A stretch of 64,000 nucleotides of DNA from Chlorokybus atmophyticus (Eukaryota > Plantae > Mesostigma and Chlorokybus algae), in contig RHPI01002533.1 in the NCBI GenBank assembly GCA_009103225.1, positions 1,301,183 through 1,365,182 on the forward strand. Direction: 5' to 3'. The notes beneath the pieces were generated by a model that searched no databases, was not told the origin of the DNA, and saw only the letters and a list, made by a program, of their open reading frames with translations. Position numbers and translations under genes: made by a program. Below are positions 1 to 64,000 of the stretch, one piece after another (within the stretch, counting starts at the first letter, position 1; each line of letters starts with the position of its first letter).

Positions 1-420
1 AGATAGCATGCGAAGAACTCTTGCGGCGCACCAGCAACGGAGCACCAACATGAGCTACGACCACAGCCATGCTGACAGGCAATCGATTCCCCAATGCAAA
101 CGACAACGTCACTGATGCCAGCCTTCAAGATGTCATGCCCTGCTCTAATGCACTGCTACTGAGACAGCCGGGCTGAGAGACTGCAACCGCAAACACTACT
201 GCTCCACCTCCAGCAGCTCGCCGGCTGCAATCCCAGCTTCTATGTGCGATGAGGCACGTCAACAGGCTGTACGTCTAGCCGTCTCCGGCTATCACAAAAG
301 CCTCCGCAAGCACGAGGACGGCGACCTTACGTACGACGCTGCCGACAACGCCGTCAACCACCCCGCCAAGAACCAGCGCACTGCCTCACAGAGGAACGCC
401 GTCGCTCGGCGACTTGCCAT
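1..420 (-). CDS. Possible 5' end of a gene running off the left edge (hydrophobic N-terminus), unresolved
   Basis: ATG at 420 gives MASRRATAFLCEAVRWFLAGWLTALSAASY, followed by a GTAAGG donor-like site, with promoter-like sequence at 430-600. An overlapping plus-strand ORF (242-685) is equally GC3-rich, so the strand is ambiguous. Confidence 0.3.
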
Positions 421-1573
421 TAGCTCCGCAGCGCTTTTTCCGCCTAAACTCTTGGCCCGAAAGAGAATCGCGGTCAGCAAACCACGATTCCAGTGGAAAC
501 TGCGAAACTTTGCACAATGGCATGTCAGCAGTTTGATAGCGAGATTGCTGTGCTTGCAGGACAAACGGACGTACAGCCAACACACCGCTAAGTGTCGCTA
601 CGGCCTCGGTTTCTGGTTAGTTGTAGGGACTTCCTGCAGAATAGCGAGGGAATCCGTTAACTGGTTGCGCGTGGGCCTAACCTGAGATATTTGCTTGCCC
701 AGGAGCCGGGCTAGTGAGGCCGTCGATGGGGTGGAGTGCAGGGATCGACGGCAGGTACCGATCGACGGTGTCAGAGCGTGCGGATTGCGCTCCGCCTCCT
801 GCAGCCAATCGGACGCCTCATGGGCGCCGACCAATGGGGCTGAAGACGTGCTGCAGTCATATTCTAGACCTAGAGCTAACGTTAGAAACAGCAGGGGGCG
901 ACCTAGTGGCCGCTGTATGCTCCCTTCAGCCGCTCACGTAGTCGTGCGCTGCCGCGGCAACGCACGTTTCTACCATGCTGATGTCACTGCCGCGGCCTGT
1001 ACGGTTGCTGAGACTCGTACGACAACTCCACTAGAGCACTTCGTTGAAGTAGTGTTTTACATGATGTAAATTACATCCCGGACCTATGGAGGGTTCTGAT
1101 GTTGACAAATTCATTCTTCAGGTAATGTGGCAATGTCATGGTGCCATTGTAAAGTGCATGGTTGATGCATTGATTCTTTTTGCTGTATGTGCACAGGACA
1201 ATCAATCAATGGTTGCCATGCTGAATGCTAGCATCATCGCTTAAATAAATAAAATTATTGTTTGTATAGTATATGGATACAATGGCATACTGGCAATAAA
1301 TTAAACATGCAAATTGTTCGCGGGTGAAAGGCTGGAGTCTGTTTGGTCATATATATTGCATAAGACACCATGGTGCATGGGATAAGCGACACTTTTCGTA
1401 ATCGATAAATCGTTGGTTATTTTATTATTTCATGAACGTCAGCGTTCAAAGAGTTTGCTTTGACACAGATTTTGTGTGTCATATACATAAATGGCTACAA
1501 GACCAAACAATTCAACACCATCATGGCCATGAACTGCATTGGATGATATGATGTTTGCTAGAGGTAGCCCATG

Positions 1574-2530
1574 TGTCACGCCCACATGGCAGGCAAAAGT
1601 CATTTTCTGTCCCTTACTTATGTGGTAAGTAAGATGAGACTAAGTGGGGACCCACACTACGCAAGCGTGTGTAGTGCTTGTGGGTGTGCTCTCATGTAGG
1701 TCTGCTCTAGAGCCTGTGCGGCCTTGAGCATGATGAACTACACAAGGCATGATGGCAAGCACATAGCTGATCATAGCCGATGAGACATCATGTGATGTAC
1801 AGAGACATATGTGTGCATATGTCCGCATGTGTATGCATGTGTTTGCATATGTGTGCACATGTACACATATGAGTGCATACGCGTGCATGAGAGGTATGTA
1901 CTAGATGTATGCATGTATATGCATGCATGCGCATATGTGTGCATATATGCGCATATGTATGCATAAGGATGCATATGTATGCATGAGTATGATGTCCTAG
2001 GCTAATGTGACCAGCCAAGGGACGTTTACAATGTCCGAGGCTGATGTGTGATCAGTCTTGGGCGTTGAAAGAGGTCCAAGGGCTGATGTGGCAGCCCTAG
2101 ACATGAGTTGTGGTCAACGCAGCCATGACAAGGCATGTAGCCTTGGACTTGGATGTTCTAGGTCGGAGAGCAGCAAAGAGAGGGTATATGAACGGCCTCA
2201 ACATGTGTTGAGGCAGCTCAGCATGTGCATACTCGACTCTTGTGTGTGGGGTGCCTAGTTGAGTTGTTCAAGGGGCTCTCCCTCTCGTCCCATGTGGGGT
2301 GTGATGTCCGTGGCAGCTTTGCACATGTGTGTGAGGAGTGCTTGAGTGTGTGAGTGTGTGGGAGCTGAGCAGAGAGGTTGGTGTCATCCTCTCCTTCCTT
2401 GGTGCGGTGCTGTGACTTCCTCTGCAAGGTACTGCACCAGTGACGCTGGTAGGGCTTCCAGTAGTAAGTCCTTGTGCTTGTGCATAAGTTTGCCAAGCCG
2501 CCCAGCAAGTAAGTGAGTGGTATCGTTACA
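1574..2530. mobile_element. Solo LTR (957 bp), probably Ty3/Gypsy chromovirus-like
   Basis: Starts TGTCACGCCC (1574) and ends TATCGTTACA (2530), giving TG...CA termini and a 6/7 inverted end. Flanked by an identical 5-bp TSD CCATG (1569-1573 and 2531-2535). TATA-like TATATGAA near 2186 and no coding capacity. Confidence 0.88.
1795..1990. repeat. About 10-bp-period alternating purine/pyrimidine repeat (GTNTGCATRT-like) inside the LTR
   Basis: Successive decamers gtgtgcatat, gtccgcatgt, gtatgcatgt, gtttgcatat, gtgtgcacat and so on. Confidence 0.8.
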
Positions 2531-2590
2531 CCATGTATGTTAAGTTGTTTTAATAACAGTTTATACATCGGCAATAAATGCATGCCTGTT

Positions 2591-2710
2591 AAGCTTAGCA
2601 GAAACTTTGTATACGGTCAAACATGTTGTCTCAGATAATCTTCATTAACAACATATGCTAACTTGCTAAGCTTTGCAAGAACTTTACATATGGTCAAACA
2701 CGTTTTGTCA
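2591..2710. repeat. Degenerate direct duplication, about 40-bp unit at 78-bp spacing
   Basis: aagcttagcagaaactttgtatacggtcaaacatgttgtc (2591) versus aagctttgcaagaactttacatatggtcaaacacgttttgtc (2669). Confidence 0.6.
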
Positions 2711-3173
2711 AGTGGCTTTTATTATCAATATATATTAATGCAATATCAAGATGTTTGTATTGTTGTGTGCAACAAATACAATGCACAATATACATATTGT
2801 AATGTACTCATCAACATCATCACAGCAACGAAAACACACTTTGACTGCATAGTGGCCCATGTCTTGCATTCCTAACAAGATTGCCCCATGTTGTTTATAC
2901 GCGCAACTGAATTAACCAGCATTGAAGACTTGTTGACGTGCAAGATCTTGTGCAAACATGGCTTCTCGAACAAAATGTTGCAAGGCTCAGCAATGCTTGT
3001 TCAGTTTCTTTCTTGTGCTTGCATGTTTTGAGAGGGCGTCCGGTGCACAGGGGAGTGGGGGCCAAGGATTGCCAAGAGTGCCTTCAAACTAGTGAAACAT
3101 GTTTGTTTACTAGTCATGAAGGACTTGGCTGCCAGAGTGTCCTGCTTTGATAAGTTGCCTAATTGAAGTGCCG

Positions 3174-4676
3174 CTACTCTTTCATCAGGCTAACCATGTC
3201 CGCAATCTCCGTGGGGCTTTTACCGCTTGTCTGCAGAACGAAACGACGTATAATACAAACAAAAACATAGCCAAGCTGCCCGCATGCATGCAGAACAGTG
3301 CTGTCCGTGATAAAGCAACAACTGGCATTACCCGGATGAAAGACGGTCCAAACTTGCCCTTGTCGATCTCTGGCTCGCCCTTAACGACGCACCTAACAGA
3401 GACAACAACTTGCAACTGGTTGGGTTGAGGGCAAACGAATCCATTTCGTGTGATTGCTGCTAAGTGATTTGTGAGTGCCTGCCTGCAACTGCATTGGGCA
3501 GCAGCGTCAATTGAACACATGCATTGCGACTCAAGTACCTCCAATGTGTGCTTGCACTTGTGCGTTGGGCTTTCTGCAATGTCACAGTGATAATGCGCTC
3601 GGTACCACGGGTTTCTGCACGCAGTTGTGTGGTCAGGTGCATGCTGCATGCATTGCAAAATGCACACATTTTGCTGCCTTCCAAACAGCCACAAGTCCGA
3701 TTGCACCACACGCGCAGTTACCAATCTCCCAGGTGGAGTCCTCAGGAAGAACACGTCTGTATAGCTCGCCCTGTCAATTACACAAGCATTGACTTCACAT
3801 AGCACACCTCATGGCATGTCCAGGTTTTACATAAGTGCACCAGCAAATGCTGAACACACAAGCATGCACGGCAGGCAAGCGTGAGCCTCCAGGAGCTCAC
3901 AGTGATTGAAGCAGCTGTTGTGTACCTGCAGCACTGGCTTGTCGCTGCCGCTAAGGGAAATACGGAACTGCTCCGAGGCAATCTTGCAGTCTACATCCTT
4001 GCTGCGCGTGCCTGCAAGTTGAAGAGCGGTGACGGAGTGCATAAACAGCTGGATGGGAGTGACTGTGCGGCTGTCTCTCTTGCAGCTTTGCAAACACGCT
4101 GCCAACACATACATCCACACCACACCTGCTGCACAGGGAATCTCAACAATGACCTCCTCCTCTGTCTGGCCCCACTGGTAGCGATCGGTCTTGCCTGCGT
4201 ATGCTCACGGTCGCCCCGCTATCAAACACAAACGCATGTGCTGCTGGATGCCGACTGCTTGTTGTGATGGTGCTGGTGCTGGTGCTGGTTGTTGAAGACG
4301 ACAACAGGTGCAAGACTGCTAGCACTGACTGCATTTGATCGACAGCTGTTGGCAAGGGGAGCAACCAGCATAGCCTTACCTCCAAACGCCATTGGGTCCG
4401 TGATCCCATTGACACTCTGCTTGGCAATGTCGTTGAAGTCCGAAGCAGCCAAGGCAGAGTCCTGCATTGCACTCACACTACTCAATCGTACATACACATG
4501 GTGCAGGTGTTGCTGGGTGGTTATAGTGTCAATTGTATTGTGGTGTGGGACAGCCATGCCTTGGAGGTGGGTTGCCTGCGCTGCCACCATGACCAAGACA
4601 GCCATATCAGCACACCAAGCACGGTGGTGAAGGCCGCCCTGCCCGCCGCCCACCACCACTCGGCCGCCTGCTCCAT
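3174..4676 (-). CDS. NudC-like CS (p23/HSP20-like) domain protein with an N-terminal transmembrane segment, 7 exons
   Basis: Spliced product MEQAAEWWWAAGRAAFTTVLGVLIWLSWSWWQRRQPTSK/DSALAASDF...KTDRYQWGQTEEEVIVEIPCAAGTRSKDVDCKIASEQFRISLSGSDKPVLQGELYRRVLPEDSTWEIE...VTLQK...HWRCVVKGEPEID...MKE*. The Y-W-QT-EV, G-L, ESTWEI and W-VV-GEPEID motifs are NudC-type. Confidence 0.85.
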
Positions 4677-4747
4677 GACCTCCCTCCCTTGAGCAATGCT
4701 ACAACGTGCTTGCAAACAGCCAACGGTTTACGTTGCTGGTGGTCGTC

Positions 4748-6746
4748 ATGGCGGCGGCGGCGGTAGCTGTGGCACGCACTGCCGGGGGCGAGGTGGTGGA
4801 CCTGTGCGGCTATGAGCTCAGTGACGGCGAGCTGGAGGCTGCCGGCCCTCTGCCCGAGGATGCAGCGGAGGCCGACCTCACGCAGAACAGGCTGAAAGCC
4901 GTGCCGGCAGGGACGCTGAGCGGGCCGCGCCAGCTGCGGCGCCTGTCGCTTCGCAAGAACCTCATTGCTGACGCCTCGCCCCTCGCCACCATTCCGGGCC
5001 TCAAAGGCCTGCACCGCCTCGTTCTACACGACAACCACCTTACCCAGGCACGCATGCATGCAAGCTCTTGAATTTTCTCTCCTGAATGCATGGTTGAGTA
5101 ATAAACACGACGAATGGTTGCATGAGTGGTGAGAACATGAATGACCTCACGCATGCAGTCGTTGAGTGAGTGAGCAAATGGACAAAGACATCAACAGCTG
5201 CACATTGCGGCTGCAAGTTCCCGTTTGCATTTTGCACAAATGTGTCCTGGCCTAAGCTTCATGAGCCTTGGTCGTCAGATATCCATCGGAAGCAGGTTGC
5301 TGGTTGAAGCTGTCCAAAGTAGCGAGTGCATGTTTCTGGTGCTTACGGTGTCACTCTTGGCAAACCAAAACATTGAACAAGTGCACGTTACTGGACGCAC
5401 GCGCAGTGCGTAAATCCTGGACCGTGCATATATGTGCTTTGCCCCTCAACGCTTACTGCCACTGCATCAAGTGCGCTCATTTTGGTGCATGAACTGCGCA
5501 GCTTCCTCCACTTGAGCCGTTCGAAGAGCTGGCCCACCTTGACGTCTCTTTCAACAAGGTACGCTCTGCTCTCTGACCGCATGTACTGGCCTGCTTGCTG
5601 CATCCAAAGGGTGTAATGATTGTGTGTCTGCTCAATAAGTGAACGCACGCTGTGCAAGCAAACGACATTCTTGGCAGATCAAATCGCTCGAGAGCATGGC
5701 GCAGGCCAGCAGCACGCTGGAAGAGTTGTTTGCGGCCAGCAATAAAGTGCGGACATAGCAGCCCAATCTCGTACTATCTCAATTTTGTGCTAAAGCAAGC
5801 TGCTGGCTGCACACAGATCGGACAGATTGAAAGCTTGACACACCTCCATGCCTTACGGGTGCTCGAGCTTGGCTGCAACCGCATACGGGTGAGAAGCTGG
5901 TGAGATTGATATTGCTACTTGGTTCAGCCAAGGTCTGCACGCTCTCAACACTCACTGCATGCAGGTTGCATAGAACATCATTGCGTGCAGGAGATGGAGG
6001 GGCTGGAGGGGTTGGGCGCGCTGCAGCAGCTGTGGCTGGGACGCAACAAGATTGCGCGCATCCTCGTGCCGCCCTCGCCTGCTGCCAGCCTGCGCCAGAT
6101 AAGCTTACAGAGCAACCGCCTCACGTCCATGTCCGGCATTGAAGCCTGCACCGCCCTTGAAGAGCTCTACCTTTCTCACAACGCCATCGATCGCATTCCG
6201 GTGAGTTGCATTGCTGTCATTAGTCATATTAATCAGCCTGTACTTTGTTTCTTGCACAGTAAGTCTCAGAAGTCGCCACCATGCAGGACCTTTCTGCGCT
6301 AACGCAGCTCCGCATACTGGATGTGGGCAACAATCGCATCACTGCCATTGAGGGCCTGCAAAAAATTTCTGGACTGGAGGACCTCTGGATCAATGACAAT
6401 CAGCTCGGCAGCCTGGAGGGCGTCCAAGGCGCAGTCCGCAACTCCGCCAACACCCTCTTTACCATATATGTAGACAACAACCCTGCGGTACGGCCAGAGC
6501 CTGGTCGCATGATGTTGGCATTGCGTTGCAGTTTGCAGAACGTAATCCCTCCAGCGGAAGCTTGATAGTCCACACCATGCTTTCTGCATTCGCTGATGTG
6601 TATTCAGCATTCTCTTCTTTTACATTGTGCAGGTGCAGGGCATGGACGTTGCACAGCTCAGAGAGAAGCTGCTAGCCGCGTTCCCAGCCCTCATGCAAAT
6701 AGATGCGTACTATGTTCCTAAAGCTGCACCACCTCGCCTCCGCTGA
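4748..6746 (+). CDS. SDS22: Protein phosphatase 1 regulatory subunit SDS22/PPP1R7-like LRR protein, 7 exons
   Basis: Tandem SDS22-type LRRs (LDVSFNKI, LELGCNRIR, LWLGRNKIARI, ISLQSNRL, LYLSHNAI, LDVGNNRI, LWINDNQL, IYVDNNP) and an LRR cap ending LMQIDA. Confidence 0.88.
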
Positions 6747-6915
6747 TCTCAACTATGGGTCACGGCATCAATCACGCCAGCAACAAACAGAGCGCAGAGC
6801 CTATCGCAACCATGGGTCTCTCATGGTGGCGCAGAGTGAGGGCTGCTAATCCAGACGTGCTGACGCCAGGACACAGCCAAGAATGCTGTTCAGGTTTCCT
6901 GCATGCACTCAGGCG

Positions 6916-7046
6916 CAAGTGGGCGAACTTTACAGCATGATTACTGTGCCTAGGCGCTTGCGTTCTGTATCGAGCAATGGCAAGTGGGCAGACTTTACAG
7001 CATAAGCTGCTGCATGAAGGCGCTTGCCTGCTGTATCAAGCACTGG
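6916..7046. repeat. Tandem duplication of a 65-bp unit (2 copies) downstream of SDS22
   Basis: caagtgggcgaactttacagcat...aggcgcttgcgttctgtatcgagcaatgg (6916) versus caagtgggcagactttacagcat...aggcgcttgcctgctgtatcaagcactgg (6981). Confidence 0.8.
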
Positions 7047-8017
7047 CAGCAGCAACAGCGACAGCGTGTGCTGCTGGGACTTGAACAACAACATTTGGAG
7101 AGGAGTGACCTGGTTGGAAGCCTTTGTCAGCACCGCACCATGCCACAGGCAACCATGCAAGGGTGCATTTACTTGTCAACAGAAGGCCAACTCCACCAGA
7201 GCAAAAGTAACAATATATGGGGTACATGGCGTCTCTTGTCCAACAAAAGTTGCTCTGCCTGTCGCCTTCCGGTTCTTCAGCCACAGTCGTGTCTGTAGGA
7301 CACAAAGCTAGGGACATCAGAATCTTACACGCTGTTCACCGAAGACTGTGCTTGCGACCATAGATGCCATGCATGACACCGCGGCATCACTGGGAGACTG
7401 AATCCTGTTGTATAGGATATGTGAAGTGCTGTGTGGCCACTGTGTACAAGAAGTAGTATGCTAGGTTTGTAGCATGTATGGTGTCAAGCACATGCAAGGT
7501 CGTGTACACAGTATGACCCCACTTACAAACTGTCTGCATACAAGCGCAATGACATTGCTGTATGTGCGAACGTACTCAATTCTTGTTTGCAAGGTCAGCA
7601 ATACCACCATTATTGTGTTTGCCTACAATGTGGATGTGATCTCCATTGAGAGATAGGCAACCCATAGTAAGACTGAAGCTATCAGCTTCTGACTGCTCTT
7701 ACTCAGCTTCTGCAGTTTTTTACTGGACTCCTGCACGAGTACAGCTCAAATCCTGTCCGCCATTAGGCCAAAGCACGTTCAGACTCATCACAACCACCAC
7801 ATCGACAAACACGTTTTGAGCATGTATGATATAGCACCCAGTAAACACATTACACGCACACATCAACAACAACCCCTGCAAGCAACTGCGCACCTGTGCC
7901 AGGTGTGCATGGCGAGGTATTGCAATGGACGCCCAGCGCATTGCGCCCTAGCAGACAAGTTGTGGGGCTCATGCATCAACGCAGCTCAATGTGGTATGAA
8001 TGATCCTCAAACATCCA

Positions 8018-9373
8018 TCATGAGCCCTGCATAGCGCCAGCAGTGGCCTCCAGGTGGTCCCACAGTGCCGTGGCAAAGCGGCTGTCCTCAAGTACGAGAG
8101 CAGATGGGCGTATCAGCGCTGCCCGCCGGCCAAAGGTGTACCCGCCAGACGCAAGGGCTGAGATGTCCGGCCTCATCAGCATGCGTGCAAGTGCGAGAGC
8201 GGGCTCATGCGCGGGCCGTAGCAGCCTCAGCACCCGCATGGATGCGTAGTAGAACAATGCAAGTGGTTTGGGCCACTGCCGGACCAGCGCCGTCTCCACT
8301 GCGCCCGGATCATACGCTCTGCATGCACATGTGCGTGTAGGTGATTAGTTGGTGGTGTCATGTGTATGCACGCAGGTTGGTGTGACATACATTGTGATGA
8401 GGTGCTTGTGGTGGAAGTGGCGATGCAGCTCACGTGACAGCACCGCGCAGCACACTGCGAACAGATCGGCAACGTAAGCAATGTCGCATGCAATGCATCA
8501 ACTTGTGCTGTGTGCGTACGCTTGGAGTGTTGGTATGCTTGCGCAGGGCCGGCGGGGGGTAGCAGCGGCCCAGCCGGCATCACGGTGTTGCCGCCGTGCA
8601 CTGCGCGGTGTGTGAAGGACGACAATGTCACCACCGTTGCTGGTGAGGAGGTGGACGCCGACGACAGCAGTGTGGGCAGCACGGCACGCGTCACTGCGTA
8701 AGTCCCTCGCACATTCACCGCGAAGGCACTGTGAAGGGGTGGTGCTTGCATTGCATTGGTGCGTGTGCAGTAAGCATGCAAGGTTGTATAGCAGTTCAAG
8801 TTGCAATGCATTGAGGTGGATGTGCTTGCATGCATGCATGTGAACATGCACACAAATGCATGTTCACTGGATGCATGCTACGGCGTACATGTCTTCTCCA
8901 GTGCAGGACTCGGCGGGCATCACGGCGGCGTTGTTGACGAGGGCTTTGAGCTTCCACCCGCGTTTGGCGCAGGCTGCCACCGCCGCCCGCCCCACCGCCG
9001 CCGCCTGGTCCGGGTCCTGCAGGTCGCCCTCCACCCACACAGTGCCGCTATCCTGCACATCGTCACCGTCCTGCTTGTCGCCATGGGGGCGGCGGGCGAG
9101 CACCAGGCGCCAGCCCCGCTCCCGTAGGACGACAGCAAGCTCCCGACCTATGCCCCTGGCGGCCCCAGTGACAAGGACGGCGGCCTGGTCGGGGAGGACG
9201 GCCGCCGCCGCATTGGCGTCAACGCCATTGTCATCGGCAGCAAGGCAGACCCCCGCCCTGGCAGCAGCGACGTGGGAGGCGATGAGATACACCAGCCAGC
9301 GCACGAACAACAGCAGTGTGGCTGGGGACAACCACGCCCACCCGGCACCAACCGCAGCGGCGGCGGGCGGCAT
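8018..9373 (-). CDS. Short-chain dehydrogenase/reductase (retinol-dehydrogenase-like) with an N-terminal hydrophobic anchor, 4 exons; an upstream ATG at 9463 is possible
   Basis: VLVTGAARGIGRELA (TGxxxGxG), LVNNAAVM, FAVNVRGTY, VVTLSSFTH, YQHSK (YxxxK) and YDPGAVET. Confidence 0.9.
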
Positions 9374-9574
9374 CGCTATGATCGCCACGTGGACAGCTGA
9401 CGCATAGCCCAGTCTCTTGCTTAACATGACGCTTATGAGCATCACAATGGGGTTGTCCTTCATTTGTCCCGATACGAGCAGGACTCCAGTTCCGAACTAG
9501 GGAACTTGCACTTCGATTCTCGGTCTGGGATCCGGCCGTTGGGAACGGCATTGTTGGCAGCGGCGGCGGCGGCG

Positions 9575-10564
9575 ATGCCGCTGGCGTCGGCGGGTGGAGG
9601 CAATGGCGGAGAGCAGCGGCGGCGTGAGGAGGGGAGTGGCTACCCCAATCTATGCAAATGTTTTGTGCAGACAGAGCGCTCCCCGTGCCGCTGTCGCCGG
9701 CAGCTGCCTGTGCCGTGGAGAGTGGGCGGCGGGAGCGACGGCGGAGGTCGAGGAGGCGGCGATGGTGGCGTCTGGCAGCTGTCTCGTCTAAGCGCCCTGC
9801 TGAAGGAGGCCCGGCGGCAGGCGGCGGAGGTTCGCGCCAGGGAGCGGGCGGCGGAGGAGGAGGCGGAAGCGGCGGAGGCTGTGCTAGGGTTTTTGTCCGC
9901 TGAGGGCGGCCTGTTGGGCTGGCACGAGGACCTGGCGGTGGCGGTGGCCCGCGCCGCAGAGCCTCTGCCGCCGCCAGCACTCCCCGCCCTCCAGCAGCTC
10001 CGCCTCCGCCAGCTTCAGGGCATGCGTTACGACGTCACCGAGGAGGCCATGCAGGTGGCCAGCTGTTATGCTGCATCAAGCCAGACAGGCTGTTGTGTGT
10101 GCATGCCGCCTTGTTGCATTGTTTCTGCAGTATGAAAGCCAGCTGCGTCCGCGCCTTGCACTCCAACCCACTGTCTGCGCAGCTGGCATTGCTGTCACAT
10201 GCCTTCGCTATCTACGTATCTCTCATAGATCCAACTGTGCACTTGGTGGCGACCTGACACTGTCAAGCAGCTGGCTGACACACTTGCAAAGTTGTGACTG
10301 CTCTTGTAGGCGGTCGCCAGGCTGGAGCAGGTGAAGGAGGGGTTTCAAGAGTTGACGCAGCTGCGCGAGCAGGTGCGTCGCATTCGCGTGTAGTATGGTG
10401 CCAAGTGCGTGTCGGGGTTGTTGAAGCAAAAGGCATTGCAGAAGGAGAGAGCGGTGCGGCGTGTGGACGAGCAGCTGAAGGCTGCAAGGGAGGCGTACAA
10501 TGCAGAGCTGTTGAAATGGGAACGCTCGCATGCCGTCCCGTTGAGCAACAGCACGCACCGATGA
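9575..10564 (+). CDS. Hypothetical coiled-coil protein, about 4 exons (internal junctions uncertain)
   Basis: Long GC-rich exon (LSALLKEARRQAAEVRARERAAEEEAEAAEAVLGFL) and downstream exons AVARLEQVKEGFQELTQLREQ / KERAVRRVDEQLKAAREAYNAELLKWER with canonical splice sites. No family recognised. Confidence 0.65.
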
Positions 10565-11347
10565 GGCTGTATGAAGCTGCTTCACTCTGTTGCAAACGAG
10601 GCTGGGCTGCTGCAATAACCTATATGACCAAAGGAAAAGAGCTCACCAATGCGAATGTTGGGCATTCAACCCATGAAAGGTGTGTACAGAGCTGTATATG
10701 TGTGCGCATGTACGCAATTGACTGCACAAAAGCTTTGTGCAATGAGCTGAGACACGTAAAAGAACCACAGTGTCTTCGCGTCACAGGTGGGCAGGTGCGC
10801 AGTTTTACCCAGTTCTTCACAGAAAGTGTGTAGTGGTATTGGTTGGGCAATAGAGGTTTTGGTGACTGTTCAGAGTCAGGTTAATAGCACGCGTACACTA
10901 CACACGTTTTAGGTATGGCCACGAACATCCTGCAGTGCGCATGCAGCAGCCTTGGAAGGGCAAAAAGTGTTGTTATCTGAGGCGTAGATGCTACATGAGA
11001 AGTATTGCACTAGGTTGTCAAGGAAAAAATGACAGATTGCATCGTTTGTATCATACATTGCCACTGTTACCACCTGATTACTCTGTCGTATGAGGAGAGT
11101 TTGATTGACAATGAGCACAGTCTGCCCCAGCTTATTTGCGTTCTGGCATGTGACGTGGAGTAATGCACGAGCCTCTTTATTCCAACACCAACACGTTTGC
11201 AATTGATGCTGTCGTAGCGAATGTGATTTCACCAAGCATTGAATGTCTGCTGTTGTACACATTGTACATGCTTCTACCTGCATTACAGTACTAGCCTAAG
11301 CGTATCCACTAAACGAGTGAGCTTGTGAAGCTCCAACAATGACGTCC

Positions 11348-13164
11348 TCAACCCTCAGTACCCCGTCGCGGTTCAGGCCTTGTGGTTGAGGTAGTACTTG
11401 GTGGCACCCTCGTCGCATGTCCTCGGCCTCGCGCGCGGTTGATCAGCCCGAGGAGGCCCCCCGCCCCGCTCGCGACCTCCCTGGAGGCCGCAAGCGCGTC
11501 ACGCGCCTTGGCGATGCTCGACTGCCGGCCCGCTCGGGCCCTCAGAGCGGCAAGTCTGTCCCTATCGACGTCCAGCAAAGACCTCTCCTCCAACGCAGAT
11601 GCCAGAACGTCTATGCATGCAAGTGCATGTTACAGCTCCGACGCACTTGATCACAGGGATGACGCATGTGCACAGCGTGCATCTGCACACCCGCTGGTAC
11701 ATGCGGCCATCCATGCACGCGTGTGCACACACATGTGCACACATGCATGGGCGTACCGCACACGCTTATGTGTGCGTGCATGTAACGCGTCCACCACACG
11801 TGCGCATGTCCACGCAAACACATGAACGCATGCACCCACACGTGCCGGCATATGCGCCTACCCATGCACGCACGCAGACACAGACAGAGACAGAGACAGA
11901 GAGACACATACCTCTGGTGGCGCGGCCAGCAAGTTTGACGGTGTCGGTAACAGCGAGGGCCGCCTGGGAAGAGCGCGTGATGCCGTTGTTCAGGGCAGCA
12001 CCCACGGCCGCGAGCTCCTCGCCCACCTCTGCTAGCTCCAACCCCGTCAGCCGCACCGCCGCCGCTGCCCCACCCAACTGCATGCCACATTGCACGCGGC
12101 TGTCTTTACTGTTGTGCATTGCTTTACATGGCGCTTATGAGTCCACCACCAACAACAACGGCAACAAAAATCACACTCACCTCCCCGCGCGCCTCGTTGC
12201 AGAGTTCCGTGAAGGCGTCCGCGGCCTTGCGCATGGACCGAATCGCCGGCACTGCTGCTGCCAGCACCGCCGTCAATGCAGCCACCAGCTGCGTGCATCC
12301 CGTTAAAGTCGTGTTCAAGCAGGGAACAACAGTGCGCGGAGAGAACAAACAGCAGAAATGTGCGCACTGGCACAGGGTTACAGCTGCTGGAGGACAGCAA
12401 CACTTGCACACATTGGGACATGTCTCATGCATATCTCATGCATGCGCATGATTAGCACAAGGCACCACGGATGGCAGTGCTGACAACAACGACAGTTACG
12501 ATGTCAACAATGACGTCAACGACCGCGGCGACAGAGACAGCACTGCGCGTTGAACGTGAGGACAAACAACTCTGTGGTGGAGGAAGTAAAGCGGTTGGTG
12601 CGTATGTTGATTACTGCACGCATTGCATGCCATGCCAATGCACTGAACAAACCGCGTTCACAACACTTGACAATGCTCTTGGCTCCGCAATAGCAAACAC
12701 CACGATTGACTTGAAAACCATCGTGCATGCATGCACGCCAGCCACATCTCTCGCCCCCCTCTTCTCGTGTTTCTCACCAGGCAGGTGAGTACAGCCAGCG
12801 CCTGCAGCAGCGCCCTCTCAGCAGACCACGCCTCCGCCGCCGCCGCCGCTGCCACCTGCTCTGACGATGGCGCCGTTGACGGAGACACCCCCACCGACGC
12901 CACCAGCTGCCGCTGCTCCTCAACGCCGGCCCCAGCCAGCAACGCGGCAGAGGAGGAGGCGGAGGTGGATGAAGGGGTTGAGGAGGAGGTGGAGGGGGCT
13001 GAGGAAGTGGAAGCCCTGCCCCCGGTCGCCGCCCTCCTCGGCGCTCCTGCTGCTGCTGCCGCCGCCGCCGCTTGGTGCTTGGGCCGCCTAGGCCAGCGAT
13101 GGCATACAGAGGAGGGGGGGCGCAGAGCTGTTGAACCTGCCGAGGGCGCCAACGCCAGCGACAT
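11348..13164 (-). CDS. Plastid-targeted membrane protein of the cyanobacterial/plant DUF948-like (At1g08530/At5g09995-like) family
   Basis: Ser/Ala/Arg-rich transit peptide, then VLAAAVPAIRSMRKAADAFTELCNEARGE/LGGAAAAVRLTGLELAEVGEEL...GITRSS. This matches the recalled family pattern AIP.L..M.RAA...EKL....REEL......RLSG.E. Confidence 0.7.
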
Positions 13165-13323
13165 GCCTACCGATGCGGAGCGCCACGTCGCGGCTGAAGC
13201 AGTAATCTAGTCCTGTCTACACGCACACACCTGTCCGGTCCGGCCTGGTCTGGTCTGGCCTGGTTTGTGCAATGCACAATGCGCATCGCTGGTCTGTTCA
13301 TTGCTTGTCGAGTTGTGTGTGGT

Positions 13324-13337
13324 GGGGGGGGGGGGGG
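13324..13337 (+). repeat. G14 homopolymer in the promoter region of the DUF948-like gene, next to a CTGGT/CTGGC pentamer repeat (about 13236-13265)
   Basis: Direct reading of the sequence. Confidence 0.9.
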
Positions 13338-14954
13338 TGTGTGTGAGGTTCCTGTTGATGACAACACCAACTTGTGATTGTTGCTGCGTTTAATTTTGTA
13401 GGCCTAGCAATGGGTGTATGCTCTATCATCAAGGCATGACACCTACACTATCATACCATGTCGGCAAATATGATAGATGTGACGCAAATACCACTTGAGC
13501 ATGTGTAACATTTTCATCTGAACTGATTCTACGATACCCATGCATGAGGCTCGTGGTTACTTGTTAGCTCCACTTGACGCAAACATATTTGTGTAATTTG
13601 ACGAACATTCACGTGTGTATTTGTAATCCATGTTAGATTAATGTTGCTTTAAATATTACTCATATACTGCATGATATGTGTTATGCATGGTCATTGAACT
13701 TCACAACTAGTTGAAGACTCTGTAACGGAGTAAGTGCCAGTGAAATCACGTACAGCCTTGCAAGCTACAGCTTATAGTGAACGAATGCGCTAGAGTTTTA
13801 TTGTAACAAAGTAGTTATAATAAATATTTTGTAAGTACAATTCGCTCGCAATGCCACTTCCACTGGTTAGAATAAAACCTCAAAGGATTTCAAGCATCAC
13901 GTGCACGTAATGTATCAGAATGCAACAAGGAGTGGAGGACACATACAAGTCAGTTGCAGCAGACTGTATATTGGGCAACTGCGCAAACTGTTGGTGCCGA
14001 CCATTAGTAAGCAATGTTTAAAAGTGTGAGTACAATGCTTGTGCATACTTTTGTATACACACTTGCACTTAAACATATATCATTATAATGGTTTAGGTAA
14101 TACCAATCACCGACGTTCCTTGTATGTCACAAAGTTCACATGCTACTTCTGCATGTAAAGAACATTTACATGTGCTGGGCAACATATCTGAAAAGTATGT
14201 GTCGGCACGTGTACTTACGCAACTAGACGTATCATGCTTGCGCATATGGTAGAAAACTCTTCCACCAACTAGTTGAACCTGAAAATGAGTTGGTGCCAAA
14301 ACGTGATTTGTATGGCATAGACTAATATTATGTCACATACTACTACCTCATGCATGTGATAGTTTGCAACCTGAAGGTTGCATTTGCATAATGATCGTTT
14401 GAATTTGAACGATCTTGATGCAAATAGATGTTATGCGGATACCATCGCGCTTTTGTACCGTTAGTGCAAAATCTCTGGCAAAAATATATAATGTCGATAT
14501 TGTGTTGTATGATTTTTAAGTACAGTAATATAAGACTTGCAACACAACTTTGTCACAATGGGACATGACGTCATTAAGATGCATAAAAAGATTCTTGATT
14601 TGGCCAATCACAAACATATCATATATTTTGGCATATACAAACGTATGGATGTGAGTTACATATACTGCAATAAATACATCAATGGCCCGGCCATGCTTGT
14701 CGCAAGCAACATTGAAGATTCAATAGCCAATAAGGAGATCCTGGGCCCCACACCCCCATGCTAGAGCTGTGCGTAGCTTGAGAGAATGTTTATCCTCTGT
14801 GGTGGACGTTGTAGGTATTGGTGTCGCTGTTCTGAGAGGGTAGGCAGAGAGGTCTGCCAACATTGTTCTGGATGAATCACATTATGGTATTTCATTGAAT
14901 GCGCAGTGTCACACTTCCCACACTGCTATTGCGAAAAGCCGCCGCCTGCGGCGC

Positions 14955-15014
14955 GTACGGCTGTGCATACGGACAAACCTCAAGGCAGTACAGAGTACGG
15001 CCGTCACTGTACGG
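14955..15014 (+). promoter_or_regulatory. Cluster of SBP-box/CuRE-like GTAC sites upstream of MTP1
   Basis: GTACGG at 14955, 14995 and 15009, plus GTAC at 14988, within 60 bp. GTACGG is the reverse complement of the SBP-domain site CCGTAC. Confidence 0.5.
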
Positions 15015-15683
15015 CTGTTGCTTTCCCCGCCAGAACAGAAAGATGCCGGCGGCAGACAACCACCTGGCGGCAACAATCGCAACGTCCACAGCTTGCTCAC
15101 GCTAAAGTAGCTGAAGCTTCCTCCGCCGCCGCCGTGGTTGCTAGCGCAGCTGTGCTGAGAGCTTGTTACCAGTGCAAGCGTGCTGGTTGAGCTTCTCTGG
15201 CCTCTTGCGGCACAGGCATTGAGGCACACCTATTGGTGAAAAGGACACGCCGGCGAGGGAGCTGATCATCAGTCTGTTCTGCAGTTTCCCATTTTCAAGT
15301 GAATGCGGGTGGTGTCTTGAGGAGGTTGCCGCCCTCTTGTCAACTGCCCACTATTGTTGCCAGCTTGCAGGCAAGCTATTTTGCCGTGCTTATCCGTTTT
15401 CCGTGAAGTTTTGTGGGCGAGGGCGACAGCTGCTGAGGGTTGATGGTGCTAAGCAGTGAGAGGACGGGTTGTCAAGGCTGTCGTTCGTGTTGTTGAGGTA
15501 CGGCACGGGGGAGCAGTATTTTGTGCAACCCACGCAAGGGTTTCATTCTGTAGTGAGTGACAGCGAAGTGAGGGTTTAACTCCGTCAGCAACGCTGGCGG
15601 CGGCGGGGAGGACGAAGAAGCTGTCGTTTGAGGGTAGGATTGAGAAGACGGCTTCTCCGGGGCGGGTGAGGGAAGCTCTGCAC

Positions 15684-18250
15684 ATGGAGACCCCCCTGTT
15701 GACAAGCAGTAACGGCAGTAACGACGACGGCAAAGGCAGGAGCCCAGGCAGCAATGCCTGCGGCAGCGGTGTCAGCCCGGAGCCGCTCCCGTCTTGCGCG
15801 CGCGACCAAGCTATCAGCGTGTCTCACGTCCCCTCCGCTGCCCACCTCGCGCAGGGCGCAATGCTCTCTCGCTGCCTGTCGCGTGCTGATGGTAAGTGCA
15901 ACATCACACGTGCATGCTACCGCAGGCTGGTAGCCGCTTTGTGACGGGAAGCTTTTTTTGTTACGTCATGCGCCCAACAGCGTGCAACCGCTCTCTTATG
16001 GCCAGTGAAGTGAAATCTTTTGCAATATTTGGCAAAGCGATGTAAGGTGCAGAGAGGCATACGCTGCTTGTGTCATAAATTGTTTCCACGTGTTGTTTCA
16101 GAGCAAACTGTGATAGGCCTGTGTAGTGATCGTTTCCAATCTTTTCTCTTCCTAACACACGAAGGCACTTAGAGCTAGCAAGTGACCAGTTTCTGAATGC
16201 AAACTTATGGTATACCGCTGCGTTGATGTTGTTCTTCAACAGCAAAGTGTAAGCCTTTCATTTGAGCTGGAAGTGTTGGCCGCAAGGTTTCTTGTTCTAT
16301 TTTGTTGTGCGCGTACTCACAATGCCTTTGCATGCTGATTGCCAGCTGCTTGTTGCCCTTGTCGCAGACCTTTGGTAGTGACTTTGTTGTATTACTGCCG
16401 GTGCAGGTCTAGGTGCTGACGGTGCAGAGCACACGTGTTACTTGTCTGAGCTTGGTGAGACAGAAGAGACAGCAAAACAGCGGTCAAAACTCGTGACCGC
16501 TGTAGTCCTGTGTTTCATATTCATCATCGCTGAGGTGGTTGGTGGTAAGGAGATTACCAACTTGGGATGTCGTGGCGCACATGCAATTGCAGCTGACAGT
16601 TGAGTTGTCGCAGGTATTCTGGCGAACAGTCTTGCAATAATAACGGATGCGGCTCATCTTTTGTCGGATGTTGCAGGTACAATTTGGTCGGCAGCATGCT
16701 TGTCTGTGCCACACGGGGCACTTATACACATTCTTTGTGCAGCCTTTGCGATCTCATTGTTTGCGCTGTGGGCCTCTACTTTGAAGGCCACTCCTAAACA
16801 TTCATACGGGTTTCACCGCCTGGAGATTCTTGGAGCACTTGTGTCTATACTGCTCATCTGGATGCTGACCGGCGTGCTGATTTATGAGGCCAGTCAGAGG
16901 TACAAACTATTCAGCGTCAGTTGTTTGGGCTGCTTTGCAGCTTATCCGACCAGGTGTATGCCTTCTACTGTAACACTAACGCTGTGCTCAGGCTTCAGCA
17001 CGGCGGTGATGTTGATGGCCGCACCATGACCATTGTAGCCATTTGTGGTGTTTTGGTCAACATCTGCCTGGTGACACTTCTGCACGATCACGGGCACGGG
17101 CATGCGCACGGACACTCACATGGGCACGCGCACGGGCATGAGCATGGGAGTGGCCATGCCCACGGACATGGGCATGAGCATAGCAATGGACATGGCTCGG
17201 GACACCCACCTGCTCGTGGTCATGCGCATGAGCATGACGCTATCGACCATGCACTTACCGATTCAGATGAAGAGGAGCACAGCCACTGCCATGGTAAGCT
17301 GCACTGTTGGCAGGGAAGTATAATAGGTCGCTAACAGCCCTATAATCTTGTTCATTTGGCTGTTGCAGATGAAGAAGAGGGCTTGGTGAATTTGAAGAAG
17401 CACGCACGCACGCAGGACGAAACGGAGCGACAGTCTCGTAATATAAACATGCGCGGCGCCTTTCTGCATGCCATTGGTGACCTGGTGCAGAGCATTGGCG
17501 TCGCCATTGCTGGCATAGCAATTTGGATACGACCTGACTGGTAAGTTAAGTTTTGAATGTTGTTATGTGTGCATCGCATGTGGTGAAGCAGGAAATACAT
17601 CCACTGACGATATTCCTGGGCGTTTGCAGGAAGATAGCAGATCCGATTTGCACGTACATATTTTCCATACTTGTGCTTGCCACTACCCTGAACATGTTAC
17701 GAGACATCACGGATGTTCTTATGGAGCGCACTCCGCGAGGCTTGGATGCAGAAAAGGTGAGTGCTTGCTGCGGTTCTCATAAGAGAACTTTCGTGGAGAC
17801 TACATCCGTCAACTGATAGTAGCCACTATCAAGTCACATTCACCCCGCATCATCAATGCTTGTGTGGCAATTGCAGTGTCTGTGGCAACCATTACGCACA
17901 GTCAAGGTGCTGATGGGTTGTTGTATGCTAGGTTCGTGAAGGTCTCAAGCGTATTGAGGATGTTGTTGATGTGCATGAGCTACACATTTGGTCAATCACG
18001 ATGGGCAAGGTGAGTCGTGTTCTCAGCTTGGTTGATGGTATGTCTGCCTGACTTGGTGTTCGCACAGCAGGCTCACACTACCCACCCTTGGCAGGTGCTG
18101 CTTGCAGTGCATATTTTGACCACATCCGATGCGAACACTGACGAGGTGTTGTCAAATGCTCACAAGTATTGCGAAACCGCACATGGCATTAGCCATGTGA
18201 CCATACAGGTTGAACGCATTGATGGCTTCCGAAGTGGGCATCATCATTAG
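15684..18250 (+). CDS. MTP1: Cation diffusion facilitator Zn transporter with a His-rich loop (MTP1/ZAT-type), about 9 exons
   Basis: [32 protein letters not shown], long (HG)n loop, [40 protein letters not shown] and HVTIQVE. Confidence 0.95.
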
Positions 18251-19262
18251 ACTTCCAACCCTGCGCTGAGGTGGGGTTGCATAACATGTATACTGTTGCC
18301 GGTGGCACAGGCTGCCGCAAACCAAACAGCAGTATAACAGCAAGCTCATAGCCACCACTCAGGCTGCAAGGTGTTTTTTTGCGTGCATTCTGGTCAATTC
18401 TTCGTTGTCATATTCAAATTGTTGTCAGATACTGTGTTCTCAGTTGTGATGTGCACATGAAATTTTCTGCACTGCATGTGGACAGCTGGCGCGAGTTGTG
18501 CTGTGCCGTACCGCCAACACCAACATTAGCAGAGTATGTGCTGTATCAGCCTTATACATGCACAAGTACGCAAGTTTCATGTTTTCAACTCCTGAATATG
18601 GACATCGTGAGTTGTGACGAAGTTGTGCACAGAGCTTCATAACAGCAAGTTGGCATGAGATCAAATGCATAACAGACACACGTGATGCAGCTTGCATCTT
18701 TTGTACATAGATGCCCAAGGTTGAGGCAGCATGGCTGAAATTTTGGCAACCAGTTTTAGGTCTGCAACAAGTCTGTTTTGTATGTAATCTGTTGTGTACA
18801 GGATATGCGCGAGACAATTGGAGACATGCATGACGTCAAACAGCATAGCATACCAACCAGCATGCAAACTCAGTCACATACACCACCACCGGGCTATTCT
18901 TACTGCCTGTTTACCTACCACACTACCCTACTCTAGACCTCCCCGTTAGGCATGCATACATGCGTATTGTTGGTTAATTACCTGTGCAACACACGAGCTG
19001 AATGTTTGGGTTAGTTAGTGTTTCCGAGCTGTATACCAACACTACATTGAACATAAGCACACATTTACAACCGTGTTCAACTGTAGCCTGTGCATACAGC
19101 AGTAATCATTCCGGTCACAAGGGCATAGAACAGTGCAGTGCATGACAAACTTGCTTGTCTGCCAGTTCACAGACCCGCAAAGCGGCAATTTGACAACTCT
19201 GCCACTGCTAAAAACAATACAACAAGAGAAAGAATGCTGTTGTGTGGCAACCCATCGACAAG

Positions 19263-20803
19263 TCACCCGTCAATCCCAAGGTACCGAAACTCCGCCCCGC
19301 ACTCGGCCCCCTCCGTAATAACCACACTACTGGCAACATCCCCATCAACTCCACCACCACCTCCTCCCCCCTTCCCTCCCGCAATGACACGCATCCCCAC
19401 CCGTGCAGCCGCATCCCCAACCACGCCCGCGCACCCCTCCCCGCACGCCTCCACGCCCACGGCTCCGAGCGAGGACGCCAGCATGTTGACCAGGCGCTTG
19501 TCCACGTCGGCGGGGGCGACATTGAGCGTGCGGGCAAGGAGGCGCCGGGCCGCGTCGGGGTCAAGGCGCGCGTGCACCACCGCATTGACACGCTGGAGAA
19601 TGAGGGTTGGCAAGGAGGATAGAGTGGAGATCAACTCCAGGGACTTGTGAGGACCCACGCCGGGGAAAAACAGGAAGAAACAGCTCTGCGAGAGTGTGAT
19701 GTTGGGGATGTGGTGAGCACGGCGACGAAGCGCTTGTTATGCATACCATTGAGTTACCTGTCCGTGCGGTGGTGGGCGATCGCCCCATGTCGTGATTAGA
19801 TACTGTCAAGCACACAACATTGGATGAGGATAGGGCGCCAAAGACCAAGGCTGATGCAGAGAGTTTGGCAAGATAACGAACCAGCACAACAACAGCAGCA
19901 CACAGTTGCTGTTGTTGTTTATTGACATATCTGCAACAATGCCAGCAGAAACAACCCATACCGGTGTTGGGTTCTGCAGGCACGATTCCGGCGGCCAAGG
20001 CCCCAGGAGAGACTCCACCGCCAAATCCTGCGCGCAGTTGTCGTGATGAACATCAACCCCAAAGTAGCCGTCAAACTGCATTGAAGGAAACAACGCAACC
20101 CAACCCAACCCAACTGTCTCACCGGCGGCAAGAAGTCCCAGTTGCGTCGGTGCGCGTGTGAGGGCGTGAAGTCATGAACATGGCTCCAGAAGTTCACGAG
20201 CGGGTTAAGCCCGCATGCGTTCATCTGCTCCGCCAAGCCCGCGTATGCCACATCACAACACCCGAACCGCAACGACTCGGATGACTCGATGACCGGCCTC
20301 GTGGCGCACGCGAGCGCAAAATCACAACCCTTACAATCGCGCGTGCGAAACTGCCGACAGATGGATGAGAGTTTCGTGTCCACGCAGTCACGCACGAACA
20401 CGGAGCCTTCTGTTGGGCCAACAAACACGCGGCAGTTGCGACACGCGTCCACCGTGACGGTTGCGCAGCAGTCAAGCAGGAAGATGGCGCAGTCCACGCA
20501 CTCTTCGATCACAAACTGTTGGCCCGCGATCGAGCCCGGTGGCTTCACGCGCACCTCGCCTTTGAGACCAGCGAACACAAAGTCACGCGGGTCCAACGCG
20601 GGCTTCAGCTGTTGGGCTACTACTTGTGTCTGTTGTGGCTGTACTTGTGTTTGTGGGTGTAATTGCGTGTGCTGATCGGGCTTGGTGATGATGTTGGCGT
20701 CATCATGTGTGCCATTGACGCGGTAGGTTGCAGCGCGCTTGCTGTTGGTCTTCGCCCCTCCTTTGCCAGTGCATGAAGAGAGGGACGATGTGCATGCACC
20801 CAT
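19263..20803 (-). CDS. RP2: XRP2/RP2-like protein (TBCC domain plus degenerate NDK-like C-terminus), ARL3-GAP family, 4 exons
   Basis: MGACTS acylation-type N-terminus, PPGSIAGQQFVIEECVDC, GPTEGSVFVRDC, CRQFRTRDC, ATRPVIESS and NFWSHVHDFTP. Confidence 0.9.
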
Positions 20804-21506
20804 TGCTGAAGTTGCAAAAGTCAATAGCGGCGGCGTGTCAACGCAACCGCCGAGACGCAATGCGGGGGCGATGCTGAGCGCGTTTTCTCAACATTGCATC
20901 GACTGGTTGTGCTGTCAGCAGTGAGTCTGATGCTCTCGCTAGCTCAGTCTTCTTTGGATCCATCATCAACGTCATGCGGTTGCGTGTATGCTTTCAAACA
21001 GCTTTGAAACAGGATGAACTGAATCGCTGCATGTATGGCGTTGGTCTGCACATACAAGTGTTGTGTGAAAAGTTGTGCTAAGAGGCTTGCCATGCTAAGC
21101 ACACAAACAGCGCAACCGATCGCCTGAGACAATGCAACAGATGTAGCTGTAATCTGGTGGGTGAATCGACACCCCAGACCAGGCAGAGGCATTCGTATAA
21201 TGCCAACGCCAGCTCTCAACCGGGTGTTCAAATACGACGATCAAACAAAGGAAATCAACAACTTCATGGGTGGATGACAGGCCATCAAGTTGGAGTCAAC
21301 CACCAAGCATTCCATTTGCTAAAGACAAGCACATGACTTGTGAGAAGAATGGCTCAGGCTGACAGTCGCTGACCTGGGCGATGTACCGCCTTCAGGCAGC
21401 CACCCACTGCTTGTAGGTCTTAGATACCCGCATGCTTGTCACCAATGCCACCTCCACCCTTGCCTCTATGGACCGCCTCCTCCGCCTCCCCGCCGCCTTT
21501 GCTTGT

Positions 21507-21516
21507 GCCACGTGTC
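21507..21516 (+). promoter_or_regulatory. G-box/ABRE-type element GCCACGTGTC
   Basis: Exact motif about 120 bp upstream of the ATG of a plastid-protein gene. Function is inferred only. Confidence 0.4.
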
Positions 21517-21634
21517 AGGCAACAAACGGGCGTAACTCAATCGCTAAGCAGCCGTATCTTGGTTGTTACCATTACGCAAGATCATTGATGGCGTATTGGC
21601 GATTACGAAGTGAGCCATAGTGTAAGCCAGCAAC

Positions 21635-22885
21635 ATGGCGGCGGCGGCGGTGGTGTTGGGCTTGAGGCCGCATATGCTTCCAGCTACAGGAATGGCGTTG
21701 TGCTGCGCTCCTGCTCCAGCGCTCAAAGCCTCGTCAAGGAGGGCGCCATGGCCAAGCTTACGCTGGCGACGGCGGCCAGCCACCGCTGCCGCTGCGCAGC
21801 AGAGTGCCGGCGGCGGCGGCGGCGGCGGCGGCTTTGGCAGGCGAACTCCCTCAGGTGTGACGACCATCTGCCTGCATTGCATACGTCATTTGAACGTGAT
21901 CACTGCCACATTCCCCCACTCGCAAGGCCAGGACTCCCTGCCTTGTGTGCATGCAATCGCACCAATGCCACTTGCCTAGCATGATAGCATGGTGACACTG
22001 CATGCAAGATTGCATTGGTACAAACCTTCGTTATACCAATGCTGCCTCGCGAGTACAAGTACATGCATGCAGCGCTGGTTTTCACCACACTGAGCGAATG
22101 CTGTCGTGAATGCGGGCATCTTACTCTAAATACCAATGCATCATTCAACGCTGTTTACTTCCAACGCTGTACAGTAGTAGTGAGTGTCTGTGCGCACAGT
22201 GCAGCAGGCGCGTAAGCTGCAGCTCGAGGCGTCGGAGGTGCTGGCGGAGCTCATGAAGGCCGCGAACCCCACCACCGCCGCCGCCGCGCGCTCCGACGAC
22301 CTCACCCCGGAGTTCTTCACCGTCGCCTCCGCCTACCTCGACATGGCCAAAAAGGAAGGCAACCCTGAGGTCAGTCGCAGGCTTGTGTTGTTGTCTCTCA
22401 AGTGGCCCGGTATGCTGTAAGATTGCTAAACTTCACAAGTGCGCACACCCTCGGGCGCACATGCCTGCTCGCATGTGCGCACGTGCGTGCACACGCACAT
22501 ACATCGCATACACGCACACACATGCACCCGGCACGCACACAACTCATTGACGTATGTGGACTCGCAGATTGTGGCAAAGATTGAGTTATGCATAGGGGCG
22601 GCTTTAGCAGAGAAGGAGAGGACGCTAAGGCCAGAGATTAGGCTGCTCAATGCGTTGATGCGCACTGGGGCCAAGCCCGCAGCCGCGCGGGAGGCCATCC
22701 TGGAGGAGCACAGGGAGCTTGTAGAGGACACGAGCAGCGGCTACTTCTACACGCTCGTGGGGCGCGTGCGTGGCGACCTCAAGGCGCAGCCTCGCAGCGA
22801 CGCCCGCGACGCCAACCTCGCCCTCCTCGATGCTGTTGACAGTGAGGCACGCGCTCTCGCTGCTCGGCGGCCTGCCTCCTCGTGA
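21635..22885 (+). CDS. Uncharacterised plastid-targeted helical protein (PRDA1/At4g37920-like superfamily, tentative), about 4 exons
   Basis: Transit peptide MAAAAVVLGLRPH..., then LTPEFFTVASAYLDMAKKEGNPE / IVAKIE...EKERTLRPEIRLLNALMR with canonical splice sites. Confidence 0.7.
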
Positions 22886-23697
22886 CATCAATTGTGTTCA
22901 TTGTTTAGAAAGTACAACATATAGGATGCTAGGATTGTGGCATGCATGAGAGTTTGAGACATGCAACGCAAGAAACACACCACAACACTCAACCACATTC
23001 ACCACCGGGTTCAACCTACTCGCTACCTAGCTTCACTACTAGCCCAACCCCGTTAGACATGCAGGCAGGCATGCACGCGCCATTACCTGTGACACCACTC
23101 GACACATCAGTCTTGGGCCAGGCGACACTGACCACAACGACCGGTGGACTCCTCCCGCCGCCTCTCTGCCACCCTTCACCGACCGCCACAACTGCCGTTG
23201 CTGCCGACTATCGGTCTCCACGCTGCCGCGCGCTTAGGGTTTGGTCAGCCGTACCATACGCATGCACTGCCATGCATATGGTAGTGCATGCGTATGGTCG
23301 TGGTTGTGGTCATGTGTTTGTGAGTTTGGTGTACTGTGTATCTCGGTTTTGCTGCAGCGGCTTGACTAAGCAGTTGCGTAATCACGATGTTTTTGTAGCA
23401 GTGTGAGACGTCTTGCGTGGGTAGACGACAGTGTCGTAAGGGCCGTTGCGAGGGAAGATGGCCCGTAGCAACCTGCAGATGTACTGACATTGATGTGAAC
23501 TTGTTACTGATAGTCCACATCTCTCCTAGTTTAATTAAGTACAGGTTAAGCAATGTGAGGTGATAACCTTTTGGGTAGTGGTTGCCTTGCCCAAATTTTG
23601 CCCAAACCTTGCAACATAATTGAACAGATTGTGCCTATGTACACCCCTACATGTGGGTGGAGTCCAATAATGGCATTGGATACCCACCGCAACCACA

Positions 23698-25348
23698 CTA
23701 GCTCTTTCTCCGCCGCATCATCTCTCCCATAAGGCCTCCCATGCCACCGGGCATCATACCCAGCATGCCCATTGGTGGGCCACCAACGACCCGTGGACTC
23801 TTCAAGCGCAGTGAGCCAATCACCTCGCGCGTCTTGCCAAAGTATACCTGTTGGCGTGTAGTGCTTGGGTAATCTCAACAAGGCTACGGCCATACGATGG
23901 TTAATGAAAACCTAGCCCGAAGTCACTGTAAACTGCACAAGTGCGGCAACTGGGCTGCATGCGTTCAAGGCAGCCAGAACATACCTCATCCATGGTGTTG
24001 CGCAGCTTTGCTTCCATTTCCTCAATCAATTTACCAATGTTCACTAGATGCCCTTCCCGATTCTCGCACACCTGCTCTGCCTGTGCAAACATCCAGCTGT
24101 CAGCAAATGGGAGACATACAAGCACACAAGCAGATACCTCAGTGCAAGCCTAACCTGTCTTGTGAGGGAGCCTGACACACTGTTTAAGCCTGTTTTCTGG
24201 CTGCGTGTCGTGAGTGATAGCATGACAGTACTTGTTAATCTGTACAAGGACTGAGACTTGCTGGCTGGTTCCACCTGAGCAAAGTACAATCAGCAAACCA
24301 TCCTGGCCATAGCAGTGTCACAATCACACGTAGGTTTGTAATGCACCTCAACTACATGGATGGCGTCCCAACTGCCGCTCTCCAGCGTGACGGGTCTGGC
24401 CTCAACACCTTCTGCGTCGTTTGAAGGTTGTTGACCTGTGGCTTCTTTCTTTATCAAGAAGCACGCAGCAAAGGATGCCGGCAGTGCCTCCGGCGACGCG
24501 GTCTCTGCCGGTTCTTCCAGATCCCACAGGTATGCTGAAGAGACGCCACCACCATGGTATGCATGCCTGTACGCATCCCAAACCTGCCATGCCAACAATG
24601 GTAACTCAGTGGAATAACGCCATTGTTGTAAGCAGCCACCTGTACAGGGTGTCATGGTCATGGTCATGGTCATGGTCATGGTCATGGTCAACTTCACATA
24701 GCGCAAAGTATATGCAGTTGAAGCACAGAATGCTGCGATTGCTATGTGAGTGCAATGCCGGAGTGCAGCAGTCATGCATTGTCCCAATGCAATGGACGCC
24801 GTGCGTAGCTACAACCAAGACATTGGTCTTGGTGCTTGAAATCTGCTAACATGCAGGTCAAACTGCATGCCCGATGCCAGCGTGCACAATGAAGCGACAA
24901 CCGCTGACAAGACTGTCGTAATGCATGTACATAGCTCCCCTCGCGCATAACTTCAGTACTACATTCAATGATGTCAGCTCACATAATTGGCTTCAATCTC
25001 CAACGCACGCAATGCAGGTGAGGGGGCGTGCCCGCCAGGATCCGGCAGCGGTGGGTAGTAGCGCCCAGACCACGGCGACCTGTGGGAGCTCCCTTCCCTG
25101 TTGTACACGCAAGCTAGAAAGGCCCGCCGTTCGTCGCTGCTGTCACCGCTGTCCTCCGGCACCACAAGCACACCGGCCCTATCCACCCTGCTGGACAGCT
25201 CCTCGGCCAGCTCCGGGTCGTCCACCAGCTCCATCAGCGCGTCCAGGGCCTCCCCGGACGGCACCGCGCCGGGATCAGACCTGCGCAGCAGGTCCAAGCT
25301 GGCCTCCAATGCGACCGCCCGCCCACCATCCTCGCCGCCATGCTCCAT
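23698..25348 (-). CDS. CPB: F-actin capping protein beta subunit, 5 exons
   Basis: SLDLLRR, YNREGSSHRSPWSGRYYPPL, LRALEIEAN, YHGGGVSSAYLWD, GSWDAIHVVEV, YRLTSTVML, SGSLTRQ, HLVNIGKLIEEME and VYFGKTREV. Confidence 0.95.
24651..24690 (+). repeat. (GTCATG)6.7 hexanucleotide microsatellite in CPB intron 1
   Basis: Direct reading of the sequence. Confidence 0.95.
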
Positions 25349-25450
25349 GACCTCCTCGCCCACACCCGCAATGACAAACCCCACAAAAGTCCACTGCATT
25401 GGTTCAAAAGTGGCGCCAGCAGCAAACGGCCCGCCGCATGACGCTACTCC

Positions 25451-25466
25451 AAACCCTAGCCCTAAT
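25451..25466 (+). promoter_or_regulatory. Telo-box AAACCCTAG with an overlapping GCCCTAAT in the divergent CPB/nucleolin promoter
   Basis: Telomere-like motif known from promoters of plant ribosome-biogenesis genes. Confidence 0.55.
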
Positions 25467-25934
25467 CACGTATGCGGCGGGCCGGCTGTCACCGCGGCGG
25501 CGGCGGCCGCCGCTTTGAGAGATATCTATGACCGGTTGCCAGCCGGCCGCCACAGCGGGACGAACTTTTGATCCGTCATTGAGAACAAAAATCTTCTGTG
25601 GCTCAGTTCAAGCTCTAGCGTCGGATTCCAACAGTGCAGTCCGCGTACCTTTGGGGAACGGTGCTGAAGAAAAGAGTTGTCGCTGTGCCGAAAGTAAAGT
25701 GCGAGAAAAGTGTTCCGGACAAACGGGCATGAATGCTGTGCCCGCGCGCCTAGCGTAGGTCTTTAGCTTGACTTGCCGCCGCCGCCGCCGCCAGCAGTGA
25801 GGCGCAGTGAGGAGTTTTTGTGCGACGTTCACAGCTGGAGGGCTGCGTCGGGTTGGAGTGCTACTGGTGGAGGAGTGGTTGCAGGGGTGGAAGGTTGGTT
25901 GCCAGGTTGCGCGCGTGCGTGCAGAGCAGCAGCG

Positions 25935-28716
25935 ATGCCGAGAACTAAGAAAGACGTGAAGGTGAGCTGCCGTCATGCTTTTCTCTTGTTTAGCTGTCTG
26001 CCGGTGTCTGTTATCCTTGTTCTTCGTGTTGATTTTGTGCGAAAGCTGAGCATGTCGGCACGGCTGCAGGATGCACTCATCGCTCACCAGCAGAAGACGG
26101 CGCAGATAGAGAAGGGTGCGCATGGCTGCTGTTTTGGTGTTGCGAAAGCATTGGTGCTGCATGCTTGTGGCATTGCTCTTGTCATGTGTGGACAGTCCCG
26201 ACACTTGGCACTTAACTTGGTTCAGTCATCCCATGCCATGCGAGTCTTCATGCATGCTTCTGTGACATGTGCAGAAAGAAAAGAGCGAGCTGCCCAGCTG
26301 GAAGCAGAGGCCGACGCCCGCGAGGCGAAGAGGGAAGCCATGAACGGCGGAGGCAAAAAGCAGAAGAAGGCTCCTGCCAAGCCTCCGCCCCCGCCGGAGG
26401 AGTCCGACGATGATGACAGCGACGAGGACGAGTCTGACGAGGAGCCCGCAAAGCAGGTTGGTGCATTGGCGTGCATGTCTTGTAGAGTGCTGCAATTGAT
26501 TATTGCCAGTGTGCTTTATCACAGCATGCAAATTGGTGTTGAGCTTTGCAGTTAACAACGTGTGCTTGCACCACCAGGCGCCCAAGAAGCCCACTCCAGC
26601 GCCAGCAAAGAAGGGAGCTGCCAAGCCAGTTGCGAAGCAGGAGTCTTCAGACGATGATGACGACGAAGATGAGGATGATTCAGATGACGAAGACGAGCAG
26701 CCGGTAATGATAGGTTTGCTGTCGCTATGTCAGCCATAGTATGTACATTGTGCAGCTACATACCAACTTGTCATTGGAGTGTTCTCATGTTGATTGGTTA
26801 CACAGGCAAAGAAGCCAGCTGCAGCTGCTAAGAAGCCTGCAGCCAAGCAGGAGTCATCAGATGAAGAAGAGAGTGAGGAGGAGAGTGAAGAAGAGGTGAG
26901 TGAGGCATATTGGCCGTGTGCTGCCCTGCACATGTGTGGGGAGCAGGCAGCTGAGTATGTCCATTTGCCTCACAGGCGCCCAAGAAGGCTCCAGCCAAGG
27001 CTACTCCTGCAAAGAAGGCTGCGCTAGCAAAGCAGGATGAGGACGATGAGGACGACGATGACGAGGATGATGACGAGGATGACGATGAGGATGACGAGGT
27101 GAGCACTCCACATGCTTTGTGTCCAGATACGAGTTGTTCTTCACTCGCATGCATGCTAATTGAGCCACAGTGGCGCAAAGCACGTACTTAGCAGGCTGCA
27201 CATGGTCAGTTGCATGTTGCTAGCAGTATTACTAATTGTGCTTGCTCTTGTACAGCCCGCTGCCAAGAAGAAGCCCGTTGCCAAGCCTTCTCCCGCCAAG
27301 CCTGCAGCAAAGAAGAGCAAAGATGATGACGAAGACGATGACGAAGACGACGACGAAGATGATGATGAGGATGACGAGGAGGATAAGGTGCGCAGTTGTA
27401 ACTCTGCCATTTATACGGGCCTTCGCATTGTCTGTCAGCAATAGCTCCCCGCAGTTTTTGTCACATGCTGTTACCTGGCGGCTTGCACTATCTTGCAATG
27501 CAATATGACACTTTGTCATACAGCCCACTGCGATGGACAAAGATGATGACGAGGATGAGGATGAGGATGAAGAAGAGGAGAAAGAGGAGAAGACGCAATC
27601 TAAGAAGCGCAAAGCAGATGAGACTGCCGCCCCTGCTGCAAAGAAAAACAAGGCTGAGGATGAGGACGCAGCAGGAGAATCGTCAACGATTTTTGTTAAG
27701 AACCTGCCATGGGCTGCAGATCAAGACTCACTGTAAGATGTTGTGGGTGTAGTTGTCGTAGGTCAGAGTAGTTGTGCAATGTGCGTTGTGCTTAATGGTG
27801 GCTATCCTATGCGCAGTTCCGAATTCTTCGCCGACTGTGGAGAGGTTACTGATGTCCGGGTTGCTGTGGGTGAGGACGGGCGGTCAAGAGGCTTTGGCCA
27901 CATCCAGTTTGCATCATCAGCCGCGGCCAAGAAGGCACTGAAGAAGAGCGGACAGGATTTCAACGGCAGGGAGCTGTTCATTGACCTTGCACAGGAGCGT
28001 GGGGGCGGTGGTGGCGGCGACAGGCGCCAGTCCAACGGCTTCACTCCAGGAAAGAGCCCTGGCAGTGCAGGACGAGGAGATAGGGGCCCTTCTGTGTTTG
28101 TGAAGAACTTTGACAAGTACCAGGGCGAGGACGATATCCGCAACCAGCTGTCTGAGGCTTTCGCTGAGTGCGGGGAGGTTGTCAACGTGCGCATCCCCAC
28201 CGACAGAGAGAGTGGAGAGATCAAGGGCTTCGCCTTTGTGGAGTTCTCATCAGAAGACGCCCTTGCCAAGGCGAGCGAGCTTAACGGCATGGAAGTCGGA
28301 GGGCGTAACATTGTTGTGGATGCCAGCGGCGGCGGTGGCGGTGGCGGCGGAGGGGGTGGCTTCAGTGGTGGCCGCGGTGGTGGGTTTGGCGGCCGTGGTG
28401 GCGGTCGCGGCGGCTACGGTGATCGGGGTGGACGTGGTGGTCGTGGGGGCCGTGGCGGCTTTGGTGGTGATAGGGGTGGACGTGGGGGTCGTGGGGGCCG
28501 CGGTGGCTTTGGTGATCGGGGTGGACGCGGTGGTGGCCGTGGAGGCGGCCGCGGTGGGTTCTCAAAGCCCAACATGGCAGCACCTGGCACAGGTACTGGG
28601 TGTGCTATTTTTGCATGTTCCTTTGTGTTTAGCATAGCTGTTTCAACCCCAGCAGAAGTGTGCGCATGCTGACTGGCTTGCTCGCAGGCAAGAAGATCAC
28701 GTTTGGAGAGGATTAG
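25935..28716 (+). CDS. NUC1: Nucleolin (acidic/basic N-terminal repeats, two RRMs, GAR domain), about 11 exons
   Basis: Alternating Lys/Pro/Ala and Asp/Glu tracts. RRM1 TIFVKNLPW...SRGFGHIQF, RRM2 SVFVKNFD...IKGFAFVEF, RGG repeats and a C-terminal GKKITFGED*. Confidence 0.96.
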
Positions 28717-30840
28717 AGCTGTCGTACTCACTTGTTAGGTGCTGGTTAGCTCATATTGTATTCAACACTGCTCTCATAGAGTTTGACACAAAGTGCTTTT
28801 GAGGGCACTCGGTTGCTTCTGTTGTTTCTTTCTTTAGCTGGAGTACTTGACGGTGTGCTCATACATACTTGACACACGCACATGCACTCGATTGATTGGG
28901 TTGCAAGCATGGAGGGTTGCGGCATACCAGTTCATGCCAAGCACATCTAGACCAGAAGTTCTGCACAAAGCATCCCAGTCATGTTTTGTTCTGGTGAGCT
29001 ATGCTATTCTAGCAACAATGACATCACAATGACTGCGTCACTTGCGCTAGTCGGTGGGGTTGATGAGGTACACAGGCAGCAGGCATCATGAGCTTAGTGC
29101 TGAGAACCATAATCCTTGCATGCTTTATATCATACACAAAACTGCCTCGAGCATATCCTGTAAAGTGCGCAGCTGCCTACCCAGTACACAGTCACATGAA
29201 TATAAAGTTGTAACTTGACTTCACAGTTGCATACTAGGTGCATCAAAATGCTCTCAGCAGTGCTTCCCTTTGTCAAAGTACACATGGCTGCCATCCATGT
29301 GTACAAGTACAGTCTCCGAGACTGCTTTGCAGCTCATTGCTGCTACTAGCAATGGTCGTGCATCGTACGATTGTCTGCTACGACCAGCACCCTAACGCTG
29401 CGTCTACACCTTTGGCGGCGCTCGCACTGATCAGTTCACGGGGGGTTGACGTGTAAGTCAGGGGCTGCTTGCATGAGCTTTGCTTTGCCTTGGCGTAACA
29501 TGTAACTACTGCCCGGTCAGCAATCGGTGATGTAATTGCTATTGCCTTAACTGATATTGATTTATGAACAACTGGAGCTAACATGCCACTCTGATCCTAA
29601 GCTGCTAACCAGCAGGCGTTGCGTGCGGAGCAGTAGTGAGTCCTGGTGGGACCAGTGCAGCATACTTCAACAACTGGCGGCGGCCTAGTGGGAGCGGCGG
29701 CCAAGCAGTCGTTGCAGTTGTCAGCGTCGTCGACGTCGTGCATGGCCTTGCTCTACCAGACAACCCGGACTGACCCATCCCTCTGCCTCTCCCCCTGCGC
29801 ACTGCAAATTGTTCCCTGCTTGGTTCTTGCCCGCTTGCCCCTGCTCTGCTACCTGAGGGTCTGAGTGGTTGGTCCTAGTGTTGGTCTTGAGTGCGTAAGT
29901 CTACGTTGTAAGCTCTGCTTGGCCCCCCCGCCTAATTGATTGTTGCTTACCTGTTGTGCTGGACTTGTGACTGCTGATGGCATTTCGCACGCACATCTAC
30001 CCACAGAGTCTGCTTCGCGCAACTCTGGGGCGGGCGGCATAGCATTGAGCACTGCACATCACCGCACTTGTCTTGCCGCTTCTTGCTTCTGCCACTGCTG
30101 CTGCTCCGCTTCTCAAAGACTCACCATTGCCTCCTGCCTGTGATTCACAGGTTGGTTATGCCGTTGGTGGTTGCTGCTGCCTCCTGCTGCGCGACACTTG
30201 CACAGCACATATGGCATTAAGTGTGGTGTAGGTTAGGTGAATTCCTCGCGTGGAATAGTTGTATTTGCTTGTTCATACTAGCTTGTTCCTTTATGCTGTG
30301 TGTTTGCACTTTGAGCATGTGTGCGTGACTTGGGATGACTTCGATGTATACCCTACGCTCAACACCGGCGTTTGTCAGACATCTAGTGGCAAAGTGATAC
30401 TTCAGTTGACTTTTGTCGGTGATTCGTAGCAGGGCTTGCGCTGACCTAGCACTACCACTAGAAGTACACGAGAAGCACATACGCGCATGTAAAGCGCTGT
30501 AAGGGATGGCAGTTGGACCCTGGCAAACATGCATATCAATATTTCCTTCTGCAACCGTCCATCACAATGGCACACGACCCAGTACAGCTGTGCACAGCAA
30601 CCCCACAGGACGTACAGTGGTGCAGCTGACAATCATTGTTGGCAGCATGAACCTCATGATGGGCATGTCCAGCTCCTCCTAGCTGTCGCACAACAAGGTG
30701 GAAGAGCCAATCTGCTACCAGTTAATGTACCCCTGGCAGCCCCTTGCACAGGGTATCCATTGGAACGAAAACCCAATACTGTCGTGCGCTGCTATTGGAG
30801 TGTGCACTGGTGTCTCACAAGCTCGGGCATAGCAGGCGTG

Positions 30841-33319
30841 TCACTTGACTGCATTGGTCGGTTTGAACCACTTGGTCAAACCCTTCTTTTTCGGCAAGGG
30901 AAACATCTCCTTGATCGGAGTGAAGGTGCGTCTGTGTATCTCCACAGGACCAAACACTTTTAAGGAGGCTACGTGTGCAGCTGTGGGATAACCCTTGTGG
31001 AGACCGAACCCATAGTTAGGCCATTTCCTGTAATCAAATGACAAAAGCGATGAACACAAAGCACTGCGAGTTGCAGGTAAGTCGGATATCATGTCAGCAC
31101 CTGTCGTATTCTCTCATGATGCGGTCTCGGGTCACCTTGGCAAAGATTGAAGCGGCAGCAATCGCCAGACACTTGGAATCACCCTACAACAGCGTAAGGT
31201 TGACCATCAGCTAAGTGTCATAGCAGTTGGGGACAAATGAGACTTCGCACTGCAATATGTTTGTTGACTACCTTAATGACAGCCGCTGATCTGGAAGCGC
31301 TTATGCCTGAAGGAACGCGATTGCCATCGACCAAGACGTAATCGGGTTCCTTGCCAAGGCTGTCTCTCAACTTGTGTACAGCCTCCTGCATGGCCGTCAT
31401 AGTAGCCTGCAAGTGCCAACTGCATATGGCGCATGCGCGGTTGAAGTGTTTCACAAGTCAGGATCAGATATGACTTTACACACCTGCAGGATGTTAATGT
31501 CATCAATCTTCTGCGCGTCCACAATTGACACCTGCAGCAACATGCAAGACTTTTAGCATTGGCATGGCGTTCATTCCAACAGGACAGTCCCCCTCGTGCA
31601 TGGTTTGAGAGGCACGACGGCAGATGCGACGACTGTATGCATGTGCATGTGTCCTGTGCGCCACGTGCAAGCCCACAACTGTTGTTGGAACGCACTTACT
31701 GCATAGTACACGCCTGATGTCGACGCCAGAGTGTCGTGCAGCCGTTCACGGTCTGCCTCCGTCATCTTCTTGCTGTCATTGATTCCTGCATCAAGTAACC
31801 TCAAGACCTCCGGCCATGCTCACTGAGTCCAGCAGAGCATGCACAAGTCGCACGATAACTCAAGGTGTAAGTATATGTGTGTGAGGGTGGAGTATAAGCT
31901 GACTGCGGGGGCAATCCTGTTTGGCTCACCTTCAATTGCTACAGATGGGTCCAACACGCATGCGGCAGCCACAACTGGCCCAGCCAATGGACCACGCCCG
32001 GCTTCGTCGATGCCAGCCACATGACTATACCCCTGCGCCCACAACTCTGCCTGGCAAGAACAAACTGTCACCATAGCCTTGTTGCTTGCGCAAGAAGCAA
32101 GCAACAACGACATTTGCTATGCAAACAAGCAAACAAGGGAGATTCTCTACATGTCGTACTTGATGTTAGTGACATTGACAACACCCAGATCGGCTGCGCT
32201 CATGAGGAAATGCTCGCTAACCTGGTCGACTTGCCAGTGATCACCGCAACGATCGCATAGTGTCGCAATGCAAGATAACTCGCATTGCAAAGTATGAGCC
32301 ATCGGTCCAGGCGTTCAGCAAACACGACAAGGTTACCAAGGATCCTTGTAAAAGCAGCTGAGCTGGGAGTTGTCATCTTCACCAACACGCAGGTGCAAAA
32401 TGCATAAAGACAATTCACGCCAAGCAACCAGTCGTGAACAGCTTCGCCGTGCGTCATCATGACATACACCAGTCGTCAAGCAGCAACAGCAAAGCCAGCT
32501 GGCCACTGACCTCCATCTCGCGTGTGGGGCCACCTGTCAGCACGCGTCTGCGCTTGACAGGGCTGCGCACTGCGTTGGTGGGCGACACTCCCTCCGTTGC
32601 ACGCTCCACTGCACCAACATCTTGGCTCACACGGTCCAATGCCACGGTTGCAAGCAACGCAGTGGGTTCTTCTTTGTTTGCTCTAGCCCTTGTGCGCTTT
32701 GGCTGTGTTTTAGCAGGCGTCGGAATGGAGGAAGATGGTTCTACGCACCACAAGTGAGACAAGCTGCTCGCCAAGCTAGCAGCTGGAATTGCAAGGATGA
32801 CAAGTGCATGCAACCGCAACAGTGCCCCTTGCTGCTGAATAGCAGTAAGGGGCACGCGTGTGGGCGGCTGGCCCCTGCATGTCACCTCAAACATTGCTTG
32901 CTGAACTACTCGGAGACAGATCCGAGTAGTTCAGCAACAGTGTGAAACCGAAGAGATTGCCTCCTCGCAAACATGGCATGCAACCAAGCGGAAGTAACAA
33001 TCACTTGCATTGCTTGAGGTGACAACCAAGACAAACATAAGCTTCGTGTGCTGGCACGATCAAATCTGCGACATGAAAGCATGCACAAAACAAGCTTGCA
33101 CTCTTGAGGACTGCACAAACTCAACTCACCTCCGGCTTGTTTGGCCATCACTGCTTTGGCCTTTGGCATGGGGCGAGCTGATTGCAGCTGCTTGGCGGGG
33201 CGGCCAGCGAAAAGCCCATGCACCGCGTTCAACCTTCCAGGCCCACGCCGGCATAGACGGACAGCGACTCCGCCTGCGCCAGCGACGACGCCGCCCACGC
33301 CGCCCAGCACGCCAAGCAT
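30841..33319 (-). CDS. rnhB: Bacterial-type ribonuclease HII with an N-terminal organellar-targeting-like extension, about 8 exons
   Basis: [78 protein letters not shown] and [10 protein letters not shown]. Confidence 0.93.
32887..32948. other. Perfect 17-bp inverted repeat (6-nt loop) in RNase HII intron 1, extendable to about 25 bp
   Basis: TTGCTGAACTACTCGGA (32898-32914), loop GACAGA, TCCGAGTAGTTCAGCAA (32921-32937). The flanks ACATTG/CAGTGT also pair. Confidence 0.9.
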
Positions 33320-34032
33320 GACCCCCACGCTGACAACATGTGAGAAGATTCTGTGCTTGTGTGTGTGAGGCGGCGGCAGTGGCGGCGGCAGCGGGAGGAG
33401 CGTGCGGCTTTGAACGGAATTGGACGTCGTCCTTGAGCGGGCTAGTGGGTGACGTGTGCTCGGGCGCACTGCGTCTGTTCTCTCATACACTCGCTTCTTT
33501 GCAAGGTCTGTGTCTACTTGCTATGCCGTCATGCAGCATGACTCATGCTATGCCAGCATGCTGGCTTGCTTGTCTCTCTTTGCATAGGCAGCTGTTCAAC
33601 TTCGCCAAACACGGCTCTTTGCAATGCGCCTTGCTGTCGTTAACGTTCTCGTCAGTGTTTGCACTGCTATTGGCAGCGGCGTTGGTTGATGACTGTGCTC
33701 AACGTGGCGACGCTGCCTAGCGAAGCATGAGCGTATTAGGCGTTATAAATCTTAAACGCAGTGGTTTTTTTAGTGGCTTTGCGTCATGCATGTACGACGG
33801 GGCGCAAGGCCACACAGGAAAGCAGTCTCTGCTGTGCATTCACAGTCGCTAGCAGTTGGAGCACTGCCCTAAGCAGAGCTCAAGCTGCCCTCGATTGCTA
33901 GTTGTACGGCATGCTGCACTTGCTCATGGCCCTCAAGTCTTGCGTGCTCGTTGCTCTGTGCGAATGTGCGCTCATTCAAAGCACCCTGTCTGCTGCTGAT
34001 GTTGAATTCAACTATGCAGGAAAGTTGGCGCG

Positions 34033-36775
34033 ATGACATCCTTACCCGTGTTGCTCACAAGGTGTTCCCACGTCTCAAAAGACAGCACCGCGCCACATGT
34101 GTTGTGCAACGCACCAGCTGGCCTTGGAGCAAAGCCGAGGCGTGGGCAGGCTGCCTCGCAGCTGGCGCACATCACGGGCCAGTCGTTGGCGCCATCATCA
34201 CAACACCGCAGAAAATTGCACCAGCCGCAGCAAGCTGTGCCCTGCCAATCGCAAAGCACACGCGTGTCCGCAAGCTCTAATGGCAACATCAACGTTTCAA
34301 AAAATGCAAGCATTAACTCTGCCAAAGCTTCAGCAAGCAGCGGCGGCAGCAGCAGCAGCAGCAGCTCACAGAATGGTACGTCACAACATTGTAACATGAA
34401 TGATCTTATATGTAGCAAGCGTGTACTCTCTGCCTGCACCTGAAACAGAGATGTTTCAGGTGCAGGCAGCAACAACGTTCTCGATTCGCTCATGAACTTC
34501 TTCAAGAACCCCTTTGGGTTGAAGAAGCCTTCAAAGCAGCCCGTGGATTCTGCAAACCCACCGCCACCACCACCACTGCCGCCGAGGAAAACGGTGTTAG
34601 TTGCCGGCAGCAGCGGCAGAGTTGGAAGACACGTGGTGCAGCGGCTGCTGTCCAGCAACTGTCGCGTGATCGCGCTCGCGCGTGACACCACCAAAGCTGC
34701 GACAGTCTTCCGCGAGATGGGCCTTGTGGAGGGACAGAACGCTGATGGCGGCGTCCTTGAGATACGTGAGGGTGACTTGCGCAAGGCAGAGTCGCTGCTC
34801 GACGCACTGCAGGGCTGCGATGCAGTTGTGTGCACGACCGGGCCGAAGTTTGACCGCATGGGAACAGGTGGGCCATCATACGTGGACAACTTGTCCTCAG
34901 AGGTATGTTTTTCTGCTCATACTCGTGCTGTCTCTTGGCTTTACAGTGCATATCCTGCTGGTTCAAGTCATTGTCACGTACAAACTGCAGCTTGCCTGTC
35001 TGTGCACAGGAAGTAGACTTTAAGGGGGTAAAGAAACTGATCAAAGCCGCTAATGCTGTGCTGCCTGTTGATGGGCGCACACGCAAAGAGATGACATTGT
35101 TTGCCTTTGACTCGAATGCAGCAGCTCTTGGCAACCAGGTTGGCATAGCCTAGCACCACTCCTGCGTTGTAGATGTTTGCTGTTTGCACTGCTGAGACAA
35201 CCTTTCCACCCTCGTCTGTAAGCAGGCAGATACAGTGTCGCCGCTTGAGAAGACAGCTGCAGCGGATTCACCGAATGATGCACAGAACCAGGTGTTTGGC
35301 TGGCTGAAGAAGCAGTATCCTGACTTGGACAAACCTGCTTTGGCGCCCGACAATGGTGCCCCGTTGCTGGAAGCCGCCACAAGGCAGCTAGTGGACGGAT
35401 GGGAGCGTTTGGACGATGTCATCATGGGCGGGCAAAGCGAAAGCTCTTTTGCAAAGGGCAATGGTTGCGCAGTCTTTTCTGGCATTGTGCGAGTTGAAGG
35501 CGGTGGCTTCTGCGGTGTAAGGTGCGTCACAGTGCTTAGTCTCACATATAACACATGCATTCCTTGGACATGGCTAAGAACATGATTGGCCACACGGCAC
35601 TTGTTTCATGAATCAATTGTTGCTGATATGCAGGACCAAGACGACAACCACCCCGCTGCAGCTGCAAGGTTATGATGGTGTGTCTCTGATGGTGCGCGGT
35701 GATGGCAAGAGATACAAGATGAACTTGAAGACAGAAGTCGAGACTCCGGAATTCACTTACCAGGCCTCATTTGACACCGTTGAAGGACAGTGGGTTACGG
35801 TTGACATACCCTTTGACAGGTTCAGGCCCGTCAAGCGCGCCAGGTTGCAGCTCGATGCTGCTCCTCTCCCGCTCGATAGTGTCCGGCAGATCGGCCTCGT
35901 GTTGAGCCGATTCGAGTATGAAGGAGCACCCAACATTATCTTTGATGAAGGAAAGTTTTCCCTTGAGATTGCCAGCATACGCGCGTACAGAGTGCCCTGC
36001 CCGCAGTTTGTGCTGCTCAGTAGTGCAGGCGTGGAGCGAAATGCGCGCGTTGTCACCCCACAGGATCGCGAGATGCAAATACCGATTGTCAAGTTGAACC
36101 CAGGTGGGCAAGGCGGTTGTTGTCATTGACGCCTTTCCTCTATGCCTGCCAGCAACTTCTTTGAGGCAGCACAGCAGCAACAGTCACGGTCGATGTGTAC
36201 ATTGAACAACATTGCTGGCATGGCAGGTGGCATTCTGACATGGAAGCTGGCTGGCGAGGTGGCGTTGAGGAATAGCAGTTTGCCGTATGCGATAGTGCGA
36301 GCGTGCGGGCTGACAGAAACTGACGCGGATGTGCCTTTCCGCATGGAAGTGGCTCAGGGCGACTGCATCACAGGCAACCTGTCCAGGCAAGAAGCCGCAA
36401 TCGTGTGCGCTGAAGCTCTGGACTCGCAGGATGCCACGTTTGCCACCTTTGAGGTAAGGAGATCCATCATCAACCATACCAGATACTGTGTTTGCATGCT
36501 TATTGTTTAGTTATCCATGGTGCATATTCTGTTGCGCCACTCTTAACTTGCGTGCTCCTCTGAAGGTGCGGCGGGATGAGCTTGCACGCGGCACCAACGA
36601 AGAAAACTACAAGCAGCTGTTCAGGCGCCTGAGGCCAGACTTGAGGCCTGGCACACAGCTGTACTACTTTTCTAACCTGCTGAACCCTGCGCCACAAGCC
36701 CAGCCCCAAGCTGCACCAGCAAAGCAGGCTGAGGAGGAGAAACGGCCAGAGCCCGCAGGCGCTACTTCATCATGA
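34033..36775 (+). CDS. Plastid NAD(P)-binding Rossmann-fold protein with an inserted CIA30 domain (HCF173/At4g18810 family), about 8 exons
   Basis: Transit peptide, VLVAGSSGRVGRHVV, VDFKGVKKLI, WERLDDVIMGGQSES, FSGIVRVEGGGFCGVR, LMVRGDGKRYK, FVLLSSAGV, ILTWKLAGEVALRNSSLPYAIVR and QGDCITGNLSRQEAA. Confidence 0.9.
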
Positions 36776-36890
36776 ACAAGGCTGCAAGCATTTTGTTGAT
36801 AGAGCACGATTGGTATAGCATCATTGAAGGCGGTAAGTGTTAACATGTTTGTGTGCGTGATGCATTCAGCCCACTTAGCTTGTATTGTAC

Positions 36891-39141
36891 TCAGTTTGAT
36901 GTCGATTGCTGTTTGCTGCTAGTAGTGTACTTTCTCACACTTTGTGCTATGATGCGAGCTGCCTCTGTGACCTCAGCCTGAGTGGTTGGCTTTCCAGTAG
37001 ACAACCGCAGAGTGCCGAGCGCAAACTCCACAGGTACGTTCATGGCTTTGAGTACAGATGATACTGTCGATGTGCCTGCATGGCACGCTGAGCCCGCGCT
37101 CGCCGCCACGTCTGTCTCTATGTCATGCAGGACATCGCTTGCGCTGACACCCTCTATAGATATGCTGCACATGTAAGCAACAATAGAACGTTGGTGCAGT
37201 CACACTCATTGCTTACTCTAACAGCTGCACAACATGCATGACATACCTGAGGGTGTTAGGCAACCGCTTCAAAGCGTCCTGAGGCCCATTGATGAGGTAT
37301 CGCACGCCGTCAAGTGGTGGCGTGAGTTCTCTCACCAATGCTTCACGCATCCGCACCATGTGCTCCATGTTCTGCTGCAGACCTCTACGTGCAATGCGCG
37401 CAGCCTTGCATGGCAGCAACATCAGCTTCTGCCATCACAGCTTGCATCCCACAAACGGTGATTAATCCTCAAAGAGAAACCACCGCTCCGAGGCCGGCGA
37501 TGAGGGTGATGTTCTCTGTGCCGGCTCGCATGCCTCGCTCATGCCCTGCGCCGTGCATGAACTTGCACAGACGGTGGCTACTCTTGATGTAAAGCGCTCC
37601 GACACCCTTGGGACCATAGAACTGGCCATGTGCATGATCAGCCTCATGCCTTCCACCACTTCTTGTGAGAGATCCAGCCAACAAAAAACACAAGGCCAAC
37701 ACTGACCTTGTGACCTGCGATTGTGAGCATGTCCACACCCAGCGTGCCCACGTCAACTGGGACTTTACCCACAGACTGGCTGGCATCCGTGTGAAGCGGA
37801 ATGCCACGCTCCCATGCCACGGCCGCCACCTCCGCTAGCGGCTGGATACTCCCCACCTCGTTGTTGGCGTGCACTGCACCGCACACATGATTTCTCAATA
37901 CCACACAAGCGTGCACGCGCACGCACACACCCCTTATCCACATGCGTTGGCGAACACACGTCCACACGCCTGCATGCATGCCCACACTCGCAGTGAATCC
38001 GATGCTATAGCGTACTCCCACTCACTGACGGTGATCAGCATGGTGTCGTCCCGTACAGCCTCCCGCACGGCATCCACATCCACAAGTCCCTGCGAGTCCA
38101 CCCCCACAACAGTCATGTCAAACCCGTGATGCCGCTCGAGGTAGCGGCAGGGCTCGAGCACGGCCGGGTGCTCGATGGCGCTCGTGACGATGTGAACGCC
38201 CTGAACGCCGCCGCCGCGCGCCTCCCGAGCGTGCAAGGCCGTGCCGAGGATGGCCCAGTTGTTGCTCTCCGTGCCTCCCGAAGTGAAATAGATCTGCGCA
38301 AGTGTATGTGGAGATTGTTAACCCTCCCGCGCGTACGTGCATGCGTGCGAGTCTGCATGCATGCGTGTGCGCGAGCGCGCGTGTATGCGTGACACCACCC
38401 ACGCATGCGCGGGATGCACATACATGTGTGTGTTGTTGTTTATTGATTGTGGTCTATCGGATGCACACCTCAGAGGGGTGGCAGCCAATCAGTGCAGCGA
38501 GTTCGGCACGTGCTGACTCCACTACAGCTTTGGCACGTTGGCCGTACGCATGCGAGCTGTGAGAGTGGCATACGCATCATCAAGCACAATGCAAATACCA
38601 AACAAACAACGCACTGAGCGCCAAGCACCAATCAGGTTGTTACGAGCGATGCGCATGCACGCGTGGCTCGTCCTGCACGAACAGTGAACAGCGACCGAAG
38701 ATAGATTCTGGATGCAAACCTTGACGGGTTGCCAAACTCTGAGTAGAGGAAGGGAAGCATAGCATCCGCTGCCTCCTTGTCTGCACGACAACAATGTGAT
38801 GTAGCATTTCAATCTCAATCCCAAGACGAGCAAGCAGCTGTGCTGCAGGGCTCGTTGTTGTTCACATCATTCGTTGTATGGCGTGGCCAGCAGCAACACA
38901 CGACCACGCAGACGAAACGTGTGCACGACAGCATCAAAGTACCCATGCTTGTATCAGTCGTCTGCTACGGGTGGTTGCATGCGCACGAAGTATGTGCCAA
39001 GTGTTATGCGTGGAGCTGTAAAATCATGCATGCATGTATCACCATACCGATGGGCGTGGTAGCGTTGTAGTCCAGATATATTGGCTTCGCCTCCCCATCA
39101 CTCTGCACCTCCTGCACTTCACTCCCACCAACTCCTCCCAT
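36891..39141 (-). CDS. Group I NifS-like cysteine desulfurase / selenocysteine lyase-like PLP enzyme with no transit peptide, 8 exons
   Basis: IYLDYNATTPI, FGNPSSSH, IYFTSGGTESNN, SAIEHPAV, HANNEVG, HTDASQSVGK, AGHKFYGPKG (PLP lysine), RAGTEN, RLPNT and SAGSACHA (catalytic Cys). Confidence 0.93.
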
Positions 39142-39282
39142 CTCTGCCGCCGCCGCCGCCGCTGCCGCCACCGCCGCCGCTCCTGTGGCCTACTGTTGCC
39201 ACGCTCCACATCACCAGCCTTGTCGCTGTGGTTGTGGTCGGCGTTGTGGTTAGGGGTGACAGAGTAGAGCGGGGGCAGAGAG

Positions 39283-40179
39283 ATGGCTTGGCTCTACGAG
39301 AAGAGTCCCGCATGGAGGCGACTGGTGGCCGAGACGAAGGGCCGTCCGTGGGTGCTTGCGGGCTTCACCGCCGCGTGCTGCGGGGTAGCCGTGGCACTGG
39401 GAGCGGCGACTATGGCAGCCACCAACAACACGGCCAAGGAAGAAAGACTCAGACAAGAGGTGGGGAGCATGAATTGCATTAGCACCAGTAACACCATCAT
39501 CATCATGATTGTAGCATCAGCAGCAGCGTCGCCATGGTCATGGTCGCCTGCCCGCGTTGTTGTCATAAGTGTGAGTCCAGCAGACAGGGTTTGGTAGTAT
39601 ACTTCGGTGGACACGCATGCATGTATGTCTACGTCAGAGCATATGTGCACGTCTTGCCTCCGGTGTGTCCATCTCGCTCAACACGCATGACCACAAGACC
39701 CACATGCCATCCATCCACAATACACTTGCATACTAGTTGTACTGGAAACCCAGAGAAGAATTATTCAGACTAGCAGAAACAGAATGTCCTGTTCGTCTCT
39801 GCGTGATAGAGCTGGTTTTTCTATGCGTGGCAGCTTGAAAGGAAAGCGTCGAGCAACTCGCAGCTGTTGTCTAAAGTGAACAACGAGCGTCTGCACGAGT
39901 ACCTGCAGGAGATACACCGCAAGGAGAACAACGACGACCGATACCAGGCCGCCATCAGGCGTGACACACACACATTGGATTGCAACACCACACACCCTCA
40001 CCACCCTCATCACCATAGTCATCATGTTCACGTTCATGTGCAGGGGTTACACGGCAACCGGGACAAAGGACAACAGGGTGTTCAAGCCAGGGACGAGTAT
40101 GCGCCCGCTGCCCGACCGGCCAAGCACACCTCCACCAGCACAACAACAACAACAACAACAAGAGTTGAAGGCCTCGTGA
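39283..40179 (+). CDS. Small conserved-looking hypothetical protein with one TM helix, 3 exons
   Basis: MAWLYEKSPAWRRLVAETKGRPWVLAGFTAACCGVAVALGAATM / LERK...KVNNERLHEYLQEIHRKENNDDRYQAAIR / GYTATG...poly-Q. Confidence 0.7.
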
Positions 40180-41071
40180 CAAGGAGGGTGCGCCTAGTCT
40201 TAGTGTACAGTGATTGGAGTTGATGGGTGGAGGCTTATGGTCGGCGTTGGGGGATTGTTGTGGCTGTGGCACATTCGCTTATAGAACGACAAGGTAGGTC
40301 ATGTAGAGTGTGACACACTATGTGTCCTGGATTACCATTGATTTACCGAGGTGGTTATCTGAAGTCATCCTTGCTTTCAAGGGCATCCCTGCGAACATGT
40401 ACAATTGTAGTGTGTGCACTGGCTGGTTGTGTACACGCATGAGACAGGATGGTAATGTAGCTAATCCACAAACAGCTAGGCGCAACATCTGGACAGAACA
40501 CGGTCATAAACCCGTTACGTTAAGTATGACCGAATTTGTACAGTGTGGCCAAACTTGCAAACCCTGCCCGACAGCATTAGCAGTCACCACATGCAGGCAG
40601 ACAGGCAGGCAGGCATAACTTGCGAATGTCTCTGAACTGATGTGCATGTGTGACAGTGGAGGACTGTGCTCGCGTGCGGGCTGTCACAGCAGTACCCTGG
40701 CTGCGTTTGAATTGATGGTGCATGCGAGTCTCATGCACAAGCTGAAGCATGTGGCATTCTCCACACGACAACGCTACGACGTCCAACGCGGTGCCTTGCC
40801 ATAACCACAGTGACTGTGGAGAGCTTCAACACGCTGACACCCGACACAACCACAACGCGCTTTTGTCATGCCGACACGCACGTACACCTGCATATAGATA
40901 CACAACACATGAGCATTCAGCAAAAGTGCCTCCTAAAAGCTGCTGCCGACGCACAATGACACAGACCGGAACGATTGCCTTCAGCCATTGGAAGGACGTT
41001 TGCAGCATCATACACATACGCATGTGCCTCGATCAAGCTGTGCCTCTTGGCATTAACCTCAGCGGCACACG

Positions 41072-44000
41072 CTATGATGGCAGGTAGTACTGATTGTGCT
41101 GTTGCCGGTGCTTTGCCAACAACTCACGAGAGCTCTCCTGCGCAGACAACATTCAGGGGGGTTAGCATCTTGACTGACCGAGCAGTACAGCACTGTGGAG
41201 ATGCAGAAGCCCACATGGCATAGTTCTCACCGCCGACTGTTGGGAATCTACAGGCTGCAGTAATGTTGCTGCGGCGTCTGGCAACGGTGGCGTGTCTTCA
41301 TGAACACCAGTATGCACATCGTCTGGTAACTCATCTTGCAACTCCTTTGGCACCGGAACAGCAGCTTGCAGACCAGGCTGATACTGAATCAATCCACTTG
41401 ATGAGATAAGACACACACACAACGTGCGCACGAGGCGATGCTCCAGACACCGTACCGGTTTCAACTCAACCGCCAAACCGGAGGCAAGCTGCTGCATGAA
41501 AGCCTGAAGACGAGCCGTGCGGCCGTCAGTAGCGAGCTGGTGCGCAGCATCCACAACCGGCAGCAGCATGCACGCGCGCTCCTGCACTTCCACGTGCGTG
41601 CTGCCCGTCAAGGGCTCGAGGTGCACACGAATCACAGAGGCAACCTCTTGCACGCTTGAAACCGAAAACTCCTCTGAAGACTGCAAACCCAGCGAAGCAA
41701 ACACCTACAATGCCAACACATAGTTAAGGTTCGTGTGATATAACAAGGGTGGTTCGAGCACAAAGCACAAACCTATTGTAATAAGCACCTTGAGCACGGC
41801 TTGGACGTACAAAGCCTGGACACTGGCTGGCAGTTGCAGTATGCTTGGCTGCAGCATGGCTTCGATGATGGCGCGGCGGTCCTCCACCAAACTCGCGTAC
41901 TCGCCCGTCACGCAAGCGGCGGCCGCGAGCACGTCGGAGACGGTCTTGTTGCTGCTGTTGGGCGCAAGAAGACGCGGGTCGCTTAATAGCGGCCGCACCA
42001 TCTGAAGCACCGCTGGCCTTGCTGACTGCAAGCAAGTAGTCAGTTCAATGCTGAATACAATACATAAGTGAAGCGCTAACAACTGTACCTGCACGTTGAG
42101 TGCGATGTCCATAATCTCCTGGCCGACAGTGGCGCCGTGGCTGCTGCCGGGGATGCATGCCACCTGGCCCAGTAGCGTAATGTACCACTGCTTGTCCGAC
42201 AGCATCCGGTAGTTATCTTTCCTGCACATGGCGAGTACAGATCCGACAACCTCGTCTCTGAGCGCCGCGCTGGCGCGATCCACGCACCCGAGCAGTAGCT
42301 CCACCGTGTCCCGCAGCGTGTCTCGGCTCACCATGTCGGTGATCAACGCCAGCGCCTTGAACTGGATGACCGGGTCGATGTCGGTGAGGGAGTGATGGAT
42401 GGCGGTCTTGTGATCCCGCACCATGTCGACGTGAGACGGGACGAGCGTGTGCAACAAGCACAACCCGAGGTAGCGCAGGTTCTGGTCCTTGTCCTCGACG
42501 AAGCCTTTCAACCCTTCCGCACAGAGAGCGAGCACCTCCTCGTGCCAGCTGAGGTGCTCCAGAGCCACTTGCAAGCACTCATAAAGAAGGGACTTGGCGT
42601 GCGTGTTGACAATCAACTTCAACATCGGGTCCGCCAGCTTCTTCGCCAGCCTCGGCTCCACAGGAATCAGCGCAGCCAAGAGCTTCATGATCTATAAAGA
42701 AGAGTGGTAAACACATCTCTGGATCATGCATTTGTCGAGAGCAGATGTGTAAGTGTGACACTACTCTGCGACGATAAACCCACCTTGATCACAAGCCAGT
42801 TGCTTTCTGAGGTGGTTAGCATTTTGTACAACAGCGGGGCCAAAGGCAGGCAGGCGTGCGGCTGCTGGGAAGCGACTTCGACGAGCGCGTTTACCGCAGC
42901 TGTCGCCACTCTTGGATCCGTGTCTTCTAGCCGTTCGCACCACCGCGCCAACGCTGTCTACCATTCAGCTCATCAGTCAGATAGAAACATTACTGCATAC
43001 ATCTCAACATCATCAACAACCTGCAATCCGTCCGGGTATTGTGCGACAAACTTGTTGAGGGTGAGCATGGCTTTCTTGCGCACATAAGCGTATGAGCTTG
43101 CTGCGCACTGGGAGACTTCTGGCATGAGGTCTGTTGCAAGGTCGTGCGTGGCGATGTTTGCAAGGCAGTCGAGCGCGAGTCCCGCGTAGTACGGGTTGGC
43201 GTGCTGCAGGTCTTTGCGGAGGAGGTTGGTGACCAGGACCATGATGTCGAGCCCTTCCTGGAAGCATTGCACCGCCGCAAGGTAACCGATGCGCTTGACG
43301 CTGTACACGGGGCTGCTCATCACCTCCATCACGTGGAAAGACGCCCACGCCATGTCGTAACCCATCATGTGCAGGTAAGTTAGCTTCTGCAGCGCCGTCG
43401 TCTTCGTGCGCACATCGCTGCTTTTTATCTCCTTCCTGTGCAATAACATGACTCGTTACGAAAGCACTGTTGCTCCTCCTAGAACCGTTGTCTGCAATTG
43501 TGACACGCAATCGGCTCAGCTACCGCACAGACGCGCACCCGTAAGGGCATGCATGCATGTGCGCGCATGCACGTCTGCTTGTGTGCATAAGGTACTGCTT
43601 AAAAGTGCAATTGACAGGCAAAGTCAACGACCGAGGAGTGCGCATGTACTGGTTGTATATCATGCGATCTTGTTCTTAGGGCGTTACTCTCGGTTGAATC
43701 GACATCGACTGCTACTGCTTGATTGTTTGACACGCAGTGAACAGGTGCAGCTAGTTTTACTCGGCACTGTCCGCATGCAACGAGATGTGGCGAAGAAGGA
43801 ACGCAGGTACCATGTGCGGGCCATCCAGCTAAAGGAGCACTTAGACTCAGCATAGCAAAGAAGACTGAATGCACAGCTTACAGTGCACAGCATTGGCTCC
43901 CCAGGCAGGAGGCATGCGTATACACTCACACCTTCCATGCATGGTGAGTAACTGACTGACTCACTTGCAGTCGTGCAGGCATTGGTTGATGTAGCGGGCG

Positions 44001-44074
44001 GAAGTCTCGCCGCTCTGCAGTCGCATGCCCTTGAGCATGTCCCCGAGACCCTTCTGGAACAGAACGGCCCCCAT
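41072..44074 (-). CDS. AP3D: AP-3 complex subunit delta, about 8 exons, with a short C-terminus
   Basis: LFQKGLGDMLKGMRL, EIKSSDVRTKTTALQKLTYL, KRIGYLAA, SNWLVIK, EPRLAKKL, AKSLLYEC, DQNLRYLGL, HVEVQERA and KHRQQHNQYYL. Confidence 0.94.
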
Positions 44075-44140
44075 GCTGACGCCGACGACAGCCACCAACC
44101 ACACCACATTGACACAGTCAGGCACCTTCTTATTGCGATA

Positions 44141-44198
44141 AAAGCCCTAATCGTTGTGAGCCACGCACAAGCAGTGCCCTCGCACACAAATTAGGGCT
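44141..44198. promoter_or_regulatory. Two inverted telo-box-like AGCCCTAAT motifs in the 178-bp AP3D/HAS1 bidirectional promoter
   Basis: AAAGCCCTAAT (44141) and ATTAGGGCT (44190). The same variant occurs upstream of nucleolin. Confidence 0.45.
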
Positions 44199-44252
44199 CA
44201 CGGCAATACTCAACTGCGAAGCGGCGGCGGCGGCGGCGGCGGGGGTGGCGGC

Positions 44253-47200
44253 ATGGCGGAGGTAAAGCGCAAGCGGCCCAGGCGCAAGCCTGGCCAAGGG
44301 GTCGGGGACGGGGGAGCAGCTCCCCTCAAGAAGCTTAGGAAGCAGGAGTTATCGGAGCCGGAGGCTCGCTTGCTGGAGGAGGACGAGGATGCCGCTGGGC
44401 CGCCCGCGGCCTCTGCCGCTGCGGTGGAGGAGGCCTCCCCGCCCCCGGAGAAGCGCCAGCCTGCCGGCAATGCTGCGGACCATGATCAAGAACAGGGACG
44501 GCCCTCCAGGAATGGCAAGAACGTGGCGTTCGGCGTGGAGGTGGAGCGACGCATGGCGGTAGTCAGCGGGATCATGAGCCAGAGGGGCTTTGATACTCTG
44601 CAGCTGTCGCAGCAGACGCAGGTGTGGTAGACAGCCATCGTCTTGCACAATCGCCATGCATGCTGGTTTTGTAATGCGGCTGTCGGGCTCTTTGCCACGC
44701 ATTCCACTGTTCGTTGCAAGAGCCTATGTCATGTAAGGCGCATGTAAGCCAATTGACGCCAGTTCGTTTAGGACTGTGCAGTTGCATCATTTCATTCTGT
44801 TAGAATGGAGTGAACTGTCTGTAGTCGTCCCATTTCAAATCAATGCAGTTATTGTCGGCACTAAAGTTACAGGCACATTGCTTAGTATGCTTCAGTGTGG
44901 TAAGCGTCGTGCAGCCACCAAACGTTTGTTTGCAATGCAGGATGCGGTCAAAGACATGGGCTTCACGCACATGACTGAAGTGCAGGCGCGCACAATACCA
45001 GCGTTGATGCAGGGCAGAGACTTGTTGGGTGCGGCCAGGACAGGGTCCGGTAAGACCCTGGCGTTTCTCATACCAAGCCTAGAGCTGCTGTACAATGTCA
45101 AGTTCATGCCGCGCAATGGGACTGGGGTCATCATCATCTCTCCAACGCGAGAGCTTGCTCTGCAGGTGAGACATAGGCAGGGTTAACTTCTTGCACGTGT
45201 TCTTATCCACAGCTTGCCCGCATTATACCCTGCCTGACACAATGTTTTGCAGCCAAACACTCATGCATGCGCATGGCAATCACTCCTAAAACAGATTTGC
45301 CTTGTTCTTGTGTCTACAGATATATGGTGTCGCACGTGATTTGTTCAAGTATCACAATCAAACTCATGGCATTGTCATGGGTGGTGCAAATCGTCGTACG
45401 GAAGCCGAAAAGCTTGTGAAGGGTGTCAACCTACTAGTTGCAACTCCGGGACGCTTGCTGGACCATTTGCAAAACACAAAGAACTTTATTTTCAAGAACC
45501 TCCAAGTGAGTATGCATGCTATTTAGTTCTGCAAGCTGTGGACTGGTGCTTACAGTGAACCGGTATTGCAGTGCTTGGTGATCGATGAAGCAGATCGGAT
45601 TTTGGAGATTGGGTTTGAGGAAGAGATGAGGCAGATTATCAAGTTGCTACCCAAGGTTATTGACAACTCGTATCCTTGTGCAAGCAGCACGCACGTTCAC
45701 ACACATTGGGTGCTTACCTTTGTGCTATGCTGCGCAGGAGCGTCAAACCATGCTATTCTCCGCCACCCAAACTACCAAAGTGGAGGACCTCGCGCGCATC
45801 TCTTTCAAGAAAGCGCCGTTGTATGTGGGTGTGGATGACCAGAGGACTACGGTGAGTGCGGGTTTGTATAGTTGTACTGTCCTCCTTGGGGCCAGGCTGC
45901 TCTTAGTACTTGGTACTTAGTACTTTCAGCTCGGTATTATTGCTTAGTCCGCGCCTGCGCTGCCCATCGCTAGAGGGGCCCAGCTAGCCTCCACACTGGT
46001 CCTCGTAGATACCATGGGCAGAGCATTGCATACTGCTTGGTCTGGCCCGCTTGTTTACCACACGGGTCAGCCACTCTAGCATGCAACACTGCCGCAAGCT
46101 GCAGGCACTTCTTCACTGTCGCACTGTGCCACTTTGAATCTGATCGCCCGCTCTGTACTTCAGGCCACGGTTGAAGGACTGGAGCAGGGTTATTGCGTTG
46201 TGCCTAGTGAGAAGCGGTTCCTGCTGCTGTTCACATTCCTTAAGCGCAATCTGAAGAAGAAGGTACCCACATACTCTGTTGAATAACTGTTGTGCTCTCT
46301 CTAACTCTGCAGCTGGCGTAGTTGCCCACAGACTGAGTACACAGGAGCGTCGTTGTACAGTGTGTTCATATTCTTCGCTGCATGGTTGCGCAGGTGATGG
46401 TATTTTTCTCCTCTTGCAACGCCGTCAAGTTTCATGGGGAGTTGCTGAACTATATTGACATCCCTTGCATGGACATTCATGGGAAGCAAAAGCAGCAGAA
46501 GCGCACCTCAACGTTTTTCGAGTTCTGCAGCGCAGATAAGGGCATTCTGTTGTGTACGGATGTGGCTGCTCGCGGGTTGGACATCCCTGCTGTTGATTGG
46601 ATTATCCAGTACGACCCTCCGGATGACCCAAAGGAGTACATTCATCGTGTGGGGCGAACCGCGCGCGGCGAGGGTAGCCGAGGACGTGCATTGCTGTTCC
46701 TTACACCAGAAGAGATTCCCTTCTTGAAGTACTTGAAGAGTGCCAAGGTGCCGTTGAACGAATATGAGTTTCCAGACAACAAGATCGCCAATGTGCAATC
46801 GCAGCTGGTGGGTGCCACTCTGCGTGGCAGTGTTTGTTGAAATGTCATCATGATTGCTTATGCTGAGAACTTGATTGCAATGTGCTTGCAGGAGCGACTG
46901 ATTGAAAAGAACTACTACCTGTATCAATCTGCCCGCGATGCGTACCGTTCCTACGTTCTTGCATACAACTCCCACCAACTCAAGGAAATTTTCAATGTGC
47001 ATCGGCTTGACCTTCAGGTGTGCAAAGCCCGCCTGTCCTGTGCTGTTCGTTGCTGTTGTTGTATTGCATGCCGACAACAACCCCGCATGCAGGCTGTGGC
47101 GAAATCGTTTGGGTTCTCTGGGCCACCCAAGGTCAATTTGAACTTGGAGAGCAAAGCCAAGAACGCCAGGGTGAAGCCCGCACTGCCCGGTATGAAAGGG

Positions 47201-47302
47201 AGCTCGTGGAAAAAAGGCGTCCGGTCTGGACACGCGTTCAGCGCTGACAACCCGTACGGAAAGAAATCTGCGGGTGATAAACGCCAGTTTGTGCGCATCT
47301 AA
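44253..47302 (+). CDS. HAS1: DEAD-box RNA helicase HAS1/DDX18 (plant RH27/RH51-like), about 10 exons
   Basis: [80 protein letters not shown] and NVHRLDL. Confidence 0.96.
45175..45296 (+). ncRNA. Candidate intronic H/ACA snoRNA in HAS1 intron 2
   Basis: Perfect 9-bp stem AGGCAGGGT/ACCCTGCCT followed by H box ACACAA (45237). A second hairpin is followed by ACA (45291), and its 3' pocket AATCACTCC is complementary to the recalled SSU sequence GGAGUGAUU. Confidence 0.55.
45960..46091 (+). ncRNA. Intronic box H/ACA snoRNA (dual guide) in the HAS1 intron at 45852-46163
   Basis: Hairpin 1 (GCCCAT/ATGGGC lower stem, GGGGCCCAG/CTGGTCCTC upper stem), H box AGAGCA (46020), hairpin 2 (TGCAT/ATGCA and CTGGCCCG/CGGGTCAG), ACA (46086). 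The pockets lie 15 and 14 nt from the boxes and are complementary to conserved LSU and SSU rRNA segments. Confidence 0.88.
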
Positions 47303-47989
47303 GTTGCTTGGTAGTAGTCAACCGGGCCTTTTGAGTGCCGTGCTGTAGCTAGTTATGTCTTAGCATTTATGGTGTGGTGTTGAGTTGCAGCAATTGGGTG
47401 CTGTTTGACTATAATGAGAATTGTTCAGCCAACACATGGTTGGCTAGCAACTTTGTTGGGTAAACCTGTCGTTGGACCAAGGTAGCAGTACAAGGGAAAT
47501 GTGATTTGTAAGCTCGGTACTTTGGGTTGGTTGCGCTGCTAGAATTGCTGTGTTGCCAGCGCCATGTAGCACTCTTGCGCATGGATAGAGATTGTTGATA
47601 TTGTGACTTACATGGTTTGATGCAATCATTAAGAAACTTGAGGCTAGCTTGTGCACCACACGCCAATGCCAGCAGCAGAGACCAAGGTGCAGTACACGCA
47701 CAAGAAGCAAGGCAGGTACGCGTCGTGGTTGATTGGGTAAGCATCGTGTGCAGGTGACTGCTACCAGACACTTTAATGATGCAAGGGAAGGTTGGTATTT
47801 CTGGACATTGAGCGTTTGCTAAGCCTCAGCCTCCTGCTCACGATGGTCACGTCATGTCTCGTGAATCGTCACGCAAGATGTGACGCGTTACCAAGTCACT
47901 GCCTGCCATTTCTTCCGCCACCTGTCTCTCGTCTCGGCGCATTTGCATTGCGCGGGGTTGTTGGCCACCAGCGGGGGGACGGACGCGCC

Positions 47990-48052
47990 GGGGTGGGCGG
48001 GCGGGCGGGAGAGGCGGGGAGAAGTGGGGAGGAGGGGCGGGGGCGGGGGTGG
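47990..48052 (+). other. G-quadruplex-competent G-run array just upstream of the ACBP4 ATG
   Basis: GGGGTGGGCGGGCGGGCGGG (1-nt loops), followed by further GGGG and GGGGG runs. Confidence 0.6.
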
Positions 48053-48068
48053 CCGCAGGTGCGCTTCA

Positions 48069-51000
48069 ATGGCGGCCTCTGGGGTGATGCCGCCCTACCC
48101 CGAGCGCTTCCACGTCGCAGCAGCCTACGCAGGGATCTCGACCGCAGCGGGAGGGAAGGATGGGGCGGCGGCAGCCTCGGGGAAAGCTGCCGGAGGCGGC
48201 GGGGGGCCCGCCATGACAGACGAGACGCGACTACTCCTGCACTCGCTGTTCCAGCAGGTCAGGAAAAAGAGAATGGCACCGCCATGTTGCGGTTTGATTG
48301 AGTGCCACGGCCAACAATGTGCCTCGAACATGCCAGTGGATCACCTCGTTGCTGCAGCGCAACGCACTTGCCATCACAACATCAGCTTCAAACAACAACA
48401 CACTCTTGTGACCTAGATACCAAGATAAAACCGCTTACAATGCGCTGCACACATTCCACATGCTTGGAGTCATGCCAGTGAGTCATTTCCCAGAGTCAGT
48501 GCCGGAATGCACACAACGTGTTGCGCCTTGTGTTGTTGCACTGAGTGCACTGCAGTGCAAGCTTCATGTTTACGAGCAACTGCAACTGCATGCCACTCAC
48601 TTTCTCAGACAGGTTATGAACAACCTTCTCTGCTGTGTTAGGCGACGGTCGGGCCTTGCGGGGACTCAAAGCCGTGGAGTTGGAACGTCGTGGAAAGGGC
48701 CAAGTGGGAAGGGTAGGTGCATTGCAAACAACAGGTACACAGAGGTCCACATGCGCATGTAGTAACGTTTTGTCCCTCTGCGCAGGTGGAAGCAGCTTGG
48801 GCAAATGCCCGCAGTTGAGGCCATGCGCCTGTTTGTGCGCACCCTTGAGGTGAGCTTTTACTTTATGCAGTTGTGTGGTACACTTGTGCGCGCGCATGGT
48901 ACGACATTAACATGCACCAACACATTACGCACATTGTGTAACAGGAGGAGCAGCCGGATTGGTGGACCAAGTCAGAAGCGGTGCGTTGTAGCACATTGCT
49001 GTGTGTTTGTCATGGCTAGCAGCGCAACCTTTTGTGCACTCCATTCAAACAGTCACCATTGTTTCTTGTGTATAATAGCTGAGGAGCCCCGTGACGCCGC
49101 CCGTGGCCAACGGGAACGCGGCAGACCACCACGACACGGCGGGGAGCGCGGGTCCCAGTGGCTCGAGCGACCGCGAACAACACGCGAGCCTGCCCGAGGG
49201 TCTTGCCGCCGTGCGCACACTCGACTGCTGGATCGCCCCCTTCCTTATCGGGAGAAAACCCACACCGCGCTACCAGGTACGTATTAACATGGCATAGGGT
49301 TATAGCCGGGTTTCATAAAACTAACCAGCATTCATCTAATGTCCCTTAATATGCGAGTGCACTACAGCGCTGTGGTTAAACTCAACTGATGCCTGTCGTG
49401 TGCAGCACGCGTCGGTGGTGGTTGGCGATAAGATGTATGTCATCGGCGGCAACAGCTTTGGGCGTTACTTGAACGACGTGGCGGTGCTGGACCTGGTCAA
49501 CTTGAGCTGGTCGCGCGTGGACGCCACAGCATCCCAACAAGTCTCACCATCATCAGCAGCAGGAAACGACACTGCTGAGAAGTCCACAACCCCGCCGCTT
49601 CCGGCGTGCGCCGGCCACGACCTCATTGCGTGGGACGGCAAGCAGATACTCCTCATCGGCGGGCACAGCAAGCAGCCGGCTGCAACGGTCTCCGTGCGAG
49701 CTCTTGACACGGAAGCCATGGCGTGGTCCGTGTTGGACGTGACGGGCAAGCTTCCCGTCGCGCGGGGGGGACACACCGCCGTGCGGGCGGGCTCGAGAGT
49801 GATCCTGTTCGGAGGTGAAACGCGTGACAGGCGCCTGCTCAACGACGTGCATGTGCTCGAGTTGAACACAATGACGTGGTCGGCGTTGGAGACGACGGGA
49901 AAGGCACCCTCCCCACGCTGCGATCACGTCGCCACGGTCGTGGCCAACAGGTACATGTTCGTGTTCGGTGGCGGGTCCCACTCGGTGTGCTACAACGACC
50001 TCCACGTGTTGGATTTGGAGGACAACATGTGGCGGACGCCCGAATGCAAAGGCTCCCCGCCGTCCGCGCGTGCAGGCCACGCCAGCGCGACGATTGGCGA
50101 CAAGTGGTACGTTGTGGGCGGCGGGAACAACGCGACGGGGCTGACCGACACGGTGTCGCTGGACACGACATCGTATACGTGGAGCTCTGTGGCCACCGCA
50201 CCGCCGCGGACGGCTATTGCAAGTGAGGGACTCACTGTCGCGGCCGTGCCTGGCGCAGACGGCTGCCTCGTCGCCTTTGGGGGATACAACGGCAAGTACA
50301 GCAGCGACACGCACGTGTTCAAGCCCACGCCCGTGAGACACGCTTCTCCCAGACAAGCAGCGGTGGCATCATTTGCAGCAGCAAGTGTGTCCGACTCGGC
50401 ACAGCAGCAAAGAATCGAAGTAAACGACCGTACAGAGCCTGCTACTAATACAACTCAGAAAGAAGCTGTGGCGTCCAATGGCCACGAGTTGAAGCTTGTT
50501 GGTGATAGCAGCAGCAAGACAGCAGCGGCGTCCCAATCGGTGGAAGTGAAGCCGCAGCAGGTTGAGAAGCGTGCGGAACAACAGGCGTCGGGAGACAAGG
50601 CGGTGGCCGTGCTGTTTGAGCAAGTCAGCTCGTTGACTGCGGCGCGGGACGCCGCGCAGCAGGAGGTGGCTTCGCTGAGGAAACAGCTGCAAGAAGCAAG
50701 ACTGGCAGCGGCTCAGAGTGACACGGTTAGCCGATCGTCCCCTTTGGCTGACCTCGCGTGTTTGGGTCTTGTGTGGGTTACTTACACTTTTCCTTGTCAT
50801 GGCAGGATGCCACCGCAGCGCGTGACGAGTTGGCTTCAGAGCGCGCAAAGACTTTCAGACTGGAGGTGCATGTGTTTCCATTGCTCAAACAAGAACACAA
50901 ACTGTTGTTTGTTTGTCCAGGCTGCCTGGTCGTTTGGGAGTAACACCTACTGTCTGCGCTTCCATCACACATGTCGAGTGGCAGTCTCATTCGTGCTGAA

Positions 51001-51210
51001 GTTGCAACTGCTCTACAGGTTGAGGTGGCGGAGCTGCGGCAACGGCTCACGCGGGCGGAAACCCTATCCCGCGAGTTGGAGGTTGCGAGGAGGCGAGAGC
51101 AGGAGCTCACGCAGGCCGCGGCCGCGCAGAAACAATCGTCGGGCGGGTTGTGGAACTGGATCGCGCCGCAGCCGCCCGCCGGCAAGTCCTCCAACAGCGA
51201 GGAGAGCTAG
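48069..51210 (+). CDS. ACBP4: Acyl-CoA-binding domain + kelch repeats + C-terminal coiled coil (ACBP4/5 type), about 9 exons
   Basis: YPERFHVAAAY, LLLHSLFQQATVGPC...PWSWNVVERAKW, EAMRLFVRTLEEEQPDW, kelch repeats (MYVIGG, ILLIGG, VILFGG, MFVFGG, WYVVGG, LVAFGGYNG), KTFRLEVEVAELRQRL and SGGLWNWIA. Confidence 0.95.
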
Positions 51211-51977
51211 CCAGTAACGGCGCACGGACTATATACGCTTGTAACGTTACAGGGTATGCTGTGATTGAGTGGGGTTGGGTGCGAGGCGTACATTCGCAGC
51301 ATAAGGAGAAGTTTTGCCACTCATTGCGCAAGAAAATGGATACGATGTTGCTTACTGCTGGAAGTCTGTGATGCGAAAGACAACTTGCCATGCATGACCC
51401 GCTGGCGACAGAGTGAAATGGCGGAACGCTGATACTATCTGTGCAAATAATAGTTTGAACATTGCGCACTCATGATCCCTTGCAGTCAACTTAATGCTGC
51501 CCGCTAGATAGTGGCGAAACCACTTTCATCCCATGTAGGCTTGGTGCGGTGCACCGCCGCAGCACGTCCTACTGTGTCTACACCATGCGCACTGCAAGTA
51601 GTTATACCTGACAAGTGTGCCTGCTCACTTCCATACGCAGCAAGTCATGACCACTTGCGCGCAGTCCAATGCCCATAACGCCATCGTCAATGTGCTGCAG
51701 AACATGGTTATCATCAGTCTTATCGACATTGTTTACATGTTCAATCATCATTGTCAATTTAAACATGTGCTGTGACACAGGCTTGCTCGCTGGCTTTGCT
51801 TGCGCTGACTGCACTTCCCCTGGCCTGCTTTTGGTGTTGTGCCGTCTCAAGCTCTAGCGGTTTGCCTCTGTGCGCCATGCTCTGAGGCTCAACTGGTGTC
51901 GGCAGGAGCACACAGGCCAGCAAGCACACATGGATTCTCAGCTGCCTCTGTATGTGAGGAAGCCACTTGACGACGGT

Positions 51978-54381
51978 TCATGCCAGTGCGGTGCGACGCG
52001 CGAGTGTATCAAGGTTTGCTTGCGAGAAGTGCTGTATCGTTCGCATCGCTCCCTCCTTGACGAGCAGCCTCAGTTGGTCAGCCACTTCGCCGCAGAACTG
52101 CGTGGCATCCATCACCCTTTTCCCGAACGCAGCTTCCAGGAATGGTTTCGGGTCCATCGTGTCGCATGCGGCTTCGGCGAGGGGCCGCAGCTGCTCCCTG
52201 AGTGGGTCCAATACATCGATGGGTGAGTCGCTCTCGTCGCGGCCCGTCATGTAGCGCAGCCAGCCAGCAATGGCGAGCGCCAGAGCCGACACGGGATGGT
52301 TGGAGTCGAGGAGATGGTACACGCAAGGGAGGGCGTATCCGCGGAGCTTGGGCGTACCGTCTTGCGTCAAACGGATGATCTGTGTTGAGACAACCCAACA
52401 GCACGTGTGAAGGTGTGTCGCCAGTCGGTGGTCATGAGGGTGGATGAACAGTGTGAGTGTTCATACCCACCTGATCGCCGATGTACTTGTTACCGAACCG
52501 CTCGAGAAGCTTGTCTCCATACTCTACGACGTCGATGCCCGGCACCTCGGGCAGCGTGGGTATCACCTGCAGACACACGCTGAGAACGAGAGTACGCGTG
52601 CTTGTGCACGACAAGCAAGCACATGCATGTGTGTACCTGCGTCATGTAGGTGCGTACATATCGGTGCATGTGTGTATCGGCCATGGCCTCGTGCACGAGT
52701 CTGAAGCCCGCGAGGTAGCCCGCGTAGCACATGGCTGAGTGTCCTCCGTTGAGCATGCGCAGCTTCATCAACTCGTACGGCTCCACCTCATCCACAACCA
52801 ACACGTTCTCCAACTCTTCCCACGGCGGCCTCCCCATCGAGAACTTGTCCTCAATCACCCACTGGATGTAGTCCTCGGCCGGGACGGGCCACATGTCCAC
52901 GAGGCCGTGCTGTTCTTCAAGCACACGTCTGTCGTGGTCAGATGTGGCGGGCGTGATCCTGTCCACCATCGAGTTGGGGAAGCATGTGTGTTGGCGTATC
53001 CACGCGGCGAGGGTGGGATCGATGCGCTCGGCGAACTGCAGCGTGACGTCGCGCGTGATGTGGCCGTTGCCGGGGAGGTTGTCGCACGACATCACCGTGA
53101 ACGAGGGCGTGTTGTTGTCCCGCCTTCTTGCCAGGGCCGACACGACATAGCCAACAGCTGTGATAGGGTTGTCTCTATTGGCCTCGGTGAGGTCGTGCGC
53201 CACGCTCGGGTGGTCCCAATCCAACGTGTGCGTGGTCGCGTTGTAATGGTATCCTTTTTCAGTAACTGTCAACGTGACTATGCGCGTGCGCGGGTCCGCC
53301 ATCTGCGCGATGAGGCGCTCCGGTTGTTTGACAGCGTGTATGAAGTCCACGATAGAGCCGACGACGCGTGGTTTGCGCGGACCCGCTGGGCCGCGCACGA
53401 GCAGCGTGTAGAGGTTGTCTTGTTCATGCATGGTCTCGGCCATGGCGACGTCGGAGTCGAGGAGACCCGCGCCGCAGATGCCCCACTCGCGCATGGCAGT
53501 GTCGGAGCCGTGCTTGCGAAGGAGGTCGTCCGCGTACACGGCCTGGTGAGAGCGGTGGAAGTTGCCGACGCCAAGGTGCACGATGCCCTGCGTGCACGCT
53601 GACAACGGTCACAACGGTGCAAGGAGCGGTTTGTCATGGAGGCATAAACTGCGTGTGGTTCGATGATGTCGGGAGCACACATGGTTGCTGCTATGCTTCA
53701 ACATGCAGACCCACAAACAGCATTATGCAACTAGAAGTAGTAGTGCGTGTGCTGTTGCATTGGCGCTGTGCGACTGCAGAACACGAACAACTCGCTGGCA
53801 TGCATTGCGGGAGATGTATGCGTGTGGACAGAATGTCGGTGACCGTGATGGTGTCACTAAGCGTTGTCTTGTCTTGTCGTAAATACGATCGCATGGCCAG
53901 GATGACAGTAGACGCTGCACGCGCAGGGCAACAATGCGCAAAGAGATTGCACGAGAACGCCAACGGCACGCACAAGACCAAGAAGTCTGGAAGAGACCAT
54001 GATGATGAGTGCGGCATTGCCTCGACTGACCAATGCGCATGCAGTCTGGTTTCACTTGCTTATCCATCTACTGGCGGCCCCAATAACGCAGCTGCTCGAG
54101 CGAGCCACGCTGAACGTGCATTGCATTGTCTTCGCCTCCGGGCCTTCTTTTTTTTTCGAAGCAAGTGACTACGAGTAAGGGAGGGGAGAGAGCGAGTGAG
54201 TGAGCACATTCAAGAGATTCACCATGCTGAGTGCTTGTCGGTCATAGCCTGGCACGTCCACGGCGCCCCTCTCCCGGATCGCCTCCAGCTGCGCATGGCA
54301 GAGCTTCAGCGCGGCGGCGGCGGGCCCGTCATCGCCACGACGAGCTGCCGCCTCGCTCCTGCCGCCCTGCTGCTCCTCCAT
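51978..54381 (-). CDS. Long-chain mannitol 2-dehydrogenase family oxidoreductase (MtlK/UxuB/fungal MDH-like), 4 exons
   Basis: PGYDR, GIVHLGVGNFHRSHQA, TLTVTEKGY, VMSCDNLPGNG, FPNSMVDRITP, QWVIEDKF, YELMKLRMLNGGH, LLERFGN and DGTPKL. Confidence 0.94.
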
Positions 54382-54553
54382 CCCGCCGCCTACTCCCCGC
54401 CTGTCTACCCATGGGTGCATGCGATTGTGAATGCGTCGCAAATCACCTCGCAAAAGGTTGTTGGTGGTGGTGAGCCGGCGCGGCGGGGAGGGAGCAGCAG
54501 CGGCAGCAGCAGCAGCAGCGGCGGCGCTGGGCGTTGAGGACGGAGGAGGAGCG

Positions 54554-57500
54554 ATGGGCTGCGGTGGCGTGGAGCCCGCGGAGGGGGCGGCGTCGTCCGC
54601 CTACCCGCTCATGTCCGTCGCGCAGGCAACAGAAGCCGTCCTGTCGGCCATATCGACACTGCAGCCAAAACGGGTGGGGCAGTCTCCCATGGACACGCTG
54701 CTGCCTTTGCTTGCTGGCAGCAGCAGTGCTAACGTCTCGCATCCATCACTACTCTTAGCAGTCATGCTGTAGAGACCGCGTTTCGTCACCCAATGTACAA
54801 GTCTGTCGTTGTGTGAGTACAAGTATATAGGTAGGCAGTTTTGTGGCTGATACATCGCTCTTATCGTACATACATGACGTTGGCTGCTTCGGGTTGACTG
54901 CGTGTGGCAGAGTCGTCATCACCCAGTCTCATCCTGCGCTGCGTCACGTGCATACGCGTACAGCCTAAAGCACACGCAACATTCATTTCAATACGCCAGT
55001 CTCGCAGGCAATCGCAGCAACCAATAAGCACACGGCTGTTTGTTCGCTGCATGCGCTTGCCTCATCCCAAGCACTTGCTCGGAGTGCAACCAGATGCATG
55101 GGCATCGACAATGAGGTGTTTCGCCTTGACAATGTTAGGGCCCAGGCACTGCCCCCAACCACACAGCTTGGCAAGGCTTGTGTCTGTGCTCGCATGTGTG
55201 TGTGACGGCCGCGTGCATGCGTTCAGGTGCCCCTGTCGGAGGCGTTGGGCTCGGTGCTGGCCGAAGACGTGTACGCACCGGAGCCACTGCCGCCCTTCCC
55301 AGCATCCATCAAGGTACCGCCGTTGGTTGCACTTAGATCCCGACCACATTCGCATTCCGGGCGCCCGTTTGGGGCCGTAAGCCATTGTCGGGTCTCTGCA
55401 ATGGCATACAGCTGTTATTTACCAGTTGTTCGGTGTTGGCTGCCAGGATGGTTATGCGGTCGTGTCGAGCGACGGGCCGGGCGAGTACCCCGTCATCGCG
55501 GAGATGCGCGCGGGCGTGGCACCGGGCGTGTCCGTCAAGCCCGGGGAAGTCGCCTACATCACCACAGGAGGTGAGAGACAGAGCCGTGGGTTTCGTCTTG
55601 AGGAGGTGGGTTGATCGCTCACGTCCAATCTGGTCTTTGCGCAGGACCGATGCCGCCTGGTGCGGACGCCGTGCTGATGGTGGAGCGCACGGTGGACGTG
55701 CCAGCCGCAAGTGGCAACAGTGCTCATCACGTCCGACGGGTCAAGATTCTCGACGCCGTCAAGCCCGGACAAGATGTCCGCCCCGTGGTGAGCTTGGCCT
55801 CTGACTTGCTCCATATCATGCGAACGACGAGCGTGTGTGCAAACACGTGTGTCGTGGGCAGGGTTCGGACATAGCGCAGGGTGAGACGGTGCTGCAGGCG
55901 GGAGAGCGACTGATGCCGTCTGAGATAGGCATCCTCGCCACCGTCGGCGCCTCGGTTGTGTCGGTGGTGCCGCAGCCACTCGTGGCGGTGCTGTCCACAG
56001 GCGACGAGCTCGTCGAGACCGCCAGCTCGCTCGGACCAGGACAGGTGCATACACTTCATAGACTAGAGCCAGTGTGTGTGTGTGTTGGTTGACATGACGT
56101 CCCACGACATGCGTGCGCGTGTGCATGCAGATCCGCGACGCCAACCGGTACACTCTGCTGGCCGCAGCGACTGCCGCGGGCGCAAGAACGCTCGACCTAG
56201 GCATAGCCAAAGACACCGAAGAGGCGAGTCCGTGCGTGCGGTGGTGTGTGTCTGAATTACCTTACCATGCACGCGTGTCCACCACACCATTGTGGACATG
56301 CAGCAGGGCTTTGGCTGCGGCTGACTGCCGAGGGTTGTTACCGGACAGGCATTGGAAGGCAAGCTGCAGCAGGCGCTGGCGGCCGGTGCCAACATCTTGC
56401 TGACGACGGGAGGCGTGTCCATGGGAGACAGGGACCTCGTCAAGCCGCTGTTGGAGCGACGAGGCAACGTGCACTTCGGCAGGGTGGGTGGTGTGTGAGC
56501 CACGCAGTTAGCCTCCTCACAGCTGTCTGTAACGACGTTGTGTATGACACGTTGTTCCATCTCAGGTGTTGATGAAGCCCGGTAAGCCGTTGACGTTTGC
56601 GAGCGTGTCTGGCGAGTCGTCGCCTCTGTACGCGTTTGGTCTTCCCGGCAACCCCGTGAGCGCGGCCGTCACGTTCAGCCTCGTGGTGCTGCCCGCCGTA
56701 CGCAAGCTCGCAGGATGGCGCAACCCCCAACTCCGCAGGCAAGCAGGACACCATCACATTGCATCGTCACAGTGCGTCCTGCACATAGTGTGCATTGCGG
56801 ATTATGCTCACGCGTGCGGTGTGGGCGCGAAAAACAGAGTACGAGTGCGTTTGGCCAACGACATAGCTCTGGACCACGAGAGGCCCGAGTACCACCGCGC
56901 AACACTGCAGTGGGAGACCGTGGACGGATACGACGGGTGCGTCTGCATGGCAATGACAATGCCGAATGATGTAAGCTGACTGCGCCGTGTTTGTGTCAGT
57001 CTTGTGGCGTACAGCACGGGTCGCCAGATCAGCAGCCGCCTGCTGAGCATGCGCAACGCCACCGCGCTGCTCGAGCTGCCGCGCGCATCCGGAATCCTCA
57101 AATCCGGGACCATGGTGTCCGCGCTTCTCATCGCTGACATGTCCGCTATCGCGTCCTCACTCACGGAGCCAGCCGAACCCAACCCAGGACCTCAAGCACC
57201 AAGTGAGTGTTGCGCGTGCGTCTGCGTGTGCGCCACACGCACGCGGTCCACCACCACTCGTGGGTGTGGGTGTTGTGGCTGATGGCCTGCCACCCGTCGC
57301 AGGCAAGGATGCGGAGCATGTTGTGGCGCACGGCTGTCACGCACACACCGGCACGGCTCCCCCCATGGCTGGTGGCCGTCGTCGCTCGCTGGTGATCCCC
57401 AACCCGGCGTCCGACCCCCGCGTGTCCAGCATCGTGCACAGTCGTCACAACGCGCTGCTGAGCGGCAGCGACGGCGCCGAGCGGCTCGCAGAAGGCGCGT

Positions 57501-58066
57501 TGGGAGAAAGGACAGACAGCCCGCCTCCACCACAACCTGGCGTGCGCGTGGCCGTGTTGACCGTGAGCGACACGGTGTCGAGGGGAGAGGGACCCGACAG
57601 GAGTGGTCCCGCGGCCGTGGCCGCCATCGCCGTGCACGCGGATGCTCTCGGGGGTGCGCAGGTCGTGGACACGGCCGTAGTGCCGGACGACGTGATCGAG
57701 ATCCAGGGCGTGCTGCGACGATGGTGCGACTTCGGCGAGGTCGATCTCGTGCTCACGTGTGGTGGCACGGGCTTCGCCCCACGTGATGTCACGCCCGAGG
57801 CCACCAAACCCCTGCTGCAGAAGGACGCGCCGGGCCTGGTGGCCGTCATGCTCAACGAGAGCCTCAAGGTGGTGCCCACCGCCATGCTATCGCGCCCGGC
57901 CGCGGGCATCAGGAACGCCACGCTCATCGTCAACATGCCGGGAAACCCAAAGGCCGCAGGAGAGTGTCTCGGGTTCCTCATGCCGGCGCTGCCGCACGCG
58001 CTCAAGCTCATACGACAAGGACGCGACCCAGGACATGCACGCCACCTCCCGCACGCCCAAGGCTAA
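54554..58066 (+). CDS. CNX1: Molybdenum cofactor biosynthesis protein CNX1 (N-terminal E/MoeA domain, C-terminal G/MogA domain), about 11 exons
   Basis: [119 protein letters not shown] and NMPGNPKA. Confidence 0.96.
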
Positions 58067-59056
58067 ATGTGACTGTTGAAGAGCTCGGTAAGCAGACCAT
58101 CGGGATCATATATCTGGCTGCGAACAACGTGTTGTCACGCACTTACTGAAGTTGGAGCCTGAGCCTCTTTCTTCATTCGGTAGCAGTGTATGTAAGTTTT
58201 CCTCTTTGTCTCATATCAATCCATGGCACTGTGGATGTTAGAAGTGCAGTGGAAAAGGGTTGCCTTATATTATAGATGTCTTTTTGCCGATCTGCAGATG
58301 GTAGCTTTGATGGTCTCTGATATCCTTCACCCCTTTCCTTGGTTGCTGCTTCACTTGAGATCTTACCAGTATCTTTAAGTCTTGGCTTAAGCATAGCTCA
58401 AGGCGTGCTATGGTTAGTGAATCAAAACTGGTATCGCGGCTAGCCTCACCCTATGTCTCGCTTTTGGAAGTAGATAGCAAAGCTGACTACTACAATTGCT
58501 GTCAAACTAGTTCACTTCATATGTGCGTGTGCAATGTTTGGCAAATGGTATCACATTGAGTATGATAGTTATCACATTGTAACGGTATCATAATGTCATT
58601 GAGCGCGATAACAATGATTACAGTACGAAGCTTAAGCCACTGGGCTATGGCAGCAAAAGTCGTTGCCATAAGAGAAGCTACACATGTCCCCCATTTATGT
58701 CTTATATACCACATACGTCGCAACAACCCATCATCAGCTTGATCGTTACAAAGGTTGTAACTACAGTATATGCCGCTGTGGATAAGCATTGAACTCGTCT
58801 CGTTAGTGATGTTGCGAGCTACACTTGATGTCCCGCGCCAGACCCATATGCTAAAAATACACTTGCAAACAACCACATATACATGATGCGGCGTCATACA
58901 CCAACATTACGCAAATCGAAAATAAGTAGTGAAGTGGCAGTTTTCAGCCCTCATGCACACACATGCAAGCTTCACATAGACATCTATAAAACACCAAGTA
59001 CAACAATGTGCGCACATGCACCTGCATGCCAATTCAAAGAGGCAAACAAAATTCAA

Positions 59057-59233
59057 TTGAGACTGAGCTTAACTTAAGCTTAGCCTCAAGTATTAAGGTT
59101 GCCGAGTGTATGTTATCTTACGGTAAGGCAACAAAGTTACACTCGATGTAAGGTTTTTAAGTAATGGCTACGCTGCGCTGCCAGCGCGTCATAGTCTCAA
59201 TGAGACTATGACTACGTCATTCACGAACAGCGT
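59057..59233. repeat. Cluster of short-loop inverted repeats in AT-rich intergenic DNA
   Basis: TTGAGACTGAGCTTAA-C-TTAAGCTTAGCCTCAA (59057), CGAGTGTA...TACACTCG (59103) and GTCATAGTCTCA-A-TGAGACTATGAC (59188). Confidence 0.75.
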
Positions 59234-59609
59234 CGGCATGCCATACATGCGCATTACGCGTGCCTTATGCATTTGGTGATTGCTTATGGCCGCGCAATTG
59301 CAAGCCTTAAGCCGTAGGCTATGATTGATGTATACACCAATTGTTCAATGCTGAGTATCGTTGCAATAAATGCTATTACTTGAGCATATACGTCAATTGT
59401 CAAGCTATGAAAAACAAAGCGCTGTGGTTACATGCAATTGTACCCCTACTGTTCAACTTCAACAGAATGACTTGCTTACAAGTGGATAACTAGCCTTGCC
59501 TCCACATGCATAGCATCAACACATGTGCATCACCAACCTTTTTTAACATACATAACACCACAAATGAAATGAGACAGAAGTGCAAAGAAAACACTGCTTT
59601 TAACAAGGG

Positions 59610-60140
59610 CTATGTCACACACTACATGCACATGCATGTGCGCGCGGAGGATAACCCTACGCACATGCACCAAGGCTTGCTTCTAGCAAACAGCCGCGAC
59701 GGCAGATGTGTTGACGCACCAAAATTGTGTGTTTGCGCTTTTGTGTGTGCACAAGCGTGCACACACACATGCACACGCGCATGTGTAAGCATAAACACGC
59801 GCACATGCACGCATGCACGGTGGACTCAACGATCATCCATTTGAGAGCTTAAATGCCTACACAAGCATGGGCACACATGACATGCATACATGTGTCACAT
59901 GTATGCACGCAAATCTTAACTTGCAACCGCAAACAAGTGCTGTACTTCAAGCAAAATGTTTGTGAAAGTGCGCATACGCGTGGTTCACGCAAGCAAATGC
60001 TTTTATACATACATAATGCACGCACATACGCATACCAAATATCTGAACACTTTGTATGCACACACTTATGCATGCATACATGCATGCATACATACACGCA
60101 CATCAACAACAGTGCGCATGCACAACACGGGCGCATGTGC
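59610..60140. repeat. Low-complexity alternating purine/pyrimidine (CATG/TGCA/CACA-rich) tract
   Basis: For example gcacacacacatgcacacgcgcatgtg and catgcatacatgcatgcatacatacacgcac. Similar tracts occur at 11640-11880, 22450-22540 and 38330-38430. Confidence 0.7.
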
Positions 60141-60167
60141 ATGATAACATCTTCAAATGTGCAATGA

Positions 60168-60209
60168 TTGCAAACTTATGCGCTATCATCCTAGCGCATA
60201 AGTTTGCAA
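60168..60209. other. Perfect 18-bp inverted repeat with a 6-nt loop
   Basis: TTGCAAACTTATGCGCTA, loop TCATCC, TAGCGCATAAGTTTGCAA. Confidence 0.92.
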
Positions 60210-60639
60210 GTTGTGTGCGCGGTGGTGATGTGCTATATAAATCAGCATGCATGGCCAATAATTTGTCGCCATGTTAGATGTGAGAAGTTTATTTGGCACC
60301 ATATCTCGTCGTTTGGCAATATGAGATTTCATCATGCTTTGTCTGCATGCGTATCAATTATTGAGCTATTGGTTTTTATATGTTATGTTTAAAACATTAA
60401 AATATACGACAGTACGACACCAAACGATGCGTGACATTTACATTGGTTAACATGCACTCCACTTGAATTTGGTGTTGCATGTTTCATGTAAGGTATTTAA
60501 GTGTAAACGTGATGATAATGCAATCTTGACGTAAATGAGGCATCCATTGTGAAATCATTGTATGCAAGTTTTACGCATAGGCATAAGCTTGTTGCAACAT
60601 TGTTGTAATTGTAAGCATTGCCACAAATGCCAACACTGA

Positions 60640-61110
60640 CAACCAAACGATAGAGAATGCAGATTCCATGCGATGACATGTGTGGAAGCTTTCATGAGTG
60701 CTTTTTGTACCGAATGCATGGGTGCCACGTTGGCAGAGGACACGCAGTGCGGCTGCGCACAAGGCTGGCACAGGCCGCAGGTTTTTCTGGCACCACTCGT
60801 TGCCTCCCGCACCCGGCCGCCCAATCACAGCCCTGCAATATTCTGTCACCAAACTCTTTTCATAAAACTCGATGTCGGGCAGGCCGTAGCCCTGCGCAGG
60901 CCTACATCCGGTTAAAGCTTTGCAGCTCAAGTCCGATTTTCTCCATCAAAGGTTGTCCCACTAACCAAGAGTTTGGCTCTAATCCTGGCGTCTCAGTTCC
61001 GTCACAGCTGCTAGCGGTTAACATTGACCGAACTGAGGTCAGTATTTCAGTCTGTGGACACCCCCACGCTTCCTTATCTATCCATCTGACTGGTTGAATA
61101 TTCAGCGCGA
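60640..61110 (-). pseudogene. Possible degenerate hAT transposase C-terminal (dimerisation-domain) relic, frameshifted
   Basis: NEWCQKNLRPVPALCAAALRVL...ESAFS resembles W(W)xxN...PxLxxxAxxVL...ERxFS. An upstream ELQSF block lies in another frame. No TIR or TSD was found. Confidence 0.33.
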
Positions 61111-61131
61111 TACGACCGGGCACAGCAAGTT

Positions 61132-61140
61132 TTAGGGTTT
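61132..61140 (-). promoter_or_regulatory. Canonical telo-box (AAACCCTAA on the minus strand) upstream of the S1-domain gene
   Basis: TTAGGGTTT about 160 bp before the ATG. Confidence 0.5.
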
Positions 61141-61299
61141 GGGCAGGCAGCTGCAGTGAGGCGCTGGAGGTGGCGGCGGCGGCGGTGGGAGGGGCGGTCG
61201 GAGCGAGCGACGGAACAGAGCCTCTGCTTCTGCTAAGAGGGGGATGCCAGCCTTGTAGTCGCGGATCGAATCGCGTGAGTGAGACTGAGGCTGTCAGCG

Positions 61300-63460
61300 A
61301 TGGCGTCTGCTGCTACTGCGACATTCTTTGGTGCATTGGCGGCCGTGTCGGCGCCGTCGCCGTCGCCGTCGTCGTCGCAGCAGCCGAGCAGTAGTGCAAG
61401 CAGCAGCAGCAGTAGCAGCAGCAGAGGTGGAAGGGTTAGATTGGGGGCGCCAGGCAGCAGGAGGAGAGAAGAAAGGGAGTCCACGTGCACGAGGCGGCTG
61501 GCCGTCATTGCGCGTGCTGCAGCGGACAGGAATGCCGCCAGCGACATGCGAGCCGCAGCCGCGGAGTACGTTGCGTTTGGGCGTATGTTAGGGGAGGATG
61601 CGCAAGTCAAGGTAACGTTGCTGCGTTGAGCGAATTGTCCAGAGACTGTGGCATGCAGATGGGATGGCCCAAGTCTCTACGCCACGTAGAACACATGACG
61701 TGCGCTTGTTTGCTAATGCTTCTGACACATGCACACACCCGTGACTTGCACGTCCGAGCACAACACGGTTCATGCCTACACCACCTGCATGACAAATGCG
61801 CTCAATGTGGGGTGCTATCCTCTCGCTGCTTCCCCTCCCTTTTCTCCACACCACCTGCTCTGCGATTGTGTTATGTGTTTCTGCCTTAAGCCAACCCTTG
61901 TGCATGGTTACTGCCGCTTTAATCATGCCTTCCTTGTTCCAATCTGTCGTCCATCTCATTTTTTATTGACTAGCTGTTGACTGCTCACTGCCAGCCATAC
62001 ACCTCTTGTCCATGCTCTTGTCTACGTGGATAGCATGGCATGCAAGCTGCCTGCATACGTTGCTGATAAGAGCAATGTACAATGCACATGCTACTTAGCC
62101 TGTGTATGCGTATACTCAATTGCTCACAGGCATGCTAGAATCGGGCTTCTCCTCTTCCCCACCGTGTGCTGCATTGCACTTTAGGCCTGCGCCACCACAC
62201 CCTGCCTGAGCACGCAGTGGCCATGCTTATGGCATCGCAATCGTTGCCTATGACACAGCACACCACACCACACACATACGTGTATGCTATGGCACATTGC
62301 GCGTCACAAATTCACCCCGCTCTGCTGCTTTTCAGAAACCTGTTCTACGGGCTGTGAGCGCCCCCCAAAGGCCCCCGAGGCCATCCTCGAGCGAGGGCAG
62401 CCCGGCACAAGCGCCCAACAGTGCAGGATCGATGGCGGTGGCGGTGACGGCGACGGCGACACCTGACTGGGCGCGCGCAGAGGAGCTGTTGGCCTCTCAG
62501 CAGCCGACTCGCGTGCGTGTGCTGGGCAGCAACAGTGGCGGCGTGCTGGTGTCTCTGGGCAAGCTGCAGGGCTTTGTGCCGGCGTCTCAGCTGGCACCCG
62601 CGCGGTTTGAGACCCTCACCGCCCTCAAGCGCAGTGCGGGCAAGCCCGCATCGGAGGAGGAGTCCGACCGCATGCGCGCCAAGGTCACGCAGCTGCGCAC
62701 GGACATCCTCTCGGGCATGGTGGGCCAGGACATTGAGGTGGTGGCTGTGGTGGTTGAACCCAAAGCCACCAAGCTGGTGATGTCGGAGCGCGCGGCCGCC
62801 GGCGCTACCAACACCCCCTCGCTCAAGGACAAGGTCATGGCAGAGCTGCACGTGGGTGACGCCGTGCGTGCCACGGTCACCTCCATCACCGACTTTGGGG
62901 CCTTTGTGTCCGTCAACGGCGTGGACGCGCTCATCCATGTGTCGGAGATCGCATGGGTGCGGCCTGCGCACCCGCGCAACGTGCTGGCGGTGGGGGACGC
63001 TGTCACGGCCAAGGTCATCCTGCTGGATACGCGCACGCGGCGCATTGGCCTATCCATCCGGCAGCTGCAGCCGGACCCACTGCTGCAGACGCTCGACGCG
63101 CTCGTTGATGGCGCGAGCACCGCCGACATGGAGCTTGAGTTTGACGCCAGCTCGGGCGTGGACCCGCAGGAGGAGCTGGCGGCCTCCGAGTCATCCCTGC
63201 AGGAGGAGTTCCCCGAGCTGGCGGCGGTGTGTGGAATCCTGGAGCAGCAGGACGCCATCCAGCGCGTGATGCTGGGCAGGCGCTTCACCACCTCTGCACT
63301 CGCGCCCGACTTTCAGCTCTTTCTTTCCGCCCCCATTGAGGGGGGCTTTAAGCTCCTGGCGCGGTCGGGCAGGAGGGTGCAGGAGGTCAACGTTTCCACG
63401 TCACTCACGCGAGAACAGATGAAACAAGCTGTCCAGTCTGCCACCATGAAGATTCCTTAA
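61300..63460 (+). CDS. Plastid S1-domain RNA-binding protein (SRRP1/At3g23700-like), 2 exons
   Basis: Ser/Ala-rich transit peptide, NSGGVLVSLGKLQGFVPASQL, VTSITDFGAFVSVNGVDALIHVSEIAW, IGLSIRQLQPDPLLQTL and FKLLARSGRRVQEV. Confidence 0.88.
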
Positions 63461-64000
63461 TTTATGTCTCACAGCAACTGAGTAGGAGCCGTAGCTCTCT
63501 AGCAGTAAACTATGTGCTAGTCCGCTTGTTGGTGCAGTACTGTCACACATCCCCCCAGAGTAAGGCACAAACATAGTTGCTCACCACGGCGCATCCAATC
63601 CTTCACGTGCATGTTCACCACATGTAGATCAGCACGTCGCTGGTAGTGTCGCGGCGCGATGGCCACTGTTCTCAAGCATGCAGGCAGCTCATGTTACGTG
63701 TGCAAGTCCCGGGGTCAGGACAGTGGTACGTAGCACACCAGATCCCACCAGGCCACCTGTTACTTAGCTCAGATTGCACGCCCCGTCAACTCTGCCATGC
63801 AATGCAGTTCGCGTGTGTGCTGGGCATTACACAATCTTCTTGCAAGGTTGTCAAATTCAAGCCCGGCAAAGGATGTTGCTAGTCGCTGTGGGCTGTAATT
63901 ATGGTCGAGGGCCTTGCGTCAATGTGATCTTATTAATCTCCCTACGGCTGTTGACACCATACCACACGCCTCTATACCGAGACAAACCTGGAAAGCGCCG

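Follow-up and report, generated by a model that had tools for sequence, protein, structure and literature searches.

Box H/ACA RNAs are marked by two hairpins, an ANANNA hinge between them and an ACA that precedes the end of the mature RNA by 3 nt, and they form stable RNPs with Cbf5/dyskerin, Nop10, Nhp2 and Gar1. The known guides closest to the element described here address its two predicted target uridines, one in each ribosomal subunit. In yeast, 25S U2347 occurs as Um, Psi or Psim and is assigned to the guides snR65 and snR9, and Psi766 of 18S rRNA is assigned to snR161 (PMC5699541). The probable human counterparts are 28S Psi3830, modified at 92%, and 18S Psi822, modified at 99% (PMC6182160), with SNORA62 (E2) and SNORA44 (ACA44) as their respective guides (PMC6466398). 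In Arabidopsis, a pseudouridine has been mapped at 25S U2337, for which the guide is listed as 'nd' (PMC8351944 Table S2), and none has been mapped at the equivalent of yeast 18S 766 (PMC8351944 Table S3). Introns of ribosome-related genes routinely host H/ACA guides that act on both LSU and SSU, and each of the two features has precedent: SNORA62 resides in RPSA and SNORA48 in EIF4A1, and SNORA56 guides both 28S-1664 and 18S-296 (PMC6466398). Green algae and plants, including Ostreococcus tauri and Chlamydomonas, likewise carry H/ACA and C/D guides in introns of protein-coding genes, and snoRNA expression from introns has been reported for the green lineage (PMC7671301).

Within a 64-kb stretch of Chlorokybus DNA (the window), the 132-nt element at the centre of this analysis is very likely a real intronic two-hairpin box H/ACA snoRNA (Table 1). 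It is an ordinary intron-encoded guide of a kind that is already well known; the example itself is new. A literature search for a Chlorokybus snoRNA catalogue returned none, and neither this RNA nor HAS1 as a snoRNA host was found described.

Table 1. Predicted snoRNA and its host gene (positions in the window; bp, base pairs)
Feature	Position	Strand	Details and basis
HAS1/DDX18 coding region, nine exons, eight GT..AG introns	44253..47302	+	Spliced RNA contigs X1, X2; Pfam; PDB phmmer; ORFs
HAS1/DDX18 introns 1-4	44622-44940, 45166-45319, 45506-45571, 45656-45737	+	RNA contigs
HAS1/DDX18 intron 5, 312 nt, snoRNA host	45852..46163	+	Joint 45850>46163 (cut +1, GT..AG), three RNA contigs
HAS1/DDX18 introns 6-8	46263-46393, 46808-46891, 47018-47092	+	RNA contigs
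Predicted box H/ACA snoRNA, 132 nt	45960..46091	+	
Basal stem 1, 5′ strand	45960..45967	+	Partner 46014-46021; 8 Watson-Crick bp, perfect
Pocket 1, putative 5′ guide arm CGCUAGA	45968..45974	+	Complement LSU 2349-2355
Upper hairpin 1	45975..46004	+	8 bp, one 1x1 mismatch; constrained fold
Pocket 1, putative 3′ guide arm GUAGAUA	46005..46011	+	Complement LSU 2340-2346; 15 nt to box H
Basal stem 1, 3′ strand	46014..46021	+	Final 2 nt shared with box H
Box H, AGAGCA	46020..46025	+	Matches ANANNA
Basal stem 2, 5′ strand	46026..46031	+	Partner 46081-46086; 6 bp, perfect
Pocket 2, putative 5′ guide arm CUGCUUG	46033..46039	+	Complement SSU 768-770 and 772-775, A771 bulged
Upper hairpin 2	46042..46070	+	8 bp including one G-U; constrained fold
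Pocket 2, putative 3′ guide arm CACUCUAG	46072..46079	+	Complement SSU 758-765, 8 bp with one G-U
Basal stem 2, 3′ strand	46081..46086	+	
Box ACA	46086..46088	+	Directly 3′ of stem 2

The host gene was delineated with spliced RNA contigs from two studies, and its protein was matched exon by exon. A phmmer search of the PDB with exon 7 retrieved yeast Has1 (E 4.6e-74) and human DDX18 (1.4e-67), the best other helicase reaching 6.7e-24, and Pfam recognized the domains DEAD, Helicase_C and CTE_SPB4. By sequence, then, the gene is identified as HAS1/DDX18, with a DEAD-box core and an SPB4-type extension and closer to Has1/DDX18 than to the paralogues. An earlier reading made from the DNA letters alone (the sequence-only reading) had placed the element in an intron of this gene, and the RNA contigs, Pfam and phmmer all bear this out. 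Intron 5 contains the predicted snoRNA in the sense orientation, leaving 108 nt between the 5′ splice site and its start and 72 nt between its end and the 3′ splice site. Of the gene's introns, four out of eight measure only 66-84 nt; the embedded RNA helps to explain why intron 5 extends to 312 nt.

The anatomy of the element follows that of the class. A layout of hairpin, AGAGCA, hairpin and ACA, with pockets 15 and 14 nt from the boxes, had been proposed by the same reading, and we reproduced it at the same positions. The AGAGCA hinge sits between hairpins spanning 45960-46021 and 46026-46086. Both pockets display bipartite complementarity to rRNA that leaves a U and one further nucleotide unpaired, as in other H/ACA guides, and the target-to-box spacings of 15 nt (H) and 14 nt (ACA), each measured from the start of the 3′ arm, fall within the class range of 14-16 nt. 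The closing pair of upper hairpin 1, G45975-C46004, directly adjoins both arms of pocket 1.

To place the two targets, we retrieved rDNA by scanning prokaryotic genome assemblies with an LSU 24-mer, which yielded more than 84 contigs. Initial motif counts were made on these contigs; all later work used a single one, L022, a yeast-like eukaryotic rDNA unit in a Collinsella assembly that comprises a 1800-nt 18S, a 5.8S and a 25S rRNA as identified by Rfam. Several other fetched contigs have the same layout, and a number of those rich in G+C may derive from animals or humans. Rfam detected no rRNA within the 64-kb window. Viral contigs, also considered as a source, gave three chance matches to an LSU 16-mer, on contigs devoid of rRNA, and no match to an SSU 20-mer, and were set aside. 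On L022, the target of pocket 1 is 25S U2347 and that of pocket 2 is 18S U766, the 25S numbering including 3 nt added to account for the Rfam model starting inside the 3396-nt 25S. The position of U2347 is confirmed by an RNase T1 fragment from the literature, with the sequence UCmCC-Psi-AUCUAC-[U/Um/Psi/Psim]-A-Psi-C-Psi-AG (PMC5062969), in which position 2345 corresponds to 2347 in common numbering. The numbers given in the sequence-only reading were therefore correct, for both sites on L022 and for U2347 also on the T1 fragment, as was its statement that the two uridines are known modified positions: both are pseudouridines in yeast (PMC5699541).

The equivalent positions in other species can be derived from these numbers. 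We equate U2347 with human 28S U3830 and Arabidopsis 25S U2337, and U766 with human U822; the human equivalences rest on constant offsets and spacing rather than on an alignment. The match between U2347 and Psi3830 follows from the constant offset in Arabidopsis Table S2 and from the series Cm3820-Psi3823-Psi3830-Psi3832, which matches yeast 2337-2340-2347-2349. Human 28S Psim3797, the site of SNORA48, was also considered as the equivalent of U2347 and was ruled out by this offset and this series.

The 5′ pocket provides the key predicted contact to rRNA. Its arms form 15 unbroken Watson-Crick pairs (7+8) flanking U2347, in the LSU segment UAUCUAC-U-A-UCUAGCG; the eighth pair on one side can be contributed by U45967, which is able to extend the pairing by one onto LSU A2356. 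The 7+7 pairing claimed previously is thus borne out, and lengthened by one pair, on yeast-like rRNA. All target scores were obtained on the yeast-like rRNA of L022. When the upper stem sets the register, U2347 scores 15 and the runner-up uridine across 18S, 5.8S and 25S scores 6; with all registers free, the runner-up rises to 11.5. None of 1000 shuffled arm sets matched the score of 15, and in a simpler test the 7+7 match was found in none of 2000 shuffled arms. This complementarity makes a strong case for pocket 1 as a predicted guide for the LSU uridine equivalent to yeast 25S U2347.

The 3′ pocket is a plausible guide for the SSU uridine that corresponds to U766 of yeast 18S (U822 in human), as judged from its pairing. 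Its arms flank U766 with 8 + 3 contiguous pairs, a bulge and 4 more pairs, within the segment UUAGAGUG-U-U-CAA(A)GCAG. This assignment depends on the bulged A and on a U at the target position of the organism's 18S. In the fixed register, U766 scores 13 and the runner-up 8.5, the real score being equalled by 14 of 1000 shuffled arms; when the bulge is disallowed and registers are free, the values are 10.5 and 10.0, which is background level. The 18S segment varies among eukaryotes, some of which carry a C at the target position. The earlier claim that pocket 2 addresses U766 with one bulge therefore stands in that U766 is the best site, but the signal is only moderately above background.

The same observations could be accommodated by a genuine H/ACA snoRNA that guides rRNA modification with its 5′ pocket alone, the 3′ hairpin being structural, orphan or directed at another RNA. 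The interrupted pairing, the shuffled arms that equal its score, the variability of the 18S segment and the lack of a mapped Arabidopsis pseudouridine at this position would all fit such an arrangement. However, U766 is the clear best rRNA site in the upper-stem register, its pseudouridine is conserved in yeast and human, and box ACA lies at the canonical distance of 14 nt. We consider a single-guide element rather unlikely and favor one in which both pockets are directed at rRNA.

If so, the RNA would be made in the manner of other intronic snoRNAs. The element would be transcribed within intron 5 and, by analogy, set free through splicing, debranching and trimming by exonucleases, with the bound Cbf5/dyskerin, Nop10, Nhp2 and Gar1 setting its ends. 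The 5′ pocket would then pair with LSU rRNA on both sides of the U2347 equivalent, presenting this uridine for isomerization to pseudouridine, and the 3′ pocket would probably do likewise at the U766 equivalent in the SSU. In this organism, the RNA is expected to accumulate, to assemble into an RNP and to modify rRNA.

The fold of the element supports the assigned anatomy. An unconstrained minimum-free-energy fold recovers both hairpins (-51.2 kcal/mol, z -2.7). When arms and boxes are held single-stranded, the canonical fold has -41.5 kcal/mol, compared with -18.5 +/- 4.0 for shuffled sequences (z -5.7), and none of 300 shuffles matched it. The minus strand also folds well because the guide arms are partly self-complementary; a search of this strand of the element for the boxes found none. 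The snoRNA sequence is single-copy within the window.

We also asked how often such features arise by chance. A loose H/ACA architecture, defined as two stems of 6 bp or more (G-U allowed) with ANANNA and ACA, had 12 matches, belonging to about 10 loci, when both window strands were scanned, compared with a mean of 4.25 in block-shuffled controls. A count of perfect 6+6 matches to rRNA that have a box 13-16 nt away gave 62, versus about 55 in shuffles. Both the H/ACA shape and a 12-nt rRNA match are thus common by chance, and either one means little alone. What distinguishes the present element is the pocket 1 match in the register imposed by the upper stem, to which pocket 2 adds, and the fact that both sites are known pseudouridines. 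The remaining nine architecture matches in the window had best rRNA scores of 10-13, with G-U pairs counted. One further H/ACA candidate, in intron 2 (45175-45296), was rejected: its fold has a z of -0.96, and none of its rRNA targets rose above background. A search of all HAS1 introns for a C/D snoRNA found no convincing pair of C and D boxes.

Homology to described families was sought with covariance models. Rfam returned no snoRNA family at gathering score for the window, none with E up to 10 on 45850-46200, and only noise with E up to 5 across the entire HAS1 gene; the element therefore falls outside the models for SNORA62/E2, snR9, SNORA44, snR161 and the plant snoR families. Of the scans that the sequence-only reading had proposed as a check, the one against Rfam thus gave no match, whereas the bipartite scan of L022 rRNA put both uridines at the top.

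Additional evidence comes from transcript data. These are assembled contigs, probably from poly(A) RNA, the ends and depth of which do not represent RNA ends or levels. Two contig sets from the same strain cover exons only. A further run, X4, is labelled as the same species, yet with many substitutions in its mRNA it appears to come from a diverged relative. One 263-nt contig of X4, at a depth of 5 compared with 58 for the mRNA, reads from the end of exon 5 into the intron as far as 46099, 8 nt past the predicted snoRNA 3′ end at 46091, which in turn lies 3 nt past ACA. Ten of the 11 listed indels in X4 map to 45877-45922, within the 108-nt intron segment that precedes the snoRNA; the other, at 46058, affects the hairpin 2 apical loop inside the 132-nt snoRNA (Fisher p 0.003). 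This pattern suggests, but does not prove, that the snoRNA is under constraint.

Taken against these data, the hairpins and box-like motifs might be a chance look-alike within the intron, never processed into a stable RNA. The excess of loose architectures in the window, the lack of an Rfam match and the lack of small-RNA reads among the RNA contigs, which are assembled and probably poly(A)-derived, are compatible with this view. Such an accident would nonetheless have to produce a bipartite match of 15 perfect pairs, placed in precisely the register that the upper stem sets and 15 nt from box H, that never appears in shuffled arms and that exceeds the other nine architecture matches even when G-U pairs are allowed. 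It would also have to direct the top target of each pocket to a known Psi site, and to preserve the length of the element in X4 next to an upstream intron full of indels. We therefore regard a look-alike as very unlikely.

A Cajal-body scaRNA, or an H/ACA RNA aimed at a non-rRNA target such as an snRNA, would share the same fold. The CAB box (UGAG) is absent from the apical loops at 45984-45995 and 46050-46062, which argues that the element is not a scaRNA, and matches to rRNA best account for both pockets. Such an identity is extremely improbable, and the assignment as an rRNA guide is retained.

Compared with the known guides, the candidate combines its targets differently. Yeast snR9 and human SNORA62 belong to the same class and address the same uridine as pocket 1, and SNORA62 is also intronic, although its host, the ribosomal protein gene RPSA, differs from HAS1 (PMC5062969, PMC6466398). 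Neither RNA shares sequence or structure homology with the candidate that Rfam detects with E up to 10. Their second targets are in the large subunit, 25S Psi2340 for snR9 and 28S 3832 for SNORA62, whereas the partner pocket of the candidate faces an 18S site. Yeast snR161 and human SNORA44 are guides for the site that pocket 2 is predicted to address (PMC5699541, PMC6466398). They couple Psi766/Psi822 with 18S Psi632/686, in contrast to the LSU site of the candidate; SNORA44 is hosted by the non-coding SNHG12 rather than by HAS1, and the candidate's pairing at U766 requires a bulged A and is accompanied by no Rfam match to either RNA. The pair of LSU 2347 and SSU 766 thus differs from the target pairs of the yeast and human guides of those sites.

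The snoRNA inventory of this early-branching green-lineage genome is sparse, and the element enlarges it by one well-supported H/ACA guide. For each of two pseudouridine positions shared by yeast and human it supplies a predicted guide. It also offers a lead toward the guide of Arabidopsis 25S Psi2337. Our understanding of how snoRNAs work or are hosted is unchanged by it. A further-reaching proposal is that the pairing of guide and host is functional and coupled to HAS1 and, separately, that the RNA is the streptophyte guide for the Arabidopsis 25S Psi2337 site; we judge this quite improbable. Were it true, H/ACA RNP production or assembly on the nascent intron could depend on HAS1 output, and a pre-ribosome helicase and a guide could be made at a fixed ratio or regulate each other through splicing.

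Finally, we looked for relatives of the locus. Neither an exhaustive protein search nor a word search returned a near-relative genome; the best match, 90% identical, looks like cDNA because its product spans the exon 7/8 junction. The best protein matches with a named source include land plants, as would fit a streptophyte. We fetched 80 metagenome HAS1 loci, with an amino acid identity of 81-86% in exon 7. Among these, no orthologous intron 5 was found, and blastn and pattern scans of all fetched loci recovered no homologue of the snoRNA. Apparent matches to the SSU-766 guide in L156-L167 were rejected, being located in coding sequence. L165, the single locus inspected in that respect, carries an intronless HAS1 (ORF 1726-3747). 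Intron 5 is absent from L170 and L171, which contain intron 6, and L168 and L169 look like cDNA.

The equivalent of the LSU target predicted for the snoRNA candidate at 45960-46091 (+), within intron 5 of the HAS1/DDX18 gene, is Psi2337 in Arabidopsis 25S rRNA, a mapped site whose guide is given as not determined (PMC8351944, Table S2). A guide from a streptophyte alga could seed the hunt for its Arabidopsis counterpart.

A second H/ACA-like candidate lies within HAS1 intron 2 and combines a basal stem of 7-9 bp and a possible H box (ACACAA) with an ACA and a second hairpin, which is small. Compared with shuffled sequences its fold is no better (z = -0.96), and none of its rRNA targets scores above background, the best reaching 10.5. 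This element may be an orphan, a guide for another RNA, or not a snoRNA at all. Introns 1 and 6 are much longer than the 66-84 nt introns of the same gene; inspection of both for a C/D box pair or an H/ACA architecture revealed nothing convincing. An architecture scan of the window returned nine other loose H/ACA-like elements, three of which are listed in the table. The rRNA complementarity of all nine stays at or below the background of 10-13 obtained when guide-arm registers are not fixed by the upper stem, and most of them are therefore probably chance occurrences.

HAS1 introns and H/ACA-like elements, in window coordinates
Feature	Position	Strand	Remark
HAS1 intron 1	44622-44940	+	319 nt
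HAS1 intron 6	46263-46393	+	131 nt
Second H/ACA-like candidate	45175-45296	+	within HAS1 intron 2 (45166-45319)
Loose H/ACA-like architecture	18223-18340	+	architecture scan
Loose H/ACA-like architecture	31169-31282	+	architecture scan
Loose H/ACA-like architecture	24130-23995	-	architecture scan

The eukaryotic LSU 24-mer used to fetch rDNA is present in more than 84 contigs of assemblies labelled as bacteria or MAGs (L004-L087). One of them, NZ_SPFO01000032.1 (L022, our reference for target numbering), carries a whole eukaryotic rDNA unit, with 18S (1800 nt), 5.8S and 25S, in a layout common to several other fetched contigs. One contig of 7682 nt turns up again and again, in roughly a dozen assemblies of actinomycetes whose strains bear NPDC labels. 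This looks like contamination of reference prokaryote genomes by eukaryotic DNA.

RNA run X4 is labelled as the same species. Its assembled HAS1 mRNA (window 44256-47320) has numerous substitutions relative to the window, lacks 6 nt at 44413 and has 3 extra nt at 44510; exon 4 also starts differently, with 12 other letters (joint 45505>45584). This divergence suggests separate species or strains sharing one name.
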